Shown piece by piece: positions 1 through 64,000 of a stretch of DNA of 64,000 nt. Location of the stretch: positions 9,013-73,012 of the forward strand of contig CAYWSE010000006.1 of assembly GCA_964461025.1 (NCBI GenBank), given 5' to 3'. Numbering within the stretch: position 1 is the stretch's first letter; each line of letters starts with the position of its first letter. The notes beneath the pieces were generated by a model. That model was not told where the DNA came from. It ran no database searches and saw nothing but the letters and a program-made list of their open reading frames with translations. Source of the stretch: an uncultured Sphaerobacteraceae bacterium. Lineage in GTDB: Bacteria; Chloroflexota; Chloroflexia; Thermomicrobiales; UBA6265. Made by a program: the position numbers and the translations under genes.

Positions 1-55
1 CGGTGTCCTTCACGATGAAGATGATGCTGCGCTCGTCGCCCGCTTTGGCGAACGC

Positions 56-514
56 GTGGCCAGCGTGCTTCAGCGATCGCTGCAGATCCGGCATCTCGAC
101 GCCGGTTCGTGCAATGGCTGCGACTGGGAGATTCAGTCGCTGCTCGGTCCGGCCTACGACATCCAGCGACTGGGCATCGACATCGTCGCCTCGCCACGTC
201 ATGCCGACTGTCTATTGGTGACTGGCAGTGTCACCCGTCACCTCGAGGAAGCGGTCCACGCGACCTATGCGGCGATGCCCAAACCGGGCATAGTGATTGC
301 GGTTGGCGCTTGCGCTTGTGGTGGAGGCGTGCTGCAGGGGAGCTACTGCACTGCCGGCGGAGTGGGGAAGGTCATCCCGGTCGACGTCCTGATCCCAGGC
401 TGTCCGCCCCGCCCGCAGGCGCTTCTCTTTGGCCTGATGCGGGCGCTCGACCGCATCGAGCAGAAGTTGCACCATTCAGACTCGGAGTTTAGGATAGAGG
501 CCTCTCGCACGTAG
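56..514 (+). CDS. NuoB/HycG-like 20 kDa FeS small subunit of a group-4 [NiFe]-hydrogenase or complex-I-type module; frame is open to the window edge so the true start may be upstream
   Basis: Translation has the family pattern GSCNGCDWEI ... SPRHAD ... GACACGGG ... IPGCPPRP (four cluster cysteines). There is no stop between nt 2 and 56 in the same frame. Confidence 0.85.
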   Translation: MASVLQRSLQIRHLDAGSCNGCDWEIQSLLGPAYDIQRLGIDIVASPRHADCLLVTGSVTRHLEEAVHATYAAMPKPGIVIAVGACACGGGVLQGSYCTAGGVGKVIPVDVLIPGCPPRPQALLFGLMRALDRIEQKLHHSDSEFRIEASRT

Positions 515-604
515 CACCGGGTTGCAGTCCGGATTCACGGTGCGAGCGCCACACTCCTCCGAAGACATGGCTGTGCAGGAGCGGGATGTGAGAGGATACT
601 GCCT

Positions 605-3487
605 GTGCGTTCCCTGATAACCAGATGTGTGATCGTCCTCCTTTTGATGGCGCCCCTTCTCACAGTTGTGCCTGCTCCTCGCACGGCTGCCCAGGACGGC
701 GGCTATCTGGGCGAAGCGCCCTTCTACACAAGTGACGCCTGGGTCGTCGATGCCGGCGAAGCCGTTTTCGCCGCCGACCTCCCAACGGTCAATCCCGCCA
801 ATCGTGCCGCCTCCGTTGCCTATTTCAACAGCTACTACCGCGGTCAGGGCATGCCCGCCATCAGCTGGACGGGCAATCACCCATCCTGCAACGCCGGCAC
901 AACGTCCGCCGCATTCAAGGATGATGTCCTGCTGCGGCTCATGTACTTCCGGGGCATGGCCGGCGTACCGACCACGATCGGGTTCTCGAGCACCGCAAAC
1001 GCCAAGAACCAGCAGGCCGCTCTGCTCATGAGCGCCAATGGTTCGCTGTCGCACAATCCGCCCTCCGATTGGGCGTGCTGGACGGCCGACGCCAGCCAGG
1101 CCGCCGGTAGCTCGAATATCGCCATCGGCTACTTCGGTCGTGGCGCCGTCGATGCCTATATGAAGGACAGTGGTAGCAACAACTATCTGGCCGGGCATCG
1201 ACGCTGGCTGCTCTACCCGCAAACGACCACATTTGGCACCGGCGACACGCCGTTCGTATCCGCCAGCGGCGGCAATCCGTCCTACAGCTCGTCCAATACC
1301 ATGTGGGTCTTCGATTCGAATATCGGAGGTCCCCGGCCGGCCACCCGCGACGGCTACGTTGCCTGGCCGCCGCCCGGATATGTGCCGTACCAGGTCGTCT
1401 ATCCTCGCTGGACCTTTTCCTTCCCAGGCGCCAACTTTGCAAATGCCAGCGTCACCCTCACCCGCGACGGCGTGAACGTCCCGGTGACTGTCGAGTCCCG
1501 CACCAACAACGGCTACGGCGAGAACACGATCGTTTTTCGCCCCACGTCGATGGGGAGTGGCGACACCTGGGCCAACCCGGGAAACGACACGACCTACCGT
1601 GTGACGATCTCCAACGTCAACAACGCGAGTTTGTCGACCTTCTCCTATGACGTGACAGTCATCAATCCGGATGGACCGGGCGGCGGTGGGGCAACGTCGA
1701 CGCCCACGCGAACGCCGACCCGCACGCCGACAACGGGAACAGGTTCCTGGGCGCCGGGCATGATGGTGTCGGCCACAACCGGCGTCAATCTTCGTTCTGG
1801 CCCAGGTACGAACTATTCCTCGCTGGACATCGTCTCCAGTGGCACGCGCGGCTCCATCACGGGTGCGCCCACAACGGCTGGTGGGCACACGTGGTATCCC
1901 GTCGCCATGGAAGGGCACGCACCAGGCTGGATCGCCGGAACGTATTTGCGTGCGCTGAATATCACCGCGACGCCTTCGACCGGCAGCACGCCGACGCGCA
2001 CGCCCACCGCAACCCGCACGCCAACCCGGACACCCACGACGACCGCGACGCGAACACCGACCCGTACGCCCACCCCCAGTCGCACACCGACAACTGGCGC
2101 CTCGAACCCATTCGGACCTGGAATGATGGTGACGACCAGCGCCGCCGTCAATCTCCGGTCGGGTCCCGGCACGAACTACACATCGCATGGGATCGTCTCC
2201 AGCGGCACACGCGGCGCCATCACTGGAAGTCCGGTCGCGAGCGGCGGCTACACCTGGTATCCCGTCGCCATGCAGGGATTTCAGCCCGGATGGATCGCGG
2301 GCACGTATCTGCGCGCGCTGAACATCACAGCCACGCCATCGACCGGCTCGAGTCCAACGCCAACGCGAACGCCCACCAGAACACCGACGACCGTCAGCGG
2401 CGCATTCCCAATTGGAACCGGGGTTCAGACGACGGCGAATCTGCGACTCCGTTCCGGACCATCCTCCTCGGCGTCCACGATCCTCACGCTGCCGAACGGC
2501 GCCAATGGCACGATCACAGGAGCGCCCGTCGTCGCGGGCGGCTTCACCTGGTATCCGGCCACCTTCACAGGCTATGGATCCGGCTATGTTGCAGGAACCT
2601 ATCTTCGTGCGGTTAGTGCGGCATCGTCGGCGACGGCAACGCGAACGCCGACGCTGGCAGCAGGTGTGTTTCCCGTTGACTCAACAGTCCGGGCCACAGC
2701 GAATGTCAATATGCGCAGCAACGCCGGCACCGGTTACGGCGTGGTCGCCGTCATGCCGAATGGCGCGCAAGGAACGGTGCTCGCCGGTCCTGTCGCCAGC
2801 GGGAGCTACCAGTGGTATCGCGTTCAGGCCGCTGCGGGAACCGGCTGGGTTGCCGGAGCGTATCTGCAATTGATCAGCGTCTCCAGCGCCCCCGGTTCGA
2901 CCGACGCGGTTTCGCCCGCGAACACGGTCACACCGGTTCCGACAAACACTCCGGCGCCATCGGCCACTGAACCGCCCGCGACAGACACTCCCGTGCCGCC
3001 GCCGCCGACTGAGGTCGTCGAGGTCGTCGTACCGACAGCGGCCCTGGTTGTCGAGGAGGCACCGCCGCCCACCGCGACGAGCACCGTCGATCCCGGCCCG
3101 CAACCGCTGCAGATCGTCCGCATCCAGCGAACCGACGGTTCGACCTCCGGCGAGGTGCTTGTCGATGAGGACGAATCGACCGTTTGGATCGCGCCCGGCA
3201 TGCCGGCAGCGCAGGCCGCGGTTTTCGTCGCCGACACGGGAGCCGAGCAATGGATTTCGGAAGTCCGCTGGCAAACGGGCGCAGCGGGACTCAGCGGTCA
3301 GCTATACATCTCGATTTCACTCGACGGTCAGACCTGGACCGATCTCGATCTGACCCTCGCTCAAACCGACGGCAGCTGGTCCAGTCTCCCGGTGAACGCA
3401 TCGACGATGTTCGTCCGCTTCGCCTTCATCGCCGTCGACGACATCCCTGATCTCGGCGGCATCGCTGAGATAGAGTTGTGGCCGTAG
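605..3487 (+). CDS. Secreted multidomain protein: signal peptide, CAP/SCP(PR-1-like) domain, four SH3b repeats joined by Pro/Thr linkers, C-terminal discoidin (F5/8 type C)-like domain
   Basis: 960-aa ORF with GTG start and a hydrophobic N-terminus. CAP-like block: YFNSYYRG...HRRWLLYP. Four copies of a VNLRSGPGTNY...W(Y/I)...GW(I/V)AG(T/A)YL module. Linkers are TPTRTPTRTPT. The tail ISEVRWQTG...YISISLDGQTW...IAEIELWP resembles a discoidin domain. Confidence 0.85.
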   Translation: MRSLITRCVIVLLLMAPLLTVVPAPRTAAQDGGYLGEAPFYTSDAWVVDAGEAVFAADLPTVNPANRAASVAYFNSYYRGQGMPAISWTGNHPSCNAGTTSAAFKDDVLLRLMYFRGMAGVPTTIGFSSTANAKNQQAALLMSANGSLSHNPPSDWACWTADASQAAGSSNIAIGYFGRGAVDAYMKDSGSNNYLAGHRRWLLYPQTTTFGTGDTPFVSASGGNPSYSSSNTMWVFDSNIGGPRPATRDGYVAWPPPGYVPYQVVYPRWTFSFPGANFANASVTLTRDGVNVPVTVESRTNNGYGENTIVFRPTSMGSGDTWANPGNDTTYRVTISNVNNASLSTFSYDVTVINPDGPGGGGATSTPTRTPTRTPTTGTGSWAPGMMVSATTGVNLRSGPGTNYSSLDIVSSGTRGSITGAPTTAGGHTWYPVAMEGHAPGWIAGTYLRALNITATPSTGSTPTRTPTATRTPTRTPTTTATRTPTRTPTPSRTPTTGASNPFGPGMMVTTSAAVNLRSGPGTNYTSHGIVSSGTRGAITGSPVASGGYTWYPVAMQGFQPGWIAGTYLRALNITATPSTGSSPTPTRTPTRTPTTVSGAFPIGTGVQTTANLRLRSGPSSSASTILTLPNGANGTITGAPVVAGGFTWYPATFTGYGSGYVAGTYLRAVSAASSATATRTPTLAAGVFPVDSTVRATANVNMRSNAGTGYGVVAVMPNGAQGTVLAGPVASGSYQWYRVQAAAGTGWVAGAYLQLISVSSAPGSTDAVSPANTVTPVPTNTPAPSATEPPATDTPVPPPPTEVVEVVVPTAALVVEEAPPPTATSTVDPGPQPLQIVRIQRTDGSTSGEVLVDEDESTVWIAPGMPAAQAAVFVADTGAEQWISEVRWQTGAAGLSGQLYISISLDGQTWTDLDLTLAQTDGSWSSLPVNASTMFVRFAFIAVDDIPDLGGIAEIELWP
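1754..2875 (+). repeat. Four tandem SH3b-coding repeats (about 210 nt each) separated by (TPTR)n linker-coding low-complexity DNA
   Basis: Approximate repeat coordinates are 1754-1957, 2114-2320, 2402-2611 and 2663-2875. Repeats 1 and 2 are clearly similar at nucleotide level as well as protein level. Confidence 0.85.
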
Positions 3488-3497
3488 ATGGAGCATA

Positions 3498-3588
3498 GTG
3501 AATGGTCGATGGTAGATAGAGATTGGTGACTGGAACCAACCGCCATGCACCATCCACTATCTACCATCGACTACTGATAAATCACCAA
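3498..3588. repeat. Inverted arrays of heptanucleotide repeats forming a long hairpin between convergent genes (probable bidirectional terminator)
   Basis: Left arm units: gtgaatg gtcgatg gtagata gagattg gtgactg. Right arm units: ccgccat gcaccat ccactat ctaccat cgactac. A perfect 15-bp inverted repeat pairs 3505-3519 with 3557-3571. Confidence 0.7.
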
Positions 3589-4467
3589 ATCCGGCGGTGG
3601 TTGCAGCGCCATGACCTCGGCCGCCGTCATCAACGGTTCGTCCTGCCGGTACCAGAGCTTGAATCCGTAGAAATCATGGACCACGTTGCCGCCGACCACC
3701 GCGTAGGTGTCGCGCTTCGCGTCGGGACTACCCCAACCATCGACTTCCAGCACGAACTGCACTCCGGGGATTTGCTGAACCTGGTCCCGGTTGGTCAGGG
3801 AGTAGAGGTGGAACTGATGGACGATCAGCAGCTTCGGCGGCAATCCCTCGCTCAGCGCAATGTCAGCCAGGAGCTGCTGCGCCGTCAGCACATCGGATGC
3901 ATCGATCTGACCCAGATCGAGTCCTGGAGTTTCCCCTTCTCCTACCGCAAACTCCGGATCGATTGCCAGGTGCACATGGGGATAGGAGAGCCACTCGCGC
4001 ACCGCATCGATTTCCTGCGAGACGCTCTTGCGACCGAATTGCACATCGAGAATCAGCAGTAAATCGTTCGCCGCTGTGAAATCGACATAACGCCGTATCG
4101 TCTCGCTATCGGCATAGGCAATGTACATGCCGTCGGGGCCAGGATCGCGCTGGGCCACTGAGGCAATCACCTCGAATGCCAGCAGCCAGGGCCGCGAACT
4201 GTCCGCTGCTTCATATTCAGTGACCTGATCCTGCAGAATCGCCAGCAGCGTTTCCATGTCATATTCGCCGAGGATCCCCATCAGCTCATTGCCGGGGAAG
4301 CCGTAGTAGGCGAGGATGCGATTCGCCGGAAAGAGATACGGACCGCCGAACTGATCATTTGGACCGGATGTGCCGTCGCCCTGCGCGCTTGACAGTTCGA
4401 CGTTCAGCGCCGTCGCGCCAAGTGCGACCGCGGCCGGTACCAGCGCCTCACGGCGCGTAAATGTCAT
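3571..4467 (-). CDS. Tat-signal exported hypothetical protein
   Basis: ATG at 4467 is preceded by GAGGG. The N-terminus MTFTRREALVPAAVALGATAL is twin-arginine like. The rest is a long well-behaved ORF from which I cannot name a family. Confidence 0.7.
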   Translation of the reverse strand: MTFTRREALVPAAVALGATALNVELSSAQGDGTSGPNDQFGGPYLFPANRILAYYGFPGNELMGILGEYDMETLLAILQDQVTEYEAADSSRPWLLAFEVIASVAQRDPGPDGMYIAYADSETIRRYVDFTAANDLLLILDVQFGRKSVSQEIDAVREWLSYPHVHLAIDPEFAVGEGETPGLDLGQIDASDVLTAQQLLADIALSEGLPPKLLIVHQFHLYSLTNRDQVQQIPGVQFVLEVDGWGSPDAKRDTYAVVGGNVVHDFYGFKLWYRQDEPLMTAAEVMALQPPPDLVIYQ

Positions 4468-4502
4468 TCGGCCCTCTTTGCCGGACCCGGCGCTGGTCAC
4501 CA

Positions 4503-5663
4503 CTAGATGCTCAGGTTGCAGCCGGTAAAGCCCAGCTCGTAGCCATTCAACGTGGCCCGCACGCGTTGTTCGCCATTGCCATGCGCTTGCGGATCGTATT
4601 CGTTGATGAACTTGGGATCACCGAGGTTGAACACGAGATCATTGATCGCGGCTTCGATATCACCTGGATCAACGAGACCGCGCAACTCCGCATCTCGTGC
4701 CCAGACGCCGGAAAAGCAGTCCGCCATCAATTCCAGCTCGATGCTGTAGACCTCATTCCAGCTGTCTGGCCTGCTCGTCCGCTCAAGATCGATGCCGGTC
4801 TGTACGTGATGCGCCCACTCGTGGGCTATCACAAAAGCGGCGGCAAACGCGTTGCCCTCATCGACCATGTTCATCAGGAACGGCTCGTCCAGATACATCG
4901 TCGAGTCGAGCGGGCAATAGAACCCGTAGAAGCCTGTTGATGCAGGTCCGCATGCTGACTGCACCGTTCTCCCTTCCGGCACGACGACAACCCCCGGACT
5001 CTCATACGTATAGTCCGTGTAGCTCAGAACGTCCCGGTAAAACGCATCGAGATCATCGACGACCACCTGGAACACCTGGTCCCGGGGGACATCCTGAAGA
5101 TTCGTTGTCTGAGGAATGCTGGAGGTCGATCCTGAGCTCGCGGTCTGATCGTCGATCGCGGGCGCGTTCGCGTAATACGAATTCACCTGGTCGACAAAGT
5201 CCTTCGAGTCGCTGACGAACCACCGCCAGTTCCCATCTTCCTTTACGAGGTAGATCGAGTCGGAAACCCATTCTGGCTTGTTGTTTTCATCAAGAACGGG
5301 CTGTACGATGTCCACCCGAACGGCATCGGGGTAATACTTGCCATTGACGTCCCACGACCAGGAACCGAACTCCATACCGACGATTTCAGCCTGATCGACG
5401 AGCGTCCGTGCATAGACGTCATTGAAGAGATTCAGCGCGACAATTCTGGAAACCGCTGCCTGGGAGTCCGGATGCATCGAGTCATACAGGGCGTTGTAGT
5501 CGCGAGCGCTGGCCATCTCGAAGATGTCCTGCACGGTCCGGGCGACGGTGGCCTGTTCGCGAGCGCTTATCTCTGTGGATGTGGTCTGAGCCAGAACACC
5601 GGCGGTCGGGAAACCTGCGCCGATGAGTAGGACCAGAACGGCAATCATCAGTCTCTTCGCCAT
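4503..5663 (-). CDS. Putative neutral zinc metallopeptidase (YpfJ-like) with N-terminal signal/anchor
   Basis: Signal-like N-terminus MAKRLMIAVLVLLIGAGFPTAGVLAQ and an HExxH motif in FVIAHEWAHHVQ. Confidence 0.8.
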   Translation of the reverse strand: MAKRLMIAVLVLLIGAGFPTAGVLAQTTSTEISAREQATVARTVQDIFEMASARDYNALYDSMHPDSQAAVSRIVALNLFNDVYARTLVDQAEIVGMEFGSWSWDVNGKYYPDAVRVDIVQPVLDENNKPEWVSDSIYLVKEDGNWRWFVSDSKDFVDQVNSYYANAPAIDDQTASSGSTSSIPQTTNLQDVPRDQVFQVVVDDLDAFYRDVLSYTDYTYESPGVVVVPEGRTVQSACGPASTGFYGFYCPLDSTMYLDEPFLMNMVDEGNAFAAAFVIAHEWAHHVQTGIDLERTSRPDSWNEVYSIELELMADCFSGVWARDAELRGLVDPGDIEAAINDLVFNLGDPKFINEYDPQAHGNGEQRVRATLNGYELGFTGCNLSI

Positions 5664-5951
5664 CGACTCTCTCCCTGGACACCTGCTGAGTGTTCTGCAT
5701 GGACACTCACGCGAAGAGTATACGTAACAATCCGCCGAATCGGAGAACGGCGTGACGTCTTGGTTTCTGGTGGCACAGCATCACGTCGCCCGTCCGCAAG
5801 AATGGTTCCCTCAGCTGAATTACCCCCATCGACCCATGGTTATGGAAGAGGAGTACAATCATCATGAGTAGAAGCGCAATCCTCAACCAGAGGGGCGAAG
5901 GAGCCGATCGACGGGCTGCCGGCATTCGTGACAATTGCGGAAGGAGCAGAT

Positions 5952-6623
5952 ATGGAAAGCGCGTTCGACAAGATTCTCAAGAGTGCATCTCCCGATCAGG
6001 TCGCCAAGGCGCAGGATTTCGTCAGCAGGGTGACAACCGGCGATCCCATGCAGGGATTCGATGACGACGACATTCAGCGCATCACGACAGAGGTGCTGCC
6101 GAATCTCTCTCCTGAAGAGTTCCAGCAGGCGATGAAGAGCTCGGTTCAGAATCTCTCATCGAACATGTCGGAATCAGACCGGTCTTCACTCGGTGAGATG
6201 CTGAAACAGCGGCAGGCCGGACAGGGAATGGTCGATATCACCAGAGGAGGCGAAAGCGTACCGGCCGGCACAGCTCCGTCTGGCGGCGGTGGCGGCGGTG
6301 GGATCGACGACCTCCTGGGTGGACTTCTGGGAGGTGCAGGTGGCGCTGATCTCGACGATCTCCTTGGCGGATTGCTCGGTGGCGGCGGCCAGCCGCAGGC
6401 TCAGTCAGAGGGCGGCGGAGGTCTCGGCGGCATGCTTGGGGGCCTCCTCGGTGGGATTCTCGGCGGTGGTGGAGCGAGCTCCAATGCGGGAGCGACGGCG
6501 GAAGCCGGAGCACCTGATATCACGGACATGCTCGGCGACCTGATCAACAGCCCGATCGGCAAGTCGATCATCGCCGGCGCCGGCGCATTCGCCATGAAGA
6601 ACATCCTGGGCGGTCAGAAGTAA
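5952..6623 (+). CDS. Glycine-rich hypothetical protein (DUF937-like low-complexity core)
   Basis: AAGGAG at 5941-5946 lies 5 nt before the ATG at 5952. Repeated DDLLGGLLGG and LGGMLGGLLGGILGG segments. A canonical terminator follows directly downstream. Confidence 0.65.
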   Translation: MESAFDKILKSASPDQVAKAQDFVSRVTTGDPMQGFDDDDIQRITTEVLPNLSPEEFQQAMKSSVQNLSSNMSESDRSSLGEMLKQRQAGQGMVDITRGGESVPAGTAPSGGGGGGGIDDLLGGLLGGAGGADLDDLLGGLLGGGGQPQAQSEGGGGLGGMLGGLLGGILGGGGASSNAGATAEAGAPDITDMLGDLINSPIGKSIIAGAGAFAMKNILGGQK

Positions 6624-6646
6624 CGCGCCGACTGAGCATGAGTGTC

Positions 6647-6679
6647 ACGCGCCGGAGCCCACGCTTCGGCGCGTTTTTT
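6647..6679 (+). terminator. Canonical Rho-independent terminator
   Basis: An 8-10 bp GC stem (acgcgccgga / ttcggcgcgt) is followed by six T at 6674-6679, 24 nt after the stop of the upstream gene. Confidence 0.85.
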
Positions 6680-6881
6680 GGTGCATGAATCCCACCCATC
6701 AGCGAGATATCTGGCCATCATGCTACGATTTCGCGATGCCGGTTCGGTGGCCACGAGCTCGACGCGTTCGGACCCGTGTTTGCCCCGCGGAAGAAGTGGA
6801 GCCAGGGCTGAAACTTGGCGACGTGCGTCGCAGATCATCCATTTCTTCCGAAATCGTGAATACACTGCCAAGGAGCGAGGA

Positions 6882-8033
6882 ATGAGTAATTCGGCTGTCT
6901 CGGACGTCGAGGTTCCCAAGCCAAGTGGGCTCGAAGGAGTCGTTGCGGCGTCGACGGCCCTCAGCCATGTCTTCGGCGAGGAAGGGAAGCTTGTCTATCG
7001 TGGCTACGACATCCACGAGCTCGCGGGGAAAGCGAGTTTTGAGGAAGTCGCCTTTCTGCTCTGGACCGGTCACCTGCCGAGCGAAACTGAGCTGGAAGAG
7101 TTCATGGCCAGGCTCGATGCCAATCGCTCTCTTCCCGAGGGTGTGATCGCCATTCTTCGCCAGCTTCCGGCCGATACCGCACCGATGGACGCGTTGCGCA
7201 CCGGGGTCTCGTCACTTGGCCCGCTTCTGCCGGGAGTCTTTCAGGATGAACCCGATCTCGATCAGGCGATTGCCCTTGCGGCGCGCTTTCCCTCGATTCT
7301 CGCCGCCTTCCACCGGCTGCGAAACGGCGAAGAGCCGATTGTTCCCAAATCCGGGCACAACACCGCTCAAACCTACCTCTATCAGCTCTTTGGCAACGAG
7401 CCCGACGAGCGGCATTGGAAGCCGCTCGAGGTTTATCTGACACTCCTCACCGACCATGGCATGAATGCCTCGACCTTCGCGGCGCGCGTCATCGCTTCGA
7501 CTCAATCGGACATTGTCTCGTCGCTGACCGGCGCAGTTGGCGCATTGAAAGGTCCCCTCCATGGCGGAGCGCCGTCGCTCGTCCTCGACATGCTCAACGA
7601 AATCGGCTCCGCGGCGAATGTCGATGCCTGGCTTGTTTCCGCACTCGACCGCGGTGACAGGTTGATGGGATTCGGTCACCGCGTGTACAAGGCCGAAGAC
7701 CCGCGAGCCGAGATCCTGCGCGAAATGGCCCGCACGGCCAGCGATCCCGACTTCTTCGAACTCTCGCTCAAAACCGAGGAACGCGCCCTCGAGATTCTCA
7801 ACGAACGCAAACCAGGTCGCCGACTCTACACCAATGTTGAGTTCTATTCCGCCGCGGTGCTCGCTGCGGTGGGACTGCCAGGCGACATGTTCACGCCGAC
7901 TTTCTCGGTCGCCCGCGCGGTTGGCTGGAGCGCTCACGTGCTCGAACAGGTGGCGAACAATCGCCTGATCCGCCCGCAATCAGAATTCGTCGGCCCGATC
8001 GATCTCCACTACGTAGAGGTCGATCACCGCTAG
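6882..8033 (+). CDS. gltA: Citrate synthase
   Basis: AAGGAG at 6870-6875 precedes the ATG at 6882. Translation has LEGVVAASTALSHV, GPLHGGA and MGFGHRVYK..DPRA motifs. The upstream part of the 463-aa ORF looks non-coding. Confidence 0.92.
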   Translation: MSNSAVSDVEVPKPSGLEGVVAASTALSHVFGEEGKLVYRGYDIHELAGKASFEEVAFLLWTGHLPSETELEEFMARLDANRSLPEGVIAILRQLPADTAPMDALRTGVSSLGPLLPGVFQDEPDLDQAIALAARFPSILAAFHRLRNGEEPIVPKSGHNTAQTYLYQLFGNEPDERHWKPLEVYLTLLTDHGMNASTFAARVIASTQSDIVSSLTGAVGALKGPLHGGAPSLVLDMLNEIGSAANVDAWLVSALDRGDRLMGFGHRVYKAEDPRAEILREMARTASDPDFFELSLKTEERALEILNERKPGRRLYTNVEFYSAAVLAAVGLPGDMFTPTFSVARAVGWSAHVLEQVANNRLIRPQSEFVGPIDLHYVEVDHR

Positions 8034-8088
8034 CAGGGCGCCCATAAACCCGGTCATTCCAAGCCCACCAGCTCGGCCTGAGTACCAA

Positions 8089-8329
8089 GCGTAGCCTCGC
8101 CATTTATGGCGCATGGTCAGCAGCGCGGCATGAAAAAGAGTTGTCATCCCGAGCGGAACGACGCGAGGCGGAGTGCAGTCGAGGGATCTCCCGCCGCAGC
8201 GGCAGGTCGCCGACAGTGCCGATCGCATCGCTTCAGCCTCTACCCGAGTGTTGCGGCCGGACAGACTGTGGTAGAGAACCCGTGTCTACACAGTTCGCAC
8301 AGAAAGCGCCATAAATGGCGAGGCTACGC
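8089..8329. repeat. 241-bp MITE-like unit bounded by perfect 24-bp terminal inverted repeats, each a GTAG-headed REP-like palindrome
   Basis: gcgtagcctcgccatttatggcgc at 8089-8112 is the exact reverse complement of 8306-8329. The interior carries the dispersed module gtcatcccgagcggaacg...gggatctcccgccgcagcgg at 8143-8210. Confidence 0.8.
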
Positions 8330-8364
8330 AGGGTTTCCCAACCAGCCGGCGGCTGACGCTTCTG

Positions 8365-9357
8365 TCAGCTGAACGCCGGCATCACCGAATCGGCCAGGAT
8401 ATCGACCGTTTCCTCGTCGACCTCGAACACATTGGCGATGAAGTAGTTGAAGCCCATCCCCCGCAGTTCCTCATAGAACGCGATCGCCTGCGCCGGAGTT
8501 CCAGGGAAGAGCGCCTCGCCGCACCAGTCGAGCTTCTCCTGCCCGTAGACCTCCGCCAGCCACGCCATCTTCGCCGCGACTGCCGTTTCATCCCGCCCCA
8601 GAACCAGCGTCATCGTGAAATGCGACCGCAGCACCGACTCTGGCGATCGCCCGAATTGCGTCAGATACTCGTTGAGCTTCGCGAATTTGCGGGCGATCTG
8701 CTCAATGGTGAATGCGCTGCCAATCGCCGGATGCGCGCCCATGTTCGACGCGTCCGCGTACTGGGCGACCTGCCGCAATGTCACCTTCTCGCCGCCACCT
8801 GCCAGGAGAATCGGTACTCGCGGTTGCTGAACCGGCAGCGCGAATCCGGACGGCACATTGACCGACCACTGTGCCCCTTTATAGGCGAATGGCTCGCCGC
8901 TCCAGATGCCGCGCAGAATGGCGATCGTCTCCTCCATGCCATCCAGTCTCGTCTGCAGCGACGGATACTCCAGCCCCATCTCGGCGAATTCGTAGGGAGC
9001 ATCGCCGATGCCGATGCCCAGCACCAACCGCCCGCCGGAAATGCGATCGACATCTGCCGCCTGCCGGGCCAGCATGTAGGGCGATCGGTAATAGATGCAA
9101 TCGACCAGCGTGCCGAGCCGAATCGTCGACGTCGATGCCGCCAGCGCCGCCAGCGAGGTCCAGCAGTCGGTGTTCACGCCTGGATGGTCGTAGGCGAAGT
9201 AGGCGTCGAACCCCTGCGCTTCCATTCTCTGCACGATGCCGGTGAAATTCGACCAGTCAGCCGGCTGAGGAAAGAAGCTGACCGCGAACCGGAGGCGCTC
9301 CTCCGCTTCCGCCACCCATGGATGGACGTCGCGAGGGGTGAGATCGACTGCACTCAT
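8365..9357 (-). CDS. Luciferase-like monooxygenase (LLM) family, F420-type oxidoreductase
   Basis: Start at the internal ATG 9357 (MSAVDLTPRD...). Motifs GFDAYFAYDH, TIRLGTLV and RLVLGIGIGD are typical of the LLM class. Confidence 0.8.
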   Translation of the reverse strand: MSAVDLTPRDVHPWVAEAEERLRFAVSFFPQPADWSNFTGIVQRMEAQGFDAYFAYDHPGVNTDCWTSLAALAASTSTIRLGTLVDCIYYRSPYMLARQAADVDRISGGRLVLGIGIGDAPYEFAEMGLEYPSLQTRLDGMEETIAILRGIWSGEPFAYKGAQWSVNVPSGFALPVQQPRVPILLAGGGEKVTLRQVAQYADASNMGAHPAIGSAFTIEQIARKFAKLNEYLTQFGRSPESVLRSHFTMTLVLGRDETAVAAKMAWLAEVYGQEKLDWCGEALFPGTPAQAIAFYEELRGMGFNYFIANVFEVDEETVDILADSVMPAFS

Positions 9358-9451
9358 GAACCAACTCCCGTCATCGGACTCATCTTCGCTTCTGCTGGCA
9401 GAATACCCGAAGTGATGCGGCAGTATGTGAGCACGCGAGAATGGCAAATCA

Positions 9452-10912
9452 ATGCTGGAAATGAACTGGATCGCGATCCCGACCGGGACATTCCTCATGG
9501 GCAGTGATCCTCGCGACGCAGTAACGCCGTCGCCTGACGAAATGCCGTTGCACCGCGTCGATCTTCCGGCTTTCCGCATTGGAAAAACGCCCGTCACGAA
9601 CCGGCAATATGCGCAATTCGTGGCTGCGGGCCATCCCGCTCCCGCCCACTGGCTGGGCCAGTCGCCCCCGGAGTCGCTGGCAGATGTTCCAGTCACGTAC
9701 GTCTCCCGTCCGGACGCCGAGGCCTTCTGCGCCTGGGCCGGAGGACGACTGCCTTCCGAGGCCGAGTGGGAGAAGAGCGCCCGTGGCCCCTCTCATTCAC
9801 TCGTTCCGGGCCTGGATGAAACCCGCCTCTGGCCGTGGGGAGACGCGCTCCCGGATGCGACGCGCTGCCATGTCGATCAACTGCGTCTGGGCAGCGCCCC
9901 CGCCGAACAACACGTCATGCCGGTCGGGCAGCTTTCGGCCGGAGCGAGTCCGTACGGCGTTCTCGACCTCGCCGGAAACGTCTGGGAATGGACCGGTTCG
10001 CCGTACGCGCCCTATCCATGGACATCGTCGCTGTCCGATCGCGAGCAGGAACCGGGCGTCGTGCGTGGAGGGAGCTACAACCACGACCTCAACGGCGTTC
10101 GCTGTGCCGACCGTACGCCGATGTCGTCAGGAGCCCGCGACGTCTACATTGGTTTCCGGATTGCCGCCGACGGCGATCTGCGACCCGGCCTCCGCATCGA
10201 CATGGTCGACATCCCCGCCGGGCCATTCTGGATGGGCAGCGAGCCTTCCCGCCGGAATTGCGCGGTGCACGACGATGAGTTGCCGCGCCACGCTGTCGAT
10301 CTCGATGCGTTCGAGATTTCGCAAACTCCGGTTACAAACCGGAACTATCTCGACTTCGTTCTCGCTACTGGGCACCCAGCGCCTCCCCACTGGACCGGTG
10401 CCCGTCCGCCAGACGACAAACTCGACCATCCCGTTACGTTCGTCGATTGGCACGACGCCACAGCCTACGCAACGTGGTCCGGTTTCCGTTTGCCAACCGA
10501 AGCCGAATGGGAACGAGCTGCTGCAGGCCCCAAGAACCGTATCTATCCATGGGGTGATGAGCCGCCTGACGGCACCCAGCTCGCTCCGCATTGTCCAGAC
10601 AGCATGCCAACGACCTCGCCAGTCGGCCAATATCCGCTCGGCGCAACCCCGGACGGCGTCCTCGACATGGCCGGCAACGTCTGGGAATGGGTGCAGTCGC
10701 GATACGGCCCCTATCCCTGCGATCCCGGCGACGGACGGGACGATCCACTTCCCGCTGGCAAGCGCGTCCTGCGTGGCGGCTCGTTTCTCAGTCCTTCGGC
10801 AGAGTTTGTCCGCTGCGCGATGCGCAGTCTCAGCTTCGAGTCGCGCCGCCGCGAACACATCGGCTTCCGCCTGGCGAGGTCGCCTATGACCAGTGCTTCC
10901 GGCCCTGAATGA
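9452..10912 (+). CDS. Protein with two tandem formylglycine-generating-enzyme (FGE-sulfatase/SUMF1) domains
   Basis: Two copies of the pattern IP.G.F.MGS...P.H.V.L..F.I...PVTN..Y..F...GH..P..W, each ending in GNVWEW...RGGS. Confidence 0.85.
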   Translation: MLEMNWIAIPTGTFLMGSDPRDAVTPSPDEMPLHRVDLPAFRIGKTPVTNRQYAQFVAAGHPAPAHWLGQSPPESLADVPVTYVSRPDAEAFCAWAGGRLPSEAEWEKSARGPSHSLVPGLDETRLWPWGDALPDATRCHVDQLRLGSAPAEQHVMPVGQLSAGASPYGVLDLAGNVWEWTGSPYAPYPWTSSLSDREQEPGVVRGGSYNHDLNGVRCADRTPMSSGARDVYIGFRIAADGDLRPGLRIDMVDIPAGPFWMGSEPSRRNCAVHDDELPRHAVDLDAFEISQTPVTNRNYLDFVLATGHPAPPHWTGARPPDDKLDHPVTFVDWHDATAYATWSGFRLPTEAEWERAAAGPKNRIYPWGDEPPDGTQLAPHCPDSMPTTSPVGQYPLGATPDGVLDMAGNVWEWVQSRYGPYPCDPGDGRDDPLPAGKRVLRGGSFLSPSAEFVRCAMRSLSFESRRREHIGFRLARSPMTSASGPE

Positions 10913-10982
10913 GCGTGTGCGCTACGCTATTGCAGCGCGTGCGCCCGGACGCAAGTGCTCGGCGCTAGGAAGTAAGAACCAC

Positions 10983-11006
10983 ACGTAGCGTCGCCATTTA
11001 TGGCGA
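10983..11006 (+). repeat. Solo GTAG-headed REP-like palindrome followed by TTTT
   Basis: cgtagcgtcgccatttatggcgac is identical to the box at 61584-61607. It lies 71 nt after the FGE gene stop. Confidence 0.7.
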
Positions 11007-11157
11007 CTTTTCACGGGTCGGGCGCTCGTGTATCGTGGGGCTTTCCGAACAGCGACGGCGACGAGTCTCCTGCAAGCCCGGCTGACGCATCCCGACCAGC
11101 GCGAAAAATGAACATCAGGACAGTCACTGACAGACCTCAGTAGGAGATCGATCGGGA

Positions 11158-12237
11158 ATGACGAAACTGACGGTGCTGGGAGGCGGCAACACCGCCTTCA
11201 GCCTTGCCGCCAAACTGGCGCTCGACGGTCATCAGATTCTGATCTGGGAGCATCCGGACTTTGCGCAGACGATCGACCCTTTGCGGGATTCCCTCACCAT
11301 CACCCTGAATGATCCCAACGGTACCCGCGTTGCCACGATCGATGTGGTCACCACCGATCCGGCCACCGCGCTGGCCTGGTCGGACACCCTGCTCTGCTCG
11401 GTGCCGTCCTACGCCCACGCGCCCTTCGCCGAACAGATCGTTCCCCACCTGCGACCGGGTCACGTCCTCACGCTGTTGCCTGGCAACCTCGGTTCTCTCG
11501 CATTCGCGAACGCCATCGCCGCCCGCGGCGTCAGCGGAGTCATCGTCTGCGAATCCGACACGGCCCCATACGTCTGCCGCAAAACGGCGTCGTCCGAAGC
11601 GACGATTTGGGGCAAGGTGAGCGGACTCGGCATCGGCGTCCATCCGAAAAGCCAGACCTCCGAAGTCATGCCCGAGCTGGCACGGCTCTTTCCCGGCGCT
11701 ACGGCACACGACCACGTCCTGGCGGCTGGGCTTTCGGCGATGAATCCCGTTGTCCTTCCTCCCGGCGTGCTTCTCAACGCCGGCCGTATCGAGCACAGCC
11801 GGGGTGAGTTCTATTTCTACGATGAGGGCGTGACTCCTGCGGTTGCCCGCGTCATCGAAGCGCTGGACGCCGAACGTCTTGCCATCGGTCGGGCTTTCGG
11901 ACTCGACCTCTTGCCGGTGGATAAAGCCTTTCACGCCGCCGGATTTGGACCGGACGGCGATCTCTGGAGCGTCATCAATGGCTCCAGGATGCTCACCGCG
12001 CTGCGCGCGCCCGGCTCGCTCGATACCCGCTGGCTGACCGAAGACGTACCGTACGGATTGATGACCTGGTCCGCGCTGGCCAGCATAGTCGGCATCGCCA
12101 CGCCGGTTATCGACTCCCTGGTCACGCTGACATCCGCGCTGACTGGCGTCGACTTCGCGCAACGTGCCCGTTCGCTTGCCGATCTCGGCGTCGACGCATC
12201 CGACCCTGCCGCCCTGATGACATATCTGGACCAGTGA
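11158..12237 (+). CDS. Opine (octopine/nopaline) dehydrogenase family NAD(P) oxidoreductase
   Basis: N-terminal Rossmann motif LTVLGGGNTAFSLA. C-terminal block RWLTEDVPYGL is typical of the octopine dehydrogenase family. Confidence 0.8.
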   Translation: MTKLTVLGGGNTAFSLAAKLALDGHQILIWEHPDFAQTIDPLRDSLTITLNDPNGTRVATIDVVTTDPATALAWSDTLLCSVPSYAHAPFAEQIVPHLRPGHVLTLLPGNLGSLAFANAIAARGVSGVIVCESDTAPYVCRKTASSEATIWGKVSGLGIGVHPKSQTSEVMPELARLFPGATAHDHVLAAGLSAMNPVVLPPGVLLNAGRIEHSRGEFYFYDEGVTPAVARVIEALDAERLAIGRAFGLDLLPVDKAFHAAGFGPDGDLWSVINGSRMLTALRAPGSLDTRWLTEDVPYGLMTWSALASIVGIATPVIDSLVTLTSALTGVDFAQRARSLADLGVDASDPAALMTYLDQ

Positions 12238-13415
12238 CCATGACAAACGCACGTTTCGACGATTCCATGACTGTCAGCACGCTGATCATCGGTGCCGGAC
12301 CATTCGGCCTGTCGCAGGCGGCGCGTCTCGGACATCTCGGCGTTGACTACCGCATCGTCGGAGACTCAATGAGCTTCTGGCGTCACAACATGCCAGCCGG
12401 CATGTTCCTCCGATCGTCATGGGACTGGCATCTCGACCCGCAGGAACATTGGACGATTGAGCGCTTTCTCGAGGAGCGCGGCATCGATCGTGCCTCTGTC
12501 AATCCGATTCCGATCGCGACCTACCTCGACTACGTCGAATGGTTCCGCCAGGGCTCCGGCATTGAACCAGAGAATGTTGTCGTCGAACGCCTGGTCCGCG
12601 AACCCGGTGGTCTCTTCCTCGCGCATCTGACGAACGGCGAGCAGATTCAAGCCCGTACCGTCGTTGTGTCGCTCGGGTTCTCGAGCTTCTCGATGCTGCC
12701 GGCGGAGGTCGTCGAGCGACTTCCAACTGGAATCGCCAAACACACGCTGAATACCGTCGACTTCTCCGGAGCGGCCGGACAACGCTGTCTGATCGTCGGT
12801 GGCCGCCAGAGTGCCTTCGAATGGGCCGCGTTGCTCGCCGAAGCGGGAGCGAAATCGGTCGACATCGTCCACCGCCACCCGTCGCCGGCCTTCGCCGAAG
12901 CCGACTGGACCTGGGTGCCGCCGCTCATCGAGAACATGGTGGCCAACCCGGCCTGGTATCGATCCTTGCCCGTCGAGGAACAAACCGCGTACGTCCATCG
13001 CCTGTGGGGCGAGGGGCGTCTGAAAGTCGAACCCTGGCTCGAACCGCGCATCCGTAGCGGGCCCGTCACAATTTGGCCCGAGACAACCATCGAGTCGTCG
13101 ACACAAACTGACAACGGCGTCGCCGTTCATCTCTCCAACCGCCAGCGACTCGACGTCGATCAGATCATTCTGGCGACCGGCTACAAACCCGACATCAGCC
13201 GCATCGATCTGCTGCGCAACGGCACACTCCTTGGCGAAATCGATCAGGAGAACGGCCTGCCCCGGCTCGACACCGGGTTCCAGACGACAGTGCCCGGGCT
13301 CTACATGACCAGCCTTCTCGCTGGCCGCGACTTTGGCCCCTTCTTCGGTTTCACTGTCGCATCGAGGGGTGCCGCCACCGTCCTCGGCGACGGTCTCGCG
13401 CGCCGCCTTTCCTGA
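12234..13415 (+). CDS. FAD/NAD(P)-binding oxidoreductase, flavin-monooxygenase-like
   Basis: GTG at 12234 overlaps the upstream TGA (GTGA); an alternative ATG is at 12240. First dinucleotide fold: IIGAGPFGLS. Second fold: CLIVGGRQSAFEWA. Confidence 0.75.
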   Translation: MTMTNARFDDSMTVSTLIIGAGPFGLSQAARLGHLGVDYRIVGDSMSFWRHNMPAGMFLRSSWDWHLDPQEHWTIERFLEERGIDRASVNPIPIATYLDYVEWFRQGSGIEPENVVVERLVREPGGLFLAHLTNGEQIQARTVVVSLGFSSFSMLPAEVVERLPTGIAKHTLNTVDFSGAAGQRCLIVGGRQSAFEWAALLAEAGAKSVDIVHRHPSPAFAEADWTWVPPLIENMVANPAWYRSLPVEEQTAYVHRLWGEGRLKVEPWLEPRIRSGPVTIWPETTIESSTQTDNGVAVHLSNRQRLDVDQIILATGYKPDISRIDLLRNGTLLGEIDQENGLPRLDTGFQTTVPGLYMTSLLAGRDFGPFFGFTVASRGAATVLGDGLARRLS

Positions 13416-13426
13416 CAACAAACGTC

Positions 13427-13514
13427 GAAAATGGCGGGCACGTCGGTGAAAATGGCCGGCCCGTCAACGTGGAATCCGGCCACGTGCCGCAATCGACGTA
13501 GAACCCGGCCCTGT
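13427..13514. repeat. Four imperfect direct repeats with core GAA(AA)T(GG)CCGGCC..GT in a convergent intergenic gap
   Basis: Units start at 13427, 13448, 13472 and 13501. The first two are gaaaatggcgggcacgtc and gaaaatggccggcccgtc, spaced 21 bp apart. Confidence 0.6.
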
Positions 13515-13522
13515 GCCAGCGC

Positions 13523-14971
13523 TCACGAGTCGCCTACTCGGACCGCGTTGCCGGGAGGACGGGAAACCTCGACTGACCGCGTGCCGCGACGCTCCAACCC
13601 GCGCCGGACCAGCGCCAGCGCGGTCTCGCCAACGCACCCGATCAGCACGCCGACACCCAGAGACGTCGCAAAGAGCAGGGGAAGATAGTACCGGTTGAAA
13701 TCGACTCCCAGCGCATAGAGGATCAACGCCGATTGCCCAAAAACTGCCGCCGCGCCGAGCGCATGCGGACTCGCCAATCCGTTCACCCAGGCGAGATAAA
13801 TCAGTAGCAGCAAACCGGGCACAGCCAGATAGAGATCGATCCTGACGCCCGACCAGTCGGCCCCGAACAGATCGCCCAGCTCACGGAAAATCCGCTCGCT
13901 GCTGCTGTACCGGTCGTTGAGGTTCTCCCAGGTCCGCCGCAACGCCTCTTCCCGCGAGGTGATCGCCGCCTGTGGCCAGAACCCGGCTTGATTGTCCATT
14001 TCCTGGCGCCGGAAGGCGAAGAGGAACCGTGTTCGCTCGATCGGCGCCGACCAGAGATAGGGGTAGGAGAGGATGAACAACGCTCCCACCACCGCCGGCT
14101 GAACGCCGAGCATCCAGCCAAGCGGCCGTTCCGTCCCCCGCGGCGCTCGCGATATCCATCCCCAGACCCGGCCAAGTCGTTGCCTGGACTGCAACCATGG
14201 ATCGAGCAGCAGCACCAGTCCATATACCGCGAATCCCGCTGCCAGACCGAGCGGACTCAGCTTCGTCGACGCGCCCAGCGCCATCGCCACGGCCAGCAGA
14301 CTCGCTCTCCACCAGGTCGGTCGCTTCGCCAGCCAGATCGCCGCGAGAGCCGAAAGCGACACGAAAAACGTGAATGCCGCATCGGAGGTGCCCAACGTCG
14401 AGAGATACTGGTTGAGTGGATTGACGAAGAGCACGACCGACGCCGCGATCCCTCCGGCAATATTCGTCAGTTCCGCGACGATCAGGAAGAGCATCACGGC
14501 GGTCAACGAACCCAGAACCATGCTGCCTCGTCGCGCCGCGATCAGGTCTGCTTCGGCGGGCATGGCATTCCGCGTCACATTCCAGGTCACATTCGATTCG
14601 AATCCGAACTGAAAATCCCACGCTCGGTTGGTGTCGAGATCGCGTCCCTGAGCCAGCAGCGACAGCCCCGTGACATACGAGCCCATCGGCGGCTGACCGC
14701 GAATCAGGTAGCGATCGGCCCAGGTCGAGCCCAGCGGGTCGAGAACCTCGCGCAGGTAGTAAGCGCGATTGATCCAGCGCGACTCGTCCGGGTGAAATGG
14801 CGAACTCCGCAGCTCCGACGAGATATCCCACATCGAACAGAGAAAGATCAGCACCGAGACGATTGCCAGCGCAATGCGCCGCCGCGCTGTCGGATTCACA
14901 CGGATGGGCATGCGAGATCGGGTGTCTGCGGACACTTCATTGGGCGATTCGAATGAAGACGTAGATGACAT
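13523..14971 (-). CDS. Polytopic membrane glycosyltransferase, GT39/ArnT/PMT-like
   Basis: Many predicted TM segments and an FHPDESRW loop after the first TM. The start is uncertain: ATG 14971 is chosen because the longer ORF runs into hairpins at 15151-15201. Confidence 0.65.
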   Translation of the reverse strand: MSSTSSFESPNEVSADTRSRMPIRVNPTARRRIALAIVSVLIFLCSMWDISSELRSSPFHPDESRWINRAYYLREVLDPLGSTWADRYLIRGQPPMGSYVTGLSLLAQGRDLDTNRAWDFQFGFESNVTWNVTRNAMPAEADLIAARRGSMVLGSLTAVMLFLIVAELTNIAGGIAASVVLFVNPLNQYLSTLGTSDAAFTFFVSLSALAAIWLAKRPTWWRASLLAVAMALGASTKLSPLGLAAGFAVYGLVLLLDPWLQSRQRLGRVWGWISRAPRGTERPLGWMLGVQPAVVGALFILSYPYLWSAPIERTRFLFAFRRQEMDNQAGFWPQAAITSREEALRRTWENLNDRYSSSERIFRELGDLFGADWSGVRIDLYLAVPGLLLLIYLAWVNGLASPHALGAAAVFGQSALILYALGVDFNRYYLPLLFATSLGVGVLIGCVGETALALVRRGLERRGTRSVEVSRPPGNAVRVGDS

Positions 14972-15182
14972 TCCCGGTTCGTGCTCGCTCACCCATTGCT
15001 CCAGATCGCTGGCGGTTGCATGGATTGAAGTGTACCGAAGCATCGCCCGCAGAGATCGGCGAAAAACAGATCGCTCCCGTGACTGAAATCGCGCCCTCAG
15101 TGAGAAAACCTGCCACAGCAAGTTGCAGGACAGTCGGTCTTTCACTTTCAACCCGCTTCAGCGGGTTTTCGGCTAGGCCAGA

Positions 15183-15201
15183 CCGGGGATTTCATCCCCG
15201 G
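15183..15201 (-). terminator. Stem-loop immediately after the aroA stop, with no U-tract
   Basis: ccggggat-ttc-atccccgg forms an 8-bp stem 6 nt from the aroA stop. A second hairpin, acccgc-ttca-gcgggt, lies at 15151-15166. Confidence 0.4.
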
Positions 15202-15206
15202 GCGGG

Positions 15207-16502
15207 TCATCGCAGCTGTTCGAGCCGCTGGAAGTAGTCGGGAAAGGTCTTCTGCACGCAACCAGGATCGAGAATGCGAATCCCCCCGGCGCGCAACCCC
15301 GCGACTGCGAAGCTCATCGCCATGCGGTGATCGTCGTATGTCGCGATCGAGGCGGGGATGATCGGCTGCGGCGTGATGGTCAGTCCATCGTCGCGTTCGA
15401 CGACATCCTGCCCCAGTTTTCTCAGTTCCGCCGCCACCGCAGCCACCCGGTCGGTTTCTTTGAGCCGCGCGTGATGCACTCCCCGGATCGTCGTCGGCCC
15501 ATCCGCGAATGGTGCGATCGCCGCCAGCGTCTGCGCGGTGTCCGAAATTGCATTGAGATCGAGATCGACGCCACGCAACTTCCCTTCCGGAGGACCGGTG
15601 ACTTCGGTGTAGTCATCGCCGATCGTCACCGCGGCGCCCATCGCCTCGAGCACCCGCACGAACTCGAGATCGCCCTGCGTCGACGACCTACCCAATCCGT
15701 TAACCCGCACACGGCCGCCAGTCACCGCTGCCGCCGCGAAGAAATAGGATGCGTTCGAAGCATCAGGTTCGATGGCGTAGTCGCGACCCAGGTATCGTTG
15801 TCCCGGAGCGACCCGGAATGTGCGCCACTCTTTCGTGTCAAGCACCGCCTCGACGCCGAAATCACGCATCACCTGCGCGGTCATCGTCATGTACGGTTTC
15901 GACACCAGATCGCCGATGACCTCGATCTCGACACCATTGCTGGCAAAAGGCGCCGCGATCAGCAGCGCCGAGAAGTACTGACTGCTCTGGTCGCCGGGAA
16001 TGCGAGCCACGCCGCCGGTCAGCTCGTTCGCCTCGATCCGAACCGGCGGACAATCTGTTCCGGCTTCGCTGACCGCATTGGCGCCCAGCTGATTCAGCGC
16101 ATCGAGCAGCGGACCGATCGGGCGCTTGCGCATGCGGGGCACACCATCGATGCGATAGACCCCCCGTCCAAGCGTCAGTGCCGCGACGAGAAAGCGCATT
16201 GCCGTTCCGGCATTGCCCACATAGAGTTCGCCGCTCGTTGCCGGGATTCTGCCGCCTTGCCCGTCGACCACATACCGGCAATTTGCTTCATCTGACTCGA
16301 CACGTATGCCAAGGTCGTTCAGCGCCGCGGCCATATACCGGGTGTCGTCGCTGTAGAGCGCGCCGGTCAGCACACTGCGACCATCAGCCAGCGCCGCGAT
16401 CAGCAGTGCCCGGTTTGTGATGCTCTTCGAGCCGGGGACCACAACCGTCGCGTCGACCGGACGACCGAGCGGAATGATCTCCAGCGAATCGGGGAACGTC
16501 AT
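15207..16502 (-). CDS. aroA: 3-phosphoshikimate 1-carboxyvinyltransferase (EPSP synthase)
   Basis: VVVPGSKSITNRALLIAALADG and LYVGNAGTAMRFL motifs over the full 431 aa. Confidence 0.95.
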   Translation of the reverse strand: MTFPDSLEIIPLGRPVDATVVVPGSKSITNRALLIAALADGRSVLTGALYSDDTRYMAAALNDLGIRVESDEANCRYVVDGQGGRIPATSGELYVGNAGTAMRFLVAALTLGRGVYRIDGVPRMRKRPIGPLLDALNQLGANAVSEAGTDCPPVRIEANELTGGVARIPGDQSSQYFSALLIAAPFASNGVEIEVIGDLVSKPYMTMTAQVMRDFGVEAVLDTKEWRTFRVAPGQRYLGRDYAIEPDASNASYFFAAAAVTGGRVRVNGLGRSSTQGDLEFVRVLEAMGAAVTIGDDYTEVTGPPEGKLRGVDLDLNAISDTAQTLAAIAPFADGPTTIRGVHHARLKETDRVAAVAAELRKLGQDVVERDDGLTITPQPIIPASIATYDDHRMAMSFAVAGLRAGGIRILDPGCVQKTFPDYFQRLEQLR

Positions 16503-16517
16503 GACTGCGAGCCGAAA

Positions 16518-17633
16518 CTAGACGACATACTTGCCATCAACCAGAAACGCCTCGCCATCGACCTCCACCCGGCCGCCTTCGCGCAAATCGCACAGCATGT
16601 CCCAGTGAATCGCCGACGTGTTCTTGCCGCCGGTCTCGAGATAGGTTTCGCCCAGGGCCAGGTGAATCGTCCCGCCGATCTTCTCGTCGAAGAGCATCTG
16701 CCGCGTGAACTGCTGGATGTCGTAGTTCGTGCCAAAGGCGAACTCGCCCAGGATGCGTGCGCCGGGATCGACCTCGAGCTGCTGCAACAGGAGCGCCTCG
16801 CCCCGCTGGGCCGAGGCATTGACGACTTTGCCGTCCTTGAACTCCAGCAGGATTCCCGCTACTTCCTGGCCCGCATAGATCGCTGGAAAGGAGTAGGTGA
16901 TGCGTCCATTCACCGAGTCTTCCACCGGGGCCGAGAAGATCTCGCCATCGGGGAAGTTCTTCTTTCCGTCCGCGTTGATCCACTTGCGGCCCTTGACCGA
17001 CAGGGTCAAATCGGTGCCGGGACCGGTGATATGCAGATTCTCCCGACCTGCTAGCCAGTCGATCAGCCGCTGTTGCTCCTTCCCCTGCTTCTTCCATGCG
17101 GCAACCGGGTCGTCCTCGTGCAATTTGCAGGCCCGGTAGACGAACTCGGAGAAATCGGCCGTCGACATGTTGGCGTCCTGCGCCTGCCCGTCAGTCGGGT
17201 AAAGCGTCAGCGTCCACTCGACCTCGCCCCGTCCCTCGCGCTCCATGAACGTCTTGAAAAGACCGCCTCGCGCTTTCTGGAACATTGCCTGCCGTTCCGG
17301 TGAAACACCGGCCAGCGAGCGAGTGTTGGTGTCGGCGATCACCTGCACGACCACGTCGGCTTCCTCGCGCACGAATCGCTCGATTGGCGTCAGGAACTGC
17401 AATTGCTCGTCCGAGCCGTGATTGACGAGGTCCGCGTTGATGCCGGTCAGCACCGGAAACATCACCGGTTTGCCGCCCAGCTCGATCACCTCGCGATAGA
17501 TGGCTCGCAGCAGCGGCTCCGAGGTCGTTCCACCCTGAATCGCCACAGTGTCGCCGGGCTTCACTTCCGCCGAAAAACCAACCAGCGCTTTCGCCCATTT
17601 GCGCATCGGATCGTGTGTCATCGTAGGTCCCAT
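16518..17633 (-). CDS. M29 family aminopeptidase (AmpS/PepS-like)
   Basis: 371-aa ORF with family-typical blocks KWAKALVGFS..VKPGD and GEFAFGTN, ending in HWDM. Only 15 nt separate it from aroA downstream. Confidence 0.85.
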   Translation of the reverse strand: MGPTMTHDPMRKWAKALVGFSAEVKPGDTVAIQGGTTSEPLLRAIYREVIELGGKPVMFPVLTGINADLVNHGSDEQLQFLTPIERFVREEADVVVQVIADTNTRSLAGVSPERQAMFQKARGGLFKTFMEREGRGEVEWTLTLYPTDGQAQDANMSTADFSEFVYRACKLHEDDPVAAWKKQGKEQQRLIDWLAGRENLHITGPGTDLTLSVKGRKWINADGKKNFPDGEIFSAPVEDSVNGRITYSFPAIYAGQEVAGILLEFKDGKVVNASAQRGEALLLQQLEVDPGARILGEFAFGTNYDIQQFTRQMLFDEKIGGTIHLALGETYLETGGKNTSAIHWDMLCDLREGGRVEVDGEAFLVDGKYVV

Positions 17634-17730
17634 CCTGTAAAGAGGAAGAACATTGTGGAAACGGCGGACCAGAATCTGGTCCGCCGCCCGTTATACCACG
17701 CGAAGTCGAAGAATCCCTTGGAGGCCCACT

Positions 17731-17945
17731 CGGGGATGGAATCCCCGATCTCATCCCGCTGAAACCCGCTAATCCGGGTTCGTGCTGTTCTCCCTTTCCC
17801 CCGCGTCAACAAGCTTCTCGTCAACACGTCTGTCCAGCCGGGGAAAGGGCTGGGGATAGGGGGTTGTCGGGCGTATCCGCATCAAGTTGTCAACTCTCAT
17901 TAGCAGGTTTTGCTCACTGAGACCGTGATTTCGATCACGGGGTCG
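17731..17945. repeat. MITE-like element, copy 1 (core 17787-17910)
   Basis: About 88 percent identical over 124 nt to 57214-57336. Internal 10-bp stem ccctttcccc/ggggaaaggg. Flanks contain the hairpins ggggatggaatcccc and ccgtgatttcgatcacgg. Confidence 0.75.
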
Positions 17946-17951
17946 GGGCTC

Positions 17952-19628
17952 CTAGATTCCGGCCGCCAACCCCTCGGCGCGGGGATCGGAACCACCGCAC
18001 AGCACGCCGCTCTCCGGGTCGCGCGAAATGACCTGGACCGACCCAAACTGCGCCCAGGGCTCCTGCACTTCCAGTGTGTGACCCTTTTCAAGCAAACCCT
18101 CGATCGTCTCCTCGCCGATCTGCGATTCGATCCGAACCTCATAGGGATTGCCCATGTCGATCGGATAGGTCGAGGGAAAGACGGTCCAGCGAGGCACTTC
18201 GGTCGCTGCCTGGGCATCCAGACCGGCGTCGAGCAGACCAGTGATCGTTTGAATGTTCCACTGCGGCTGACTGTCGCCGCCCGGTGTGCCGCCGACCAGA
18301 AACGGCGTGCCGGTGCTGTCGCCGATCATGTAGCAGTTGAGGGTGTGCATCGTTTTCTTACCAGGTGCGTATTGGTTGGGATGTCCATCGTCGAGCGAGA
18401 AGCAGTTCCCCGCCCGGTTGTTGAGCAGGATGCCGGTTTCGCCGGCCACCACTCCGCTGCCAAACGCCGCCGAAACAGAGATGATCATCGACACCATCAT
18501 CCCCTCGCCGTCGATCGCGCAGAGATAGGTGGTGTCGCTCTCCGACAACCTCCCACCCGGCACGTCTGTTGCCGCCCGATTCGGATCGAGCGATTTCCGC
18601 CGTTCAGCGGCCCAGCCCTTGCTGATCAGCGTTTCAATCGGAAAATCGACAAAACTCGGATCGCCGCCGAATGCCACCCGGTCCGCGAACGCCAGCTTCA
18701 GCGCTTCGATCTGCTGATGGACGCCCTGCGTCGAGCTGATCCCCATGGCGCCGAAGTCGTCCGCTTCGACGATGTTTAGCGACTCCAGGAGCACCAACCC
18801 CGGCGTCGGATAGCCGGTTTCGTAGATCGTGTAATCCCTGTATGTCGTCTTGATCGGCGCTACCACGTCTGCTTCGTGATCGGCGAAATCGCTGGCCTCC
18901 AGCTTGCCGCCGAGCGCCAGAAGTGCATCGGTGATCTGCTCGCCAAGGTGACCGTTGTAGAAAACGGCTTCACCGTCTGCTGCAATCGCCTGAATCGCCC
19001 GCGCCAGATTGGGTTGCTTCAGCAACTCACCGACCTGTGGCACCCGCCCCGCCGGCACGAAGGTTGCCTTCGAGGCCGGAAACGACGAAAGAAGCGCCTC
19101 GTTTGCAGCCAGCTGACGCGCCAGCGTTGGCACGACCGGGAAACCATCCGCCGCGTATCCGACCGCCAACCGGGTCAACTCCTCCATCGGCTTCGTTCCG
19201 TACATCCGGTGCAGTTCGCCGACTCCCGCTGGAAACCCGGGCACCGACGGCGACAGAGGTCCCTGCTGGGCCATCACCCTGCCCCCCTCGTCGCCATGTT
19301 CCCGCATGAATTCGAGCGAGGCGTTGCGCGGCCCAATGCCGCTGCTGAGCACGGTGACCGGATCGTCGCCCGGCTTGGAAACGATGGCGAAGAGATCGCC
19401 ACCGACACCGCACGCCGCCGGCATCACCACTGCCGCCGTCCACGCGCCGGCGATCGTCGCGTCGACCGCGTTCCCACCCGCCGCCAGCACGCTCAGAATC
19501 GATCCGGTGACCAGCGGATGCTGACCAGCGCCCATGCCATTGGTCGACAACACGGGCGTGCCGCGCCGGCGCGTGGCATTGGGAAAGGGAATTGATGCAT
19601 CGCGGGGAAATCCTGGTACCACAATCAA
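17952..19628 (-). CDS. ggt: Gamma-glutamyltransferase
   Basis: Motifs GGNAVDA, the autoprocessing site SDTTYLC, and GGTPGGDSQPQW. The start is uncertain: TTG at 19628 or ATG at 19535. Confidence 0.9.
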   Translation of the reverse strand: MIVVPGFPRDASIPFPNATRRRGTPVLSTNGMGAGQHPLVTGSILSVLAAGGNAVDATIAGAWTAAVVMPAACGVGGDLFAIVSKPGDDPVTVLSSGIGPRNASLEFMREHGDEGGRVMAQQGPLSPSVPGFPAGVGELHRMYGTKPMEELTRLAVGYAADGFPVVPTLARQLAANEALLSSFPASKATFVPAGRVPQVGELLKQPNLARAIQAIAADGEAVFYNGHLGEQITDALLALGGKLEASDFADHEADVVAPIKTTYRDYTIYETGYPTPGLVLLESLNIVEADDFGAMGISSTQGVHQQIEALKLAFADRVAFGGDPSFVDFPIETLISKGWAAERRKSLDPNRAATDVPGGRLSESDTTYLCAIDGEGMMVSMIISVSAAFGSGVVAGETGILLNNRAGNCFSLDDGHPNQYAPGKKTMHTLNCYMIGDSTGTPFLVGGTPGGDSQPQWNIQTITGLLDAGLDAQAATEVPRWTVFPSTYPIDMGNPYEVRIESQIGEETIEGLLEKGHTLEVQEPWAQFGSVQVISRDPESGVLCGGSDPRAEGLAAGI

Positions 19629-19730
19629 CCTCCGGCTGTCGTCGGAGCGTTTAGCCCGACGTCAATGACTTGAACATGCGACAGTATGCCCGACACAGCC
19701 AGCCGATTCTCGGTGAAAGGAGCGCGAGCG

Positions 19731-20477
19731 ATGTGTCATCCAGATCTGACGATGCCAGTCTCAGGTGGCGACGGAACCACCTTCGAGCAAATCGTCGTCC
19801 CCGGCGAAGGCATCGGCCTCCCCTGCTACCTGGCCCGGCCGGCCGAAACAAATGCGCCGGCGGTTCTGATCATCCATGACGTCCATGGCGCGAACGCCTT
19901 TTATCAGGACCTCGCTCGGCGGCTCGCCGGTGAGGGCTTCAATGCGCTCTTGCCAGATTTCTTCGTCCGGCAAGGACCTCCCACTGATTCGACCCGTGAG
20001 GCCGTGATGGAACGCGCCAAATTGCTCGACCAGCTGGTCGCCCTCGAGGACATCGCCCACGTCGTCACGTGGCTGGGTTCGGAGATTTCCAGCCAAATCG
20101 CCGTGCTGGGATTCTGCATGGGCGGCACCTTCGCTCTCCTGGCTGCCGGTCGTTCGCCCCTCCCATCGGCGGCGGTGGCGTACTACGGATTTCCGCAGGG
20201 ACGCCAGGGATGGCAGCACGTGCCGACGGACGAAGTCGGTCAGCTCCGATCACCGGTCCTCGCGCTCTGGGGCGACCAGGATCATGGCGTCGGCATGGAC
20301 AATGTCGCAGCCTGGCAGCAAGCCGCCGATGCCGCCGAAAAGGATGTCGACATTGTCATCTACCCAGGTCTTCCGCACGGCTTCCTGACCTTCGACCCCG
20401 ATTCCCCGAACTACGAAGGAGCGCAGGATTCCTGGACACGCACCCTCACCTTCCTGCGCGAGAAACTGGCCGCATGA
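19731..20477 (+). CDS. Dienelactone hydrolase family protein
   Basis: GAAAGGAG at 19715-19722 precedes the ATG at 19731. Motifs VLIIHDVHG, the nucleophile elbow GFCMGG, and YPGLPHGF. Confidence 0.85.
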   Translation: MCHPDLTMPVSGGDGTTFEQIVVPGEGIGLPCYLARPAETNAPAVLIIHDVHGANAFYQDLARRLAGEGFNALLPDFFVRQGPPTDSTREAVMERAKLLDQLVALEDIAHVVTWLGSEISSQIAVLGFCMGGTFALLAAGRSPLPSAAVAYYGFPQGRQGWQHVPTDEVGQLRSPVLALWGDQDHGVGMDNVAAWQQAADAAEKDVDIVIYPGLPHGFLTFDPDSPNYEGAQDSWTRTLTFLREKLAA

Positions 20478-21109
20478 CCGATTCCGGCGTTGCGCTCGCA
20501 GACTTCTTCAAGGCGACCGGCAAACTCAAGGGAGTACCGCGCACCGGCTGGCTCGATCGGGGCATCTCGCCGCTCAACGTGGAGTCGGTCGCCGATCACA
20601 CCTGGCGAGTTGCACTAATGGCCTGGTTGCTTTCGGCTGAAGTCGAGGGCCTTAACCGCAATCGCGTCGTGCTCCTCGCACTCATCCACGACCTCGCTGA
20701 ATCGGTCACGGGCGATCTCCCCCCGTACGACCCTGCGGACCTCCCGCCCCCTGACGACCCCGCTCGCCACGCATCGTTCGAACATCGGCAGATCATGCCG
20801 GAGGATCAGAAGCGCGCAAAGCAGATCGCGGAAGACGCCGCTATCGAACGCCTCATCGCCAATCTTCCCGCTGCCATGAAAGTGGAGATCGCCTCGCTCT
20901 GGCAGGAGATGTCCGAGCGAACGACACCGGAAGCAAAATTCGTCAAAGAAATCGACCGCCTGGAGACCTTCCTGCAATCGCGAGAGTACCTGGAGGACTA
21001 TCCCGATCTTCCGGTCAAGTCCTTTCTGCTCGAAGTGCGGCAAACACTCGAAACACCGATCGTGCTTGAAGTCCGCGACGCCGTTATGCCCAACTCTCCG
21101 GACGGCTGA
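20474..21109 (+). CDS. HD-domain phosphohydrolase (YfbR-like 5'-nucleotidase type)
   Basis: ATGA start/stop overlap with the upstream gene. Motifs ESVADHTWRVA and LIHDLAESVTGD. Confidence 0.85.
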   Translation: MTDSGVALADFFKATGKLKGVPRTGWLDRGISPLNVESVADHTWRVALMAWLLSAEVEGLNRNRVVLLALIHDLAESVTGDLPPYDPADLPPPDDPARHASFEHRQIMPEDQKRAKQIAEDAAIERLIANLPAAMKVEIASLWQEMSERTTPEAKFVKEIDRLETFLQSREYLEDYPDLPVKSFLLEVRQTLETPIVLEVRDAVMPNSPDG

Positions 21110-21767
21110 TCCGTCCATGCTCGTCGGTCAGCTCGGCTGGAAACTGCGCCGCCGACAGCGCTTTCAGCGTCACCTTGCGATAGGTGACATTGGGAATCTG
21201 GGTGAGGTGCCAGGCCATCGTCACCTGCGGATTGAGCAGAATGGCCGGGTACCCTAATTCTTCACAGACCAACCGCAACGGCGTCGCAAGATCGGAATCG
21301 TTCGACACGATAACCGCCGTGTCGTAGCGTCGCCGAAACCCATCCGCCACCAGCCACGTCGCCAGATTGACGTCCGATCCTTTCTCCTCCGGAATCACGA
21401 CCCACTCCTGGCGCAACGGCTCGGCGTAGAGCTTGCGCGGAAACGGATCTGCCACGTAGCGCCGCTTCTTGTGGATCAGGAATTGCCCTTCGTGGATCGT
21501 CAGGTTCGGGATCGTTCCCAGTGCGCGCAGATAGTCATGCTGGCGGAGGGGGTCGTCGGGATCGATCGGCGTAGGCTTCAATCGCGCCGTGAAGTAGCGA
21601 ATCTGTTCGATCCGCAGAGCTGGAAACATCAGCTGACAGTATTTGCCGAGATCGAGCCATTTGTACGACCGCCACGCATGCGGCCGGGCCAGATTGTTGA
21701 AGCAGCCGTTGTAGAAGTTGAACCCGTCGAAATAGACGATCGCCCTTGGTCGCGCATCAGCGGGCAT
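21084..21767 (-). CDS. NYN-domain (LabA/limkain-b1-type) putative RNase
   Basis: Motifs IVYFDGFNFY, EKGSDVNLA and VIVSNDSDL. Its 3' end overlaps the convergent HD gene by 26 nt. Confidence 0.8.
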   Translation of the reverse strand: MPADARPRAIVYFDGFNFYNGCFNNLARPHAWRSYKWLDLGKYCQLMFPALRIEQIRYFTARLKPTPIDPDDPLRQHDYLRALGTIPNLTIHEGQFLIHKKRRYVADPFPRKLYAEPLRQEWVVIPEEKGSDVNLATWLVADGFRRRYDTAVIVSNDSDLATPLRLVCEELGYPAILLNPQVTMAWHLTQIPNVTYRKVTLKALSAAQFPAELTDEHGRISRPESWA

Positions 21768-21885
21768 TCGTCATGTCCTTTCCCAACAGAAATGCGAAGA
21801 CCGCCCGGAGGCGGTCCCGCGCCCTGCCGTGGTGGCGACAGGGGAAGTGGATTCAGTATATCAAGAACTGCTCAAAAAGGGATCA

Positions 21886-22215
21886 TCAGGCGGTCAGCGT
21901 TGCCTTCTCGACCTCTGCAAGGTTCGGCCATTCGCTCGTAGAATCGGCCGCGAACTGCAGCCACGACCGGCGCAGCGCAGTTCCAAGGCTCACGTTAGTG
22001 AATGCCTCAGGGCTGTCTTGCCACTGGTAGAGGAAATTCTGGATGCGCCAACCGAGTCGAAGTGCCGCCGAATCGGCGGCCATCCGGGCCTCCCACGACG
22101 CGTTCATAAACCACGTGTTGAATTCTCCAATTGAAACAACGCCTCCCTCCAGCTTGCCGATGTACTCGGAGAGTCTTGAGAGCAGCATGTCGATGTTCTC
22201 GTGGGAGTCACTCAT
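21886..22215 (-). CDS. Small hypothetical protein, paralog 1 of a tandem pair
   Basis: ATG at 22215 (MSDSHENIDMLLSRLSEYIG...). Shares L..RL.S....(E/D)F..WF...W(E/D)A with the adjacent gene. Lies in a lower-GC region. Confidence 0.55.
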   Translation of the reverse strand: MSDSHENIDMLLSRLSEYIGKLEGGVVSIGEFNTWFMNASWEARMAADSAALRLGWRIQNFLYQWQDSPEAFTNVSLGTALRRSWLQFAADSTSEWPNLAEVEKATLTA

Positions 22216-22264
22216 GACCGGGGTGGCGATCAAGTCGAATATGAGTCCTGATGCAAACCTAAAT

Positions 22265-22555
22265 TCACGAAGCGTGGGAGTATGCTGCCTCGGTTCGATC
22301 GGCGAACCGCCCCTTGTGTTCGAGCCACGTCTCCCCGATCTTCCGCCGAAAGGTCTCCTCATTCCAGACGCCATCGTCCAAAATGTACGTGTAGTGTTCG
22401 ATCGTTGAGGCTAGTTCGAAAATGGAATCGTCAACAGACGACTCGGCGTCCCACCAGGCCCTGCTGAACCAGTGTCTGAAGTCCGATACGGCTTCCGTAT
22501 CACTCAGCAGTCTGGTCAAGTGCAGATCGAGATCGTCGAGAAACGTTGTCGCCAC
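22265..22555 (-). CDS. Small hypothetical protein, paralog 2 of a tandem pair
   Basis: GTG at 22555 lies 7 nt after GGGAG. The sequence VATTFLDDLDLHLTRLLSDTEAVSDFRHWFSRAWWDAE parallels paralog 1. The alternative ATG at 22690 would add a Ser-rich, non-protein-like extension. Confidence 0.5.
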   Translation of the reverse strand: MATTFLDDLDLHLTRLLSDTEAVSDFRHWFSRAWWDAESSVDDSIFELASTIEHYTYILDDGVWNEETFRRKIGETWLEHKGRFADRTEAAYSHAS

Positions 22556-23062
22556 GATTTGGCTCCCGAGTCGTGAATTGAGAGCAAAGTTCGATGAACT
22601 GGCACTTGTGCAGGTGGCTCTCGCTGAAGAGTATACGTGTTGCCTGCACAAAGCGACGCTGGTGCGACTCGGCGACGGCACTGAGGCCATGTCGCTGACC
22701 GTAGGTTTCGAGGATCAACGAGGCGTTCGTCGTTTGACTGTGCATACCTATGTGGATGATGCGGGGCGAATTATCAGCCGCGGCGGCAAACTTGACCCAA
22801 AGTTCTTTCTGGACGAGCAGCAAGTCGCATACAAAATCGATCAGCGATGACGATCAACAGTTGTCCGACTAAGGTTTGCCCCCTCAGAGAACTTTGAGTT
22901 CCCCTCGATAGCGAGCCGGTTTCCGCGTTTCCCCCTTTCCGTCTGCTTGTCCTCAGGCGCTGATACACAAGTAAGAAGAAGCTCGTGATACGATCCGCTC
23001 AGTGGAGCAAAACATCTGCACGGCGATTCGCGGGTTCCGTTCTTGACCAAATGGGAGTTCGC

Positions 23063-24028
23063 ATGACCTCGATGACCTTCGGCATCATGAGTTTCTGTGT
23101 TAGCCCATACGAAGAGCTGGCTCAACGGTTTCGGTTCGCGGAGTCGCTCGGTTTCTCCTCAGCCTGGGTCGATGACGATATCTACACACCGAATACCTCC
23201 GAATTCGATTCATGGACGCTGCTCGCGGCGCTGGCTCGCGACACTTCCCGCATTCGGCTCGGCACGCTGGTCGCCGTTCCGACCTACCGCCATCCTTCGA
23301 TTTTCGCCGCACAGGTGATGACCGCCGATCATCTCTCCGGCGGTCGCATACAGCTCGGCTTTGGCGCCGGCGGACCGCCAAACAATTACGGGGCGTTTGG
23401 TCTGGACGATTGGACCGCCCAGGAGCGGGCAGGGCACTTCGAGGAGCAGACCGAAATCCTCGACAAGCTGCTGCGCGGCGAGCTCGTCAACTATCACGGC
23501 CGCCACTATCAGATCAGAAATGCCCAGCTCACGCCGTCTGTCCAGCAACCCCGACCGCCATTGATTCTGGCCGCCCACGGTGAGCGAGGATTGCGGTTGA
23601 CCGCGCGTCTCGCCGACGTCTGGAACTCTTTGGGTGGTCAACCCTATCGCATCGCCTGGGATCCTGCGAAACGAGTCAGTTTCGAGACCGCGGTCGAGAA
23701 CACCCGGCGATTGAGCGAGCACCTCGACGAATACTGCGTTCAGATCGGTCGCGATCCCCTTACATTGCGTCGTAGCATCATCAACTACCGGCCGGTGTTC
23801 GATCCCCTTGCTTCGCTCGACGCCTTCGACGAGTATGTCGGCCGCTACCGCGAAATCGGCGTCTCGGAGATCATTTTCTACTGGCCCCCGCTCGACAACA
23901 TCTTCCCCAGCGCGGGCGGCGGGGCGACCTCCGACGCGCCATTCGCCGACGCCGAACCGGTCACCGCGGCCCAGCAGGCGACGTTCGAAAAGATCGCGAC
24001 GGAACGCATTCTGCCAACATCCGTGTAG
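23063..24028 (+). CDS. Luciferase-like monooxygenase (LLM) family, F420-type oxidoreductase
   Basis: GGGAG lies 5 nt before the ATG at 23063. Motifs GFSSAWVDD, IRLGTLV and RIQLGFGAGG. Confidence 0.8.
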   Translation: MTSMTFGIMSFCVSPYEELAQRFRFAESLGFSSAWVDDDIYTPNTSEFDSWTLLAALARDTSRIRLGTLVAVPTYRHPSIFAAQVMTADHLSGGRIQLGFGAGGPPNNYGAFGLDDWTAQERAGHFEEQTEILDKLLRGELVNYHGRHYQIRNAQLTPSVQQPRPPLILAAHGERGLRLTARLADVWNSLGGQPYRIAWDPAKRVSFETAVENTRRLSEHLDEYCVQIGRDPLTLRRSIINYRPVFDPLASLDAFDEYVGRYREIGVSEIIFYWPPLDNIFPSAGGGATSDAPFADAEPVTAAQQATFEKIATERILPTSV

Positions 24029-24196
24029 GGGTGCCTCTCGTGGGTACTATTTTCTCACGCAAGGGAGGTCCGAATCAATGAACACTGTCAAGACATGGTT
24101 CTGGTGGACACACACCGTCTGGCGAAGACGGGCAGGCACGAGGTCGGCCCTTGCAGGACTGCTGTGAAGCGACTCCCATCACTAGACCTAGCCGCG

Positions 24197-25219
24197 TCAA
24201 TCGGCAGAATTGATTTCTTTCTTGTTGATCTTCCCGATTGAGGTGTTGAAGTGGTCCTCAACGGGGCCCCGCTCAGAGTCTCTCTGTTTCCGATAAACGT
24301 CATATTGCGCATGCGCCCGCTCGAGTGCCTGAATTCTCGACACCGATCCACTGTTCGAGAGGATTTCCCGTCCAGAAAGGGCGAGAAATCCGTCAATCTT
24401 TTCCAGCCAGTCCTTCATGTAAATCGGCGTTCTGCCGATTGCTTGCAGTTCGGCAAAGTCGAGGCAAAGCGTGACGATTCGGTTGAGCAGAGAGAGCTCG
24501 TCTTCAAAAAGATAGTTCTTGGCGATTTCTGCCTCGCTCCGAGTCAATTGAGCGCCAACCCAATTGGTCATCCCCATATTGGGCCTGTTGGCATCAGCGC
24601 GTGAGTAGATGATTTCTGCCGCTGTTTTGCCGTGCGCGGCAAAATGCATCTTGTTCTGTACGGTTGCAAAGAACAGCTTTGACACCTCGGAGGCAGGATC
24701 GTAGTCAATACTCGTTGAGAAGATGTCCAGAACCTTCCGCCAGAACACTCTCTCGCTGGACCGAATATCCCGGATACGTTCGAGGAGTTCCTCAAAGTAG
24801 TTTCCGCCCCCTGCTCGCTTGAGCAAATCATCGTTAAGGAGGAAACCTTTGATCAGGTACTCTCGAATGTGTTTTGTTGCCCAAATGCGAAACTGCGTGC
24901 CTCGATGTGATTTCACCCGGTATCCAACCGAAATAATGACGTCGAGGTTGTGATAGGCAATTTCCCTGGTCACCTCACGTTCGCCCTCGAGTTGAACTGT
25001 TGCAAAAAATGCAACAGTTGCCTCTCGGTCGAGTTCGCCTTCTGAGAAGACATTCGAGATATGCCGTGAAATGACGGACTTGTCTCGCTGAAACAACTCG
25101 GCCATTTGGTCGAGGGACAACCAGACTGTCTCGCCGATCAGGCGGACTTCGATGTCGGCGCCGTCTTCCGCAGCGAAGAGCAGAAACTCGGTTCTCTCAG
25201 GGATGCTCTGGTCTGCCAA
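24197..25219 (-). CDS. RhuM family virulence/DNA-binding protein
   Basis: Blocks ETVWLSLDQMAELFQRDKSVISRHI, AYHNLDVIISVGYRVKS..GTQFRIWAT and NYFEELLERIRDIRSSER. This gene has the lowest GC in the window by eye. Confidence 0.85.
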   Translation of the reverse strand: MADQSIPERTEFLLFAAEDGADIEVRLIGETVWLSLDQMAELFQRDKSVISRHISNVFSEGELDREATVAFFATVQLEGEREVTREIAYHNLDVIISVGYRVKSHRGTQFRIWATKHIREYLIKGFLLNDDLLKRAGGGNYFEELLERIRDIRSSERVFWRKVLDIFSTSIDYDPASEVSKLFFATVQNKMHFAAHGKTAAEIIYSRADANRPNMGMTNWVGAQLTRSEAEIAKNYLFEDELSLLNRIVTLCLDFAELQAIGRTPIYMKDWLEKIDGFLALSGREILSNSGSVSRIQALERAHAQYDVYRKQRDSERGPVEDHFNTSIGKINKKEINSAD

Positions 25220-25230
25220 TGTCGTTTGGA

Positions 25231-26583
25231 TCAGCCTGCCGCAAACGCAGGCAACATCCCCTGCTCATCGAAAGGCATATCGGTGAACTCGCCGAGCGCG
25301 GTCACTTTGCCGGTCGCTTCCAGCTCCGGCCAGAGCGCTTCCGACACCCATAGATCCTCGACGTCCTTCGTGTTCCGGATGCGGGCGATCTTCACGCTCT
25401 CGATCCGCGTGTGCATGGCGCTGCCGATTGCCAGATAGAGCGCCTGCCGATCGTTGTCGATGACCATCGGCAACCGTCCACCGGCCGGATACTTCGAGGT
25501 GATCACGTTCATATAGGTGAAAGTCGGATTGATCTTATCGGCCAGCTGTTTGAGAACAAAGTCGCCAAGACCGACCCCCGTCGCGTTGCCCTCGGTGTCT
25601 GGCGTCAGATCCCGAAAGATCACCCGGTGGATGTCTGGTTTGGGAATGATCTCGCTCTTAAGCAACTCGCCGGAGACGTCCCGGTTGATCACATTCGGGT
25701 CGGCGCCGTCGCCACTGATGTCCTTGCCGATCTGGTCGACGATCAGCACGTCGATGCGCTCGCCGGGCAGCCGCCCCATCCGCTCGCGGGCGATCTTCAA
25801 CAACTCGATCTCCCGCTCGTGGATTTTCGGACCAGGCATCGCTTCGATCAGACTCAGATGACTATGCCCGTTCTCGACGATCCCAATCCCGAAGTTCATG
25901 TTGGCGTGACTGATGCTGAACCGCCCCACGGCAGGAATCAGTCGGTGGAACTCCGGGAAACCGTGGCTGTGAAAGACATCGGCCCCCTTCTGCTTGCCCA
26001 GACCGATCGCGATCATCTTCATCAATCCGGACTCGATCGGTCCGTGGAAGTCGGTATGCGGCTTGATCCGGCCGACCGGAATGACGACGTCCGCTTCATA
26101 CGCGTTTTTGTCGAAGTAGACGGGAACATCATCCTCCACCGAGCCGAGCAGTACCGTCTCCATGCTCGACCGGATCGGACAACCCATCGCCTCTTCGGTG
26201 ACGCCGTAATGCGCGATCAGCTCGCGCTGTCCTTCCGCCGTCGCCCCTCCATGACTTCCCATCGCCGGTACGATGAACGGCACGCCACCACACGCCCGAA
26301 CCTGGTCGACCACTGCGCGCGTGATGTCGGCGATGCGATGAATTCCTCTGCTGCCGCAGGTGATCGCTACCGACGCCCCCGGCGCAATCGAATCCCCAAT
26401 GCCCGGCTTCGCGAACTCCGTGGCCATCGCGGCCGGAATGTCTTCGATCTCCTCGCTGTTCAGCTCCTGACGCACGAGCCGCCAGCGAGGCAGTTCGCCA
26501 CGCACAAATACGTTCAAACCTTCGAGTGACATTGCAGTTCGCTCCTGCCCGATCTCGCGGACCGTGCCTTGATAGAAACCCAT
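25231..26583 (-). CDS. LarA-like (DUF2088, lactate-racemase N-terminal domain) protein
   Basis: The architecture resembles the LarA N-domain: VAITCGSRG, VPAMGSHGG and VGRIKPHTDFHGPIESGLMKM. The function call is tentative. An alternative start is at 26532. Confidence 0.6.
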   Translation of the reverse strand: MGFYQGTVREIGQERTAMSLEGLNVFVRGELPRWRLVRQELNSEEIEDIPAAMATEFAKPGIGDSIAPGASVAITCGSRGIHRIADITRAVVDQVRACGGVPFIVPAMGSHGGATAEGQRELIAHYGVTEEAMGCPIRSSMETVLLGSVEDDVPVYFDKNAYEADVVIPVGRIKPHTDFHGPIESGLMKMIAIGLGKQKGADVFHSHGFPEFHRLIPAVGRFSISHANMNFGIGIVENGHSHLSLIEAMPGPKIHEREIELLKIARERMGRLPGERIDVLIVDQIGKDISGDGADPNVINRDVSGELLKSEIIPKPDIHRVIFRDLTPDTEGNATGVGLGDFVLKQLADKINPTFTYMNVITSKYPAGGRLPMVIDNDRQALYLAIGSAMHTRIESVKIARIRNTKDVEDLWVSEALWPELEATGKVTALGEFTDMPFDEQGMLPAFAAG

Positions 26584-26676
26584 ACTCGCCGCTTCAATCG
26601 GTCATGTCAACTTTGCGCCGATACCGCATATGATTCGGCGATGCGGTTTCGATGATTTCACGATGAGGAAAGACAG

Positions 26677-28014
26677 ATGGCATTGCTCGAACAACTCGAC
26701 GATGTGATCCAGGAGTCAATGGAACGGTGGGAGGTCCCAGGCGTGTCCGTTGGCATCCTCTATGACGGCGCGGTCGAGTTTGCCGGTCACGGCATCGCCA
26801 ATGCCGAGACGGGAGCGCCGGTCGCGCCGGAAACGCTCTTTCAGGTTGGCTCGATCAGCAAGGTCTTTACCGCCACTCTCTTGATGACTCTCGTCGACGA
26901 AGGCCGCATCGACGTCGAAGCGCCGATCGTCACGTATGTCCCGGAGCTCACGCTGCGAGACGCGAGCGCTCGTGGCGCGATCACGGTGCGCCATTTGTTG
27001 ACGCACATGTCCGGTTTCTACGGCGACCGCTTCGACAGTCACGGCGATGGCGACGATGCCCTGGCGCGCGCCGTCGCGGCGTTTGTCGATCTTCCCCAGC
27101 AGACCCGGCCCGGAGAGCTCTGGACGTACTGCAACGCCGGCATCGACCTCCTGGGCCGGGCGATCGAAAACATGCTTGGCATTCCCTTCGAGCAGGCGAT
27201 GAAAGAACGTCTCTTCGATCCACTCGGACTCGAACGCTCCACCTACTTCGCCAGCGAAGCGATCATGCACTCGGTAGCCGTCGGGCACGCCGGCGGCGGG
27301 GGAGAACCGGTGCGAACGGTTGCGCCATGGCCGGTGCCTCGCCGTACACATCCCGCCGGCGGGGTCGTCTCCAATGTCCTCGAGCTTCTGCGCTTTGCCG
27401 GCTGTCACATGAACGACGGCGAACTGGGCGGTGTGCGCGTCATCTCCGCCGATGCCGCCCGTGCTATGCGCACGATACAGACGCCCGCCGACTTTGGAAG
27501 GAGCTGGGGTTTCGGCTGGCTTATGCGGTCTGTCGGCGACACGCACACCGTTGAACACGGCGGCGCCACCAACGGCTTCACGGCCCGGCTTCTGACTGTT
27601 CCTGAGCGGAAATTCGCGGTCGCCATTCTGACAAATCACGACAATGGTGGCGCGGTGCATGGCGCCATCGCGAACGCGGCATTGAGCCGGCTGCTGTCTC
27701 TCGACACTCCGGCCCCGGCCACGATCGAGCTCGATCGCGAAGCGCTGTCGCGATTGCAGGGGCATTTTCATCACGGTCTCGCCGACATCACCTTCCGTCT
27801 GGAAGGCGACGACCTCATCATGCACCGTGTCGACCACGAGCCCTTCCGCGACGAGGAGGACGTTCACGCTCCGGCAAGAGCTGTGCCAATCTCGGCGACC
27901 GAGGTCATCATCGCCGAGGGCCTCTACGAAGGCGCGGTGGCCGAGTTCTTCTGGAATGCGGACGGTTCACCGCGCTTCATCCGTATGGGAGGCCGGCTCG
28001 GTCATCCCAGGTAG
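26677..28014 (+). CDS. Serine hydrolase of the beta-lactamase/transpeptidase fold (class C/AmpH-like)
   Basis: SxxK motif in GSISKVFTA, plus LLTHMSG in a 445-aa ORF. Confidence 0.85.
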   Translation: MALLEQLDDVIQESMERWEVPGVSVGILYDGAVEFAGHGIANAETGAPVAPETLFQVGSISKVFTATLLMTLVDEGRIDVEAPIVTYVPELTLRDASARGAITVRHLLTHMSGFYGDRFDSHGDGDDALARAVAAFVDLPQQTRPGELWTYCNAGIDLLGRAIENMLGIPFEQAMKERLFDPLGLERSTYFASEAIMHSVAVGHAGGGGEPVRTVAPWPVPRRTHPAGGVVSNVLELLRFAGCHMNDGELGGVRVISADAARAMRTIQTPADFGRSWGFGWLMRSVGDTHTVEHGGATNGFTARLLTVPERKFAVAILTNHDNGGAVHGAIANAALSRLLSLDTPAPATIELDREALSRLQGHFHHGLADITFRLEGDDLIMHRVDHEPFRDEEDVHAPARAVPISATEVIIAEGLYEGAVAEFFWNADGSPRFIRMGGRLGHPR

Positions 28015-28109
28015 GCGAACCGGCACAAGCAGGGCGGCTCGATCCTGCGGCAGTTTTCCGCCCGGCCGCCGTTCCGGTGGTTGGTCTGCTGTCCTGCCGT
28101 CGCCGGAGA

Positions 28110-29756
28110 CTATGGTTCGGGGGCCTCGGTCGTTGTCGCAGGATCTGGCGGAAACGTGGTCATCTCCGGCTCGCTTGTGGTCGTCGAGGTTGTCGGACTG
28201 GTTACGTTCGTTTCAACGGCCGGAATGGCCTCGGGTTCACCGGCGCACATGGCGTCATAAACGCAATCGGCGAAAAGCGCTGGCGCCGTCGGATAGATTC
28301 TGCTGCAGTTGGTGATGATCTGCGCCAGGATGTTTGGCGGGGCCGGAGTGACTCCTTCCGAACAATCCCAACTCTCCCAACAGGCTGATGCAAGTACGCA
28401 TTCTGCGAACGCTTCGTCATCTGTTGGGAAGTTCTCCCGGCATATACCCTTGATTGCTTCGAACACCGAAGCCAGAGGCAGTTCGCTTGCGCCAGGACAA
28501 ACCCATGCTGGGGGTGATGTAGTGGTCGTGGGCTGTTCGGTCGTGGTCGTCGGCGCTTCGCAGGGCTGATTCGCGTCCTGGCAAGCTCCATTGCAGCAGA
28601 TCATTCCGCTCTCGCAACAGCCCTCGGACCCCGGACAACAAATGGGAAGAGTGCTCGGACAACAATGAGACCCAACACCGCAGCATATGGCCTCGGGATA
28701 TGGGCAGCACCCCCATTGACCCGCACTGAGAGGACAGCACGTTTCTAATCCGCCACAGGTACCCGCCGGGCAGGTTGAACCGGCACACGAACTGCCCGAA
28801 GCCGGTTCGCATCGACCGTCACAGCAGATATGGTCTGGAGACACGCCACACTGGGCCTCGTTCGCATCGGTGTCGGCAACGCATTCATGACTGCCGTCGC
28901 AAACCTGACAATCAGGGCAGTCTCCCGTGCCGCCCTGTGCTACGGCTACGCAGGTGTTGGCGATGCATGCCCAGCACGCTTCATTGCCGCTTGCTGTTAG
29001 CTGCGGACAATCCGGGTTATTGCAGCATTGATACGCGGGATCAATGCACGTTGGCGTACCGAGACCTTCATTCCGGCACACGACTCGGCCTGCAGGACAG
29101 CAAGTGAGACCCGGTCTGGCAGGTTGCGGCGCGCTGGTCGGTGAAATCGGTTCGAAAACGAACGTCGACGATGGATCGAAGCAGGCGCCGTCGCAGCATC
29201 GATCGTCGCAGGTGAGGTGAGTGGGACAGCACACTTCTTCCTGGACAAACGGACCCTCCGGGAAAACGCGGGTAAGGCAGGTATGGGTGGCGTTGCAGCA
29301 CTCTCTGTCGCAGCACTGCTCCGAAGTAGGGCAGCACTCCAAACCGCATGGAAACGATCCGTGGCCATCCTGCCCATCACAGCAAAAGTCCGCGTTGCCT
29401 GAACGAGCGCACGTCCCCGCAGAGCAGCAAACCAGGCCTCCCGTGCATACAACATCACCAGGCACATCGCAGCATGTACCGTCGCGTCTGCACGCGTCTT
29501 CGGGACAGCAGGTGGAACCGCACGCCGACTCGCCAGGTGGGCAGGTGGTCGTCGTCGGGATTGTGGGCTTGGCCGGCGGTGGAACCGTTGGTCGTGTCGA
29601 AATCGATCGCGCATCGACCCCTGGGGTCGGCAGGATGCCACCGGCCGACGCTCCGCCAAGTCCAATCAAACCCTTGAGGAGGCTGCGCCGAGATGCACGA
29701 GTGGCGAACGAGCGCACAAACCAGTCGAACTGCTGGCCGTCCAAGTTCAGTACCAC
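28110..29756 (-). CDS. Tat-signal, extremely cysteine-rich secreted protein with granulin-like CC-ladder modules and Thr/Pro linkers
   Basis: Twin-arginine motif SRRSLLKGLIGLGGASAGG. About 72 Cys in 548 aa by my count. CCPLSAGQWGCCPYPEAICCGVGSHCCP has the granulin spacing. Two C-terminal copies of a (I/F)..I...C....PT....FA.CV....C motif. Confidence 0.8.
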   Translation of the reverse strand: MVLNLDGQQFDWFVRSFATRASRRSLLKGLIGLGGASAGGILPTPGVDARSISTRPTVPPPAKPTIPTTTTCPPGESACGSTCCPEDACRRDGTCCDVPGDVVCTGGLVCCSAGTCARSGNADFCCDGQDGHGSFPCGLECCPTSEQCCDRECCNATHTCLTRVFPEGPFVQEEVCCPTHLTCDDRCCDGACFDPSSTFVFEPISPTSAPQPARPGLTCCPAGRVVCRNEGLGTPTCIDPAYQCCNNPDCPQLTASGNEACWACIANTCVAVAQGGTGDCPDCQVCDGSHECVADTDANEAQCGVSPDHICCDGRCEPASGSSCAGSTCPAGTCGGLETCCPLSAGQWGCCPYPEAICCGVGSHCCPSTLPICCPGSEGCCESGMICCNGACQDANQPCEAPTTTTEQPTTTTSPPAWVCPGASELPLASVFEAIKGICRENFPTDDEAFAECVLASACWESWDCSEGVTPAPPNILAQIITNCSRIYPTAPALFADCVYDAMCAGEPEAIPAVETNVTSPTTSTTTSEPEMTTFPPDPATTTEAPEP

Positions 29757-29936
29757 CTTCCCGAAATGCGATGGAAGTACGAGTGCGTGCTGATGATTAT
29801 GTCGCTATGGGCGATTCTGGTCAACCTGAGAGGCGATCAGCGAGGAATGTCTCCGCTACTCCATGTCGCCCGGGTAGTGGAGGACATTCGCGTCCGTCGC
29901 ACAGCTATCCCCACGCTCATCACATGAGATCGGGTG

Positions 29937-29955
29937 TCTCGTCCCTGGGACGAGA
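29937..29955 (-). terminator. Stem-loop downstream of the serine-hydrolase gene, with no U-tract
   Basis: tctcgtcc-ctg-ggacgaga forms an 8-bp stem, flanked by gagat/atctc, about 40 nt after the stop at 29994. Confidence 0.35.
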
Positions 29956-29993
29956 TCTCAGAGCATCAGCGGTGTGCACCAGTCAACGACGCG

Positions 29994-31277
29994 TTAGTCT
30001 CCAGGTTCGGCCGAGGCCTCTTCGTCGGCCGCAGGCCGTTCGAGAATCACCTCCGGATCCTTGATCACGTCCCGCGCATCGAGGGGCGTTCCGAAAACAA
30101 CCTCGACCACACCGTGATCCTCCATTGCCTGTGCCGATACCGGTGGAACATTCTGTTGCCCTGTCGCCACCAGCGCCAGCCGTTGAATCACTTCATGCGC
30201 TCGGCCGTCCCAGATGAGTCCCTCCGAAAGGGCCGCCAGCACTCGTGGCTGGCCCGGCGTGAAGATCACGCCGACATCGTGTACCGCGTGGATGAGATTG
30301 CCGGGTTTGTGCGCGGTGCTGAATCGCGAGTCGAGAAGCACCGGTATGCGGTCGTCGATCTCCTGAAACCGCAAAATCGAGAGGATTTGTTCGCTGACGT
30401 ATGGACTGACAACCGTGCCCTGTATCAGACCGAGCTGATAAGCGGCCATATCGCGCGCGGTGGTCAGATTCACTGGACCGGTCGCTTCGAAATTCTCCTC
30501 GATGAACGCCCGGGCGACAGCGGCTTCTGCGTCGGTGCTGTCCTCGCCGGGTGTGGGTGGCCAGAGCGACGTCGTTGCGGGGTCGACATAAAAGTATGTC
30601 TGAGCCATGCCCGATTCCCGAGCCGTTTGCGTCAGCGATTCCCAGTTGGTGAAGCCAAGCAGAATCCGGGCCGAGACATTGCTCGAGTAGTCGCCGACGT
30701 AGTAGAGCAACTCCCGGATCGTGGCAGTGCTTCCGATGTCCGCTGCTGTGAAGAATGTGTCCCCGTCGTCTCCCTCGACAAACAGTTCCGGAGCCAGATA
30801 GATCTCCTGATCGAGAGAAATTTCGCCCCGCTCAACGCGCTTCAATATGTCGGCCATGACGATCAGCTTGTAGAGACTGGCCGTGATGAAGGGAATCGTC
30901 GAGTTGCGCGAGTAGAGCACCTGGCCCTCGTCGTCCAGAATGACAACGCCGAAAACGCCGTCTTCCTGGTCGATCAGACCGTCGGCGATACTCCGCATCT
31001 CCGGAGGCCATTCGTCGGTATAGGGAATCGGCGTTTGGGTTGGCTCCGGCGTATTCGTCGCGGTTGGCATCGGCGTCGGCGAAACGCCAATCGAGAGCGG
31101 GGTCTGAACCTCTGATGTGGGAGAAAATTGCTGGGAGACTTCACCGCCTCGTTGCGAACCCATTCCCGCTGATCCACACCCCGAAAGCACCAAAATGCAC
31201 AGCGCTATGAGCGCCATGCCTCTGTTTCTGGAGGCATGAACCGAGCGAATCTGAATTCGTTGGTGCGAGCGAATCAT
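29994..31277 (-). CDS. Lipoprotein, class A beta-lactamase-related serine hydrolase
   Basis: Lipobox LVLSGCGS after a basic N-region (start 31277; alternatives at 31217 and 31331). SxxK motif in FITASLYKLIV. Confidence 0.75.
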   Translation of the reverse strand: MIRSHQRIQIRSVHASRNRGMALIALCILVLSGCGSAGMGSQRGGEVSQQFSPTSEVQTPLSIGVSPTPMPTATNTPEPTQTPIPYTDEWPPEMRSIADGLIDQEDGVFGVVILDDEGQVLYSRNSTIPFITASLYKLIVMADILKRVERGEISLDQEIYLAPELFVEGDDGDTFFTAADIGSTATIRELLYYVGDYSSNVSARILLGFTNWESLTQTARESGMAQTYFYVDPATTSLWPPTPGEDSTDAEAAVARAFIEENFEATGPVNLTTARDMAAYQLGLIQGTVVSPYVSEQILSILRFQEIDDRIPVLLDSRFSTAHKPGNLIHAVHDVGVIFTPGQPRVLAALSEGLIWDGRAHEVIQRLALVATGQQNVPPVSAQAMEDHGVVEVVFGTPLDARDVIKDPEVILERPAADEEASAEPGD

Positions 31278-31483
31278 GCTACTTTCGGACGCAATAAAAC
31301 TCTGATTTGGCGATCCCACCACTATCGCCATGAAGCACTCTGCAACGTGTCGGTACGGCCGTTTCCGGCAAGGCCCTCAGTGCCTGCGGTGTTCGCCAGG
31401 CGAAACGCGGCAAGGGTACCACTTCGACCAGCGCCGCCCGCGGCAAAACCGCCCAGCAAACTCCCAGCTTCTCGGATCAAGTC

Positions 31484-32254
31484 TCAATTGAAATACGAAT
31501 CGCAGGCCTTGTTGTTTCCGTCAGGGTCGAGGTCCGACCGCATCTCCGGAAACATCTCCATGAAGTCCTGCGCTTCGTCCTTCGTATTGAAGAAGGAACA
31601 GACCAGGTTCTCGTCCGAATCGCTGATGGGCGTCTTCGTCCGATCGATCGGCGCCGAATCCGGAATGTCGTCATCCTCGAGATCGGGATCGAGACTCACG
31701 GACGCGTCGCAAGCCGTCCACATGCCGCGACCTTCCTTGATCGCCCGTCTCTCGGCATCATCGAGCCGGTCCTGATACGCAAGGTTTGGTGGATAGTCCC
31801 GCGCCACGGCGAATCCTTCTTCCACCAGTTGTTCATTCAAAAAGATGACTTCATGATCGTCCGTTCCAGAGACATACCAGACGTAGCGCAGCAATCGGTC
31901 GTTCGGATCGACCGGATTGACATCGCGCACGACCCAGATTTCGTCCGCCGACAGGAGCAGGCTTTCCGTGCGGTTGGTCGCATTCGTGCCGTAACACTCA
32001 GGTTCGTTGCCGTAGGCATAGCTCGTTTCGGGCGTGTCGATCCCGATCAGCCGGATGCGGTCCCTGTCGATGCCTGGACCAAGATCGTAGTCGACGTCAA
32101 ATGTGTCGCCGTCGATGACCGCGATGAACTCGACCTGCACGGCGCCTTCGGGAATCTCTTCCTCCTCCTTGTCGCTTTGCGCTGCTGCCACGCCGGTTGC
32201 CAACAGCGACACAGACAGTGCCAGGAGAAGAAGGAGTCTGATTGCGCGAGTCAC
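31484..32254 (-). CDS. Secreted thermonuclease (SNase-like) with C-terminal Excalibur Ca-binding domain
   Basis: GTG at 32254 lies 5 nt after GGAG. Signal peptide VTRAIRLLLLLALSVSLLATGVAAAQ. SNase block IRLIGIDTPE. C-terminal CSFFNTKDEAQ...DPDGNNKAC. Confidence 0.8.
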   Translation of the reverse strand: MTRAIRLLLLLALSVSLLATGVAAAQSDKEEEEIPEGAVQVEFIAVIDGDTFDVDYDLGPGIDRDRIRLIGIDTPETSYAYGNEPECYGTNATNRTESLLLSADEIWVVRDVNPVDPNDRLLRYVWYVSGTDDHEVIFLNEQLVEEGFAVARDYPPNLAYQDRLDDAERRAIKEGRGMWTACDASVSLDPDLEDDDIPDSAPIDRTKTPISDSDENLVCSFFNTKDEAQDFMEMFPEMRSDLDPDGNNKACDSYFN

Positions 32255-32565
32255 GATTGCTCCACCACCTCGATAACCATTGATCGTGTCAGCCGGTAAG
32301 AATACTCGCTCGATTGACATCCTCGATGTACTGAAGAAGACGCAGCAGTGGCGCCTTGTCCCGCAGGTGGCGAGATGCAACACACACGCGGGCCGTAGCG
32401 GCGGCGCCTTGTGCCCGCCGGTGGCGATGCGGTACGGAGCGAACGTAGAGAGCGACGTGCCGCTGAGCCACAACTGCGCGCCGCAAAGCACCATCGTGCC
32501 CTCGATGCTGCGCTACGATTCCTGCCACAAAACCGATTCCTTCTTACTCACAAGGAGTTTCCTCG

Positions 32566-34254
32566 ATGTCGGCACAGGTTACGGATCCGCAGCCCTTCGA
32601 TCCGCGACCGATTGCTGACGTCGCCGCCGACATTGGTCTGACTGACGACGACCTCATCTCCTACGGCAACAACATCGCCAAGATTCGTCTCGACCGCCCG
32701 GTGCGCGTTTCAGGCAAGCGCGGCAAGTACGTCGTCGTCACCTCGATCTCCCCCACGCCCTTCGGCGAAGGCAAAACGACGATGTCGATCGGTCTCGCCC
32801 AGGGCGCCTGGAAAGCCGGCGTCCGCTCGATTGCCGCGCTCAGACAACCCTCACTTGGCCCCTCATTCGGCATCAAGGGCGGAGGCGCCGGCGGCGGCCT
32901 TTCGACCCTCGTCCCCGCCAGCGACATCAACATGCACTTTACCGGCGATGCTCATGCCGTCACGGCCGCGCACAACGCCTGCTCCGCTTTTCTAGACAAC
33001 CATCTCCACCATGGCAACGAGCTGGACATCGACCCGGCCTCGATCATCTGGCCGCGGGTGATCGACATGAACGATCGCGCGCTGCGTTCGGTGACGGTCG
33101 GCCAGGGACCGAAAGACGGACCCGAACGACAGAGCATCTTCGAAATCACCGCCGCGTCAGAGGTGATGTCAATTCTCTCTGTCTCCACCTCCTGGCAGGA
33201 TTTGCGCGATCGCCTCGCCGCGATCGTCGTTGCGGACAATCGACATGGTCGACCAGTCACCGCCGGCGATCTCCAGATTGCCGGCGGCATGGCCGCGCTG
33301 ATGCGGGACGCGCTGCAACCGAATCTCGTCCAGACCCGCGAAGGAACCCCCGCCCTCCTGCACAGTGGGCCGTTCGGCAACGTCGCGCTCGGCAACTCGT
33401 CGATCATCGCCGACCAGATCGCGCTGCACCATGCCGACATGGTTATCACCGAAGCTGGTTTTGGCACTGATCTCGGTTTTGAGAAGTTCTGCAATGTCAA
33501 ATGCCGGATGAGTGGGTTGACGCCCGGCGCGGCGGTCATCGTCGTCACGATCCGCAGCCTGAAAGCACATTCCGGCCGGTTCACTGTGAAGCCGGGCAAA
33601 CCGCTCGACCCCGGTCTCGAGCGAGAAGATCTGGAGGCGTTGGAGCTCGGACTGCCAAATCTGGTCAAGCACATCGAAAACGTCCGCTGGTATGGCATTC
33701 CCGCGGTCGTCGCGATCAATTCCTGGCCGAACGACACGCATCGCGAGATCGACAGGGTCTCGGAGGCCGCCCGTGCCGCCGGAGCTGATATGACCGTTGT
33801 GGCTGACGTTTTCGACCGGGGCGGCAATGGCGCCATCGACCTGGCCATCGCCGTTTTGGCAGCGTGCGATCAATCGACAGCATTCCGCTTTGCCTACGAG
33901 CTCGACCAGCCGGTTCAGCACAAGATCGAGCAGATCGCAGGCATCATGTATGGAGCGGACGGTGTCGATTACGAACCGGCTGCGCTCGATGCCATTGCGC
34001 GCTTCGAAGCGAATGGCTTCGGCGCGTTGCCGATCTGCATGGCAAAGACTCAGTACTCACTTTCCGGCGATCCCAAGCTCCTGGCCAGACCAGAAGGCTT
34101 CCGATTGACGATTCGCGACGTGAAACTCTACGCCGGCGCAGGTTATCTGGTGCCGATCACGGGGAACATCATGCTCATGCCCGGACTGGGACGAAATCCC
34201 TCCGGCTTCGGCATCGACCTCTTGCCCGACGGCACGATCGTCGGGCTCTCCTGA
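32566..34254 (+). CDS. fhs: Formate--tetrahydrofolate ligase
   Basis: PTPFGEGKTT P-loop and family-typical length (562 aa), with blocks such as EAGFG.DLG.EKF. Confidence 0.95.
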   Translation: MSAQVTDPQPFDPRPIADVAADIGLTDDDLISYGNNIAKIRLDRPVRVSGKRGKYVVVTSISPTPFGEGKTTMSIGLAQGAWKAGVRSIAALRQPSLGPSFGIKGGGAGGGLSTLVPASDINMHFTGDAHAVTAAHNACSAFLDNHLHHGNELDIDPASIIWPRVIDMNDRALRSVTVGQGPKDGPERQSIFEITAASEVMSILSVSTSWQDLRDRLAAIVVADNRHGRPVTAGDLQIAGGMAALMRDALQPNLVQTREGTPALLHSGPFGNVALGNSSIIADQIALHHADMVITEAGFGTDLGFEKFCNVKCRMSGLTPGAAVIVVTIRSLKAHSGRFTVKPGKPLDPGLEREDLEALELGLPNLVKHIENVRWYGIPAVVAINSWPNDTHREIDRVSEAARAAGADMTVVADVFDRGGNGAIDLAIAVLAACDQSTAFRFAYELDQPVQHKIEQIAGIMYGADGVDYEPAALDAIARFEANGFGALPICMAKTQYSLSGDPKLLARPEGFRLTIRDVKLYAGAGYLVPITGNIMLMPGLGRNPSGFGIDLLPDGTIVGLS

Positions 34255-34330
34255 GCCGCAGAGTTGTCACCAAGAGCGCGGATCAAGAGTCTCGTCAATA
34301 AACGAAGCACCATCATTCCGTGCTTCTCGA

Positions 34331-34359
34331 GAAATCTCCCGCCGCAACGGGAGGCCACC
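34331..34359 (+). repeat. Fragment of the dispersed ...aatctcccgccgcagcgg... module, hairpin-forming version
   Basis: gaaatctcccgccgcaacgggaggccacc contains the stem ctcccg/cgggag and matches the 3' part of the modules at 8143-8210, 41034-41082, 61699-61768 and 63097-63166. Confidence 0.6.
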
Positions 34360-34604
34360 TCCGGCCAAGGTCGAATGTGGAGCAGGACGATGCTACCGCC
34401 GGTCGATCCACGACCCCGTTCGCGCCGTTCTTCAACCTTTGGACCGTGACAGCAATGCCTCTCCGGTCTTAAGATGATCCCGGATGAGCGCCGTCGCGCA
34501 TTGCCGCTGCCGGACACATTCCTGTGAGACCGTATGGCGAGCTCGTTCGCCTTGGTTGCAATCGAATGACTGCCCTGGGCAGTCTGGATAGAGGAGAAAT
34601 GCGT

Positions 34605-35099
34605 ATGGCGTCGTTGACAGCATGGAAAATGGATACCGTTGATGGTGCAGAGAGATTGCTGACGGTCCTGAGGGACGTGGAGAAGCAGCAACTTCTGAAC
34701 ATTCAGGATGGCGCCATCGTCAAGTGGGAAGAGGGCAAGAAGAAGCCAAAGACCGAGCAGCTGGTCGGTACAACCGGCGCAGGCGCCCTCGGCGGCGCAT
34801 TCTGGGGCATGCTGTTTGGTTTGATCTTCCTGGTGCCCTTCCTCGGCATGGCCATCGGTGCGGCTATGGGCGCACTCGCTGGCCACTTCACCGACTATGG
34901 CATTGACGACAAATTCATCGACACCGTCAAAGCGGAAGTGACCCAGGGCACCTCGGCACTTTTCCTCCTCTCTGAGAGCACAGCGCCCGATCGCGTCATC
35001 GACGCCGTCAAAGCCGCAGGACTCGACCCCACGCTCATCGCCAGCAACCTGACCAAAGATCAGGAAGCCCAACTCCGCAACGACTTCGGCGACGAATAA
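34605..35099 (+). CDS. DUF1269 family membrane protein
   Basis: GAGGAG lies 8 nt before the ATG at 34605. Gly-zipper TM block GAGALGGAFWGMLFGLIFLVPFLGMAIGAAMGALAG is followed by DYGIDDKFI. Confidence 0.8.
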   Translation: MASLTAWKMDTVDGAERLLTVLRDVEKQQLLNIQDGAIVKWEEGKKKPKTEQLVGTTGAGALGGAFWGMLFGLIFLVPFLGMAIGAAMGALAGHFTDYGIDDKFIDTVKAEVTQGTSALFLLSESTAPDRVIDAVKAAGLDPTLIASNLTKDQEAQLRNDFGDE

Positions 35100-35118
35100 C
35101 CAAAAGGCAATTGAACCA

Positions 35119-35190
35119 CCCCTCTCCCGCAGTCGGGAGAGGGGCCAGGGATGGAGGAAATGAGAACCCTCTCCCGCGGTCGGGAGAGGG
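35119..35190. repeat. Two tandem copies of the ccctctcccg-NNNN-cgggagaggg hairpin repeat between convergent genes
   Basis: Hairpins at 35119-35144 (11-bp stem) and 35167-35190 (10-bp stem). The second, with its flanks, is identical to 52832-52866. Confidence 0.8.
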
Positions 35191-35211
35191 CAGGGTGAGG
35201 GAAACTTCCGC

Positions 35212-36153
35212 CTAAAACGTCACGTGCTCGTACCCCTTCAATCCCAGCATCGCCCGCGCTTCTTCCGGCGTCGCAACATCGAGCGACAACTCGTTGAGAA
35301 TCCGCACGATCTTCCCCACCTGATCGGCATTGCTCGTCGCCAGCTCGCCCTTGCCGAGATAGAGATTGTCTTCCATCCCCACCCGCACGTTCCCGCCCAT
35401 AATTGCGCCCATCGTCACCAGATTGAACTGATGCCGCCCCGCGCCGAGAATCGACCAGACGTACTCGTCGCCGAACAGTCGGTCCGCGGTCCGCTTCATG
35501 TGCATCAGGTCCTCCGGATCGGCGCCGATCCCGCCCATGATGCCGAAGATCGTCTGCACCAGAAACGGCGTCTTGATCAACCCCAGGTCGAGAAAATAGG
35601 CGAGGTTGTAGAGGTGACCCACGTCATAGCATTCGAACTCGAACCGCGTGCCATGCGTTTCACCAACCTCTTTCAGCACCCACTCGATGTCGGTGTATGT
35701 GTTGCGAAAGATGTAGTTGCGTGACGCCTCCAGATCCGCCGCTTCCCAGTCGTATTTGAACTCCTTGATCCGGTTGGCGATGCCGAACCGTCCGAAGTTC
35801 ATTGACCCCATGTTCAGTGAGCACATTTCCGGCGAAAAGCGCCGCGCCGCCGCGGTTCGCTCCTCGAGCGTCATCCCCTGACCGCCGCCGGTCGTGATGT
35901 TGACGACGGCTTCGGTTCGTTCCTTTATTTCCGGCAGAAAGAGTGCATACATGTCGGGATCGGGCGTCGGTTTCCCGGACTCGGGATTGCGGGCATGCAA
36001 GTGCAAAATCGCTGCCCCCGCATCCGCCGCCGCCACCGCATCCGTGGCTATCTGCTCCGGCGTCAACGGTAAATACGGCGATTGCGACGGCACATGCACC
36101 GCCCCGGTAACCGCACAGGTGACGATGACTTTTCTGCTCCCCGATCCTGCCAT
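35212..36153 (-). CDS. 3-keto-5-aminohexanoate cleavage enzyme family (BKACE, DUF849)
   Basis: ATG at 36153 follows GAGGGGAAGCA. Blocks VIVTCAVTGA, AILHLHARNP and NVRVGMEDNLY. The remaining 5' part of the 550-aa ORF is not protein-like. Confidence 0.85.
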   Translation of the reverse strand: MAGSGSRKVIVTCAVTGAVHVPSQSPYLPLTPEQIATDAVAAADAGAAILHLHARNPESGKPTPDPDMYALFLPEIKERTEAVVNITTGGGQGMTLEERTAAARRFSPEMCSLNMGSMNFGRFGIANRIKEFKYDWEAADLEASRNYIFRNTYTDIEWVLKEVGETHGTRFEFECYDVGHLYNLAYFLDLGLIKTPFLVQTIFGIMGGIGADPEDLMHMKRTADRLFGDEYVWSILGAGRHQFNLVTMGAIMGGNVRVGMEDNLYLGKGELATSNADQVGKIVRILNELSLDVATPEEARAMLGLKGYEHVTF

Positions 36154-36321
36154 TGCTTCCCCTCTCGATTTCACTCGTGTCTGTTGTTGCACACATTGTC
36201 GTGCATCTTGGGCGCTCTGAGGAATGGCGCTGTCGTTCCAAGCTGGTTTCGTGACGGTCCCGTCAGCAACTGGTAGGCTGGCGCATCCGTTCGCCGCGCT
36301 GATTGGGACGAGGACAAATTC

Positions 36322-37299
36322 ATGACGCGATGCACCTGCTTCATTCTGACGCCGTCCGGAGTCTCCGCGCCGCAGGCGATGGTCGGCGGACTTGCCGGGT
36401 TCGCCACGATCCATACCGGTTCGTCGGCCGGCGATTTCGCCCCCGTCGCCGATCAGGTCGACTTTCTCGTCACCTATGGCGGCGGCAATCCCAAACGCCT
36501 CCTCGAACCGATGGAGATCTGGCCGGAACGGTTGCGCTGGATTTCCCACTCCGGCATCGGCGTCGATCAGTTTCTCTTCCCGCGATTGGCTGAAAGCGAC
36601 ATCGTGGTCACCAACATGCGCGGCGTGTCGATCTACGCCGTCGCCATGGCCGAATTCGCCTTTGCTGCCATCGCTCTCTTTGCGAAGAAACTGCTCGAAG
36701 TTGAACGAAACCGAGCAAGTCACCAGTGGTCTCCAGTACGGCACTCCCTGCTCCAGGGAAAGACCTTTGGCGTGATTGGTCTCGGCACTATCGGCCAGGA
36801 GCTGGCCAAACGCGCACTGGCTTTCGATATGAACGTCGTTGCCACGCGACGCAATCCCGGCCATGCGTCATTGCCGGGCGTCACCGTTCTCGCTCCATCC
36901 GAGCTCGATCGACTGCTGGCCGATGCCGATTACCTTGCCATCTGCGCCCCGCGCACGGCGGAAACGCACAACCTGATCGGCGCCGGTGAGATCGCTGTCA
37001 TGAAACCCGGCTCAGTGATCGTCAATGTGGCGCGCGGTGGCATGGTCAACGAGCTGGCGTTGGTCGACGCGCTTGAATCCGGCCACCTGGCCGGCGCGGC
37101 ACTCGATGTCTTCGAAGCGGAGCCGCTCCCGCCCGACAGCCCCTTATGGACCGCTCCGAATCTCTTCCTCTCGCCGCACATGTCCGCCAATGTCGATCTG
37201 GTCTCCGACGTGCTGGCGGAAGCCACCATCGACAACGCGAAGCGCTTCCTGGCCGGAGAACCTCTGCTGCGCATTGTCGACAAACTCGTCGGTTACTGA
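36322..37299 (+). CDS. D-isomer-specific 2-hydroxyacid dehydrogenase family, NAD-binding
   Basis: Motifs GKTFGVIGLGTIGQELAKRA, ARGGMVNE and LDVFE.EPLP. Confidence 0.85.
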   Translation: MTRCTCFILTPSGVSAPQAMVGGLAGFATIHTGSSAGDFAPVADQVDFLVTYGGGNPKRLLEPMEIWPERLRWISHSGIGVDQFLFPRLAESDIVVTNMRGVSIYAVAMAEFAFAAIALFAKKLLEVERNRASHQWSPVRHSLLQGKTFGVIGLGTIGQELAKRALAFDMNVVATRRNPGHASLPGVTVLAPSELDRLLADADYLAICAPRTAETHNLIGAGEIAVMKPGSVIVNVARGGMVNELALVDALESGHLAGAALDVFEAEPLPPDSPLWTAPNLFLSPHMSANVDLVSDVLAEATIDNAKRFLAGEPLLRIVDKLVGY

Positions 37300-37403
37300 G
37301 TCAGCAGCGCTCTTCTGAAAGAGAATCATTGCGAAGTTGCTCTTTGCACGGTAAATGGAGCAAGATATCGCCATACACCTCGATTAAGAAGCGAGCTCCC
37401 GCC

Positions 37404-39794
37404 ATGGCGGCATCTTTTCTGCCAGCAACAGCACAAATCCTGATCGGACGCGACCGCGAGATCGTGCAACTGCTGGCCCTTCTGCTCGATCCGTCGATTC
37501 GCCTGATCACGCTCACCGGTCCCGGTGGCGTCGGCAAGACGCAGCTCAGCGCCGAGGCTGTGCGACGGTTGATCGCCGCCGAGGAACGCGACGTTGCCTT
37601 CGTTGCGCTCGCATCGCTCTCCGATCCTGATCTTGTCGCTCCCACGATTGGACAGGCATTCGGGTTGAGCAATGTCGATGCGGACGCCTTGCCCGAGCGA
37701 CTGGGCGTTCTGGTGGGAGATTGTCCAACGCTGCTTCTCCTCGACAACTTTGAGCATCTTGTCGACGCCGCCCCGCTGATTGTCGCGCTGCTGAACGAAT
37801 CGCCCGCCTTGCAGGTGGTGGTGACGAGTCGCGTGCTGCTTCGACTCTCCCTCGAGCGAGAATTCCCGGTTCAGCCACTTCAGTTCCTCGATTCCGAAGA
37901 GTCGCCCCATTCGGAACGAGCTCCCGCCGTCAAGCTCTTCCTGCGTTGTGCCGGACTCGATGGCGCCCGGCTGAGTTCGGACGAGCTAGCAACGGTCACC
38001 GAGATTTGCCGGCGCGCCGATGGACTGCCGCTGGCGATCGAGCTCGCCGCCGCCAAATCCCGCCTCCTGACGTTGCCGGAGCTCCTGACCCGCATGAACC
38101 CAGCCCTGCCGCTGCTGGTGGATGGTCACCGCGACGCCCCGGCCCGGTTGCGGACGATGCACAACGCGGTCGCCTGGTCATACGACTTGCTGAATGACGA
38201 GGAACAGCACCTTTTCTGCGCTCTGAGTGTTTTTTCCGGCGGCTTCACCATTCCAGCCGCAGAGGCTGTCGCTCGGGTTTTTGGCGACATAGACATACTG
38301 ACCGGCTTGCAGTCATTGCTCGATCATTCGTTGATAAAGCGCGAACATGCTGAAGATCGATCACAACGATTCACCATGCTCGAGACCATTCGCGAGTATG
38401 GTCTGGAACGCCTCGCTGCCGAAGGCGAAGAGCAATCAGTACGAAAAGCGCATGCCGACTGGTTTGCTCGTCTCGTGCCACCCCAGCAGATCAGGGATAT
38501 TGTCGGGCTCTCCTGGCATCAGTTCCTGGCTCCCGGTGATCAGGACAACCTTCGGTTGGCGCTGAAGTGGTCGCTGGCACAGGGTGCCGGCCTGGCTGCA
38601 ACCTCCGTCGCCTCCCTGTTGACGCCTTTCTGGTGGCAGCAGGGGTATTTCAGTGAGGCAAGAGACGCGTACAACGCCCTCGTGGCCATCGCCGACACAT
38701 TGCCTTTGTCTTTGCGCGGCATGGTTTACGGCGCGGCTTCCGAGTTCGCAATTCAACAGAGCGCCTTCTCATCGAGCGGGGAACTCGCGGCAAAAGCGCT
38801 GGAATATGCACGCGAGATTAGCGACGACGAGCTCATCCGCTGGCACTTGCGGCAAATCTCGTGGGCAACGATGGTGCACGATCCAGCCGCGGCAATCGCT
38901 CCGGCCGAAGAGATAATCGAAATTTCCCGCCATGCCGGCGACATTCAAGGAGAGGTGCGGGCGCTCTGCATGCTGGCAATGTGCAAGGTCTATGACAACC
39001 GGCTGGAGGAAGCAATCGGCCACGAGGCCGATGCCGAAGCGGCGCTGAAAAGTCTCGTGGATCCCGATCCTGCGCTGGAAACCGAGCGGATTCAAATGCG
39101 CGGCAGCCTTGCCTTTTACTCGTCGCGCTACGACGAGGCGTTGCCGCTCCTGAACTTGGCGCTGGCCGAACGGCGAGCACAGGGCAATCGCGTGTTTGAA
39201 ATGCATTGCCTCCGCGACATCGGACGCATCCATCTCATCAAAGGCGACCGCCGCGGCGCCGCGGAGCGGTTCTCCGAGGCGTTGGCAATCGCGTATCTCC
39301 TCGGTTCGGAGCACGGCAAGAGCTACTGCTTCGATGAAGCCGCCGCGGTGGGGTCGAACGACAAGGATTCGGCGAATCTGCTGGGCGCGTCATCAGCGCT
39401 CCGGAAGAAACTCAAGCTTGCCAGCATTCCCACCGAGAAGTCGCTCCGGGAGGACACACGATCCAGACTCGTCGCTGCCATGGGCGAGACTGGATTTGGC
39501 GAAGCATTTCGCGCCGGAACGATGTTGACGAGCATGGAGGCATACAGAACCGCCCAACGCTCTCTGGAGTCGACCAGCTGCGAGACGGCGCCTTCGACAG
39601 GTTCGCTGCTAACAAGCCGCGAGCGGGAGGTGTTGCGACTGGTCGCCGCAGGAAAGTCCGACCGCGAAATCGGCGAGATCCTCTTCATCAGCCGTCGCAC
39701 CGCCGCCACGCACGTTTCGAGCATCCTCCGCAAATGCGATCTCCACTCCCGCGCCGAGGCGGCAGCCTGGGCGGTCCGCAACGATCTTTCCTGA
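37404..39794 (+). CDS. LuxR-family transcriptional regulator with N-terminal STAND/AAA ATPase and TPR-like middle region (LAL type), copy 1
   Basis: Walker A LTGPGGVGKTQLS and LLLDNFEHL. C-terminal HTH LTSREREVLRLVAAGKSDREIGEILFISRRTAATHVSSILRK. The start at ATG 37404 is in frame with the longer ORF. Confidence 0.85.
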   Translation: MAASFLPATAQILIGRDREIVQLLALLLDPSIRLITLTGPGGVGKTQLSAEAVRRLIAAEERDVAFVALASLSDPDLVAPTIGQAFGLSNVDADALPERLGVLVGDCPTLLLLDNFEHLVDAAPLIVALLNESPALQVVVTSRVLLRLSLEREFPVQPLQFLDSEESPHSERAPAVKLFLRCAGLDGARLSSDELATVTEICRRADGLPLAIELAAAKSRLLTLPELLTRMNPALPLLVDGHRDAPARLRTMHNAVAWSYDLLNDEEQHLFCALSVFSGGFTIPAAEAVARVFGDIDILTGLQSLLDHSLIKREHAEDRSQRFTMLETIREYGLERLAAEGEEQSVRKAHADWFARLVPPQQIRDIVGLSWHQFLAPGDQDNLRLALKWSLAQGAGLAATSVASLLTPFWWQQGYFSEARDAYNALVAIADTLPLSLRGMVYGAASEFAIQQSAFSSSGELAAKALEYAREISDDELIRWHLRQISWATMVHDPAAAIAPAEEIIEISRHAGDIQGEVRALCMLAMCKVYDNRLEEAIGHEADAEAALKSLVDPDPALETERIQMRGSLAFYSSRYDEALPLLNLALAERRAQGNRVFEMHCLRDIGRIHLIKGDRRGAAERFSEALAIAYLLGSEHGKSYCFDEAAAVGSNDKDSANLLGASSALRKKLKLASIPTEKSLREDTRSRLVAAMGETGFGEAFRAGTMLTSMEAYRTAQRSLESTSCETAPSTGSLLTSREREVLRLVAAGKSDREIGEILFISRRTAATHVSSILRKCDLHSRAEAAAWAVRNDLS

Positions 39795-39898
39795 CCTGCT
39801 TGCACATTTGACGTAGACCGCGCACATATCGCAAACCGTCAACCTGACGGATGCCTCCCGGTGATCTCTCCGCAAAGATCGAACCGGGAGACCATCCG

Positions 39899-40987
39899 AT
39901 GGTTGATGCAAAACGCCTCATCTCTCTCGCGGTGACGTTCGCCATTATGCTGAATGCCGCGACGGTTGCGACTGTCTGGACGCGAGGACCTGCCGGCGCA
40001 GATGGAGCACCGGCAGTCGTTGCCGTTGTTCAACGCTTCTACGACGCCATCAACATCGCCATTGCCTCGAGCGACACGCAACCCCTGCGCGCCGTCATCG
40101 CGCAGTCCTATGTCGATACGAACCCGTTTGCCAGTCAGGCCTCCGATCGCCAGGGACTGGTCGAGCACGTCCAGAGCCTTCACGCCATCGATCCGGGTTT
40201 GCGACTCTTCGTAACGGGCACCGATGTCGCCGGCAATTGGGCGCGAGTGAGTCTCGAAATCATACCCGGCAGCGAAGCTCGATTGAAGTTCCACCGATCT
40301 GGTCTGTGGCCGGAGCGCGAGGAGCTTGCGATCGCAGCAGGACAGGTTCGCGAACGACGCGGAGACAACTCCGGCCTCGTTCAGGTGAGGTTCGGTTGCG
40401 GATTCGAATTTCCGGCGAGCCGCGGCGATGACATCATCCGAGTCACGCGCATCGAAATGCCGCCGCGAGCGTCGACGCGGGTGTCGAGTCCCCTGGGATC
40501 GCTCGGCATGCGGGTCATCGCGGGGAGTGCGACATACATCGACGTCCGGTCAGAATCCTCCGATCGCTCAGCCGCCAGGTCGGAGCTCACCCTGCTCCAG
40601 GAAGGATCGACGGTGACCGCTTCTTCCGGCACGCACCGAATTTCGTCCGGCAGTAACGGTGCGATCTTGCTGCTCTTCACACAGCACGTCGAATCGGTCC
40701 TCGGCGGACCGTGGAACGATCGGTCCGCTCTCGACCCCCGCGTTCATGCAGTCGAGATGCTCAGCGCCCAGCAACAGATCAATTGCGCAGAAATCAGCAT
40801 GATGCCGAATGCGACCGTGTTCGTGCCGAGTATCGACGGCGTGGTCGTTGTTCCTGATTCATCGCTCGAACGCTGCTGGCCGCCGCCGCACAAGGTTGAC
40901 GGTCTCCGCGCTCTTCGCAACTGCTACGCAGAGCCAGCATCGCTGCTGATCCTCGACGCTGCAGCGGTACTCTTTCCCCCAACCTAA
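39899..40987 (+). CDS. Membrane-anchored SnoaL/NTF2-like + cupin-like protein, paralog A
   Basis: GGGAG lies 8 nt before the ATG at 39899. TM LISLAVTFAIMLNAATVATVW, then VVQRFYDAINIAI...SYVDTN. This is the most divergent of the three paralogs. Confidence 0.65.
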   Translation: MVDAKRLISLAVTFAIMLNAATVATVWTRGPAGADGAPAVVAVVQRFYDAINIAIASSDTQPLRAVIAQSYVDTNPFASQASDRQGLVEHVQSLHAIDPGLRLFVTGTDVAGNWARVSLEIIPGSEARLKFHRSGLWPEREELAIAAGQVRERRGDNSGLVQVRFGCGFEFPASRGDDIIRVTRIEMPPRASTRVSSPLGSLGMRVIAGSATYIDVRSESSDRSAARSELTLLQEGSTVTASSGTHRISSGSNGAILLLFTQHVESVLGGPWNDRSALDPRVHAVEMLSAQQQINCAEISMMPNATVFVPSIDGVVVVPDSSLERCWPPPHKVDGLRALRNCYAEPASLLILDAAAVLFPPT

Positions 40988-41033
40988 GTAGTAAGTCCAA
41001 CGTTCATTGCCCTGTCAGCTCCCCAATTGCCAT

Positions 41034-41082
41034 GTCATTCTGAGCGCCAGCGAAGAATCTCCCGCCGCAGCGGTAAGCCACC
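41034..41082 (+). repeat. Short version of the dispersed gtcattc...aatctcccgccgcagcggtaagccacc module
   Basis: gtcattctgagcgccagcgaagaatctcccgccgcagcggtaagccacc matches both ends of the long modules but lacks their middle. Confidence 0.65.
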
Positions 41083-41197
41083 AACCCAGTCGATCGAATC
41101 GCCGCAGCCACTTCCCGAATCTCGTGTCTGTGCTGAGTTCTTCGCGCCCGGCATACTACGCAGCATGGAAAGCAGGCAAATGACACAACAGGAGCGC

Positions 41198-42049
41198 ATG
41201 CAAATGAAGGTTCTGGTCACCGGCGGAAGCGGCAAACTCGGCACATTCGTCGTCAACGACCTGGCCGCTCACGGCTACGATGTCGTCAGCATCGATCAGA
41301 AAGCGCCAACTGATCTGCCATCCTCGGCCCGGTTCATCAAAACAGACTTGCACAGCATTGGTGAAATCGCCAACGCCATGCGCGGTGCGGCCGGCATCGT
41401 TCACCTCGGCGCCATTCCCAACCCCTATGGCGTCGCCGACGAAGTCGTCTTTGCCAATAACACCCAGGCCACCTTCGCCGTCCTGCAGGCCGCCTCGCTG
41501 CTCGGCGTGAAGAAAGCCGTCATCGCCTCCAGTGTGTCCGCCTATGGCGCCGCCTGGTCGCTGACGCCGCTTCTGCCACGCTACGCGCCCGTCGACGAGC
41601 AACACCCGATGGACAATCACGATGCCTACGGTCTCTCCAAGGAAGTCGACGAACGCACCGCCGAGATGTTCGTCAGGCGAGACGGCATGCAGATCGCCGC
41701 GATGCGCTTTCATTGGGTCGGCGCTCCGGACGAAATCGCCGGTATTGGTCCCGACGGCATGACGGAGGAAGAGCTCGTCGGCAACGCCAAAATCCTCTGG
41801 GGATATGTCGATGCCCGTGACGCCGCCGCCGCATGCCGCCTCGCTCTGGAAGCCGATTTTGGCGGATTCGAGCCGTTTAACGTCGTCGCTCCCGATACCC
41901 AGAGCCACACGCCGACCGAAGATCTGCTCCGCCTCTACGCGCCAAACACCGAGTTGAAAGGCAAGCTCCCGGGAACGACCTCCGGCTACTCGACCGAAAA
42001 GGCTCGCCGCCTCCTCGGCTGGGAATGCCAGTACGGATGGCGTAGCTGA
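41198..42049 (+). CDS. NAD-dependent epimerase/dehydratase (extended SDR)
   Basis: MQMKVLVTGGSGKLGTFV Rossmann motif and a YGLSK catalytic motif. The start is either 41198 or 41204. Confidence 0.85.
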   Translation: MQMKVLVTGGSGKLGTFVVNDLAAHGYDVVSIDQKAPTDLPSSARFIKTDLHSIGEIANAMRGAAGIVHLGAIPNPYGVADEVVFANNTQATFAVLQAASLLGVKKAVIASSVSAYGAAWSLTPLLPRYAPVDEQHPMDNHDAYGLSKEVDERTAEMFVRRDGMQIAAMRFHWVGAPDEIAGIGPDGMTEEELVGNAKILWGYVDARDAAAACRLALEADFGGFEPFNVVAPDTQSHTPTEDLLRLYAPNTELKGKLPGTTSGYSTEKARRLLGWECQYGWRS

Positions 42050-42261
42050 CCCTTGGGGCCGGTCGCACGCTCGCATCTGTGGCGCTTGTCGCACGGATGT
42101 CGCCCACTCCAACTCGTCACAGGCGCCAGGGTTCCCTGAAGGCGAGCAACGACCGCGCTGTCTGATGACTCCGTCTCGTACGATCTGTCAGATTTCCCCA
42201 CCCGAAGCGTTTATCTGAGCGAGAGAACGTTTGGGACAGGGTCTGTCAGGTCAACGAGGCA

Positions 42262-42846
42262 ATGTTGAGCAACCCATTCGCCAGCGACGCAACTCCGGCG
42301 CTGCACGTCATTCCCGAAACTGACGAAGCCCTGGCCGCGCGTGCCTCCATCGACGAAGCCGCGCTCGCTGAGCTCTATCGACGCCATGTTGGCGCGGTCT
42401 ATCGCTTCTGCTTGCTCAGGCTAAACAACCGGCAACTTGCTGAAGACTGCACCAGCGAGATCTTTACGCGCGTCGTCAGCGCGATCGATCGCTTCCAGCC
42501 CGATCGCTTTCGTGGCTGGCTCTTCACCATCGCTCGCAATGAGGTCACCAACGTCTATCGCCAGAATCGAACCACGTTCTCGCTTGACGTTGCCGAGGAC
42601 GTCTCGTCGTCCGACGACATCGAGGCGATGACCGAACAATCGCTCGCATTGCAGGAGGTCGCACGGCATTTGTCCGCTCTCACCCCCGATCAACGCGCGG
42701 TGATCGAACTGCGCTTTGCCGGCCTGACAGGTCAGGAGATCGCCGTCGCTATGAATCGGAACGATGCCTGGGTTCACACCACGCAATACCGCGCGATCAG
42801 GGCGCTCAAATCGAGAATGGTCCCACCTCCCGGAGGTCTGACGTGA
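42262..42846 (+). CDS. ECF-type sigma-70 family RNA polymerase sigma factor
   Basis: Region 2 is RGWLFTIARNEVTNVYR. Region 4 is LTPDQRAVIELRFAGLTGQEIAVAM. Start/stop overlap with the next gene. Confidence 0.9.
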   Translation: MLSNPFASDATPALHVIPETDEALAARASIDEAALAELYRRHVGAVYRFCLLRLNNRQLAEDCTSEIFTRVVSAIDRFQPDRFRGWLFTIARNEVTNVYRQNRTTFSLDVAEDVSSSDDIEAMTEQSLALQEVARHLSALTPDQRAVIELRFAGLTGQEIAVAMNRNDAWVHTTQYRAIRALKSRMVPPPGGLT

Positions 42847-44234
42847 AATTCCGGCGCGACAACAACCGGCAGGCGACGATCTCGCTGAACAACTACTGGG
42901 ACGCACTCGTCGGCCATGCTGGAGCCGAAACGCTCCCTGGTCCTGACACCGATCCAGAGATTGCAAGGATCGCTCGTCATCTTGACCAGGTCGCAGTGGC
43001 GATCCTGCCCGATGCCAGCTTTGTCGCCCGGCTGGAGGGACAGTTGCTCGTTCACCAGAGAGAGAGTGCCGCAATGATCGCCCCCCTGACTGCTCCGGAC
43101 GTTCGATGGAGCGATCCAGCACCGCATTCGCGGCCGGCGCGAAACGCTGCGTCCGTTCGGTGGCTGGTGGCCGCCGCCGCTGCGTGCATCGTTCTTGGCA
43201 TTGCGATGTATGGGCGGTTTGGCTGGTTTGGCGACGACGCCCCACCGGTTCCAGTTATTCCGGCTGTTATGCAATCGGATGCGACCCCGGAAGCATCGCC
43301 GGCCGGCACGCCCGCCGTGATGGTCAATCCAAACAACATTGCAGCGATCTGGCAATGGGATCTTCCCCCTGAATACAACCAGAACGATGGGCTCGATCAA
43401 TTTTTGCGCGTTGCCATCGGCCCGGACGGCACGATTTATGCCATCGATCCGGACGCAGACGGGGCAATTCATCTTCTCGACGCGGACGGCACTCAAACCG
43501 GCACATGGGGTAGCCCTGGTACAGAGCCGGGCGCCTTCAATTTCGCTCTCCCCAGCTCCACCAATCCATTGCCCGGTGGGGATATCGATTTTGACGCCGA
43601 AGGAAACATCTACGTCTTCGACAGCGGCAACGACCGCATTCAGAAGTTCAGCCCCGATCGGCAGTTCATCAGGGAATGGCCAATCGAGGGGAGTGATCGT
43701 GTCGAGTACAACAAGCCACTTGGCGCCGTCGATCCGGTCAACGAGAGGGTGTACGTCGTCACCGAGCTCTATCCCCGGGTGCAAGTCTTCGATCTGGAAG
43801 GAAATCTGCTGAATACCTGGGGCGAGTTCGGCGGAAAAGAGGGCCAGTTCCGGGCGCCATCCGATGTGGCGGTGGCGCCGGATGGGACGGTCTGGATCTC
43901 CGACAAGGGAATCGCCCGCATCCAGCACTTTGATGCCGACGGCGCCTTCCTCGGCATGATCGGCGGCGAACGGGGCGGCGAGCCCGGGCAATTCAACCAG
44001 GTCACCGGTCTGTTCATCGACAACGATTACAACATCTACGTCGCCGACTTCGGCAATGGCCGGATTCAGGTCGTTCGCCCGGATGGAACGCCACTTCTCG
44101 CGTTCACCGTGATCGGTGGAACAGAACGCATCGCCGGCGCCTACTCGCTCTGGGTCGATGACGAGGGCAGCTTATATGTCGGCGATTCCTACGACGACCG
44201 CGTGCTCAAATTGCAGCTCCCCCCACTGCACTGA
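42843..44234 (+). CDS. Anti-sigma-like membrane protein with extracytoplasmic NHL-repeat beta-propeller
   Basis: GTGA overlap with the sigma gene. N-terminal LNNYWDALV motif, one TM (WLVAAAAACIVLGIAMYG), then repeated G.F..P..VA.D..G.(I/V)(Y/W)V.D..N.RIQ.F units. Confidence 0.8.
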   Translation: MKFRRDNNRQATISLNNYWDALVGHAGAETLPGPDTDPEIARIARHLDQVAVAILPDASFVARLEGQLLVHQRESAAMIAPLTAPDVRWSDPAPHSRPARNAASVRWLVAAAAACIVLGIAMYGRFGWFGDDAPPVPVIPAVMQSDATPEASPAGTPAVMVNPNNIAAIWQWDLPPEYNQNDGLDQFLRVAIGPDGTIYAIDPDADGAIHLLDADGTQTGTWGSPGTEPGAFNFALPSSTNPLPGGDIDFDAEGNIYVFDSGNDRIQKFSPDRQFIREWPIEGSDRVEYNKPLGAVDPVNERVYVVTELYPRVQVFDLEGNLLNTWGEFGGKEGQFRAPSDVAVAPDGTVWISDKGIARIQHFDADGAFLGMIGGERGGEPGQFNQVTGLFIDNDYNIYVADFGNGRIQVVRPDGTPLLAFTVIGGTERIAGAYSLWVDDEGSLYVGDSYDDRVLKLQLPPLH

Positions 44235-44346
44235 CGGCAAATCACTACTCGGTACGACATCGATTGGATCTTTCGGACAGTTCAAAGATCACATCTGGCT
44301 ACGCAACCGGACCCTTTCGAGAGTTGCTGTCCAGGCAGGAGCCACC

Positions 44347-45606
44347 ATGAGCAGAACCCTCGCGGGAATCTCGCTGATCTTGATGCTGTTGACCGGTCTC
44401 GTGGTCGGACAGCTCGGCATAGTAGGCACATCCCGGCGGGCGCCAGTTTCGATCTCTTCCGCCGCGTCGCTCCAGGGATCCTACGAGTTTTACGACGCAA
44501 TCAATGACTTCATGGCGACCGGGAATCCTGCGCAGCTTCGGTCGACCCTGCACCCAGAGTTCGTCGATCACTCGCTGGACGCGGGCAGCCCGGCCACTGG
44601 CGCCGATCTGGAGCGATACATCGACTCCGTGCGCCTGGCATCACCTGGACTCGAATTCTCCATCACGGCTGTCCTCCGTGAGCCGGGAGTCGTTGCTGTG
44701 ACGATCGTGAGCGAGTTGCCCGTGCATGAGGAAGATGTGCGACTACGGCTCGACGTTCACGACAGTCTCCCGGCATTCGATCTGCTGAGATTCCGCGGAT
44801 CGAGACTCATCGAGCGCTGGTCGTTTCCCACGGCGCCTCGGATCGGTCACGTGGAGACGCTCGCCGAAGTCACATTTGAGCTATCCGTGCGAACGACGGG
44901 CTACATCCTGGAGCGGTATACGCTCGACCAGTCAGAACACTTGGACTTGCTCCATGAGACAGGCGTCGTGATTCTGACAGAAAGCGGAGCGGTGTCCTGC
45001 GAGAGTATCGCGACCTCGCGTCTCGGGCAATTGCAGGACACACAGGAACCATGCCGAAAACACCAGGGAAGCAATGTGATCATTGAGGGTGGACGATCGA
45101 TTCGGCTGACGAACCCTGGCGCGGAACTTGCCTCATTCGTCACGTGGAGACTGCAAGAAGACGGTATCGCGCCAGGTGCTTCTGACACTGGGGGCAGCGT
45201 AGGCGGGCAGTCGGAGGTTTCCGGGCAGGTGCTTGCGTTCGGCTCGTTCGAGCTGAAGGGTCGAGAACCGCTGGAAATCGTCATCCAACAGGCGTACCTC
45301 GAGCCGGGGAACGGCATTGCCGAACACGTGGTGATCGGGGAAGAAATCGTGCTTCCTGTCGCCGGTGAGATCAGCGTGTCCAGCCTGTACGGAGACTTGG
45401 AGAGCCTCACATCGACCGGACAACTGACCCCAGTCGGCCCGCCGCCTGTTGTGACTGCTCATACGGCGATTGTGGCCCACCACGACGCCAGCGTTGGCTA
45501 TCGCAACGTGACCAATGCGGGAACCACCGTCCTCGTGTTCAGCATCGCGCCCGCGAAGACATCAATCGCAGACGAGGTCGCGCCAAGCGAGCGGCAATTG
45601 AATTGA
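44347..45606 (+). CDS. Membrane-anchored SnoaL/NTF2-like + double-cupin-like protein, paralog B
   Basis: AGGAG lies 5 nt before the ATG at 44347. TM GISLILMLLTGLVVGQ. Motifs YEFYDAIN, LHPEFVDH and RLIERWS are shared with paralog C. Confidence 0.75.
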   Translation: MSRTLAGISLILMLLTGLVVGQLGIVGTSRRAPVSISSAASLQGSYEFYDAINDFMATGNPAQLRSTLHPEFVDHSLDAGSPATGADLERYIDSVRLASPGLEFSITAVLREPGVVAVTIVSELPVHEEDVRLRLDVHDSLPAFDLLRFRGSRLIERWSFPTAPRIGHVETLAEVTFELSVRTTGYILERYTLDQSEHLDLLHETGVVILTESGAVSCESIATSRLGQLQDTQEPCRKHQGSNVIIEGGRSIRLTNPGAELASFVTWRLQEDGIAPGASDTGGSVGGQSEVSGQVLAFGSFELKGREPLEIVIQQAYLEPGNGIAEHVVIGEEIVLPVAGEISVSSLYGDLESLTSTGQLTPVGPPPVVTAHTAIVAHHDASVGYRNVTNAGTTVLVFSIAPAKTSIADEVAPSERQLN

Positions 45607-45666
45607 CCTGACGCGAATCGTCGGCCATAGTGTGTCGATACATAATGACTCTGCACGGAGTCTCCT

Positions 45667-48147
45667 ATGCAATACGGCACACAACGCAGGCAACTGGCTG
45701 CTTCTCGCCCACAGCTTCCCGGCCTCCCGTCACGTCGCGGATCGATTGGCAGCGACTTGTCTGAGCCGCTGACGTCGTTTGTTGCCCGGGAGGCGGAAAT
45801 AGCCGATTTAGTGTTATGCCTCCGTGAACTTGACACGCGCCTGCTGACGCTAACTGGACCTGGAGGTGTTGGCAAAACCCGTCTCGCGATTCGTGTCGCG
45901 CATGAGCTGGCCCACGTCGAGAAGAGAACATCGGTTTTTGTTCCTCTCGCGCCAGTGACGAATCCTGCCGCGATCTTGGATACGATCGGGCGTGCGATCG
46001 GATTTCTCGGCCCCGAGGCGCCATCTCGTCCCGATCAGCTCGCCGAGCGCATCGGCGACGACAATCTCATCCTCGTGCTGGACAACTTCGAACAGCTCGT
46101 TTCCGAGGCTCCAGTGTTGACTCGGCTTCTCGGGCGCTGCCGTCGGTTGTCGATGATCGTCACAAGCCGGACCCTGCTGAGGGTCACGGGTGAACGCGAA
46201 CACCAGGTGCGGCCGCTCGAGACGCCGCCACCGGGAGCATCGGCAACCCAGATAGATGAATTTGGCGCCGCCCGTCTCTTCTTCGATCGGATGGCGACTG
46301 CTGGACAGAGAATTCCAGAGAAAACCGATCTGGCGTCTCACCAGCTCGTAGCCGATATCTGCCGGCAACTGGATGGTCTGCCATTGGCGATTGAGCTGGC
46401 GGCCGCGAAAACACGTCTCTTCTCGCTGGGTGAGATGCACACGCGGCTGCTTTCGGGCACGTTGGCGCTTTCCGAAGGTCCAAGAGATGCTCCGCCACGT
46501 CTGCAATCAATGGATGCAGCGGTTGCCTGGTCGTACGACATGCTCGATGCCAGCGAGCAGCGGATGTTCCGCCTGCTTTGCGCGTTCACTGGTGGATTCA
46601 CCATCGAATCCGCTGTTGGAGTGCACGAATTGCTCGCAGACGCCGGTCACCCCTCCGGTGACCCCGTCAGCACGATCGGATCGCTGCTCGAGCAGAGTTT
46701 GATCGTTCGCACGCTGGGTGTTCTGGGCGAACCACGATTCACGATACTGGAGACCATACGAGCGCATGGGTTGGTACGTCTCGAGACCGCTGGGGAAGAT
46801 GAATCAGCGCGAAAGGCGATTGCCTCGTGGCTGTCAGGCAACGTGCGCGCAGGAGGAGTGAATTGGGTTTTCACACCGCCGTTCGCTGAAGATGATGTGT
46901 TGATCAGCGAACACGACAACCTCCGTTCATCAGTGTCCTGGGCGATCGAACACGATTTTGGCAGGATCGCTGCGCAACTCACCGTGGGCCTCTGGCCGTT
47001 CCTCAGCAGGAATGGGCACTACACCGAGGCGCGAACAACGATGCGCAGAGTGCTCGAAACTGATCGTTCACTCGACCCAGACCTCATCGCAGGATTGTTG
47101 CTTGCTTCCTCCATCGCGTCATGGCGGCAAAGTGACTTTGACGCGTCTCGCGACTGCGCCACGCGGGCCCTTGCAATATGCCGGGAGCAGGGCATTCAGG
47201 CCGGGATTGGCAGCAGCCTACTGCAACTTGGCGAATCAGTCTTGGCTTCAGACCCCGTTCGCGCCGTCTCGCTGCATCGGAAGGCGCTGCAGATACACCG
47301 GCAAACCGGAAGCAACGATGCAATCGCCAGATCGCTTGAGGGATTGGGCGGTGCGCTGATGTATCTGGGCGACACAAGCGGAGCATCTGAGGCATTTACC
47401 GAGTTTGTGCGGATGGCCGGTGAGACTGCTGAGCTCTTCAATCCTCTCGGTTGGGTTGCCCTTGCCAGGGGCGATCTCGAAAAAAGTGAAACGCTTCTGA
47501 CCACTTCACTGGCCAAGGCTCGCCCGCGCGGCGCCACCTACTCTGAAGCTTGTCTGTTGCGGCTCATGGGCCGTGTCGACTGCTTGCGAGGAAGTTTCCG
47601 GAGTTCGGCCGTCTCGTATCAACAGGCACTTCGACTGGCGCTCTCATTGGGTGCATATCATGAAGCTGGCTACTGCGTTGCCGAGCTGGCAGCGGTTGCC
47701 AGTGCGGTGGGCGATCACGAGGTCGCCGCACGCTGGCTGGGCTTCGAGGCCCGTCAACGGGAACTACGGCGAGTTGGCCTGACTCCAGACGAAACGGACG
47801 TTCGCGAACATGCTCGGGCCCTTGCCGTTGCCGAGATCGGATCGGATCGTTTCGACAGTTGTTTTCAGGAAGGCCAGCTCCTCGTTCCGTCATTCGTATG
47901 GGACGAGGCGCTCCGTTGGAAACCGAATCGAAACGCCAAAGCTCGCAACAACGTCGTCCTGACTCCCCGGGAGCGTGAAGTGCTCACGCATCTGGCTGAG
48001 CATCGAACGAACAAGCAGATCGCCGACTCGCTCTTTGTCGGTCAGCGCACGATAGACACTCATGTCGCACACATCCTGGCCAAGCTCGGCGTCGCATCAC
48101 GCGGTGATGCGATTGAAGCGGCCCGATTCCAGGGGGTTCTCGAGTAG
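45667..48147 (+). CDS. LuxR-family transcriptional regulator with N-terminal STAND/AAA ATPase and TPR-like region (LAL type), copy 2
   Basis: Walker A LTGPGGVGKTRLA and LVLDNFEQL. C-terminal HTH LTPREREVLTHLAEHRTNKQIADSLFVGQRTIDTHVAHILAK. Confidence 0.88.
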   Translation: MQYGTQRRQLAASRPQLPGLPSRRGSIGSDLSEPLTSFVAREAEIADLVLCLRELDTRLLTLTGPGGVGKTRLAIRVAHELAHVEKRTSVFVPLAPVTNPAAILDTIGRAIGFLGPEAPSRPDQLAERIGDDNLILVLDNFEQLVSEAPVLTRLLGRCRRLSMIVTSRTLLRVTGEREHQVRPLETPPPGASATQIDEFGAARLFFDRMATAGQRIPEKTDLASHQLVADICRQLDGLPLAIELAAAKTRLFSLGEMHTRLLSGTLALSEGPRDAPPRLQSMDAAVAWSYDMLDASEQRMFRLLCAFTGGFTIESAVGVHELLADAGHPSGDPVSTIGSLLEQSLIVRTLGVLGEPRFTILETIRAHGLVRLETAGEDESARKAIASWLSGNVRAGGVNWVFTPPFAEDDVLISEHDNLRSSVSWAIEHDFGRIAAQLTVGLWPFLSRNGHYTEARTTMRRVLETDRSLDPDLIAGLLLASSIASWRQSDFDASRDCATRALAICREQGIQAGIGSSLLQLGESVLASDPVRAVSLHRKALQIHRQTGSNDAIARSLEGLGGALMYLGDTSGASEAFTEFVRMAGETAELFNPLGWVALARGDLEKSETLLTTSLAKARPRGATYSEACLLRLMGRVDCLRGSFRSSAVSYQQALRLALSLGAYHEAGYCVAELAAVASAVGDHEVAARWLGFEARQRELRRVGLTPDETDVREHARALAVAEIGSDRFDSCFQEGQLLVPSFVWDEALRWKPNRNAKARNNVVLTPREREVLTHLAEHRTNKQIADSLFVGQRTIDTHVAHILAKLGVASRGDAIEAARFQGVLE

Positions 48148-48342
48148 CAGCATCTGCGCTCGACTCAGAAATGCCCGGTGACGTGCTCGGCTTCTCCGCA
48201 TACGGATTTCTTCGCGTGTGTACAAAACTCCGTACCTTCTGCGATTCTCTTTTGCAGATCAAGAGAGCATGTTTGATGCGGGCGTCCACTATGCGTTCCC
48301 GTGGGGCAGAACACCCGGGCGCCAGAGCGAAACGCATCAAGG

Positions 48343-49596
48343 ATGACAACTCACACTCGGCACCAACCCAATCGAACAGCAACCGGATTGCTGGCAGCGC
48401 TCCTGCTGGCGACAGGCCTGGTGCTGGGTCAGGTCGTCAATGTCATCATGCCTGGAGGCGCCACATACAAACCGAACGCGAACGCCGGCGCGCGGCTGAT
48501 TGCGGAACGCTACTACGACGCGGTGAACACTTTGCTCCAGAGTGGAGACGAATCAGCGCTGAGGGAACTCCTCCATCCTGATTTCAACGATCACCTGCAC
48601 AGCAACACCGATCCCCGTGACGTCTCATCTCTGATCCATGCGCTAAATAGCATCAGGGAGCAATCACCTTCGTTGAACGTGCATGCTGACATCACTCGAG
48701 TCGAGGGCGGAATGGTCCTGGCAAGGCTGACACTCGTCGGTAGCTCGAAGAGACTTGCCGGTGACGTGTTTGTTGTCGACGCTCCAACTTCGGGCGGTTT
48801 TGAGGTGTTGAGAGTCGATGGTCAGACCGTTATTGAGCGCTGGTCGGAGACGACATATCCGGAACCTCAGCATCTTCGTCTGCTTGGTTCACTTGATATC
48901 GATCCGGCCGCACGACCGCAGGATGTGTATCTGGAGCGCGTGGAAATCGATCGCTACTCGTCGTTTGAAGTCACGAAGAACGGTGGTTCTATCATTGTTG
49001 CCGAATCCGGAACACCAAACGTCATCTTCAAACCGCTCAATGCCAATCAAGAGCATACGGAATCTGCAACCAGCATTGCGCTGAGATCCGGCGAGGCGCA
49101 GAGCATTCCCGGGTCGGTTCCATTTACCGTTCGCAACGCGGGGCTGGAAAGAGCCGTTGTACTGTTCGTTTATGTTCGTGAGGTCTTCGACTTCATCGTG
49201 GTGCAATCGAGCGGCGTCGTAAATCAGCGCGATCAGCCTGGAATTCGCCAGACACTTCTGGCATATGGGCCGATCGGTGGCGGGACGGCCTGTCACTGTG
49301 AAATGAAGGTGCATGAGCTCTACATGCCACCAGGCAGCCGAGTGCCGGACCACGCAACCGCAGGCGCGGAGCTCATACTTGTCACAGAAGGGCAAATCGA
49401 CGCCTCGATCTCTGGCGGCACGTTTCGGCGGCTCACGCCGTCAGGAACGCTCGGCCGAATCGCCGATAACACGAGACTGGCAGCCGACGAAGCGATCGCC
49501 GCGGAAGCCGGAGTACTTGTCGCGTATGCACCGGCCGTGTACGAATCCGCAGCAATCGTGTTTGTAGCACTGAATCCGCTGCCTCCTGCGCTTTGA
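48343..49596 (+). CDS. Membrane-anchored SnoaL/NTF2-like + double-cupin-like protein, paralog C
   Basis: TM GLLAALLLATGLVLGQ. Motifs ERYYDAVN, LHPDFNDH and TVIERWS. The start is uncertain: ATG 48343 or GTG 48301. Confidence 0.72.
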   Translation: MTTHTRHQPNRTATGLLAALLLATGLVLGQVVNVIMPGGATYKPNANAGARLIAERYYDAVNTLLQSGDESALRELLHPDFNDHLHSNTDPRDVSSLIHALNSIREQSPSLNVHADITRVEGGMVLARLTLVGSSKRLAGDVFVVDAPTSGGFEVLRVDGQTVIERWSETTYPEPQHLRLLGSLDIDPAARPQDVYLERVEIDRYSSFEVTKNGGSIIVAESGTPNVIFKPLNANQEHTESATSIALRSGEAQSIPGSVPFTVRNAGLERAVVLFVYVREVFDFIVVQSSGVVNQRDQPGIRQTLLAYGPIGGGTACHCEMKVHELYMPPGSRVPDHATAGAELILVTEGQIDASISGGTFRRLTPSGTLGRIADNTRLAADEAIAAEAGVLVAYAPAVYESAAIVFVALNPLPPAL

Positions 49597-49730
49597 CGAC
49601 CGACGGACAAAAATCGATCTCGAGATCGTAGCGATCGGACAAGCCCCGATGTCCGGAAAGCGACGCCCGATTCGTCCGTGCCACCTCGTATACTCCGCAG
49701 GTGTCATCCGGCGGTCGGATTGCCGGGTGA

Positions 49731-50954
49731 ATGTTGAGCTGGAGCACCAGACTCGTGGACCATACGACCGAGCCAGCAGGCCTGAGACAGCGTGGATTTG
49801 CCACCAGAGCGGTCCACGCTGGCGAACGACCAGAGCGATCGCCCATTGTCCCGACATCGACACCGATCTACCCCTCGACTTCCTACCTCTACAATGACAT
49901 TACGGCCCTTGACTCCGTCCTCGGCGGCGAAGCAGAGGGGTTTGCCTATTCCCGATATGGCAATCCCACCACCCGCGCGCTGGAAACTGCCATCGCCGCG
50001 CTCGAGGGCACAGACGGCGCCGTCGCCTTTGCCTCGGGAATGGCCGCCCTCCACGCCGCCTTGCTGCTCGACGTCAAAGCCGGATCGCGCATCGTCGCAT
50101 CGACCGATCTCTACGGCGCCACCGCCCAGCTTCTGACCACGGTTTTCTCCTCGCTCGGCGTCGAAACGACCTTCGTCTCCCTCTTCGATCTCGATGCATT
50201 GCGGAAAACCGTTGAAGAAGTCCGTCCGCGCGTTCTCCTTTGCGAAACGATCTCCAATCCCCTCCTCCGCGTCGCCGATCTGCCGGCAATCGTCGAAATC
50301 GCGCATGCCGTTCGCGCCAAGGTCGTCTGCGACAACACCTTCGCCACCCCCGCACTGGTGCGACCGGCCGAATTCGGCGTCGATACCGTCGTCCATTCGA
50401 CGACCAAATACCTCGGAGGCCACGGCGACGTCACCGGCGGTGCCGTGTGCACCGAGTTCGATCGCGTTTTCGAGCTGAACGAGCTCACCAAACTGGTCGG
50501 CGGTGTGCCCGGGCCGTTCGAGTCCTGGTTGACGTTGCGGGGTTTGAAAACGCTGCCCCTTCGCATCAGACAGCAGAGCTGCAACGCCGAGGCGGTGGCC
50601 CGATTCCTGAACGACCACCCCCGCGTCGAACGCGTCCACTGGCCCGGATTTCAGACCGAAGTGCCGGAGCGCGTTTTCACGTCCGACCTGCGCGGCGGTA
50701 TGGTCTCATTCCAGATTCGCGACGCCAGGCGCGACGACATCTTCCGTTTTCTCGAGTCGCTCGATCTCTTCCTGCCCGGCACGACACTTGGCGACGTCTA
50801 CAGCCTCGCTCTCTATCCGCCGATGTCGTCGCACCGGGGCATGGACCCCGACGACCTCGCCGCTGCCGGCATCACCGAGAACCTGATTCGCCTCTCGATC
50901 GGTATCGAGGACGCCGATGACCTCATCGCCGATCTCGGCAACGCGCTGGCATGA
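49731..50954 (+). CDS. Cys/Met-metabolism PLP-dependent enzyme (cystathionine gamma-synthase / gamma-lyase / sulfhydrylase family)
   Basis: Motifs TRAVHAG, YSRYGNPT and the PLP-lysine motif HSTTKYLGGHGD. Confidence 0.88.
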   Translation: MLSWSTRLVDHTTEPAGLRQRGFATRAVHAGERPERSPIVPTSTPIYPSTSYLYNDITALDSVLGGEAEGFAYSRYGNPTTRALETAIAALEGTDGAVAFASGMAALHAALLLDVKAGSRIVASTDLYGATAQLLTTVFSSLGVETTFVSLFDLDALRKTVEEVRPRVLLCETISNPLLRVADLPAIVEIAHAVRAKVVCDNTFATPALVRPAEFGVDTVVHSTTKYLGGHGDVTGGAVCTEFDRVFELNELTKLVGGVPGPFESWLTLRGLKTLPLRIRQQSCNAEAVARFLNDHPRVERVHWPGFQTEVPERVFTSDLRGGMVSFQIRDARRDDIFRFLESLDLFLPGTTLGDVYSLALYPPMSSHRGMDPDDLAAAGITENLIRLSIGIEDADDLIADLGNALA

Positions 50955-51361
50955 GCACGCTCCGTGTCGTCCAGCGTCATAGCCGGCTCATTTGGGCGGT
51001 CGTCGCGGTCGTTCTCGTCCCTTTCGTCATCTGGCTGGCCAGGGACCAGGGTCATGGCTGGATCGCCCTGGCGTTCGGGCTGATGCCGGACATCGGACTC
51101 CTCTACGGCATGTCACCATCCCTCGCCAAAGGTCAGCTCCATCCACGCGCCGTTCCGCTCTACAACATCCTGCACAGTGTCGGCGGACCATTGGTCACGA
51201 TTCTCGCCGGCCTCTCCGGCCCAGCCCCGGAATGGCTCCTCATCGCCGGACTCGCCTGGCTGGCCCATGTCGCAGTCGACCGCGCCCTCGGCTACGGCCT
51301 CCGCGACAAAAATGGCTATGTGAGGGACACTGGGCACCCCACAATGGGCACTGGCCAATAG
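50951..51361 (+). CDS. DUF4260 family membrane protein
   Basis: ATGA overlap with the upstream gene. Motifs LMPDIGLLYG, YN.LHS and WLAHVAVDRALGYGLR. Confidence 0.75.
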   Translation: MSTLRVVQRHSRLIWAVVAVVLVPFVIWLARDQGHGWIALAFGLMPDIGLLYGMSPSLAKGQLHPRAVPLYNILHSVGGPLVTILAGLSGPAPEWLLIAGLAWLAHVAVDRALGYGLRDKNGYVRDTGHPTMGTGQ

Positions 51362-51440
51362 TCCGTCTCCAGCGAACCGCCGACGAAAGAACCTCTCTCC
51401 GGATGGACAATCCCTTCGCAGAGGTCAACCGTGCACTGGC

Positions 51441-51546
51441 CTCCTACCATCCACCATTTGCCCTCTACCAGTTGCCAGTTACCAGTTACCTTCACCCTTT
51501 GCCCTTTGCCACTTACCCTCCGCCCAGTTCCCAGTTCCCAGTTCCC
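51441..51546 (+). repeat. Fifteen consecutive in-register heptanucleotide repeats, pyrimidine-rich on the + strand
   Basis: Units: ctcctac catccac catttgc cctctac cagttgc cagttac cagttac cttcacc ctttgcc ctttgcc acttacc ctccgcc cagttcc cagttcc cagttcc. Confidence 0.9.
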
Positions 51547-51600
51547 AAAAACTTGCCTCCCCGCCCTGAATCCACTATCTTGACGAACAACTAAACATTG

Positions 51601-51627
51601 CGGTCGCCACGCCTTCCCCGGCGACCG
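51601..51627 (+). promoter_or_regulatory. Stem-loop directly upstream of the moeZ-like ribosome-binding site
   Basis: cggtcgcc-(11 nt)-ggcgaccg forms an 8-bp stem that ends 17 nt before the ATG at 51645. Its function is unknown. Confidence 0.3.
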
Positions 51628-51644
51628 CCGGGAGACAGGATTCA

Positions 51645-52817
51645 ATGACCACATACCGCGACCTTCTCGAGCAAACCCGCTCCGAAATCACCAATATCGA
51701 CAACGCCCAGGCCGAACGACTTCGCCGCGAAGGCGTTCCCTTCGTCGACGTCCGTGAGCAGGATGAAGTCGAACAGGGGATGATTTCCGGCGCGACGTAC
51801 ATCCCCCGCAGCTACCTCGAATCGCGCATCGAAAATGTCGCACCAGACAGAAGCGCCCCGCTTGTCGTCTATTGCGCCGGCGGCGCCCGCTCCGCATTCG
51901 CCATCAAGGCGCTGGAAGCGCTCGGTTACACGAACGCGCTCAATCTCGACGGTGGATTCAACTCCTGGAAGATCTCAAACCTTCCCTGGAGTGTGCCCCA
52001 GAGCTACACCCCCGAGCAGCGACGCCGGTACAGCCGCCATTTTCTTCTGCCCGAAGTCGGCGAAGCAGGCCAGCGAAAACTGCTCGATACCCGCGTGCTG
52101 ATGATCGGCGCCGGTGGTCTCGGTTCGCCCGCCGCCCTCTACCTCGCCGCCGCGGGCATCGGCACGATTGGCCTGGTCGACGACGACCTCGTCGACGACT
52201 CGAACATGCAGCGCCAGGTCGCTCACACCACCGATCGCATCGGCATGCCCAAGGTCGAGTCGGCCAAGATCGCCATTCAGTCGATCAACCCCGACGTCAA
52301 GGTCAACACCTACCAGACCCGCCTCGACAAGGAAAACGTCCTCGACATCTTTGCCGGCTACGACATCATCTTCGATGGCACCGACAACTTCGCTAGCCGC
52401 TACCTGATCAACGACGCCTGCGTGCTTCTCGACAAACCGAATATCCATGGCAGCATCTTCCGTTTCGAGGGGCAGGCGACTGTCTTCCACCCGCCGGAAG
52501 GTCCCTGCTATCGCTGCCTCTTCCCAGATCCGCCGCCGCCGGAGCTCGCCCCGAATTGCGCCGAAGCCGGCGTGCTCGGTGTCCTTCCCGGCACGATCGG
52601 GCTGATCCAGGCGACCGAAACGCTCAAAATCGCACTCGGCATCGGCGACACCCTCGTCGGCCGGCTTCTCGCCTACGATGCGCTTTATCAGGAATTCCGC
52701 GAGCTCAAGCTCGACCGCGACCCTGCCTGCCCGATGTGCGGCGAGAACCGCCCCACCTCACTCGACGACATCGAATACACCGACGTCGGCTGTCTCATCC
52801 CAGCCTTCGCCGGGTAG
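51645..52817 (+). CDS. moeZ: Rhodanese-ThiF/MoeB fusion: sulfur-carrier-protein adenylyltransferase/sulfurtransferase (MoeZ-like, rhodanese at the N-terminus)
   Basis: aa 1-110 are rhodanese, with active-site loop VVYCAGGARS. This is followed by RYSRHFLLPEVG..GQ..L and IGAGGLGSPAALYLAAAGIG, then CYRC and CPMC zinc-site pairs. Confidence 0.85.
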   Translation: MTTYRDLLEQTRSEITNIDNAQAERLRREGVPFVDVREQDEVEQGMISGATYIPRSYLESRIENVAPDRSAPLVVYCAGGARSAFAIKALEALGYTNALNLDGGFNSWKISNLPWSVPQSYTPEQRRRYSRHFLLPEVGEAGQRKLLDTRVLMIGAGGLGSPAALYLAAAGIGTIGLVDDDLVDDSNMQRQVAHTTDRIGMPKVESAKIAIQSINPDVKVNTYQTRLDKENVLDIFAGYDIIFDGTDNFASRYLINDACVLLDKPNIHGSIFRFEGQATVFHPPEGPCYRCLFPDPPPPELAPNCAEAGVLGVLPGTIGLIQATETLKIALGIGDTLVGRLLAYDALYQEFRELKLDRDPACPMCGENRPTSLDDIEYTDVGCLIPAFAG

Positions 52818-52831
52818 TCGCCCCTCAAAAA

Positions 52832-52866
52832 GAACCCTCTCCCGCGGTCGGGAGAGGGCAGGGTGA
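52832..52866. repeat. Copy of the ccctctcccgcggtcgggagaggg hairpin repeat
   Basis: gaaccctctcccgcggtcgggagagggcagggtga is identical to 35164-35198. On the minus strand the stem is followed by ttcttttt. Confidence 0.8.
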
Positions 52867-52982
52867 TGGACGTCCCCACCGCACCAGACACGACGCTCGC
52901 TGACGTCAACGACGCCCCGCCGCCGTATATGGCATGCGTGCACCATCCCCACGGCGACTCTCGGCGACCTCAGCGATGCCCC

Positions 52983-53005
52983 GTAGCGGCGCACAGCGGT
53001 GCGCC
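52983..53005 (+). repeat. GTAG-headed REP-like palindrome with a different stem sequence
   Basis: cgtagc followed by ggcgcac-agcg-gtgcgcc (7-bp stem). Confidence 0.55.
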
Positions 53006-53132
53006 CGTCGCATCCCAGACGGCGTACGCGCCCCGCAAACCAGCCACGCGATTGGTTCTTGACCATGGCTCGTCGCCTGGGTTGCGCACGGCGTATCACC
53101 GTGCGCAGTTACAACATTGACCACTGGCCCGC

Positions 53133-53160
53133 GATCTACGCCTTACGGTCTACGGCCTAC
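53133..53160 (+). repeat. Four heptanucleotide repeats with unit GNNYTAC
   Basis: gatctac gccttac ggtctac ggcctac, directly 3' of the minus-strand anti-sigma gene stop (53169). Confidence 0.75.
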
Positions 53161-53168
53161 GTCGATTG

Positions 53169-54296
53169 TCACGTCGCAATCAACACCCCGACCATCCCCG
53201 CCTCCATATGCCCGGGAATATCGCAGTGCATTTGCCACTCGCCCGCATCCGGCGGCGCGATCGAGATGATCCGCGTTTCGCCGGGCGGCACATCGATTGA
53301 GATTCCCAGGTCTGGAATCGTCAGGTTGTGCGGCGCCGCGCCTTCGTTCACGATTTCCACATTCGACGTGACCAGTGCCGGGAGGAAGAGCTCCGGCGGA
53401 TCGAACCGAATGTCCCGAAGCGTGATCTGGGCATCGGCCGGTCCCTCATACGTCGCAGCCGTGTCGGACGATTCATCCGTTGCGATGATCCACCCCACCA
53501 TCCCCGCTTCGCGGTGGCCCACGATGGAACAGTAGAACTCGTACTCACCCGGTTCGAGAGTAAGCTGTATTAGCGTCACTTCACCCGGCTCCACGGTCAC
53601 TGGTTCGACGAGCCCTGCCACCAGAACGACCGTATGGGGAGACGATCCTTCGTTGATCACCCAGATGCCAACTGGGACGTTGGCCGGCACTCTCAGTACC
53701 GCCGGGTCGTAGTAGATGTCCCGCAGCACGAGCGTCGTTTCGAACTCCGGCTGTAGCGTGGCTTGCGGCTCGGCCGTCATCGTCGGAACGACGATCGCCG
53801 TCGAAGTCGGTGACGGAGCGAGCGTCGGTTCCGGCGATGCGACAGCGAGCTGACCGTCACCCGGCGGCTGCGCGGCAGGAATGATCGTCGTCCGGCCCCC
53901 ATTGCCCGGACCGAATGGCCCCCGCTCACTGCTCACCAGATATCCGCCAACCGCCAGAAACGCCAGCAACACCGCCGCCGCCAACATGGTCCAACGCGGC
54001 AGACCGCGTCTCTCACGCTCCTCTTCGTCATACACGGGCATCGGCGCCACCGGGACGACCTTCAAGGGCCGCTGCTCGACGCCCCCATTTGTCGACAACA
54101 CGCGCTGCCGCAACCGCTCCAGATCGGCCGCTTCGACACGAGGCGCTGTCTCCTGCAACTCCTGCGTCAGCGCGAACAACGCCCGATCGTCATCATCGAG
54201 GTCGATCGGCAAACCCACCAGCGGCGAGGCGAGGAGTTCGTCCCAGTAGCGGTCGAGACGCTTCGCCCGGTCTTTGTCAAAGTCGCGTGAGGTCAT
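53169..54296 (-). CDS. Anti-sigma-like membrane protein with two extracytoplasmic type-1-copper cupredoxin domains
   Basis: N-terminal LDRYWDELL motif and TM MLAAAVLLAFLAVGGYLV. Two domains carry His...Cys-x4-His-x4-Met ligand sets: SSPHTVV...FYCSIVGHREAGM and AAPHNLT...MHCDIPGHMEAGM. Confidence 0.8.
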   Translation of the reverse strand: MTSRDFDKDRAKRLDRYWDELLASPLVGLPIDLDDDDRALFALTQELQETAPRVEAADLERLRQRVLSTNGGVEQRPLKVVPVAPMPVYDEEERERRGLPRWTMLAAAVLLAFLAVGGYLVSSERGPFGPGNGGRTTIIPAAQPPGDGQLAVASPEPTLAPSPTSTAIVVPTMTAEPQATLQPEFETTLVLRDIYYDPAVLRVPANVPVGIWVINEGSSPHTVVLVAGLVEPVTVEPGEVTLIQLTLEPGEYEFYCSIVGHREAGMVGWIIATDESSDTAATYEGPADAQITLRDIRFDPPELFLPALVTSNVEIVNEGAAPHNLTIPDLGISIDVPPGETRIISIAPPDAGEWQMHCDIPGHMEAGMVGVLIAT

Positions 54297-54865
54297 GATC
54301 GTGCTCGCTTCTCGCTTGCGACGTCGGTGGATGGACCGTCATCTGGCCGCAAAATCGTCCGCAGCGACTGCATCGCCCGGAACTGCAGCATCTTCACCGC
54401 GGCCGGGCTTCGTCCCTTCGCATCGGCGATCTCCGGACCACTCAGCCCTGCCAGTCGCAGCTGGATCACCTCCTGCTGATCGGGCGTGAGCTGGGTGATC
54501 GCCGCCTGCAACGTCTGCTGCTCCTCTCGCTGCACGGCGATTTCGTGCGGCGACGCTTCCCGTGCCGGAACGTCGAATGCCTCGTCGATCGACCGCGCCG
54601 GGGGCCGCGCGCTCTGACTCCGGTAGTGATTGGCGACCGTGTTGTGGGCGATCGTGAAGAGCCACGCCCGCTCCGCCGCAGCATCCGCCGGCGGCCAGGC
54701 CGCGAACGCCCGCGCAAACACCGTCGCCGCGGCATCCTCCGCCTCCGCCGCGTTACTGATCCGCACCCGGCAATACCGCAGAATCGCCTCGGCATACGCT
54801 TCGTAAAACGCAGCGAACGCCGGCTGCGCCGCGGCAGGTGAGGGGGCGGCTCTCCGCAGTTTCAT
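54293..54865 (-). CDS. ECF-type sigma-70 family RNA polymerase sigma factor
   Basis: Start at ATG 54865. Region 2 is RAWLFTIAHNTVANHYR. Region 4 is LTPDQQEVIQLRLAGLSGPEIA. 4-nt overlap with the anti-sigma gene. Confidence 0.88.
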   Translation of the reverse strand: MKLRRAAPSPAAAQPAFAAFYEAYAEAILRYCRVRISNAAEAEDAAATVFARAFAAWPPADAAAERAWLFTIAHNTVANHYRSQSARPPARSIDEAFDVPAREASPHEIAVQREEQQTLQAAITQLTPDQQEVIQLRLAGLSGPEIADAKGRSPAAVKMLQFRAMQSLRTILRPDDGPSTDVASEKRARS

Positions 54866-55040
54866 GGACTGTTGGTGTGTTCTTGGAGATCTGGCATAGT
54901 CCTCCAGCACGCCAATGGAAAGCGTCGTCACATTCTGCTCTCCACGCCGCCGCACTCGCGCGCCGCGTCATGCAGGAAGACACAACCCCAATCCCAAAGG
55001 TAACGCGAGAAGCGATACGCGCCTTTAGGCGTTCTGCAGA

Positions 55041-55066
55041 TGTAGGGATACCCCTCGTGGGTATCC
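55041..55066 (+). repeat. GTAGGG-headed hairpin
   Basis: tgtagggatacccctcgtgggtatcc contains the stem ggatacc/ggtatcc. A related copy, tgtaggggtgcctctcgtgggtac, lies at 24024-24047 and is followed by tattttct. Confidence 0.5.
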
Positions 55067-55165
55067 TCGTCACCCGCAACCATCGCCGCGGAGAACACCG
55101 ATGCTCGAAGCATCGTCGTTGTGATTGAAAGCCTTCGCCGGAAATACCGGCAGGTGCGAGCCCGA

Positions 55166-55207
55166 CCCCTACGATCTACGGCTTACGACCTACGCTCTAC
55201 GCCCCCA
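55166..55207 (+). repeat. Five to six heptanucleotide repeats with unit GNNYTAC
   Basis: cccctac gatctac ggcttac gacctac gctctac gccccca, abutting and overlapping the stop of the minus-strand JAMM gene. Confidence 0.75.
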
Positions 55208-55604
55208 GAACCTCGACCTCCCCAATCTCCCCGTCCACAATCGTGAACGCGCGAAGATAGGGCTCGTCCGGCCGCTCCAGCGAGCATATGACATAATACG
55301 AATCTGGGTAAAAGGCGTTCGCCACGTCGGTCTGAGAAGGGTAGGCAGGCGTTTCCGGGTGGGAGTGGTAGATGACGACCGGATCCTCGTCCCGCTCCGT
55401 CAGCTCCCGCGTCAGCAGGTAGAGCTCGGTGTCGTCGATCAGGTAGAGACGGTTCCCCTCGGCCACATTCGTCAACCGGTGAAAAGTGGTAAGCGTGCCA
55501 TCCCCTTTGCCGGCAATGACCCCGCAACATTCGCGCGGCGTCTCGTCCCGGGCATGCTGATAGATCGCCTCGCGATGCTCCTCGCTCAGCCGCAACGGTT
55601 TCAC
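55197..55604 (-). CDS. mec: JAMM/MPN+ metalloprotease (Mec-like, sulfur-carrier-protein hydrolase)
   Basis: Motif EC.G near the N-terminus and HSHPETPAYPSQTD (JAMM H.H.......S..D). The GTG start overlaps the cysO stop (GTGA). Confidence 0.88.
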   Translation of the reverse strand: MKPLRLSEEHREAIYQHARDETPRECCGVIAGKGDGTLTTFHRLTNVAEGNRLYLIDDTELYLLTRELTERDEDPVVIYHSHPETPAYPSQTDVANAFYPDSYYVICSLERPDEPYLRAFTIVDGEIGEVEVLGA

Positions 55605-55897
55605 GCCACCGAGCCGCCCGCCATCGCCGGAACGATGCCGACCTCGTCTCCCTCGTTCACCGCCGTCGCCGCGCCGGCCAGTTTCCGGACATTCTGCCCA
55701 TTCACGAAGACGTTCACGAACCGGCGAATCTCGCCATCTTCCTCGACGATCTTGTCCCGGATGCCCGGATACGTTGCCTCCAGCTGGTCGATCAGTTCAC
55801 CGACCGTCGCGCCGCCGCTGTTGACTTTCGCTTCTCCACCGGTAAACCGGCGCAATGGCGCCGGAATCAATACGGTGACCGTTCCTGTCGTTGACAT
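55601..55897 (-). CDS. cysO: ThiS/MoaD-family sulfur carrier protein (CysO-like) with a three-residue extension after the Gly-Gly
   Basis: VTVLIPAPLRRFTGG...FVNVFVNGQNV...GDEVGIVPAMAGGSVA. Colinear with my recollection of mycobacterial CysO, which ends in AVAGG. Confidence 0.85.
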   Translation of the reverse strand: MSTTGTVTVLIPAPLRRFTGGEAKVNSGGATVGELIDQLEATYPGIRDKIVEEDGEIRRFVNVFVNGQNVRKLAGAATAVNEGDEVGIVPAMAGGSVA

Positions 55898-55909
55898 CTG
55901 TTCCTCTCA

Positions 55910-56022
55910 GATAGTTGATAGTAGAGAGTTGCTAGTTCATGGTTCATGGCAACTCGATCTTTCGGCTCGACTTCTCTCAACCACGAACCATCTACCATCA
56001 ACTATGTACTATGATCCATCCC
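55910..56022. repeat. Two heptamer arrays in inverted orientation, filling the cysM-cysO intergenic gap
   Basis: Left arm, 55910-55951: gatagtt gatagta gagagtt gctagtt catggtt catggca. Right arm, 55981-56022: ccacgaa ccatcta ccatcaa ctatgta ctatgat ccatccc. The arms are imperfect reverse complements. Confidence 0.8.
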
Positions 56023-56023
56023 C

Positions 56024-57007
56024 TCAACTCCACAACTCCGTGGAAAGATACTTCGCCCCACCATCCGGCGCGAGCGCCACAATCACCGCCGGTTCACCCG
56101 TAGCGGCGGCATCCCGGGCCACCCTCACCGCGCCGGCCAGTGCCGCCCCGGTCGACGTCCCCGCGAACAACCCTTCCACCAGCGCCAGCTCCCGGGCGAA
56201 GGCGTACGCGTCTTCGGTATCGACTCCGAACTGAACGTCGGGGACCGTCGCGTCATAGATCGGCGGCACGATCGCCGTCGGCAGATGCTTTAAACCCTCG
56301 ATGCCGTGAAACGACTCCGCCGGTTGAACCGCCACCAGTGACAGATCCGCTCGCTGCCGTTTCAGATAGCCGCCAGCGCCCATCATCGTCCCGGTCGTTC
56401 CCAGTCCGGCTACGAAATGGGTAATCCGGCCATTGGTCTGATTCCAGATTTCCGGACCGGTCGTCGCAAAATGCGCCGCCACATTGCAGGGATTGCTGTA
56501 TTGATCGGCGTAGTAGTACCGGTCCGGATTCTCGGCAAAAAGCCGCCGCGCGTGCATAATCGCGCCATTCGAGCCCTCGAATGGATCGCTCGGCACAACA
56601 GTCGCGCCGTACGCTCGCAGAATCGACTTTCGCTCGTCAGAAGCGTTGTCGGGCAACACCAGCTCGACCGGAAAGCCCATCGCCGCGCCCAGCATCGCGT
56701 AGGCGATGCCGGTGTTGCCCGAGGTGCTGTCCAGGAGCGTCTTCCCGTTTCGCAAAGCGCCGCTCGACAGGGCGTGACGCACAATCGCCAGCGCCGGCCG
56801 GTCTTTCACCGACCCACCCGGATTCGCCCACTCGGCTTTCAGCCATAGTTCGACATTGCGAGGCAGCTCCAACCGCTCGGCGAACCGTCGCAATTCCAGA
56901 AGTGGCGTGTTTCCGATCGCCAGCACCGCCGCTGGTTCGTCATCGCGACTGCCAAAAACCCGCCCCGATGGAACCGAGTACAAAGTGGAGCGAATGTCGA
57001 GTGCCAT
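56024..57007 (-). CDS. cysM: Cysteine synthase, CysM-type (PLP-dependent, fold type II)
   Basis: PLP-lysine block NPGGSVKDRPA and the TSGNTGIA loop. Immediately upstream of cysO and mec on the same strand. Confidence 0.9.
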   Translation of the reverse strand: MALDIRSTLYSVPSGRVFGSRDDEPAAVLAIGNTPLLELRRFAERLELPRNVELWLKAEWANPGGSVKDRPALAIVRHALSSGALRNGKTLLDSTSGNTGIAYAMLGAAMGFPVELVLPDNASDERKSILRAYGATVVPSDPFEGSNGAIMHARRLFAENPDRYYYADQYSNPCNVAAHFATTGPEIWNQTNGRITHFVAGLGTTGTMMGAGGYLKRQRADLSLVAVQPAESFHGIEGLKHLPTAIVPPIYDATVPDVQFGVDTEDAYAFARELALVEGLFAGTSTGAALAGAVRVARDAAATGEPAVIVALAPDGGAKYLSTELWS

Positions 57008-57136
57008 AGCGTTGCCGAACCTGATCGAGGTGTTGCGCCGAACTCAAAGCTGAGTTCATCATCAACAACATAACTATGGCCTCGGAAGCAAACCCCGTCA
57101 AGCGACTACCCAACGAATGATTCGAATTTGCAGCTC

Positions 57137-57371
57137 AATCCCGTGATTGAAATCACTCTCTCAGTGAGAAGAACCGGCTAATGAATGTTGTCGAGCTGAT
57201 CGGATCACGTGCCGTTCTCCCTTTCCCCCGCGTCAACAACCTTCTGGGCAACACGTCTGTCCAGCGGGGGAAAGGGCGGGGGATAGGGGGTTGTCGGCCC
57301 ATCCGCGTCAAGTTGTCAACGCTCCTCAGCAGGTTTCAGTCACCCAGCCCCTGATTTCCAATCGCGGTCGG
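57137..57371. repeat. MITE-like element, copy 2 (core 57214-57336) with recognisable terminal inverted repeats
   Basis: The reverse complement of the left end 57141-57185 (tcattagccggttcttctcactgagagagtgatttcaatcacggg) matches the right end of copy 1 (tcattagcaggttttgctcactgagaccgtgatttcgatcacgggg). The core is about 88 percent identical to 17787-17910. Confidence 0.75.
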
Positions 57372-57493
57372 CCCAGGTGAGCGCCCACGACCTCGTACCG
57401 AGCTCCAACACTCCCCCGCGCGACCAACCACGTCCAGCACACGGCCTGATCCGACGCTCACATATCCCCGAACTTCGAACTCCGGACTACAAT

Positions 57494-57549
57494 CCCATTG
57501 CCCATTGCCCATTGCCCATTGCCTCTTACCTATCGCCCAGTTTCACCAC
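57494..57549 (+). repeat. Eight heptanucleotide repeats (cccattg x4 and variants)
   Basis: cccattg cccattg cccattg cccattg cctctta cctatcg cccagtt tcaccac, abutting the stop of the minus-strand anti-sigma gene (57543). Confidence 0.85.
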
Positions 57550-58292
57550 GTCTCAAAATGACACGTCAGAATCGGATCGCTTGTCGGCGCCGGCATCCCC
57601 ATCGGTCCCGGTTCCATCGTTATCGCCAGCATTTCGAAATCTTCCGGATTCGCGGCAACCGCGATCGGCGACTTCGCCTTCGTCATGATGCCGGCCGGCA
57701 CCGCCTCACCGGACGACCCGACCATCCAGACCTGATACACCTCGTCGGTCGAAAGTTCCGGCGCCTCAGTCAGCCAGACCTTGATCACGCCGGCATCTTC
57801 CATCCACATCGCCGCGGCGCCGGCATCGACGTCGTCCGCCATCGGTTCGAAGGCGACCGTCACCGGTTCGGGTTGCTCGGCATCCTCTCGCAGACTGAAA
57901 TTCCAGACCAGCAACCCGATCGACAACAACAGCATCGCCGCTGCCGCCACCCAGGGAAGGAGCGACTGCCATCGCCGCCGTTCGCTGAGCTGAACCACCG
58001 TCGCCGGGGCGGACGCTGATTCCGTGGTCGAGGTAACAGACACATTCGACTCACGTTCCACCGCCGCCAGAATCGCCACACGAAGCTCGGCAGGCGGCTC
58101 GCGTTCCTCCACCGACAGCGGCAACACGTCGACCACCGCGCGTAGATCCGCGACCTCCGCCCGGCAGCTTTCGCACTCCTCGAGGTGTGTTTCGATGGCA
58201 GCCAGCTCTTCAGGAGTCACCGCCGCCAGCGCATACGCGCCGAGCAGTTCCCGATACATGCGGTGTTCCTGATCGCTGATACCCGGTTTCAC
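57543..58292 (-). CDS. Anti-sigma factor, zf-HC2 N-terminus with RskA-type extracytoplasmic C-terminal domain
   Basis: HLEECESCRAEV (H...C..C), one TM (LLPWVAAAAMLLLSIGLLVW), and a C-terminal block YQVWMV...A.PAG. Confidence 0.85.
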   Translation of the reverse strand: MKPGISDQEHRMYRELLGAYALAAVTPEELAAIETHLEECESCRAEVADLRAVVDVLPLSVEEREPPAELRVAILAAVERESNVSVTSTTESASAPATVVQLSERRRWQSLLPWVAAAAMLLLSIGLLVWNFSLREDAEQPEPVTVAFEPMADDVDAGAAAMWMEDAGVIKVWLTEAPELSTDEVYQVWMVGSSGEAVPAGIMTKAKSPIAVAANPEDFEMLAITMEPGPMGMPAPTSDPILTCHFETW

Positions 58293-58933
58293 GCCGAACT
58301 ACTCCATGTCTCCGGCAACTCGGTGCCAGTCGCCCCTTGACTGGTGCCGTAATGTGCGCTCAGGCTCTCCTGCAACTTGTGCAATCCGAGCCGCAATCGT
58401 CCTTTCACCGTGCCAAGCGGCAATCCATACCGCTCTGCAATCTCTCGATGGGTCAATCCTTCAAAATACGCCAGCTCGATCGCCATTCGCTGATCGTCTG
58501 GCAGTTCGCGAATCGCCTGCCGAATAACCGAGCTGTCGAGCGAGGTCAACACCTCGGCGACCGGATCGTCAGCTCCCGGGAACGGCGCGTCGGCGTCGAG
58601 CTCGACCTCCTTCGCGCCATACCGGTTGCGGCGGCGTACCGCATCGATTGCCACATTGCGCACGATCGTCAGCAGCCACGCTCTCACCCCCGCGCCGCGG
58701 TTCGGATCGAACGTATTCGCCTTCTTCCAAAGAGTCAGAAACGCATCCTGCACCGCTTCTTCCGCCGCTGGTCCATCACCAAGCACCCGGTACGCCACGC
58801 TGTAGGCGAGACGCCCATGCCGGTCATAGAGCGTTGCCAGCGCATCAGGATTTCCCCGCGCCACCTCCAGAACCAGCAGATTGTCGTTCCGCTCAGCCAC
58901 GCGCCCCCATCCTGACCACACAACGACAGACAT
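58289..58933 (-). CDS. ECF-type sigma-70 family sigma factor (SigK-like)
   Basis: Region 2 is RAWLLTIVRNVAIDAVRRR. Region 4 is LPDDQRMAIELAYFEGLTHREIAERYGLPLGTVKGRLR. 4-nt overlap with the anti-sigma gene. The start could instead be GTG at 58900. Confidence 0.88.
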   Translation of the reverse strand: MSVVVWSGWGRVAERNDNLLVLEVARGNPDALATLYDRHGRLAYSVAYRVLGDGPAAEEAVQDAFLTLWKKANTFDPNRGAGVRAWLLTIVRNVAIDAVRRRNRYGAKEVELDADAPFPGADDPVAEVLTSLDSSVIRQAIRELPDDQRMAIELAYFEGLTHREIAERYGLPLGTVKGRLRLGLHKLQESLSAHYGTSQGATGTELPETWSSSA

Positions 58934-58945
58934 GGTGCGAATGGA

Positions 58946-59974
58946 TCAATTGTGCACCAACAGCCGTTGCGTCAGCACTTCGTTTCGACTCAGTCCATCA
59001 ACGTCTTTCCAGTGCCGTGATTTCTTCGCCAGCCCGCTCAACTCCCCCGACCTGAATGCCTCGAACACGTCCGGGTGGATATACGACGACCGGCACACCG
59101 CCCGCGTGTTTCCCAGACATTTCGCCGTTTCGTCGACCGCTTCGACAATCGTCCGATTCGCTGCCGCCTCTGATTCCGGCGCCTCCCGGCTGGCCAATGC
59201 CTCCACCGCCAGGACGGTCCCAGCCCAGGTCCGAAAGTCCTTGGCGCTGAACGAATCGCCGGCGATCTCCCGCAAATACGTGTTCACATCAGACGACTCG
59301 ATCCTGTCCTGTTCCCCGTTGTCGTCAACGTATTGAAAAAGCGTCTGGCCCGGTAGGTCGCGGACCTGCTTCACAATTCTGGCCATCTGCTGATCGTGCA
59401 AAGCAAAATGGTGCTCTTTGCCGCTTTTGCCGGTGAAGCTGAAGCGCAGACTCGATCCGTCGATCTCCACGTGCCTGTCCTGCAGTGTGGTGATGCCAAA
59501 TGACTCGTTTTCTCGTGCGTATGCCTCATTGCCGATTCGCATCCAGGTGAGATCGAGCAGCCGGACGATCGCCGCCAGCACTTTCTCTCGCGGCAAACCC
59601 TGCTTGCGCAAGTCGGATTTCACGCGATCCCGAATCAATGGCAGACTCGCCGCGAAGTCAGTCAATCGGTCGAACTTCTTCTCATCCTGCCTCGCTCGCC
59701 AGTCCGGGTGATAGCGGTATTGCTTTCTCCCCCGCGCGTCACGGCCGGTCGCCTGCAGGTGCCCGTTCGGCGACGGCGAAATCCAGACATCAGTCCACGC
59801 CGGCGGGGTGGCGATCCCGCGAATCCGTTCGAGCGTTCGCTCGTCACGGACTGGGGCTCCGTCGGGTTGGATGTACTGGAACCCCTTTCCCCGTTTCCGG
59901 CGTCGTATTCCTGGCACATCGTCGGTGAGATATCGGACGCCATCGACATCCTCGCGATCGCGCTCCGCCGTCAT
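58946..59974 (-). CDS. DNA topoisomerase IB (poxvirus-type bacterial TopIB)
   Basis: N-terminal GFQYI..DG..V......RI....PPAW.DVWI, LQATGRDARGRKQYRYH, and a C-terminal YIHP catalytic-Tyr region. Confidence 0.85.
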   Translation of the reverse strand: MTAERDREDVDGVRYLTDDVPGIRRRKRGKGFQYIQPDGAPVRDERTLERIRGIATPPAWTDVWISPSPNGHLQATGRDARGRKQYRYHPDWRARQDEKKFDRLTDFAASLPLIRDRVKSDLRKQGLPREKVLAAIVRLLDLTWMRIGNEAYARENESFGITTLQDRHVEIDGSSLRFSFTGKSGKEHHFALHDQQMARIVKQVRDLPGQTLFQYVDDNGEQDRIESSDVNTYLREIAGDSFSAKDFRTWAGTVLAVEALASREAPESEAAANRTIVEAVDETAKCLGNTRAVCRSSYIHPDVFEAFRSGELSGLAKKSRHWKDVDGLSRNEVLTQRLLVHN

Positions 59975-60235
59975 AGGCCGTCCGGGGAGAGCGCTCGATC
60001 GGCATTCCTCAACACGTATCAGCCTTCATCATGTGTCGCAATGGTGGATTGTCATCTTCAATCACCGCCAAACATGTGCATACCAGATGCCAAAACACAA
60101 CCTCGCGCTGGAACCAGTCCAACCCATGGAATTGTCACATTCCTGAACGTCCGCGATACGCGTTCTTGAGGCGAAGCGTTATTGAATATGAAGGGGAAAT
60201 GACCAGCAAAGTGCGTGGTAGGCAAGGAGTGAGTC

Positions 60236-61501
60236 ATGAGCGCCGGATTCGGTGTGGGTCATGTGCGTGTCTCGCGAATCGGTGTTCTCGCAATTGTCGT
60301 TGCGCTCCTGGCGCCAATGATAATTGGGTTGAATGCGCCGAATGCTCTGCAAAGCAGATCGGCATTCGCCGCTGAGACTTTTGCCATCGGATCGGTCGTT
60401 GCCGTCAACGATCCCCAACTCTACCTTCGCTCCGACCCTGGCTTTTCCAGCACCGTGCTTGCCCGTATGGCGCTCGGCACCCGTGGGACCGTTCTCGCTG
60501 GCCCCGTCTGGGCAAACAACATGCCCTGGTATCAAATCCGGACCTCGACCTACGGTACAGGTTGGGCGTCTGGCACCTACCTCAAGTTGATCAGTGCTCC
60601 ACCGGCGACGAGCACTCCGGCAACCGGCCACGCTATCGGCTCCACAGTCGAAGTCATCGATCCCAACCTCTACCTGCGCTCCGCGCCCGGTTTCAACAGC
60701 ACCGTGCTGGCGCGAATGGTGCTGGGCACGCGGGGAACGATCCTCGCCGGACCTACCTGGGCGAATGGCCATCCCTGGTATCAGATCCGCACCAGCGCCT
60801 ATGGAACCGGTTGGGCATCCGGGCGCTATCTCCGGGTTGCGGGGGCCAATCCCATCACATCCCCTCCCGTTGACGGGCTGAGTCGCGTCATCACCAAAGG
60901 CGTCAGTGGTCGCGCCGAAATCGCTATCACCATCGACGCTGGCTCAGACCGCGGTTGGGCCAAACAGATGCTCGACGTACTGAAAGCGAATGGCGTCAAG
61001 ATCACCTTCGGCATGACCGGCGCCTGGGCCTCTGCGAACCCCGATCTCGTCAAGCGAATGATCGAGGAGGGTCACCAGCTGATCAATCACACCTGGAGTC
61101 ACCCTTCCTTCACCGGCGTCTCCGCGTCACCTGCCCTGACCAACTCCTCCGCGCGAAAGAGCGAACTCACCCGCACCGCGGATTTCATCTACGAGCTGAC
61201 TGGTTACCGAATGACCCCCTACTGGCGACCACCCTACGGTGACATCAACACCTCCGTCCGAAAAGATGCCTACGACGCGGGCTACTGGCAAACCGTCATG
61301 TGGTCGATCGACTCGATGGGCTGGAACGGCGCCACTGTCAAACAGATCCTCAACTCCTGCGGATACAACGCCAAAGCCGGCGACATCATCCTCATGCACG
61401 TCGGCTACAGCTCGAACGACTACGCCGCCCTCAAAAGCCTCATCGACATCCTGACCAATCGCGGCTTCGCCCTCGTCACCATCGAAGAACTACTGCGGTA
61501 G
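60236..61501 (+). CDS. Secreted/anchored protein with two SH3b repeats and a NodB-type polysaccharide deacetylase domain
   Basis: Two LYLRS.PGF.STVLARM.LGTRGT.LAGP.WAN..PWYQIRTS.YGTGWASG.YL repeats, then ITIDAGSD, the INHTWSHP metal site, and ILMHV. Confidence 0.88.
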   Translation: MSAGFGVGHVRVSRIGVLAIVVALLAPMIIGLNAPNALQSRSAFAAETFAIGSVVAVNDPQLYLRSDPGFSSTVLARMALGTRGTVLAGPVWANNMPWYQIRTSTYGTGWASGTYLKLISAPPATSTPATGHAIGSTVEVIDPNLYLRSAPGFNSTVLARMVLGTRGTILAGPTWANGHPWYQIRTSAYGTGWASGRYLRVAGANPITSPPVDGLSRVITKGVSGRAEIAITIDAGSDRGWAKQMLDVLKANGVKITFGMTGAWASANPDLVKRMIEEGHQLINHTWSHPSFTGVSASPALTNSSARKSELTRTADFIYELTGYRMTPYWRPPYGDINTSVRKDAYDAGYWQTVMWSIDSMGWNGATVKQILNSCGYNAKAGDIILMHVGYSSNDYAALKSLIDILTNRGFALVTIEELLR

Positions 61502-61583
61502 GTTCATGCTTTTCGGTTTCTCGTCCCCTAACCACGCCGGTCCGCATTCCGGCGTGGTGACAGGCACGTGGCATGAAACTACC

Positions 61584-61768
61584 CGTAGCGTCGCCATTTA
61601 TGGCGACTGCCCGTGTGTGGTGCTCTCTTGCAAACGGAGCTTTCACCGTATGCGCCACGCCGGGCGTTCCGGCACCAGCGCGACATAAACAGGGAGCTGT
61701 CATTCCGAGCGGAACGGAGCGCCAGCGGAGTGGAGTCGAGGAATCTCCCGCCTCAGCGAGAAGCCACC
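61584..61768 (+). repeat. Composite dispersed element: GTAG palindrome box plus gtcattccgagcggaacgg...aatctcccgcc module
   Basis: Box cgtagcgtcgccatttatggcgac at 61584-61607 and module at 61699-61768. Same organisation as 62990-63166 and 8089-8210. Confidence 0.75.
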
Positions 61769-61911
61769 GGCGTTGTCGCTCGAATTCCTCTCGCACGTTC
61801 GCGGGATAAGCGTGTCTCCCGATGCAGTCGTAGCAGTCGGATCCCGAAACCAGCCCTCACGCGCCCGTGCTACCCTGTAGTTGTCGTTGAACGGGAATTG
61901 AGGTCAACGCG

Positions 61912-62466
61912 ATGACAGCCACAACACATTTAGTGACGGCAGAAGAACTGCTTCAGATGGGCAGCGATGCGCGCTACGAGCTGATCGAAGGAGTGCTGGT
62001 CGAAGTGTCGCCGTCGAGTGTCAAACCAGGACTGATTTCGATGCGGATCGGAAGCGCCATTTTCAACCATGCTGAGGCCCACGGCTTGGGATATGTCTCA
62101 ACAGCCGAAGCCGGATACATTCTCAATAAGAACCCCGACACTGTCGTGGCGCCGGACATCGCCTTTTTCCGATCAGACCGTTTTCCGGGCGGCTTCCCTG
62201 AACGTGGTTACTACCCGATGCCACCGGACTTGGCGGTTGAAGTGATCTCGCCGACAGACGAGCCAGGCGACATCAATCGCAAGAAGGGTCTCTACGCCAA
62301 AGCCAGCGTGCCCCTCGTTTGGTGGATCGATCCCGAAGCGCGCACGGTCACGGTCTACCGACCTGGTGAGCGCCCAGAAGTGTTCGATGAGTCGATGGCG
62401 CTCGATGGCGGTGATGTTTTGCCCGGTTTCTCGATTCCCGTCCAGCGCATTTTCGCGCTCAGGTAG
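61912..62466 (+). CDS. Uma2 family (DUF820) putative endonuclease
   Basis: Blocks YELIEGVL, PDIAFF and PDLAVEVISPTD, plus K..YA..(V)P..WWIDP....V.VYR. Confidence 0.85.
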   Translation: MTATTHLVTAEELLQMGSDARYELIEGVLVEVSPSSVKPGLISMRIGSAIFNHAEAHGLGYVSTAEAGYILNKNPDTVVAPDIAFFRSDRFPGGFPERGYYPMPPDLAVEVISPTDEPGDINRKKGLYAKASVPLVWWIDPEARTVTVYRPGERPEVFDESMALDGGDVLPGFSIPVQRIFALR

Positions 62467-62541
62467 CGAGAACCCGTCCAGCTCGAATATCATCGGCGAC
62501 CCGGACGCCCGGTCGAGCCGCCTGAACGAAGGATTCTTCAC

Positions 62542-62883
62542 ATGCACCACTATCTGATTTCGTTCCCCAGTTTCGCCATGGACGTTCCGGCCGAAGAGTT
62601 CCAGGACGTTGTCGACGCTTCACATGCCGTCATCCAGGAAGCAAAAGACGCCGGTGTCTATGTCTTCGGCGGCGGCATCGACGAATCCGTCGCGCCTGTT
62701 CTCGTGGACGAAAACGGATCGGTCACCGAAGGCGTCTACCCCGATACGCGGAACATCGACGGCGGCTACACCGTGCTCAAGCTCGCCTCACGCGAGGAGG
62801 CAGTCGAATGGGCGGCAAAAATCGCCGCCTCCTGTCGATGCCCGCAAGAGCTCCGGGAGTTCATGTACGACCCCATGTCCTGA
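62542..62883 (+). CDS. YciI-like (YCII-related) small protein
   Basis: 113 aa. The layout DAGVYVFGGGI...GGYTVLKLASREEAVEWAAK is typical of the YCII family. Confidence 0.7.
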   Translation: MHHYLISFPSFAMDVPAEEFQDVVDASHAVIQEAKDAGVYVFGGGIDESVAPVLVDENGSVTEGVYPDTRNIDGGYTVLKLASREEAVEWAAKIAASCRCPQELREFMYDPMS

Positions 62884-62989
62884 GCACCGAACGCAGACGC
62901 GCAGTAGGACATGACGACACTCTCCGTATGTTCAGGACACATCCAGTTTCACGTCGATCCCAGTCCGCCAGAGCAGCAGGACAGCCAAC

Positions 62990-63166
62990 CGTAGCCTCGC
63001 CATTTATGGCGCTCTCTGGAGCACGCGCACATCCGTATTCTTCACGGCGGACATCATGCCGGGGGGCGGAGCCGGCGCGGCACGAAAGTGGATCTGGCAT
63101 TCCGAGCGGAACGGAGCGCCAGCGGAGTGCAGTCGAGGAATCTCCCGCCGCAGCGGTAAGGCATCC
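62990..63166 (+). repeat. Composite dispersed element, same orientation as 61584-61768
   Basis: Box cgtagcctcgccatttatggcgc at 62990-63012 and module ggcattccgagcggaacggagcgccagcggagtgcagtcgaggaatctcccgccgcagcggtaaggcatcc at 63097-63166. Confidence 0.75.
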
Positions 63167-63201
63167 GAAGCGATAGTTGGGGATGGGGCAGGACCGATAG
63201 G

Positions 63202-64000
63202 TCAATCGACCTTGTTGACCCCCTCGATCAGCCCCCTCGCATACCCGATCGCATACAACCGCCCCAGTACCTCATACCCCGGATGCGCGTTGTCTTCGCC
63301 TTCCATGGTCGGTACGTGATCGACGCGCATCGGCCCCGTGTACCCCACGTCCCGAAACGCTCGCATCGCCTCGAACATGTCCGTTCGTCCCAGATCGTGG
63401 AACGATTCGACGAAATTGTCCGGCGTCCCGGTCACATCCCGGAAATGGACGAAATGGATCGCCTTCTGCGCGCCGAATCGCCGAATCTCCGCCGGCACAT
63501 CGACATTCATCGTCGAAATCGACCCCTGGCAGAACGTAATCCCGTTGTGCGCCGACGGAACGATGTCGATGACCCGCTTTAGCGCCTCAACCGACGTCAA
63601 AATCCGCCCCACACCCCGGATCGGCGACACCGGCGGATCGTCAGGATGGACAGCCAGAAAGACTCCCGCCTTCTCAGCGACGGGTACGACCTTCCTTAGA
63701 AACGCGGTCATGTTCTCCCAGAGCGACTCCTCCGAGATTTCGCCATACTCGGTCAGTGGCGCATTCAGCATCAGGCGATGGTCGTATCCGGTCACCAATG
63801 CGCCGCCTCGCGCCGGGATCGCCATCGACGTCCGCATCCAGCCATGCACCGCCATGAAGTTGTGGCACATCACCGGAATGCCAACCCGGCCCATGTTCTC
63901 CACCATCTCGCAAAAGCGATCGATCATCGCATCCCGCTCCGGCGCGCCCCGCTTGATCAGCTCGTGAAACATCGGCGCCGACTCGATCACCTGCAAATCG
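63202..64000 (-). CDS. uxuA: Mannonate dehydratase, 5'-truncated by the window end
   Basis: Blocks CHNFM, AVHPDDPP..PI.G..RI and HFVHFRD. The frame is still open at nt 64000 and roughly 60 N-terminal residues are missing relative to known UxuA. Confidence 0.85.
   Translation of the reverse strand, partial: DLQVIESAPMFHELIKRGAPERDAMIDRFCEMVENMGRVGIPVMCHNFMAVHGWMRTSMAIPARGGALVTGYDHRLMLNAPLTEYGEISEESLWENMTAFLRKVVPVAEKAGVFLAVHPDDPPVSPIRGVGRILTSVEALKRVIDIVPSAHNGITFCQGSISTMNVDVPAEIRRFGAQKAIHFVHFRDVTGTPDNFVESFHDLGRTDMFEAMRAFRDVGYTGPMRVDHVPTMEGEDNAHPGYEVLGRLYAIGYARGLIEGVNKVD

Follow-up and report, generated by a model that had tools for sequence, protein, structure and literature searches.

Granulin modules, described by PF00396 and known in structure from human granulins A and C (PDB 2jye, 2jyt) and zebrafish AaE (6cku), share a 12-Cys pattern with four CC pairs. 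Their disulfides form a ladder with the connectivity 1-3, 2-5, 4-7, 6-9, 8-11 and 10-12. The fold consists of stacked beta-hairpins in a twisted ladder, and granulins have been recorded in animals, slime moulds, plants and apusozoans, with prokaryotes absent from the survey (PMC4527844). Granulins of the protist and plant types, with 12 Cys in each module, occur as multi-module progranulins or as protease appendages. Our searches of the literature turned up no description of granulins in bacteria or viruses. Another ‘eukaryotic’ disulfide-rich domain, the Stig1-like/MXAN_6577-like one (PF04885, NF041328), does occur in secreted proteins of bacteria and so sets a precedent; it differs from granulin in fold and family, and NCBIfam already lists it for bacteria.

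The export of such proteins by bacteria raises the question of route. Tat signals are characterized by a weakly hydrophobic, Gly-rich h-region, an AxA site and a basic ‘Sec-avoidance’ residue (PMC7317946). Typical Tat cargo is folded and cofactor-loaded, unfolded proteins are normally rejected, and many RR leaders are also Sec-competent (PMC7317946).

Here we describe a gene from a 64,000-nucleotide stretch of Thermomicrobiales DNA (the window). We consider it probable that this gene encodes an exported, fully disulfide-bonded, extracellular modular protein of a Thermomicrobiales family, into which a true eukaryote-type granulin cassette has been captured.

A Cys-rich gene and its layout

The original prediction described an open reading frame with about 72 cysteines. 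The frame is present and exactly 72 Cys (13.1%) and 19 CC pairs were counted over its 548 residues; His is scarce (6/548). TTG at 29744 is probably the true start, giving a protein of 544 aa, because a Shine-Dalgarno-like sequence precedes it by 8 nt (Table 1) and homologues begin with MDGxRFD. The database copy of the protein (P0001) is also 544 aa long. The promoter candidate lies about 50 nt upstream of the start.

Table 1 Features of the Cys-rich gene and of the protein that it encodes
Feature	Coordinates (nt)	Strand	Details	Basis
Sigma-70-like promoter candidate	29796..29824	(-)	TTGACC-17-CATAAT; 10/12 consensus positions	Consensus match only
Shine-Dalgarno-like GAAGGTGG	29753..29760	(-)	8 nt before TTG start at 29744-29742	Sequence reading
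Cys-rich protein CDS	28110..29756	(-)	548 aa from GTG, stop codon included	
RR-type leader	29610..29744	(-)	n-region DGQQFDWFVR, SRRSLLK (nt 29673-29693), Gly-rich h-region, VDA/R site	Alignment
Pro/Thr linker 1	29544..29609	(-)	aa 50-71	Sequence; pLDDT <50
Family-specific Cys-rich core	28773..29543	(-)	aa 72-328, 46 Cys	Alignments across Thermomicrobiales family
Canonical 12-Cys granulin module	28617..28772	(-)	aa 329-380	PF00396, PDB matches, eukaryotic-module alignment, shuffle control
Ladder extension	28560..28616	(-)	aa 381-399	Cys spacing; beta-hairpin predicted at aa 385-394
Thr/Pro linker 2	28503..28559	(-)	aa 400-418	Sequence; pLDDT <50
Two small helical Cys-motif copies	28227..28502	(-)	aa 419-465 and 466-510; 5 + 3 Cys	Internal repeat; helices predicted
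Cys-free Thr/Pro/Glu-rich tail	28113..28226	(-)	aa 511-548, without anchor motif	Sequence; pLDDT 30-42

Within the core, residues 120-200 are modelled at an AF2 pLDDT of 77-92, and a comparison of the full-length model with the PDB gave no useful match (best E 0.9). A second CC-rich region had been placed at aa 71-190 and is found at aa 72-192; we considered it as a degenerate or second granulin and rejected this, as it has no HMM signal and belongs to the family's own core. The small Cys motif reported to occur twice near the C terminus is a genuine internal repeat (local alignment score 46, shuffles 21.9 +/- 4.5), and neither Pfam, the PDB nor the sequences fetched contained a relative of these helical copies.

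A eukaryote-type granulin module

The granulin spacing that had been proposed, C-x4-C-x5-CC-x8-CC-x6-CC-x5-CC, is present and runs from CPAGTC to HCCP (aa 329-367, nt 28656-28772). The ladder was also said to continue, and it does, as -x6-CC-x5-CC-x5-CC-x3-C-x6-C; the interval originally assigned to the granulin spacing, nt 28560-28772, corresponds to aa 329-399 and so to the whole extended ladder. The Cys pattern of the module itself (C329-x4-C334-x5-CC-x8-CC-x6-CC-x5-CC-x6-C373-x6-C380) follows the 12-Cys granulin motif (C-x5-6-C-x5-CC-x8-CC-x6-CC-x5-CC-x5-6-C-x5-6-C), the first gap alone being one residue short. This short gap (C-x4-C) recurs in the modules of two multi-module transcripts (L013 and L014), which share the CPAGTC-x5-CC start and are 57-58% identical to the window module over its 52 aa. 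The C-terminal half (CC-x6-C-x6-C) fits the green-alga RD21a type, HCCPSDLPVC-x6-C.

Profile comparisons agree with this assignment. The Pfam search suggested as a check returned PF00396 with 33.2 bits (gathering cutoff 20.9; E 5.7e-8), the match spanning aa 339-370 and profile positions 1-32 of 42, and PDB granulin chains, including human ones, match the module with E-values of 2.6e-8 to 1.8e-5. A search of NCBIfam with the window protein returned no granulin model. An HMM built from eukaryotic granulin modules alone scores the segment at 36-43 bits (42.7 in the shuffle test). Shuffles in which the cysteines were held in place had a mean of 0.2 bits (n = 1000, sd 6.2, max 23.7; z 6.9 for the real segment), and full shuffles of the granulin segment a mean of -25.6 bits. 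The match therefore exceeds what Cys spacing alone can give, since the Cys-fixed shuffles never attain the real score.

The WGCCP and HCCP signatures noted in the original prediction are retained, with T before the first CC pair, GQWG before the second, P-x-P-x-A, and H before and P after the fourth; known granulins have T-CC, GxWGCCP, PxA-CC, HCCP and a secreted context in common with the module, for which beta-hairpins are predicted. T339, G346, P352, A356, H364 and P367 agree with invariant or near-invariant granulin columns, whereas the near-invariant Asp after the third CC pair is replaced by Val. Identity to 102 distinct eukaryotic and viral modules is 46-57%, compared with 50-62% for those modules among themselves (median 49% for the window module against eukaryotic modules, 56% for eukaryotic modules mutually), and the best eukaryotic modules are identical to it at 18/40 non-Cys positions. 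The highest identities (57-58%) are scattered over protist-like and animal modules and single out no donor. Base composition is close to that of the whole gene (GC 0.60 versus 0.61; GC3 0.58 versus 0.61). From these sequence comparisons we regard the granulin homology of aa 329-380 as real.

Compared with known granulins, the window copy is bacterial and is the only module of its kind in an otherwise unrelated Cys-rich protein, with neither the tandem chain of progranulin nor the papain-like protease/peptidase domain of plant RD21, and its leader is of the RR type rather than a eukaryotic signal peptide. Besides the C-x4-C start and the missing Asp, it differs in having three extra CC pairs.

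An extended Cys ladder

Cysteines beyond the canonical 12, at positions 374, 381, 387, 388, 392 and 399, bring the segment to 18 Cys and 7 CC pairs, an even count compatible with laddered pairing. This six-Cys extension has no counterpart in the 102 collected eukaryotic and viral modules. The AF2 model predicts stacked beta-hairpins, as had been anticipated for the module (mean pLDDT 66.8), and all five of its best Foldseek matches in the PDB are granulins, although weak ones (E 0.02-1.6, TM 0.27-0.46). The model suggests a stack of beta-hairpins that may be longer than the canonical four-hairpin granulin fold. Nine disulfides could continue the granulin pattern as 1-3, 2-5, 4-7, 6-9, 8-11, 10-13, 12-15, 14-17 and 16-18, which would join residues 329-340, 334-350, 341-358, 351-365, 359-373, 366-380, 374-387, 381-392 and 388-399. 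The peptide pattern hints, speculatively, that the extension may have arisen by tandem duplication of an ‘I-CC-x5-CC’ hairpin; comparison of the DNA showed no similarity outside Cys codons.

A twin-arginine leader

The original prediction placed ‘a clear twin-arginine signal’ at SRRSLLKG, and this sequence is present at aa 22-29. SRRSLLK (aa 22-28) agrees with the S/T-R-R-x-F-L-K motif, RR is carried by 76/76 family members, and D6, F10, D11, S22, R23, R24, A49 and R50 are invariant across 21 aligned members. The h-region, GLIGLGGASAGGI, has a mean KD of 1.31 (family mean 0.88, with 27% Gly). The leader thus shares SRRxLLK, a Gly-rich h-region, an AxA-type site with a following basic residue (VDA/R, in which A49 and R50 are invariant) and a long n-region with Tat signals, and it differs from them in an extra conserved n-region motif, MDxxRFDxLxR. 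Its passenger, of about 500 aa, is unlike classic Tat cargo in being disulfide-rich and without a cofactor domain. ‘Clear’ is nevertheless too strong a word: the fit to the consensus and the invariance within the family stand, but both curated models score below cutoff (TIGR01409, 14.2 bits versus 16.7; PF10518, 10.5 versus 22.7), and only 5 to 9 of the 21 members score on Tat-signal HMMs even at E<=1. Other exported proteins of the window carry classic hydrophobic leaders of the Sec or lipoprotein kind that lack RR. As read from sequence, the leader would take the protein out of the cell, probably by the Tat pathway; cleavage by signal peptidase is predicted to follow VDA (aa 49), and the cysteines would oxidise outside the cytoplasm.

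A cassette-shuffling family in Thermomicrobiales

The window protein has the pattern of a family that numbers about 76 proteins in a set of 1.84 billion representatives and has its source in Thermomicrobiales/Chloroflexia MAGs (MDxxRFDxL..SRRxxLKGLLGLGGA..DAR, a PT linker, then CGLECC..CCDxECC..CLTRVF.EGP.VEEE.CCP..CCDG.C). A phmmer search with aa 1-328 found only 70 proteins at E<=1e-3 in the same 1.84 billion. Members are built alike: behind the RR-type leader come a Pro/Thr linker and the conserved Cys-rich core, followed by Cys-rich cassettes that vary from member to member and have Thr-rich linkers between them. Up to 36 CC pairs occur per protein, other members bear Stig1 (P0018) or SpaA cassettes, and paralogues are arranged in tandem arrays. 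We take the family to be a small, rapidly diversifying and cassette-shuffling one, and the window protein is a member of it.

The Cys count is even in 39/41 family proteins of at least 400 aa (p 4e-10). This parity is best read as a sign that all cysteines of the exported protein would be paired in disulfides. The cassettes, which would be rigid and resistant to proteases, probably serve in binding or adhesion, strung along a flexible chain of linkers that may carry glycans.

Distribution of granulin modules

That a granulin module should be unusual for a bacterium, as had been proposed, is supported by the surveys made here. The granulin HMM matched none of the 75 other family members at E<=10 and revealed no intermediates; three of them (P0095, P0125 and P0132) have loosely similar CC spacings. 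The module is also absent from 12 related genome loci. A scan of one genome per species over 185,579 prokaryotic GTDB species confirmed no relative, using two narrow peptide patterns, so that divergent bacterial granulins could exist. The suggestion that CC-ladder proteins might be common in this lineage holds for Cys-rich CC proteins, which are multi-copy in Thermomicrobiales, but not for granulin-type ladders.

The window sequence occurs only once (a single contig and a one-member cluster, one copy in 15 billion proteins), and the closest orthologue of the protein has at most about 45% identity. The metagenome relatives all look like eukaryotic progranulin transcripts (31/31), and eukaryotic transcripts and giant-virus genes are the nearest relatives overall. 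The closest eukaryotic-looking modules come from Tara/MERC and MMETSP. Two further granulin copies lie in Cys-rich proteins on a 505-kb, giant-virus-sized contig (IMG/VR UViG_3300027828_000445; L048 and L049). Each is likewise a single module within a larger secreted, multi-cassette Cys-rich protein and is 42-47% identical to the window module; the viral genome is AT-rich and the remainder of these proteins is dissimilar.

Origin, export and alternative explanations

Horizontal transfer, with a eukaryote or a giant virus as donor, is the most likely origin of the granulin cassette, which would since have taken on the base composition of its host; with its three additional CC pairs the cassette forms a ladder of 18 Cys. 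The closeness of module and gene in GC and GC3 argues that the transfer was not recent, the two copies on the viral contig indicate that granulin modules travel, and the Stig1 and SpaA cassettes of other members together with the tandem paralogues make cassette shuffling a habit of the family. Convergence, in which CC-rich cassettes native to the family would have arrived, by chance or under selection, at a granulin-like spacing without homology, draws on the abundance of CC pairs and on the loosely similar spacings in three members; we disfavour it as improbable, given the gap between the Cys-fixed shuffles and the real score, the identities at non-Cys positions and the lack of an HMM match in any other member. 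The opposite direction, with granulin as an old bacterial Cys-rich cassette that eukaryotes inherited or acquired, seems to us just as hard to credit. It would suit a family that shuffles many such cassettes, the Stig1 (MXAN_6577-like) cassette common to bacteria and plants, and the slightly greater divergence of the window module, but it sets one bacterial instance against a wide eukaryotic spread (PMC4527844), with none in 75 paralogues or in the narrow prokaryotic scan. Least credible of all is a eukaryotic granulin fragment mis-joined into a bacterial MAG gene during assembly or binning. The sequence does exist as a single copy on a MAG-type contig, and environmental data are rich in eukaryotic granulin transcripts; the module, however, sits in frame within one ORF between family-typical sequence and Thr-rich linkers on both sides, it matches the host gene in GC and GC3, no eukaryotic module exceeds 57-58% identity to it, and its six-Cys extension is unique among the modules collected.

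Alternatives to disulfide pairing and to the Tat route bear on the protein as a whole. Binding of metal (Zn, Fe-S or metallothionein-like), with cofactor-loaded folding in the cytoplasm as in classic Tat substrates, would accord with typical Tat cargo (PMC7317946) and with a protein that is 13% Cys. We give it only a slim chance, as the cassettes that can be identified (granulin, Stig1, knottin-like) belong to disulfide domains, Cys parity is even across the family, His is scarce and no metal-cluster family was matched. Use of the leader by Sec is a far more serious contender, though we lean against it: the chain would cross unfolded and oxidise outside, which would remove the paradox of a disulfide protein on the Tat pathway. 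The sub-threshold scores of both curated Tat models fit this route, as does the inability of a 36-disulfide protein to fold in a reducing cytoplasm. Tat is favoured by the invariant SRR of all aligned members, the short, Gly-rich and weakly hydrophobic h-region, the basic residue that invariably follows AxA, and the contrast with the RR-less leaders of other exported proteins in the window.

Implications and genomic context

The literature regards granulin as an invention of eukaryotes, and the bacterial copy and those on the giant-virus-sized contig indicate movement between domains of life. The bacterial granulin is represented by a single metagenome-derived sequence. As a natural 18-Cys variant, it offers a test of how far a beta-hairpin ladder can be extended, of use for granulin folding and for the engineering of disulfide-rich scaffolds. 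The family for its part poses a testable question, the export of many-disulfide proteins behind a Tat-like leader.

A bolder, joint reading, which we think unlikely, is that Thermomicrobiales use Tat for long proteins that lack cofactors and hold 30 to 70 disulfides, and that the captured granulin, once lengthened, may engage eukaryotic partners. For Tat, it draws on about 76 proteins that combine an invariant RR leader with the additional conserved motif of the n-region and an even number of Cys. If true, Tat would carry reduced chains, still unfolded and much longer than the examples on record, or oxidative folding would occur in the cytoplasm, perhaps helped by a factor that binds MDxxRFDxLxR; the eukaryotic partners of the 18-Cys ladder could, for instance, be predators, hosts or their proteases.

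Conserved gene neighbours were sought among the family loci as a clue to function, and none was common with the window. The genes around the Cys-rich CDS are ordinary bacterial ones, FTHFS being one neighbour. The host is described as a soil-type Thermomicrobiales bacterium.

A granulin module in a bacterial protein

The cysteine-rich open reading frame (ORF) of the window encodes a genuine granulin module with 18 cysteines, set in a bacterial multi-cassette protein with a twin-arginine (RR) leader. The ORF is as originally predicted: counted from GTG the product has 548 amino acids, and the proposed 'about 72' cysteines are exactly 72 (13.1%), with 19 CC pairs; all other ORFs in the 64-kb window have at most 3% cysteine. 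The segment quoted for its granulin spacing is amino acids 329–367, whereas the range given with it (nucleotides 28560–28772) spans amino acids 329–399, the complete cysteine ladder.

The granulin reading is borne out by Pfam, by granulins in the PDB and by a cysteine-fixed shuffle control. The Pfam Granulin profile (PF00396), the check originally proposed, matches amino acids 339–370 with 33.2 bits (gathering cutoff, 20.9). The best PDB match (phmmer) is human granulin C/5 (2jyt, E = 2.6 × 10−8); others are granulin A (2jye, E = 2.8 × 10−7), granulin-2 and zebrafish AaE, and no non-granulin entry falls below E = 0.89. An alignment that also includes 15 animal modules shows all cysteines retained in the window sequence, along with T, G, P, A, H and P of the invariant or nearly invariant columns. 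On an HMM trained exclusively on eukaryotic modules the real segment scores 42.7 bits, compared with a mean of 0.2 bits (s.d. 6.2, maximum 23.7) for 1,000 cysteine-fixed shuffles. Other members of the protein family, equally rich in cysteines and CC pairs, give no score at E ≤ 10 on this HMM, so cysteine richness alone does not explain the match. At the level of sequence, the resemblance to granulins exceeds cysteine spacing.

The canonical 12-cysteine module is complete from C329 to C380, as judged against a green-alga RD21a-type module (WGCCPMPEAICCDDNEHCCPSDLPVC-DTDEGRC; the corresponding stretch of the window protein is WGCCPYPEAICCGVGSHCCPSTLPICCPGSEGCC). Its 'CPAGTC' N terminus and C-x4-C spacing are common to two protist-like multi-module progranulin transcripts from metagenomes (L013 and L014). 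Six additional cysteines (374, 381, 387, 388, 392 and 399) make the last two single cysteines into CC pairs and contribute one new CC pair and a C-x6-C cap, giving a ladder of 18 cysteines and 7 CC pairs. The granulin fold comprises four stacked β-hairpins pinned by six disulfides (PMC4527844); continuing the granulin pairing rule along the extra cysteines would give nine disulfides in a longer stack of hairpins. AlphaFold models have hairpins through the ladder region (pLDDT 66–85 in the full-length protein; mean 66.8 for the module alone), and the five top Foldseek matches in the PDB are all granulins (E = 0.02–1.6). Because model confidence is moderate and these matches are weak, the predicted granulin fold is supported but not proven.

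Distribution of granulin modules

The main evolutionary survey of granulins lists animals, slime moulds, plants, an apusozoan and others as holders and never mentions prokaryotes (PMC4527844), and we found no literature report of a bacterial or viral granulin. A scan of one genome per species from 185,579 prokaryotic species with the patterns [SAF]GQWGCCP and [YF]P[EV]A[VI]CC, which are too narrow for the scan to be exhaustive, returned 45 matches, none confirmed as a relative. Together with the absence of a further copy in the family, these results support the initial view that the module is unusual in a bacterium.

All 31 confirmed metagenomic relatives are multi-module and progranulin-like, with eukaryotic signal peptides, exon-like truncations or an AATAAA signal; among the short matches are eukaryotic transcripts from Tara and MMETSP, tardigrade sequences and a green alga. 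A giant-virus-sized viral contig (IMG/VR UViG_3300027828_000445, 504,798 bp) encodes two secreted cysteine-rich multi-cassette proteins with one granulin module each; an adjoining ORF has many 'TNLTEIP' LRR-like repeats. A forest-soil scaffold from ENA (HuN_forest_Scaff3635503; L046 1–7850, 68% GC) has 12 genes, closely spaced and distributed over both strands, that lack any Pfam match, and shows F-box-like N termini and KRRR/AKKPR motifs; its granulin gene encodes one module and a signal peptide. The scaffold resembles either a giant virus with high GC or a highly compact eukaryote. The modules on it and on the 505-kb viral contig indicate mobility beyond cellular eukaryotes.

A family that swaps cassettes

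About 76 relatives in total came from a word-index search combined with an exhaustive phmmer run that used amino acids 1–328 as query (1.84 billion representatives; 70 matches at E ≤ 10−3); where a source is named, it is a Thermomicrobiales or Chloroflexia MAG. Scanning genomes turned up 12 loci spread over four MAGs; one genome can hold as many as five copies, and tandem arrangement is frequent. Arrays of two to three or more large paralogues occur in the Thermomicrobiales MAGs ACE_CHL14 and CA_2019_TPBF_208 (L003/L005, L006/L007 and L004), in which stop-to-stop frames reach about 1,750 codons; the family has one copy in the window.

The common order is a leader (MDxxRFDxLxRxxxxGxSRRxxLKGLLGLGGAA...DAR), a Pro/Thr linker, a conserved cysteine-rich core (CGLECC...CCDxECC...CLTRVFxEGPxVEEExCCP...CCDGxC; modelled at pLDDT 77–92) and variable cysteine-rich cassettes between Thr-rich linkers. 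These cassettes differ by member, including a SpaA prealbumin-like fold (PF17802; P0002 and P0004), a Stig1/MXAN_6577-like cassette (PF04885, E = 10−11; P0018) and weak knottin-like matches; the family therefore swaps cassettes, and within it granulin is limited to the window protein. The two C-terminal copies of a small cysteine motif noted originally are indeed present, as a predicted helical motif near the end of the protein that has no relatives in Pfam, the PDB or the fetched sequences.

A cyanophycin synthetase-like ATP-grasp ORF lies directly downstream of family members elsewhere (L001, L003 and L004) and is absent from the window. L001 (CAZBKC010000288.1), a 4.8-kb contig labelled uncultured Steroidobacter sp. 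in a gammaproteobacterial MAG bin, encodes a member with 45% identity to the window protein and is probably a mis-binned Thermomicrobiales contig.

Export and redox state

Of 41 family proteins with at least 400 amino acids, 39 have an even number of cysteines (P = 4 × 10−10; P0001–P0025 and P0085–P0138), one of the two exceptions being apparently frameshifted; the segments of the window protein have 46, 18 and 8. This parity argues strongly that every cysteine is disulfide-paired, and thus that the window protein matures outside the cytoplasm under oxidising conditions.

The leader was initially read as a clear Tat signal. Its motif features fit: an SRRxLLK motif with S-R-R invariant in the family alignment, a short h-region (27% Gly and mean KD 0.88 across the family) and an AxA site adjoined by an invariant Arg. 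An SRRxLLK-type motif, a Gly-rich, weakly hydrophobic h-region and AxA with a basic residue are listed Tat-signal features (PMC7317946). However, both curated Tat HMMs (TIGR01409 and PF10518) score below cutoff. Other exported window proteins differ in having classic hydrophobic leaders; a second RR-type leader also occurs in the window. As a rule Tat does not accept unfolded proteins, and Sec is an alternative route for many RR leaders (PMC7317946). From the sequence, we put Tat export of the window protein at about an even chance; if Tat is used, the family would be an interesting exception. Ahead of the RR, which all members have, lies a conserved n-region (MDxxRFDxLxR; D6, F10 and D11 invariant), predicted to be helical (pLDDT ~75); a chaperone might dock on this helix.

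Origin and function

The window module shares 46–51% identity (interquartile range; maximum 57%) with 102 distinct eukaryotic or viral modules, compared with 50–62% among those modules across sources, which places it at the edge of eukaryotic diversity; no donor is identifiable among the 102, and a bacterial origin of granulins is disfavoured. Its GC and GC3 match those of the host gene, so acquisition was not recent. A single horizontal capture would account for the module most economically: a family already shuffling cysteine-rich cassettes would have taken up one granulin module, the ladder of which would then have lengthened to 18 cysteines. We disfavour both convergence as the source of the granulin likeness and chimeric assembly as the source of the module. 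The main weakness of the capture account is that the window protein sequence is a singleton.

The leader, flexible Thr/Pro linkers, rigid disulfide cassettes, tandem diversifying paralogues and SpaA-type cassettes in relatives point to extracellular binding or adhesion modules, and an enzymatic function for the window protein seems unlikely. The known partners of granulin invite speculation about a role toward eukaryotic partners or their papain-like proteases. A granulin module in a bacterium bears on how domains evolve as well as on the biology of Tat and disulfides, an interest tempered here by its being a singleton.

Start site and genomic surroundings

TTG at 29744 is the more likely start, rather than GTG, given a Shine–Dalgarno-like GAAGGTGG 8 nt upstream, the MDGxRFD N termini of all homologues and a database copy of 544 amino acids.

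Coordinates of features in the window and in related loci
Feature	Sequence	Position	Strand	Remark
Cysteine-rich ORF	Window	28110–29756	−	
Sigma-70-like promoter candidate	Window	29824–29796	−	Consensus match only
Protein with classic hydrophobic Sec or lipoprotein leader	Window	605–3487		
Protein with classic hydrophobic Sec or lipoprotein leader	Window	4503–5663		
Protein with classic hydrophobic Sec or lipoprotein leader	Window	29994–31331		
Protein with second RR-type leader	Window	3571–4503	−	N terminus MTFTRREALVPAAVALGATAL
Low-GC region	Window	22000–26000		
RhuM-family gene	Window	24197–25219		
Viral granulin-bearing protein	L048	3887–4915		342 aa
Viral granulin-bearing protein	L049	2369–4177		602 aa
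Forest-soil granulin gene	L046	2575–2850		P0031
ATP-grasp ORF	L001	2071–4074		
ATP-grasp ORF	L003	7915–9864		
ATP-grasp ORF	L004	5129–7189		

Around the cysteine-rich gene lie typical bacterial genes, for two beta-lactamase-family hydrolases, an SNase-type nuclease, FTHFS and RhuM; the 12 other family loci in four MAGs share none of them. No tRNA or tmRNA genes, or Rfam matches at gathering score, occur in window 1–64000. The low-GC region (0.55–0.58, compared with ~0.62 elsewhere), in which the RhuM-family gene adjoins a luciferase-like monooxygenase, may represent a small island of acquired DNA immediately downstream of the neighbourhood of the cysteine-rich gene.
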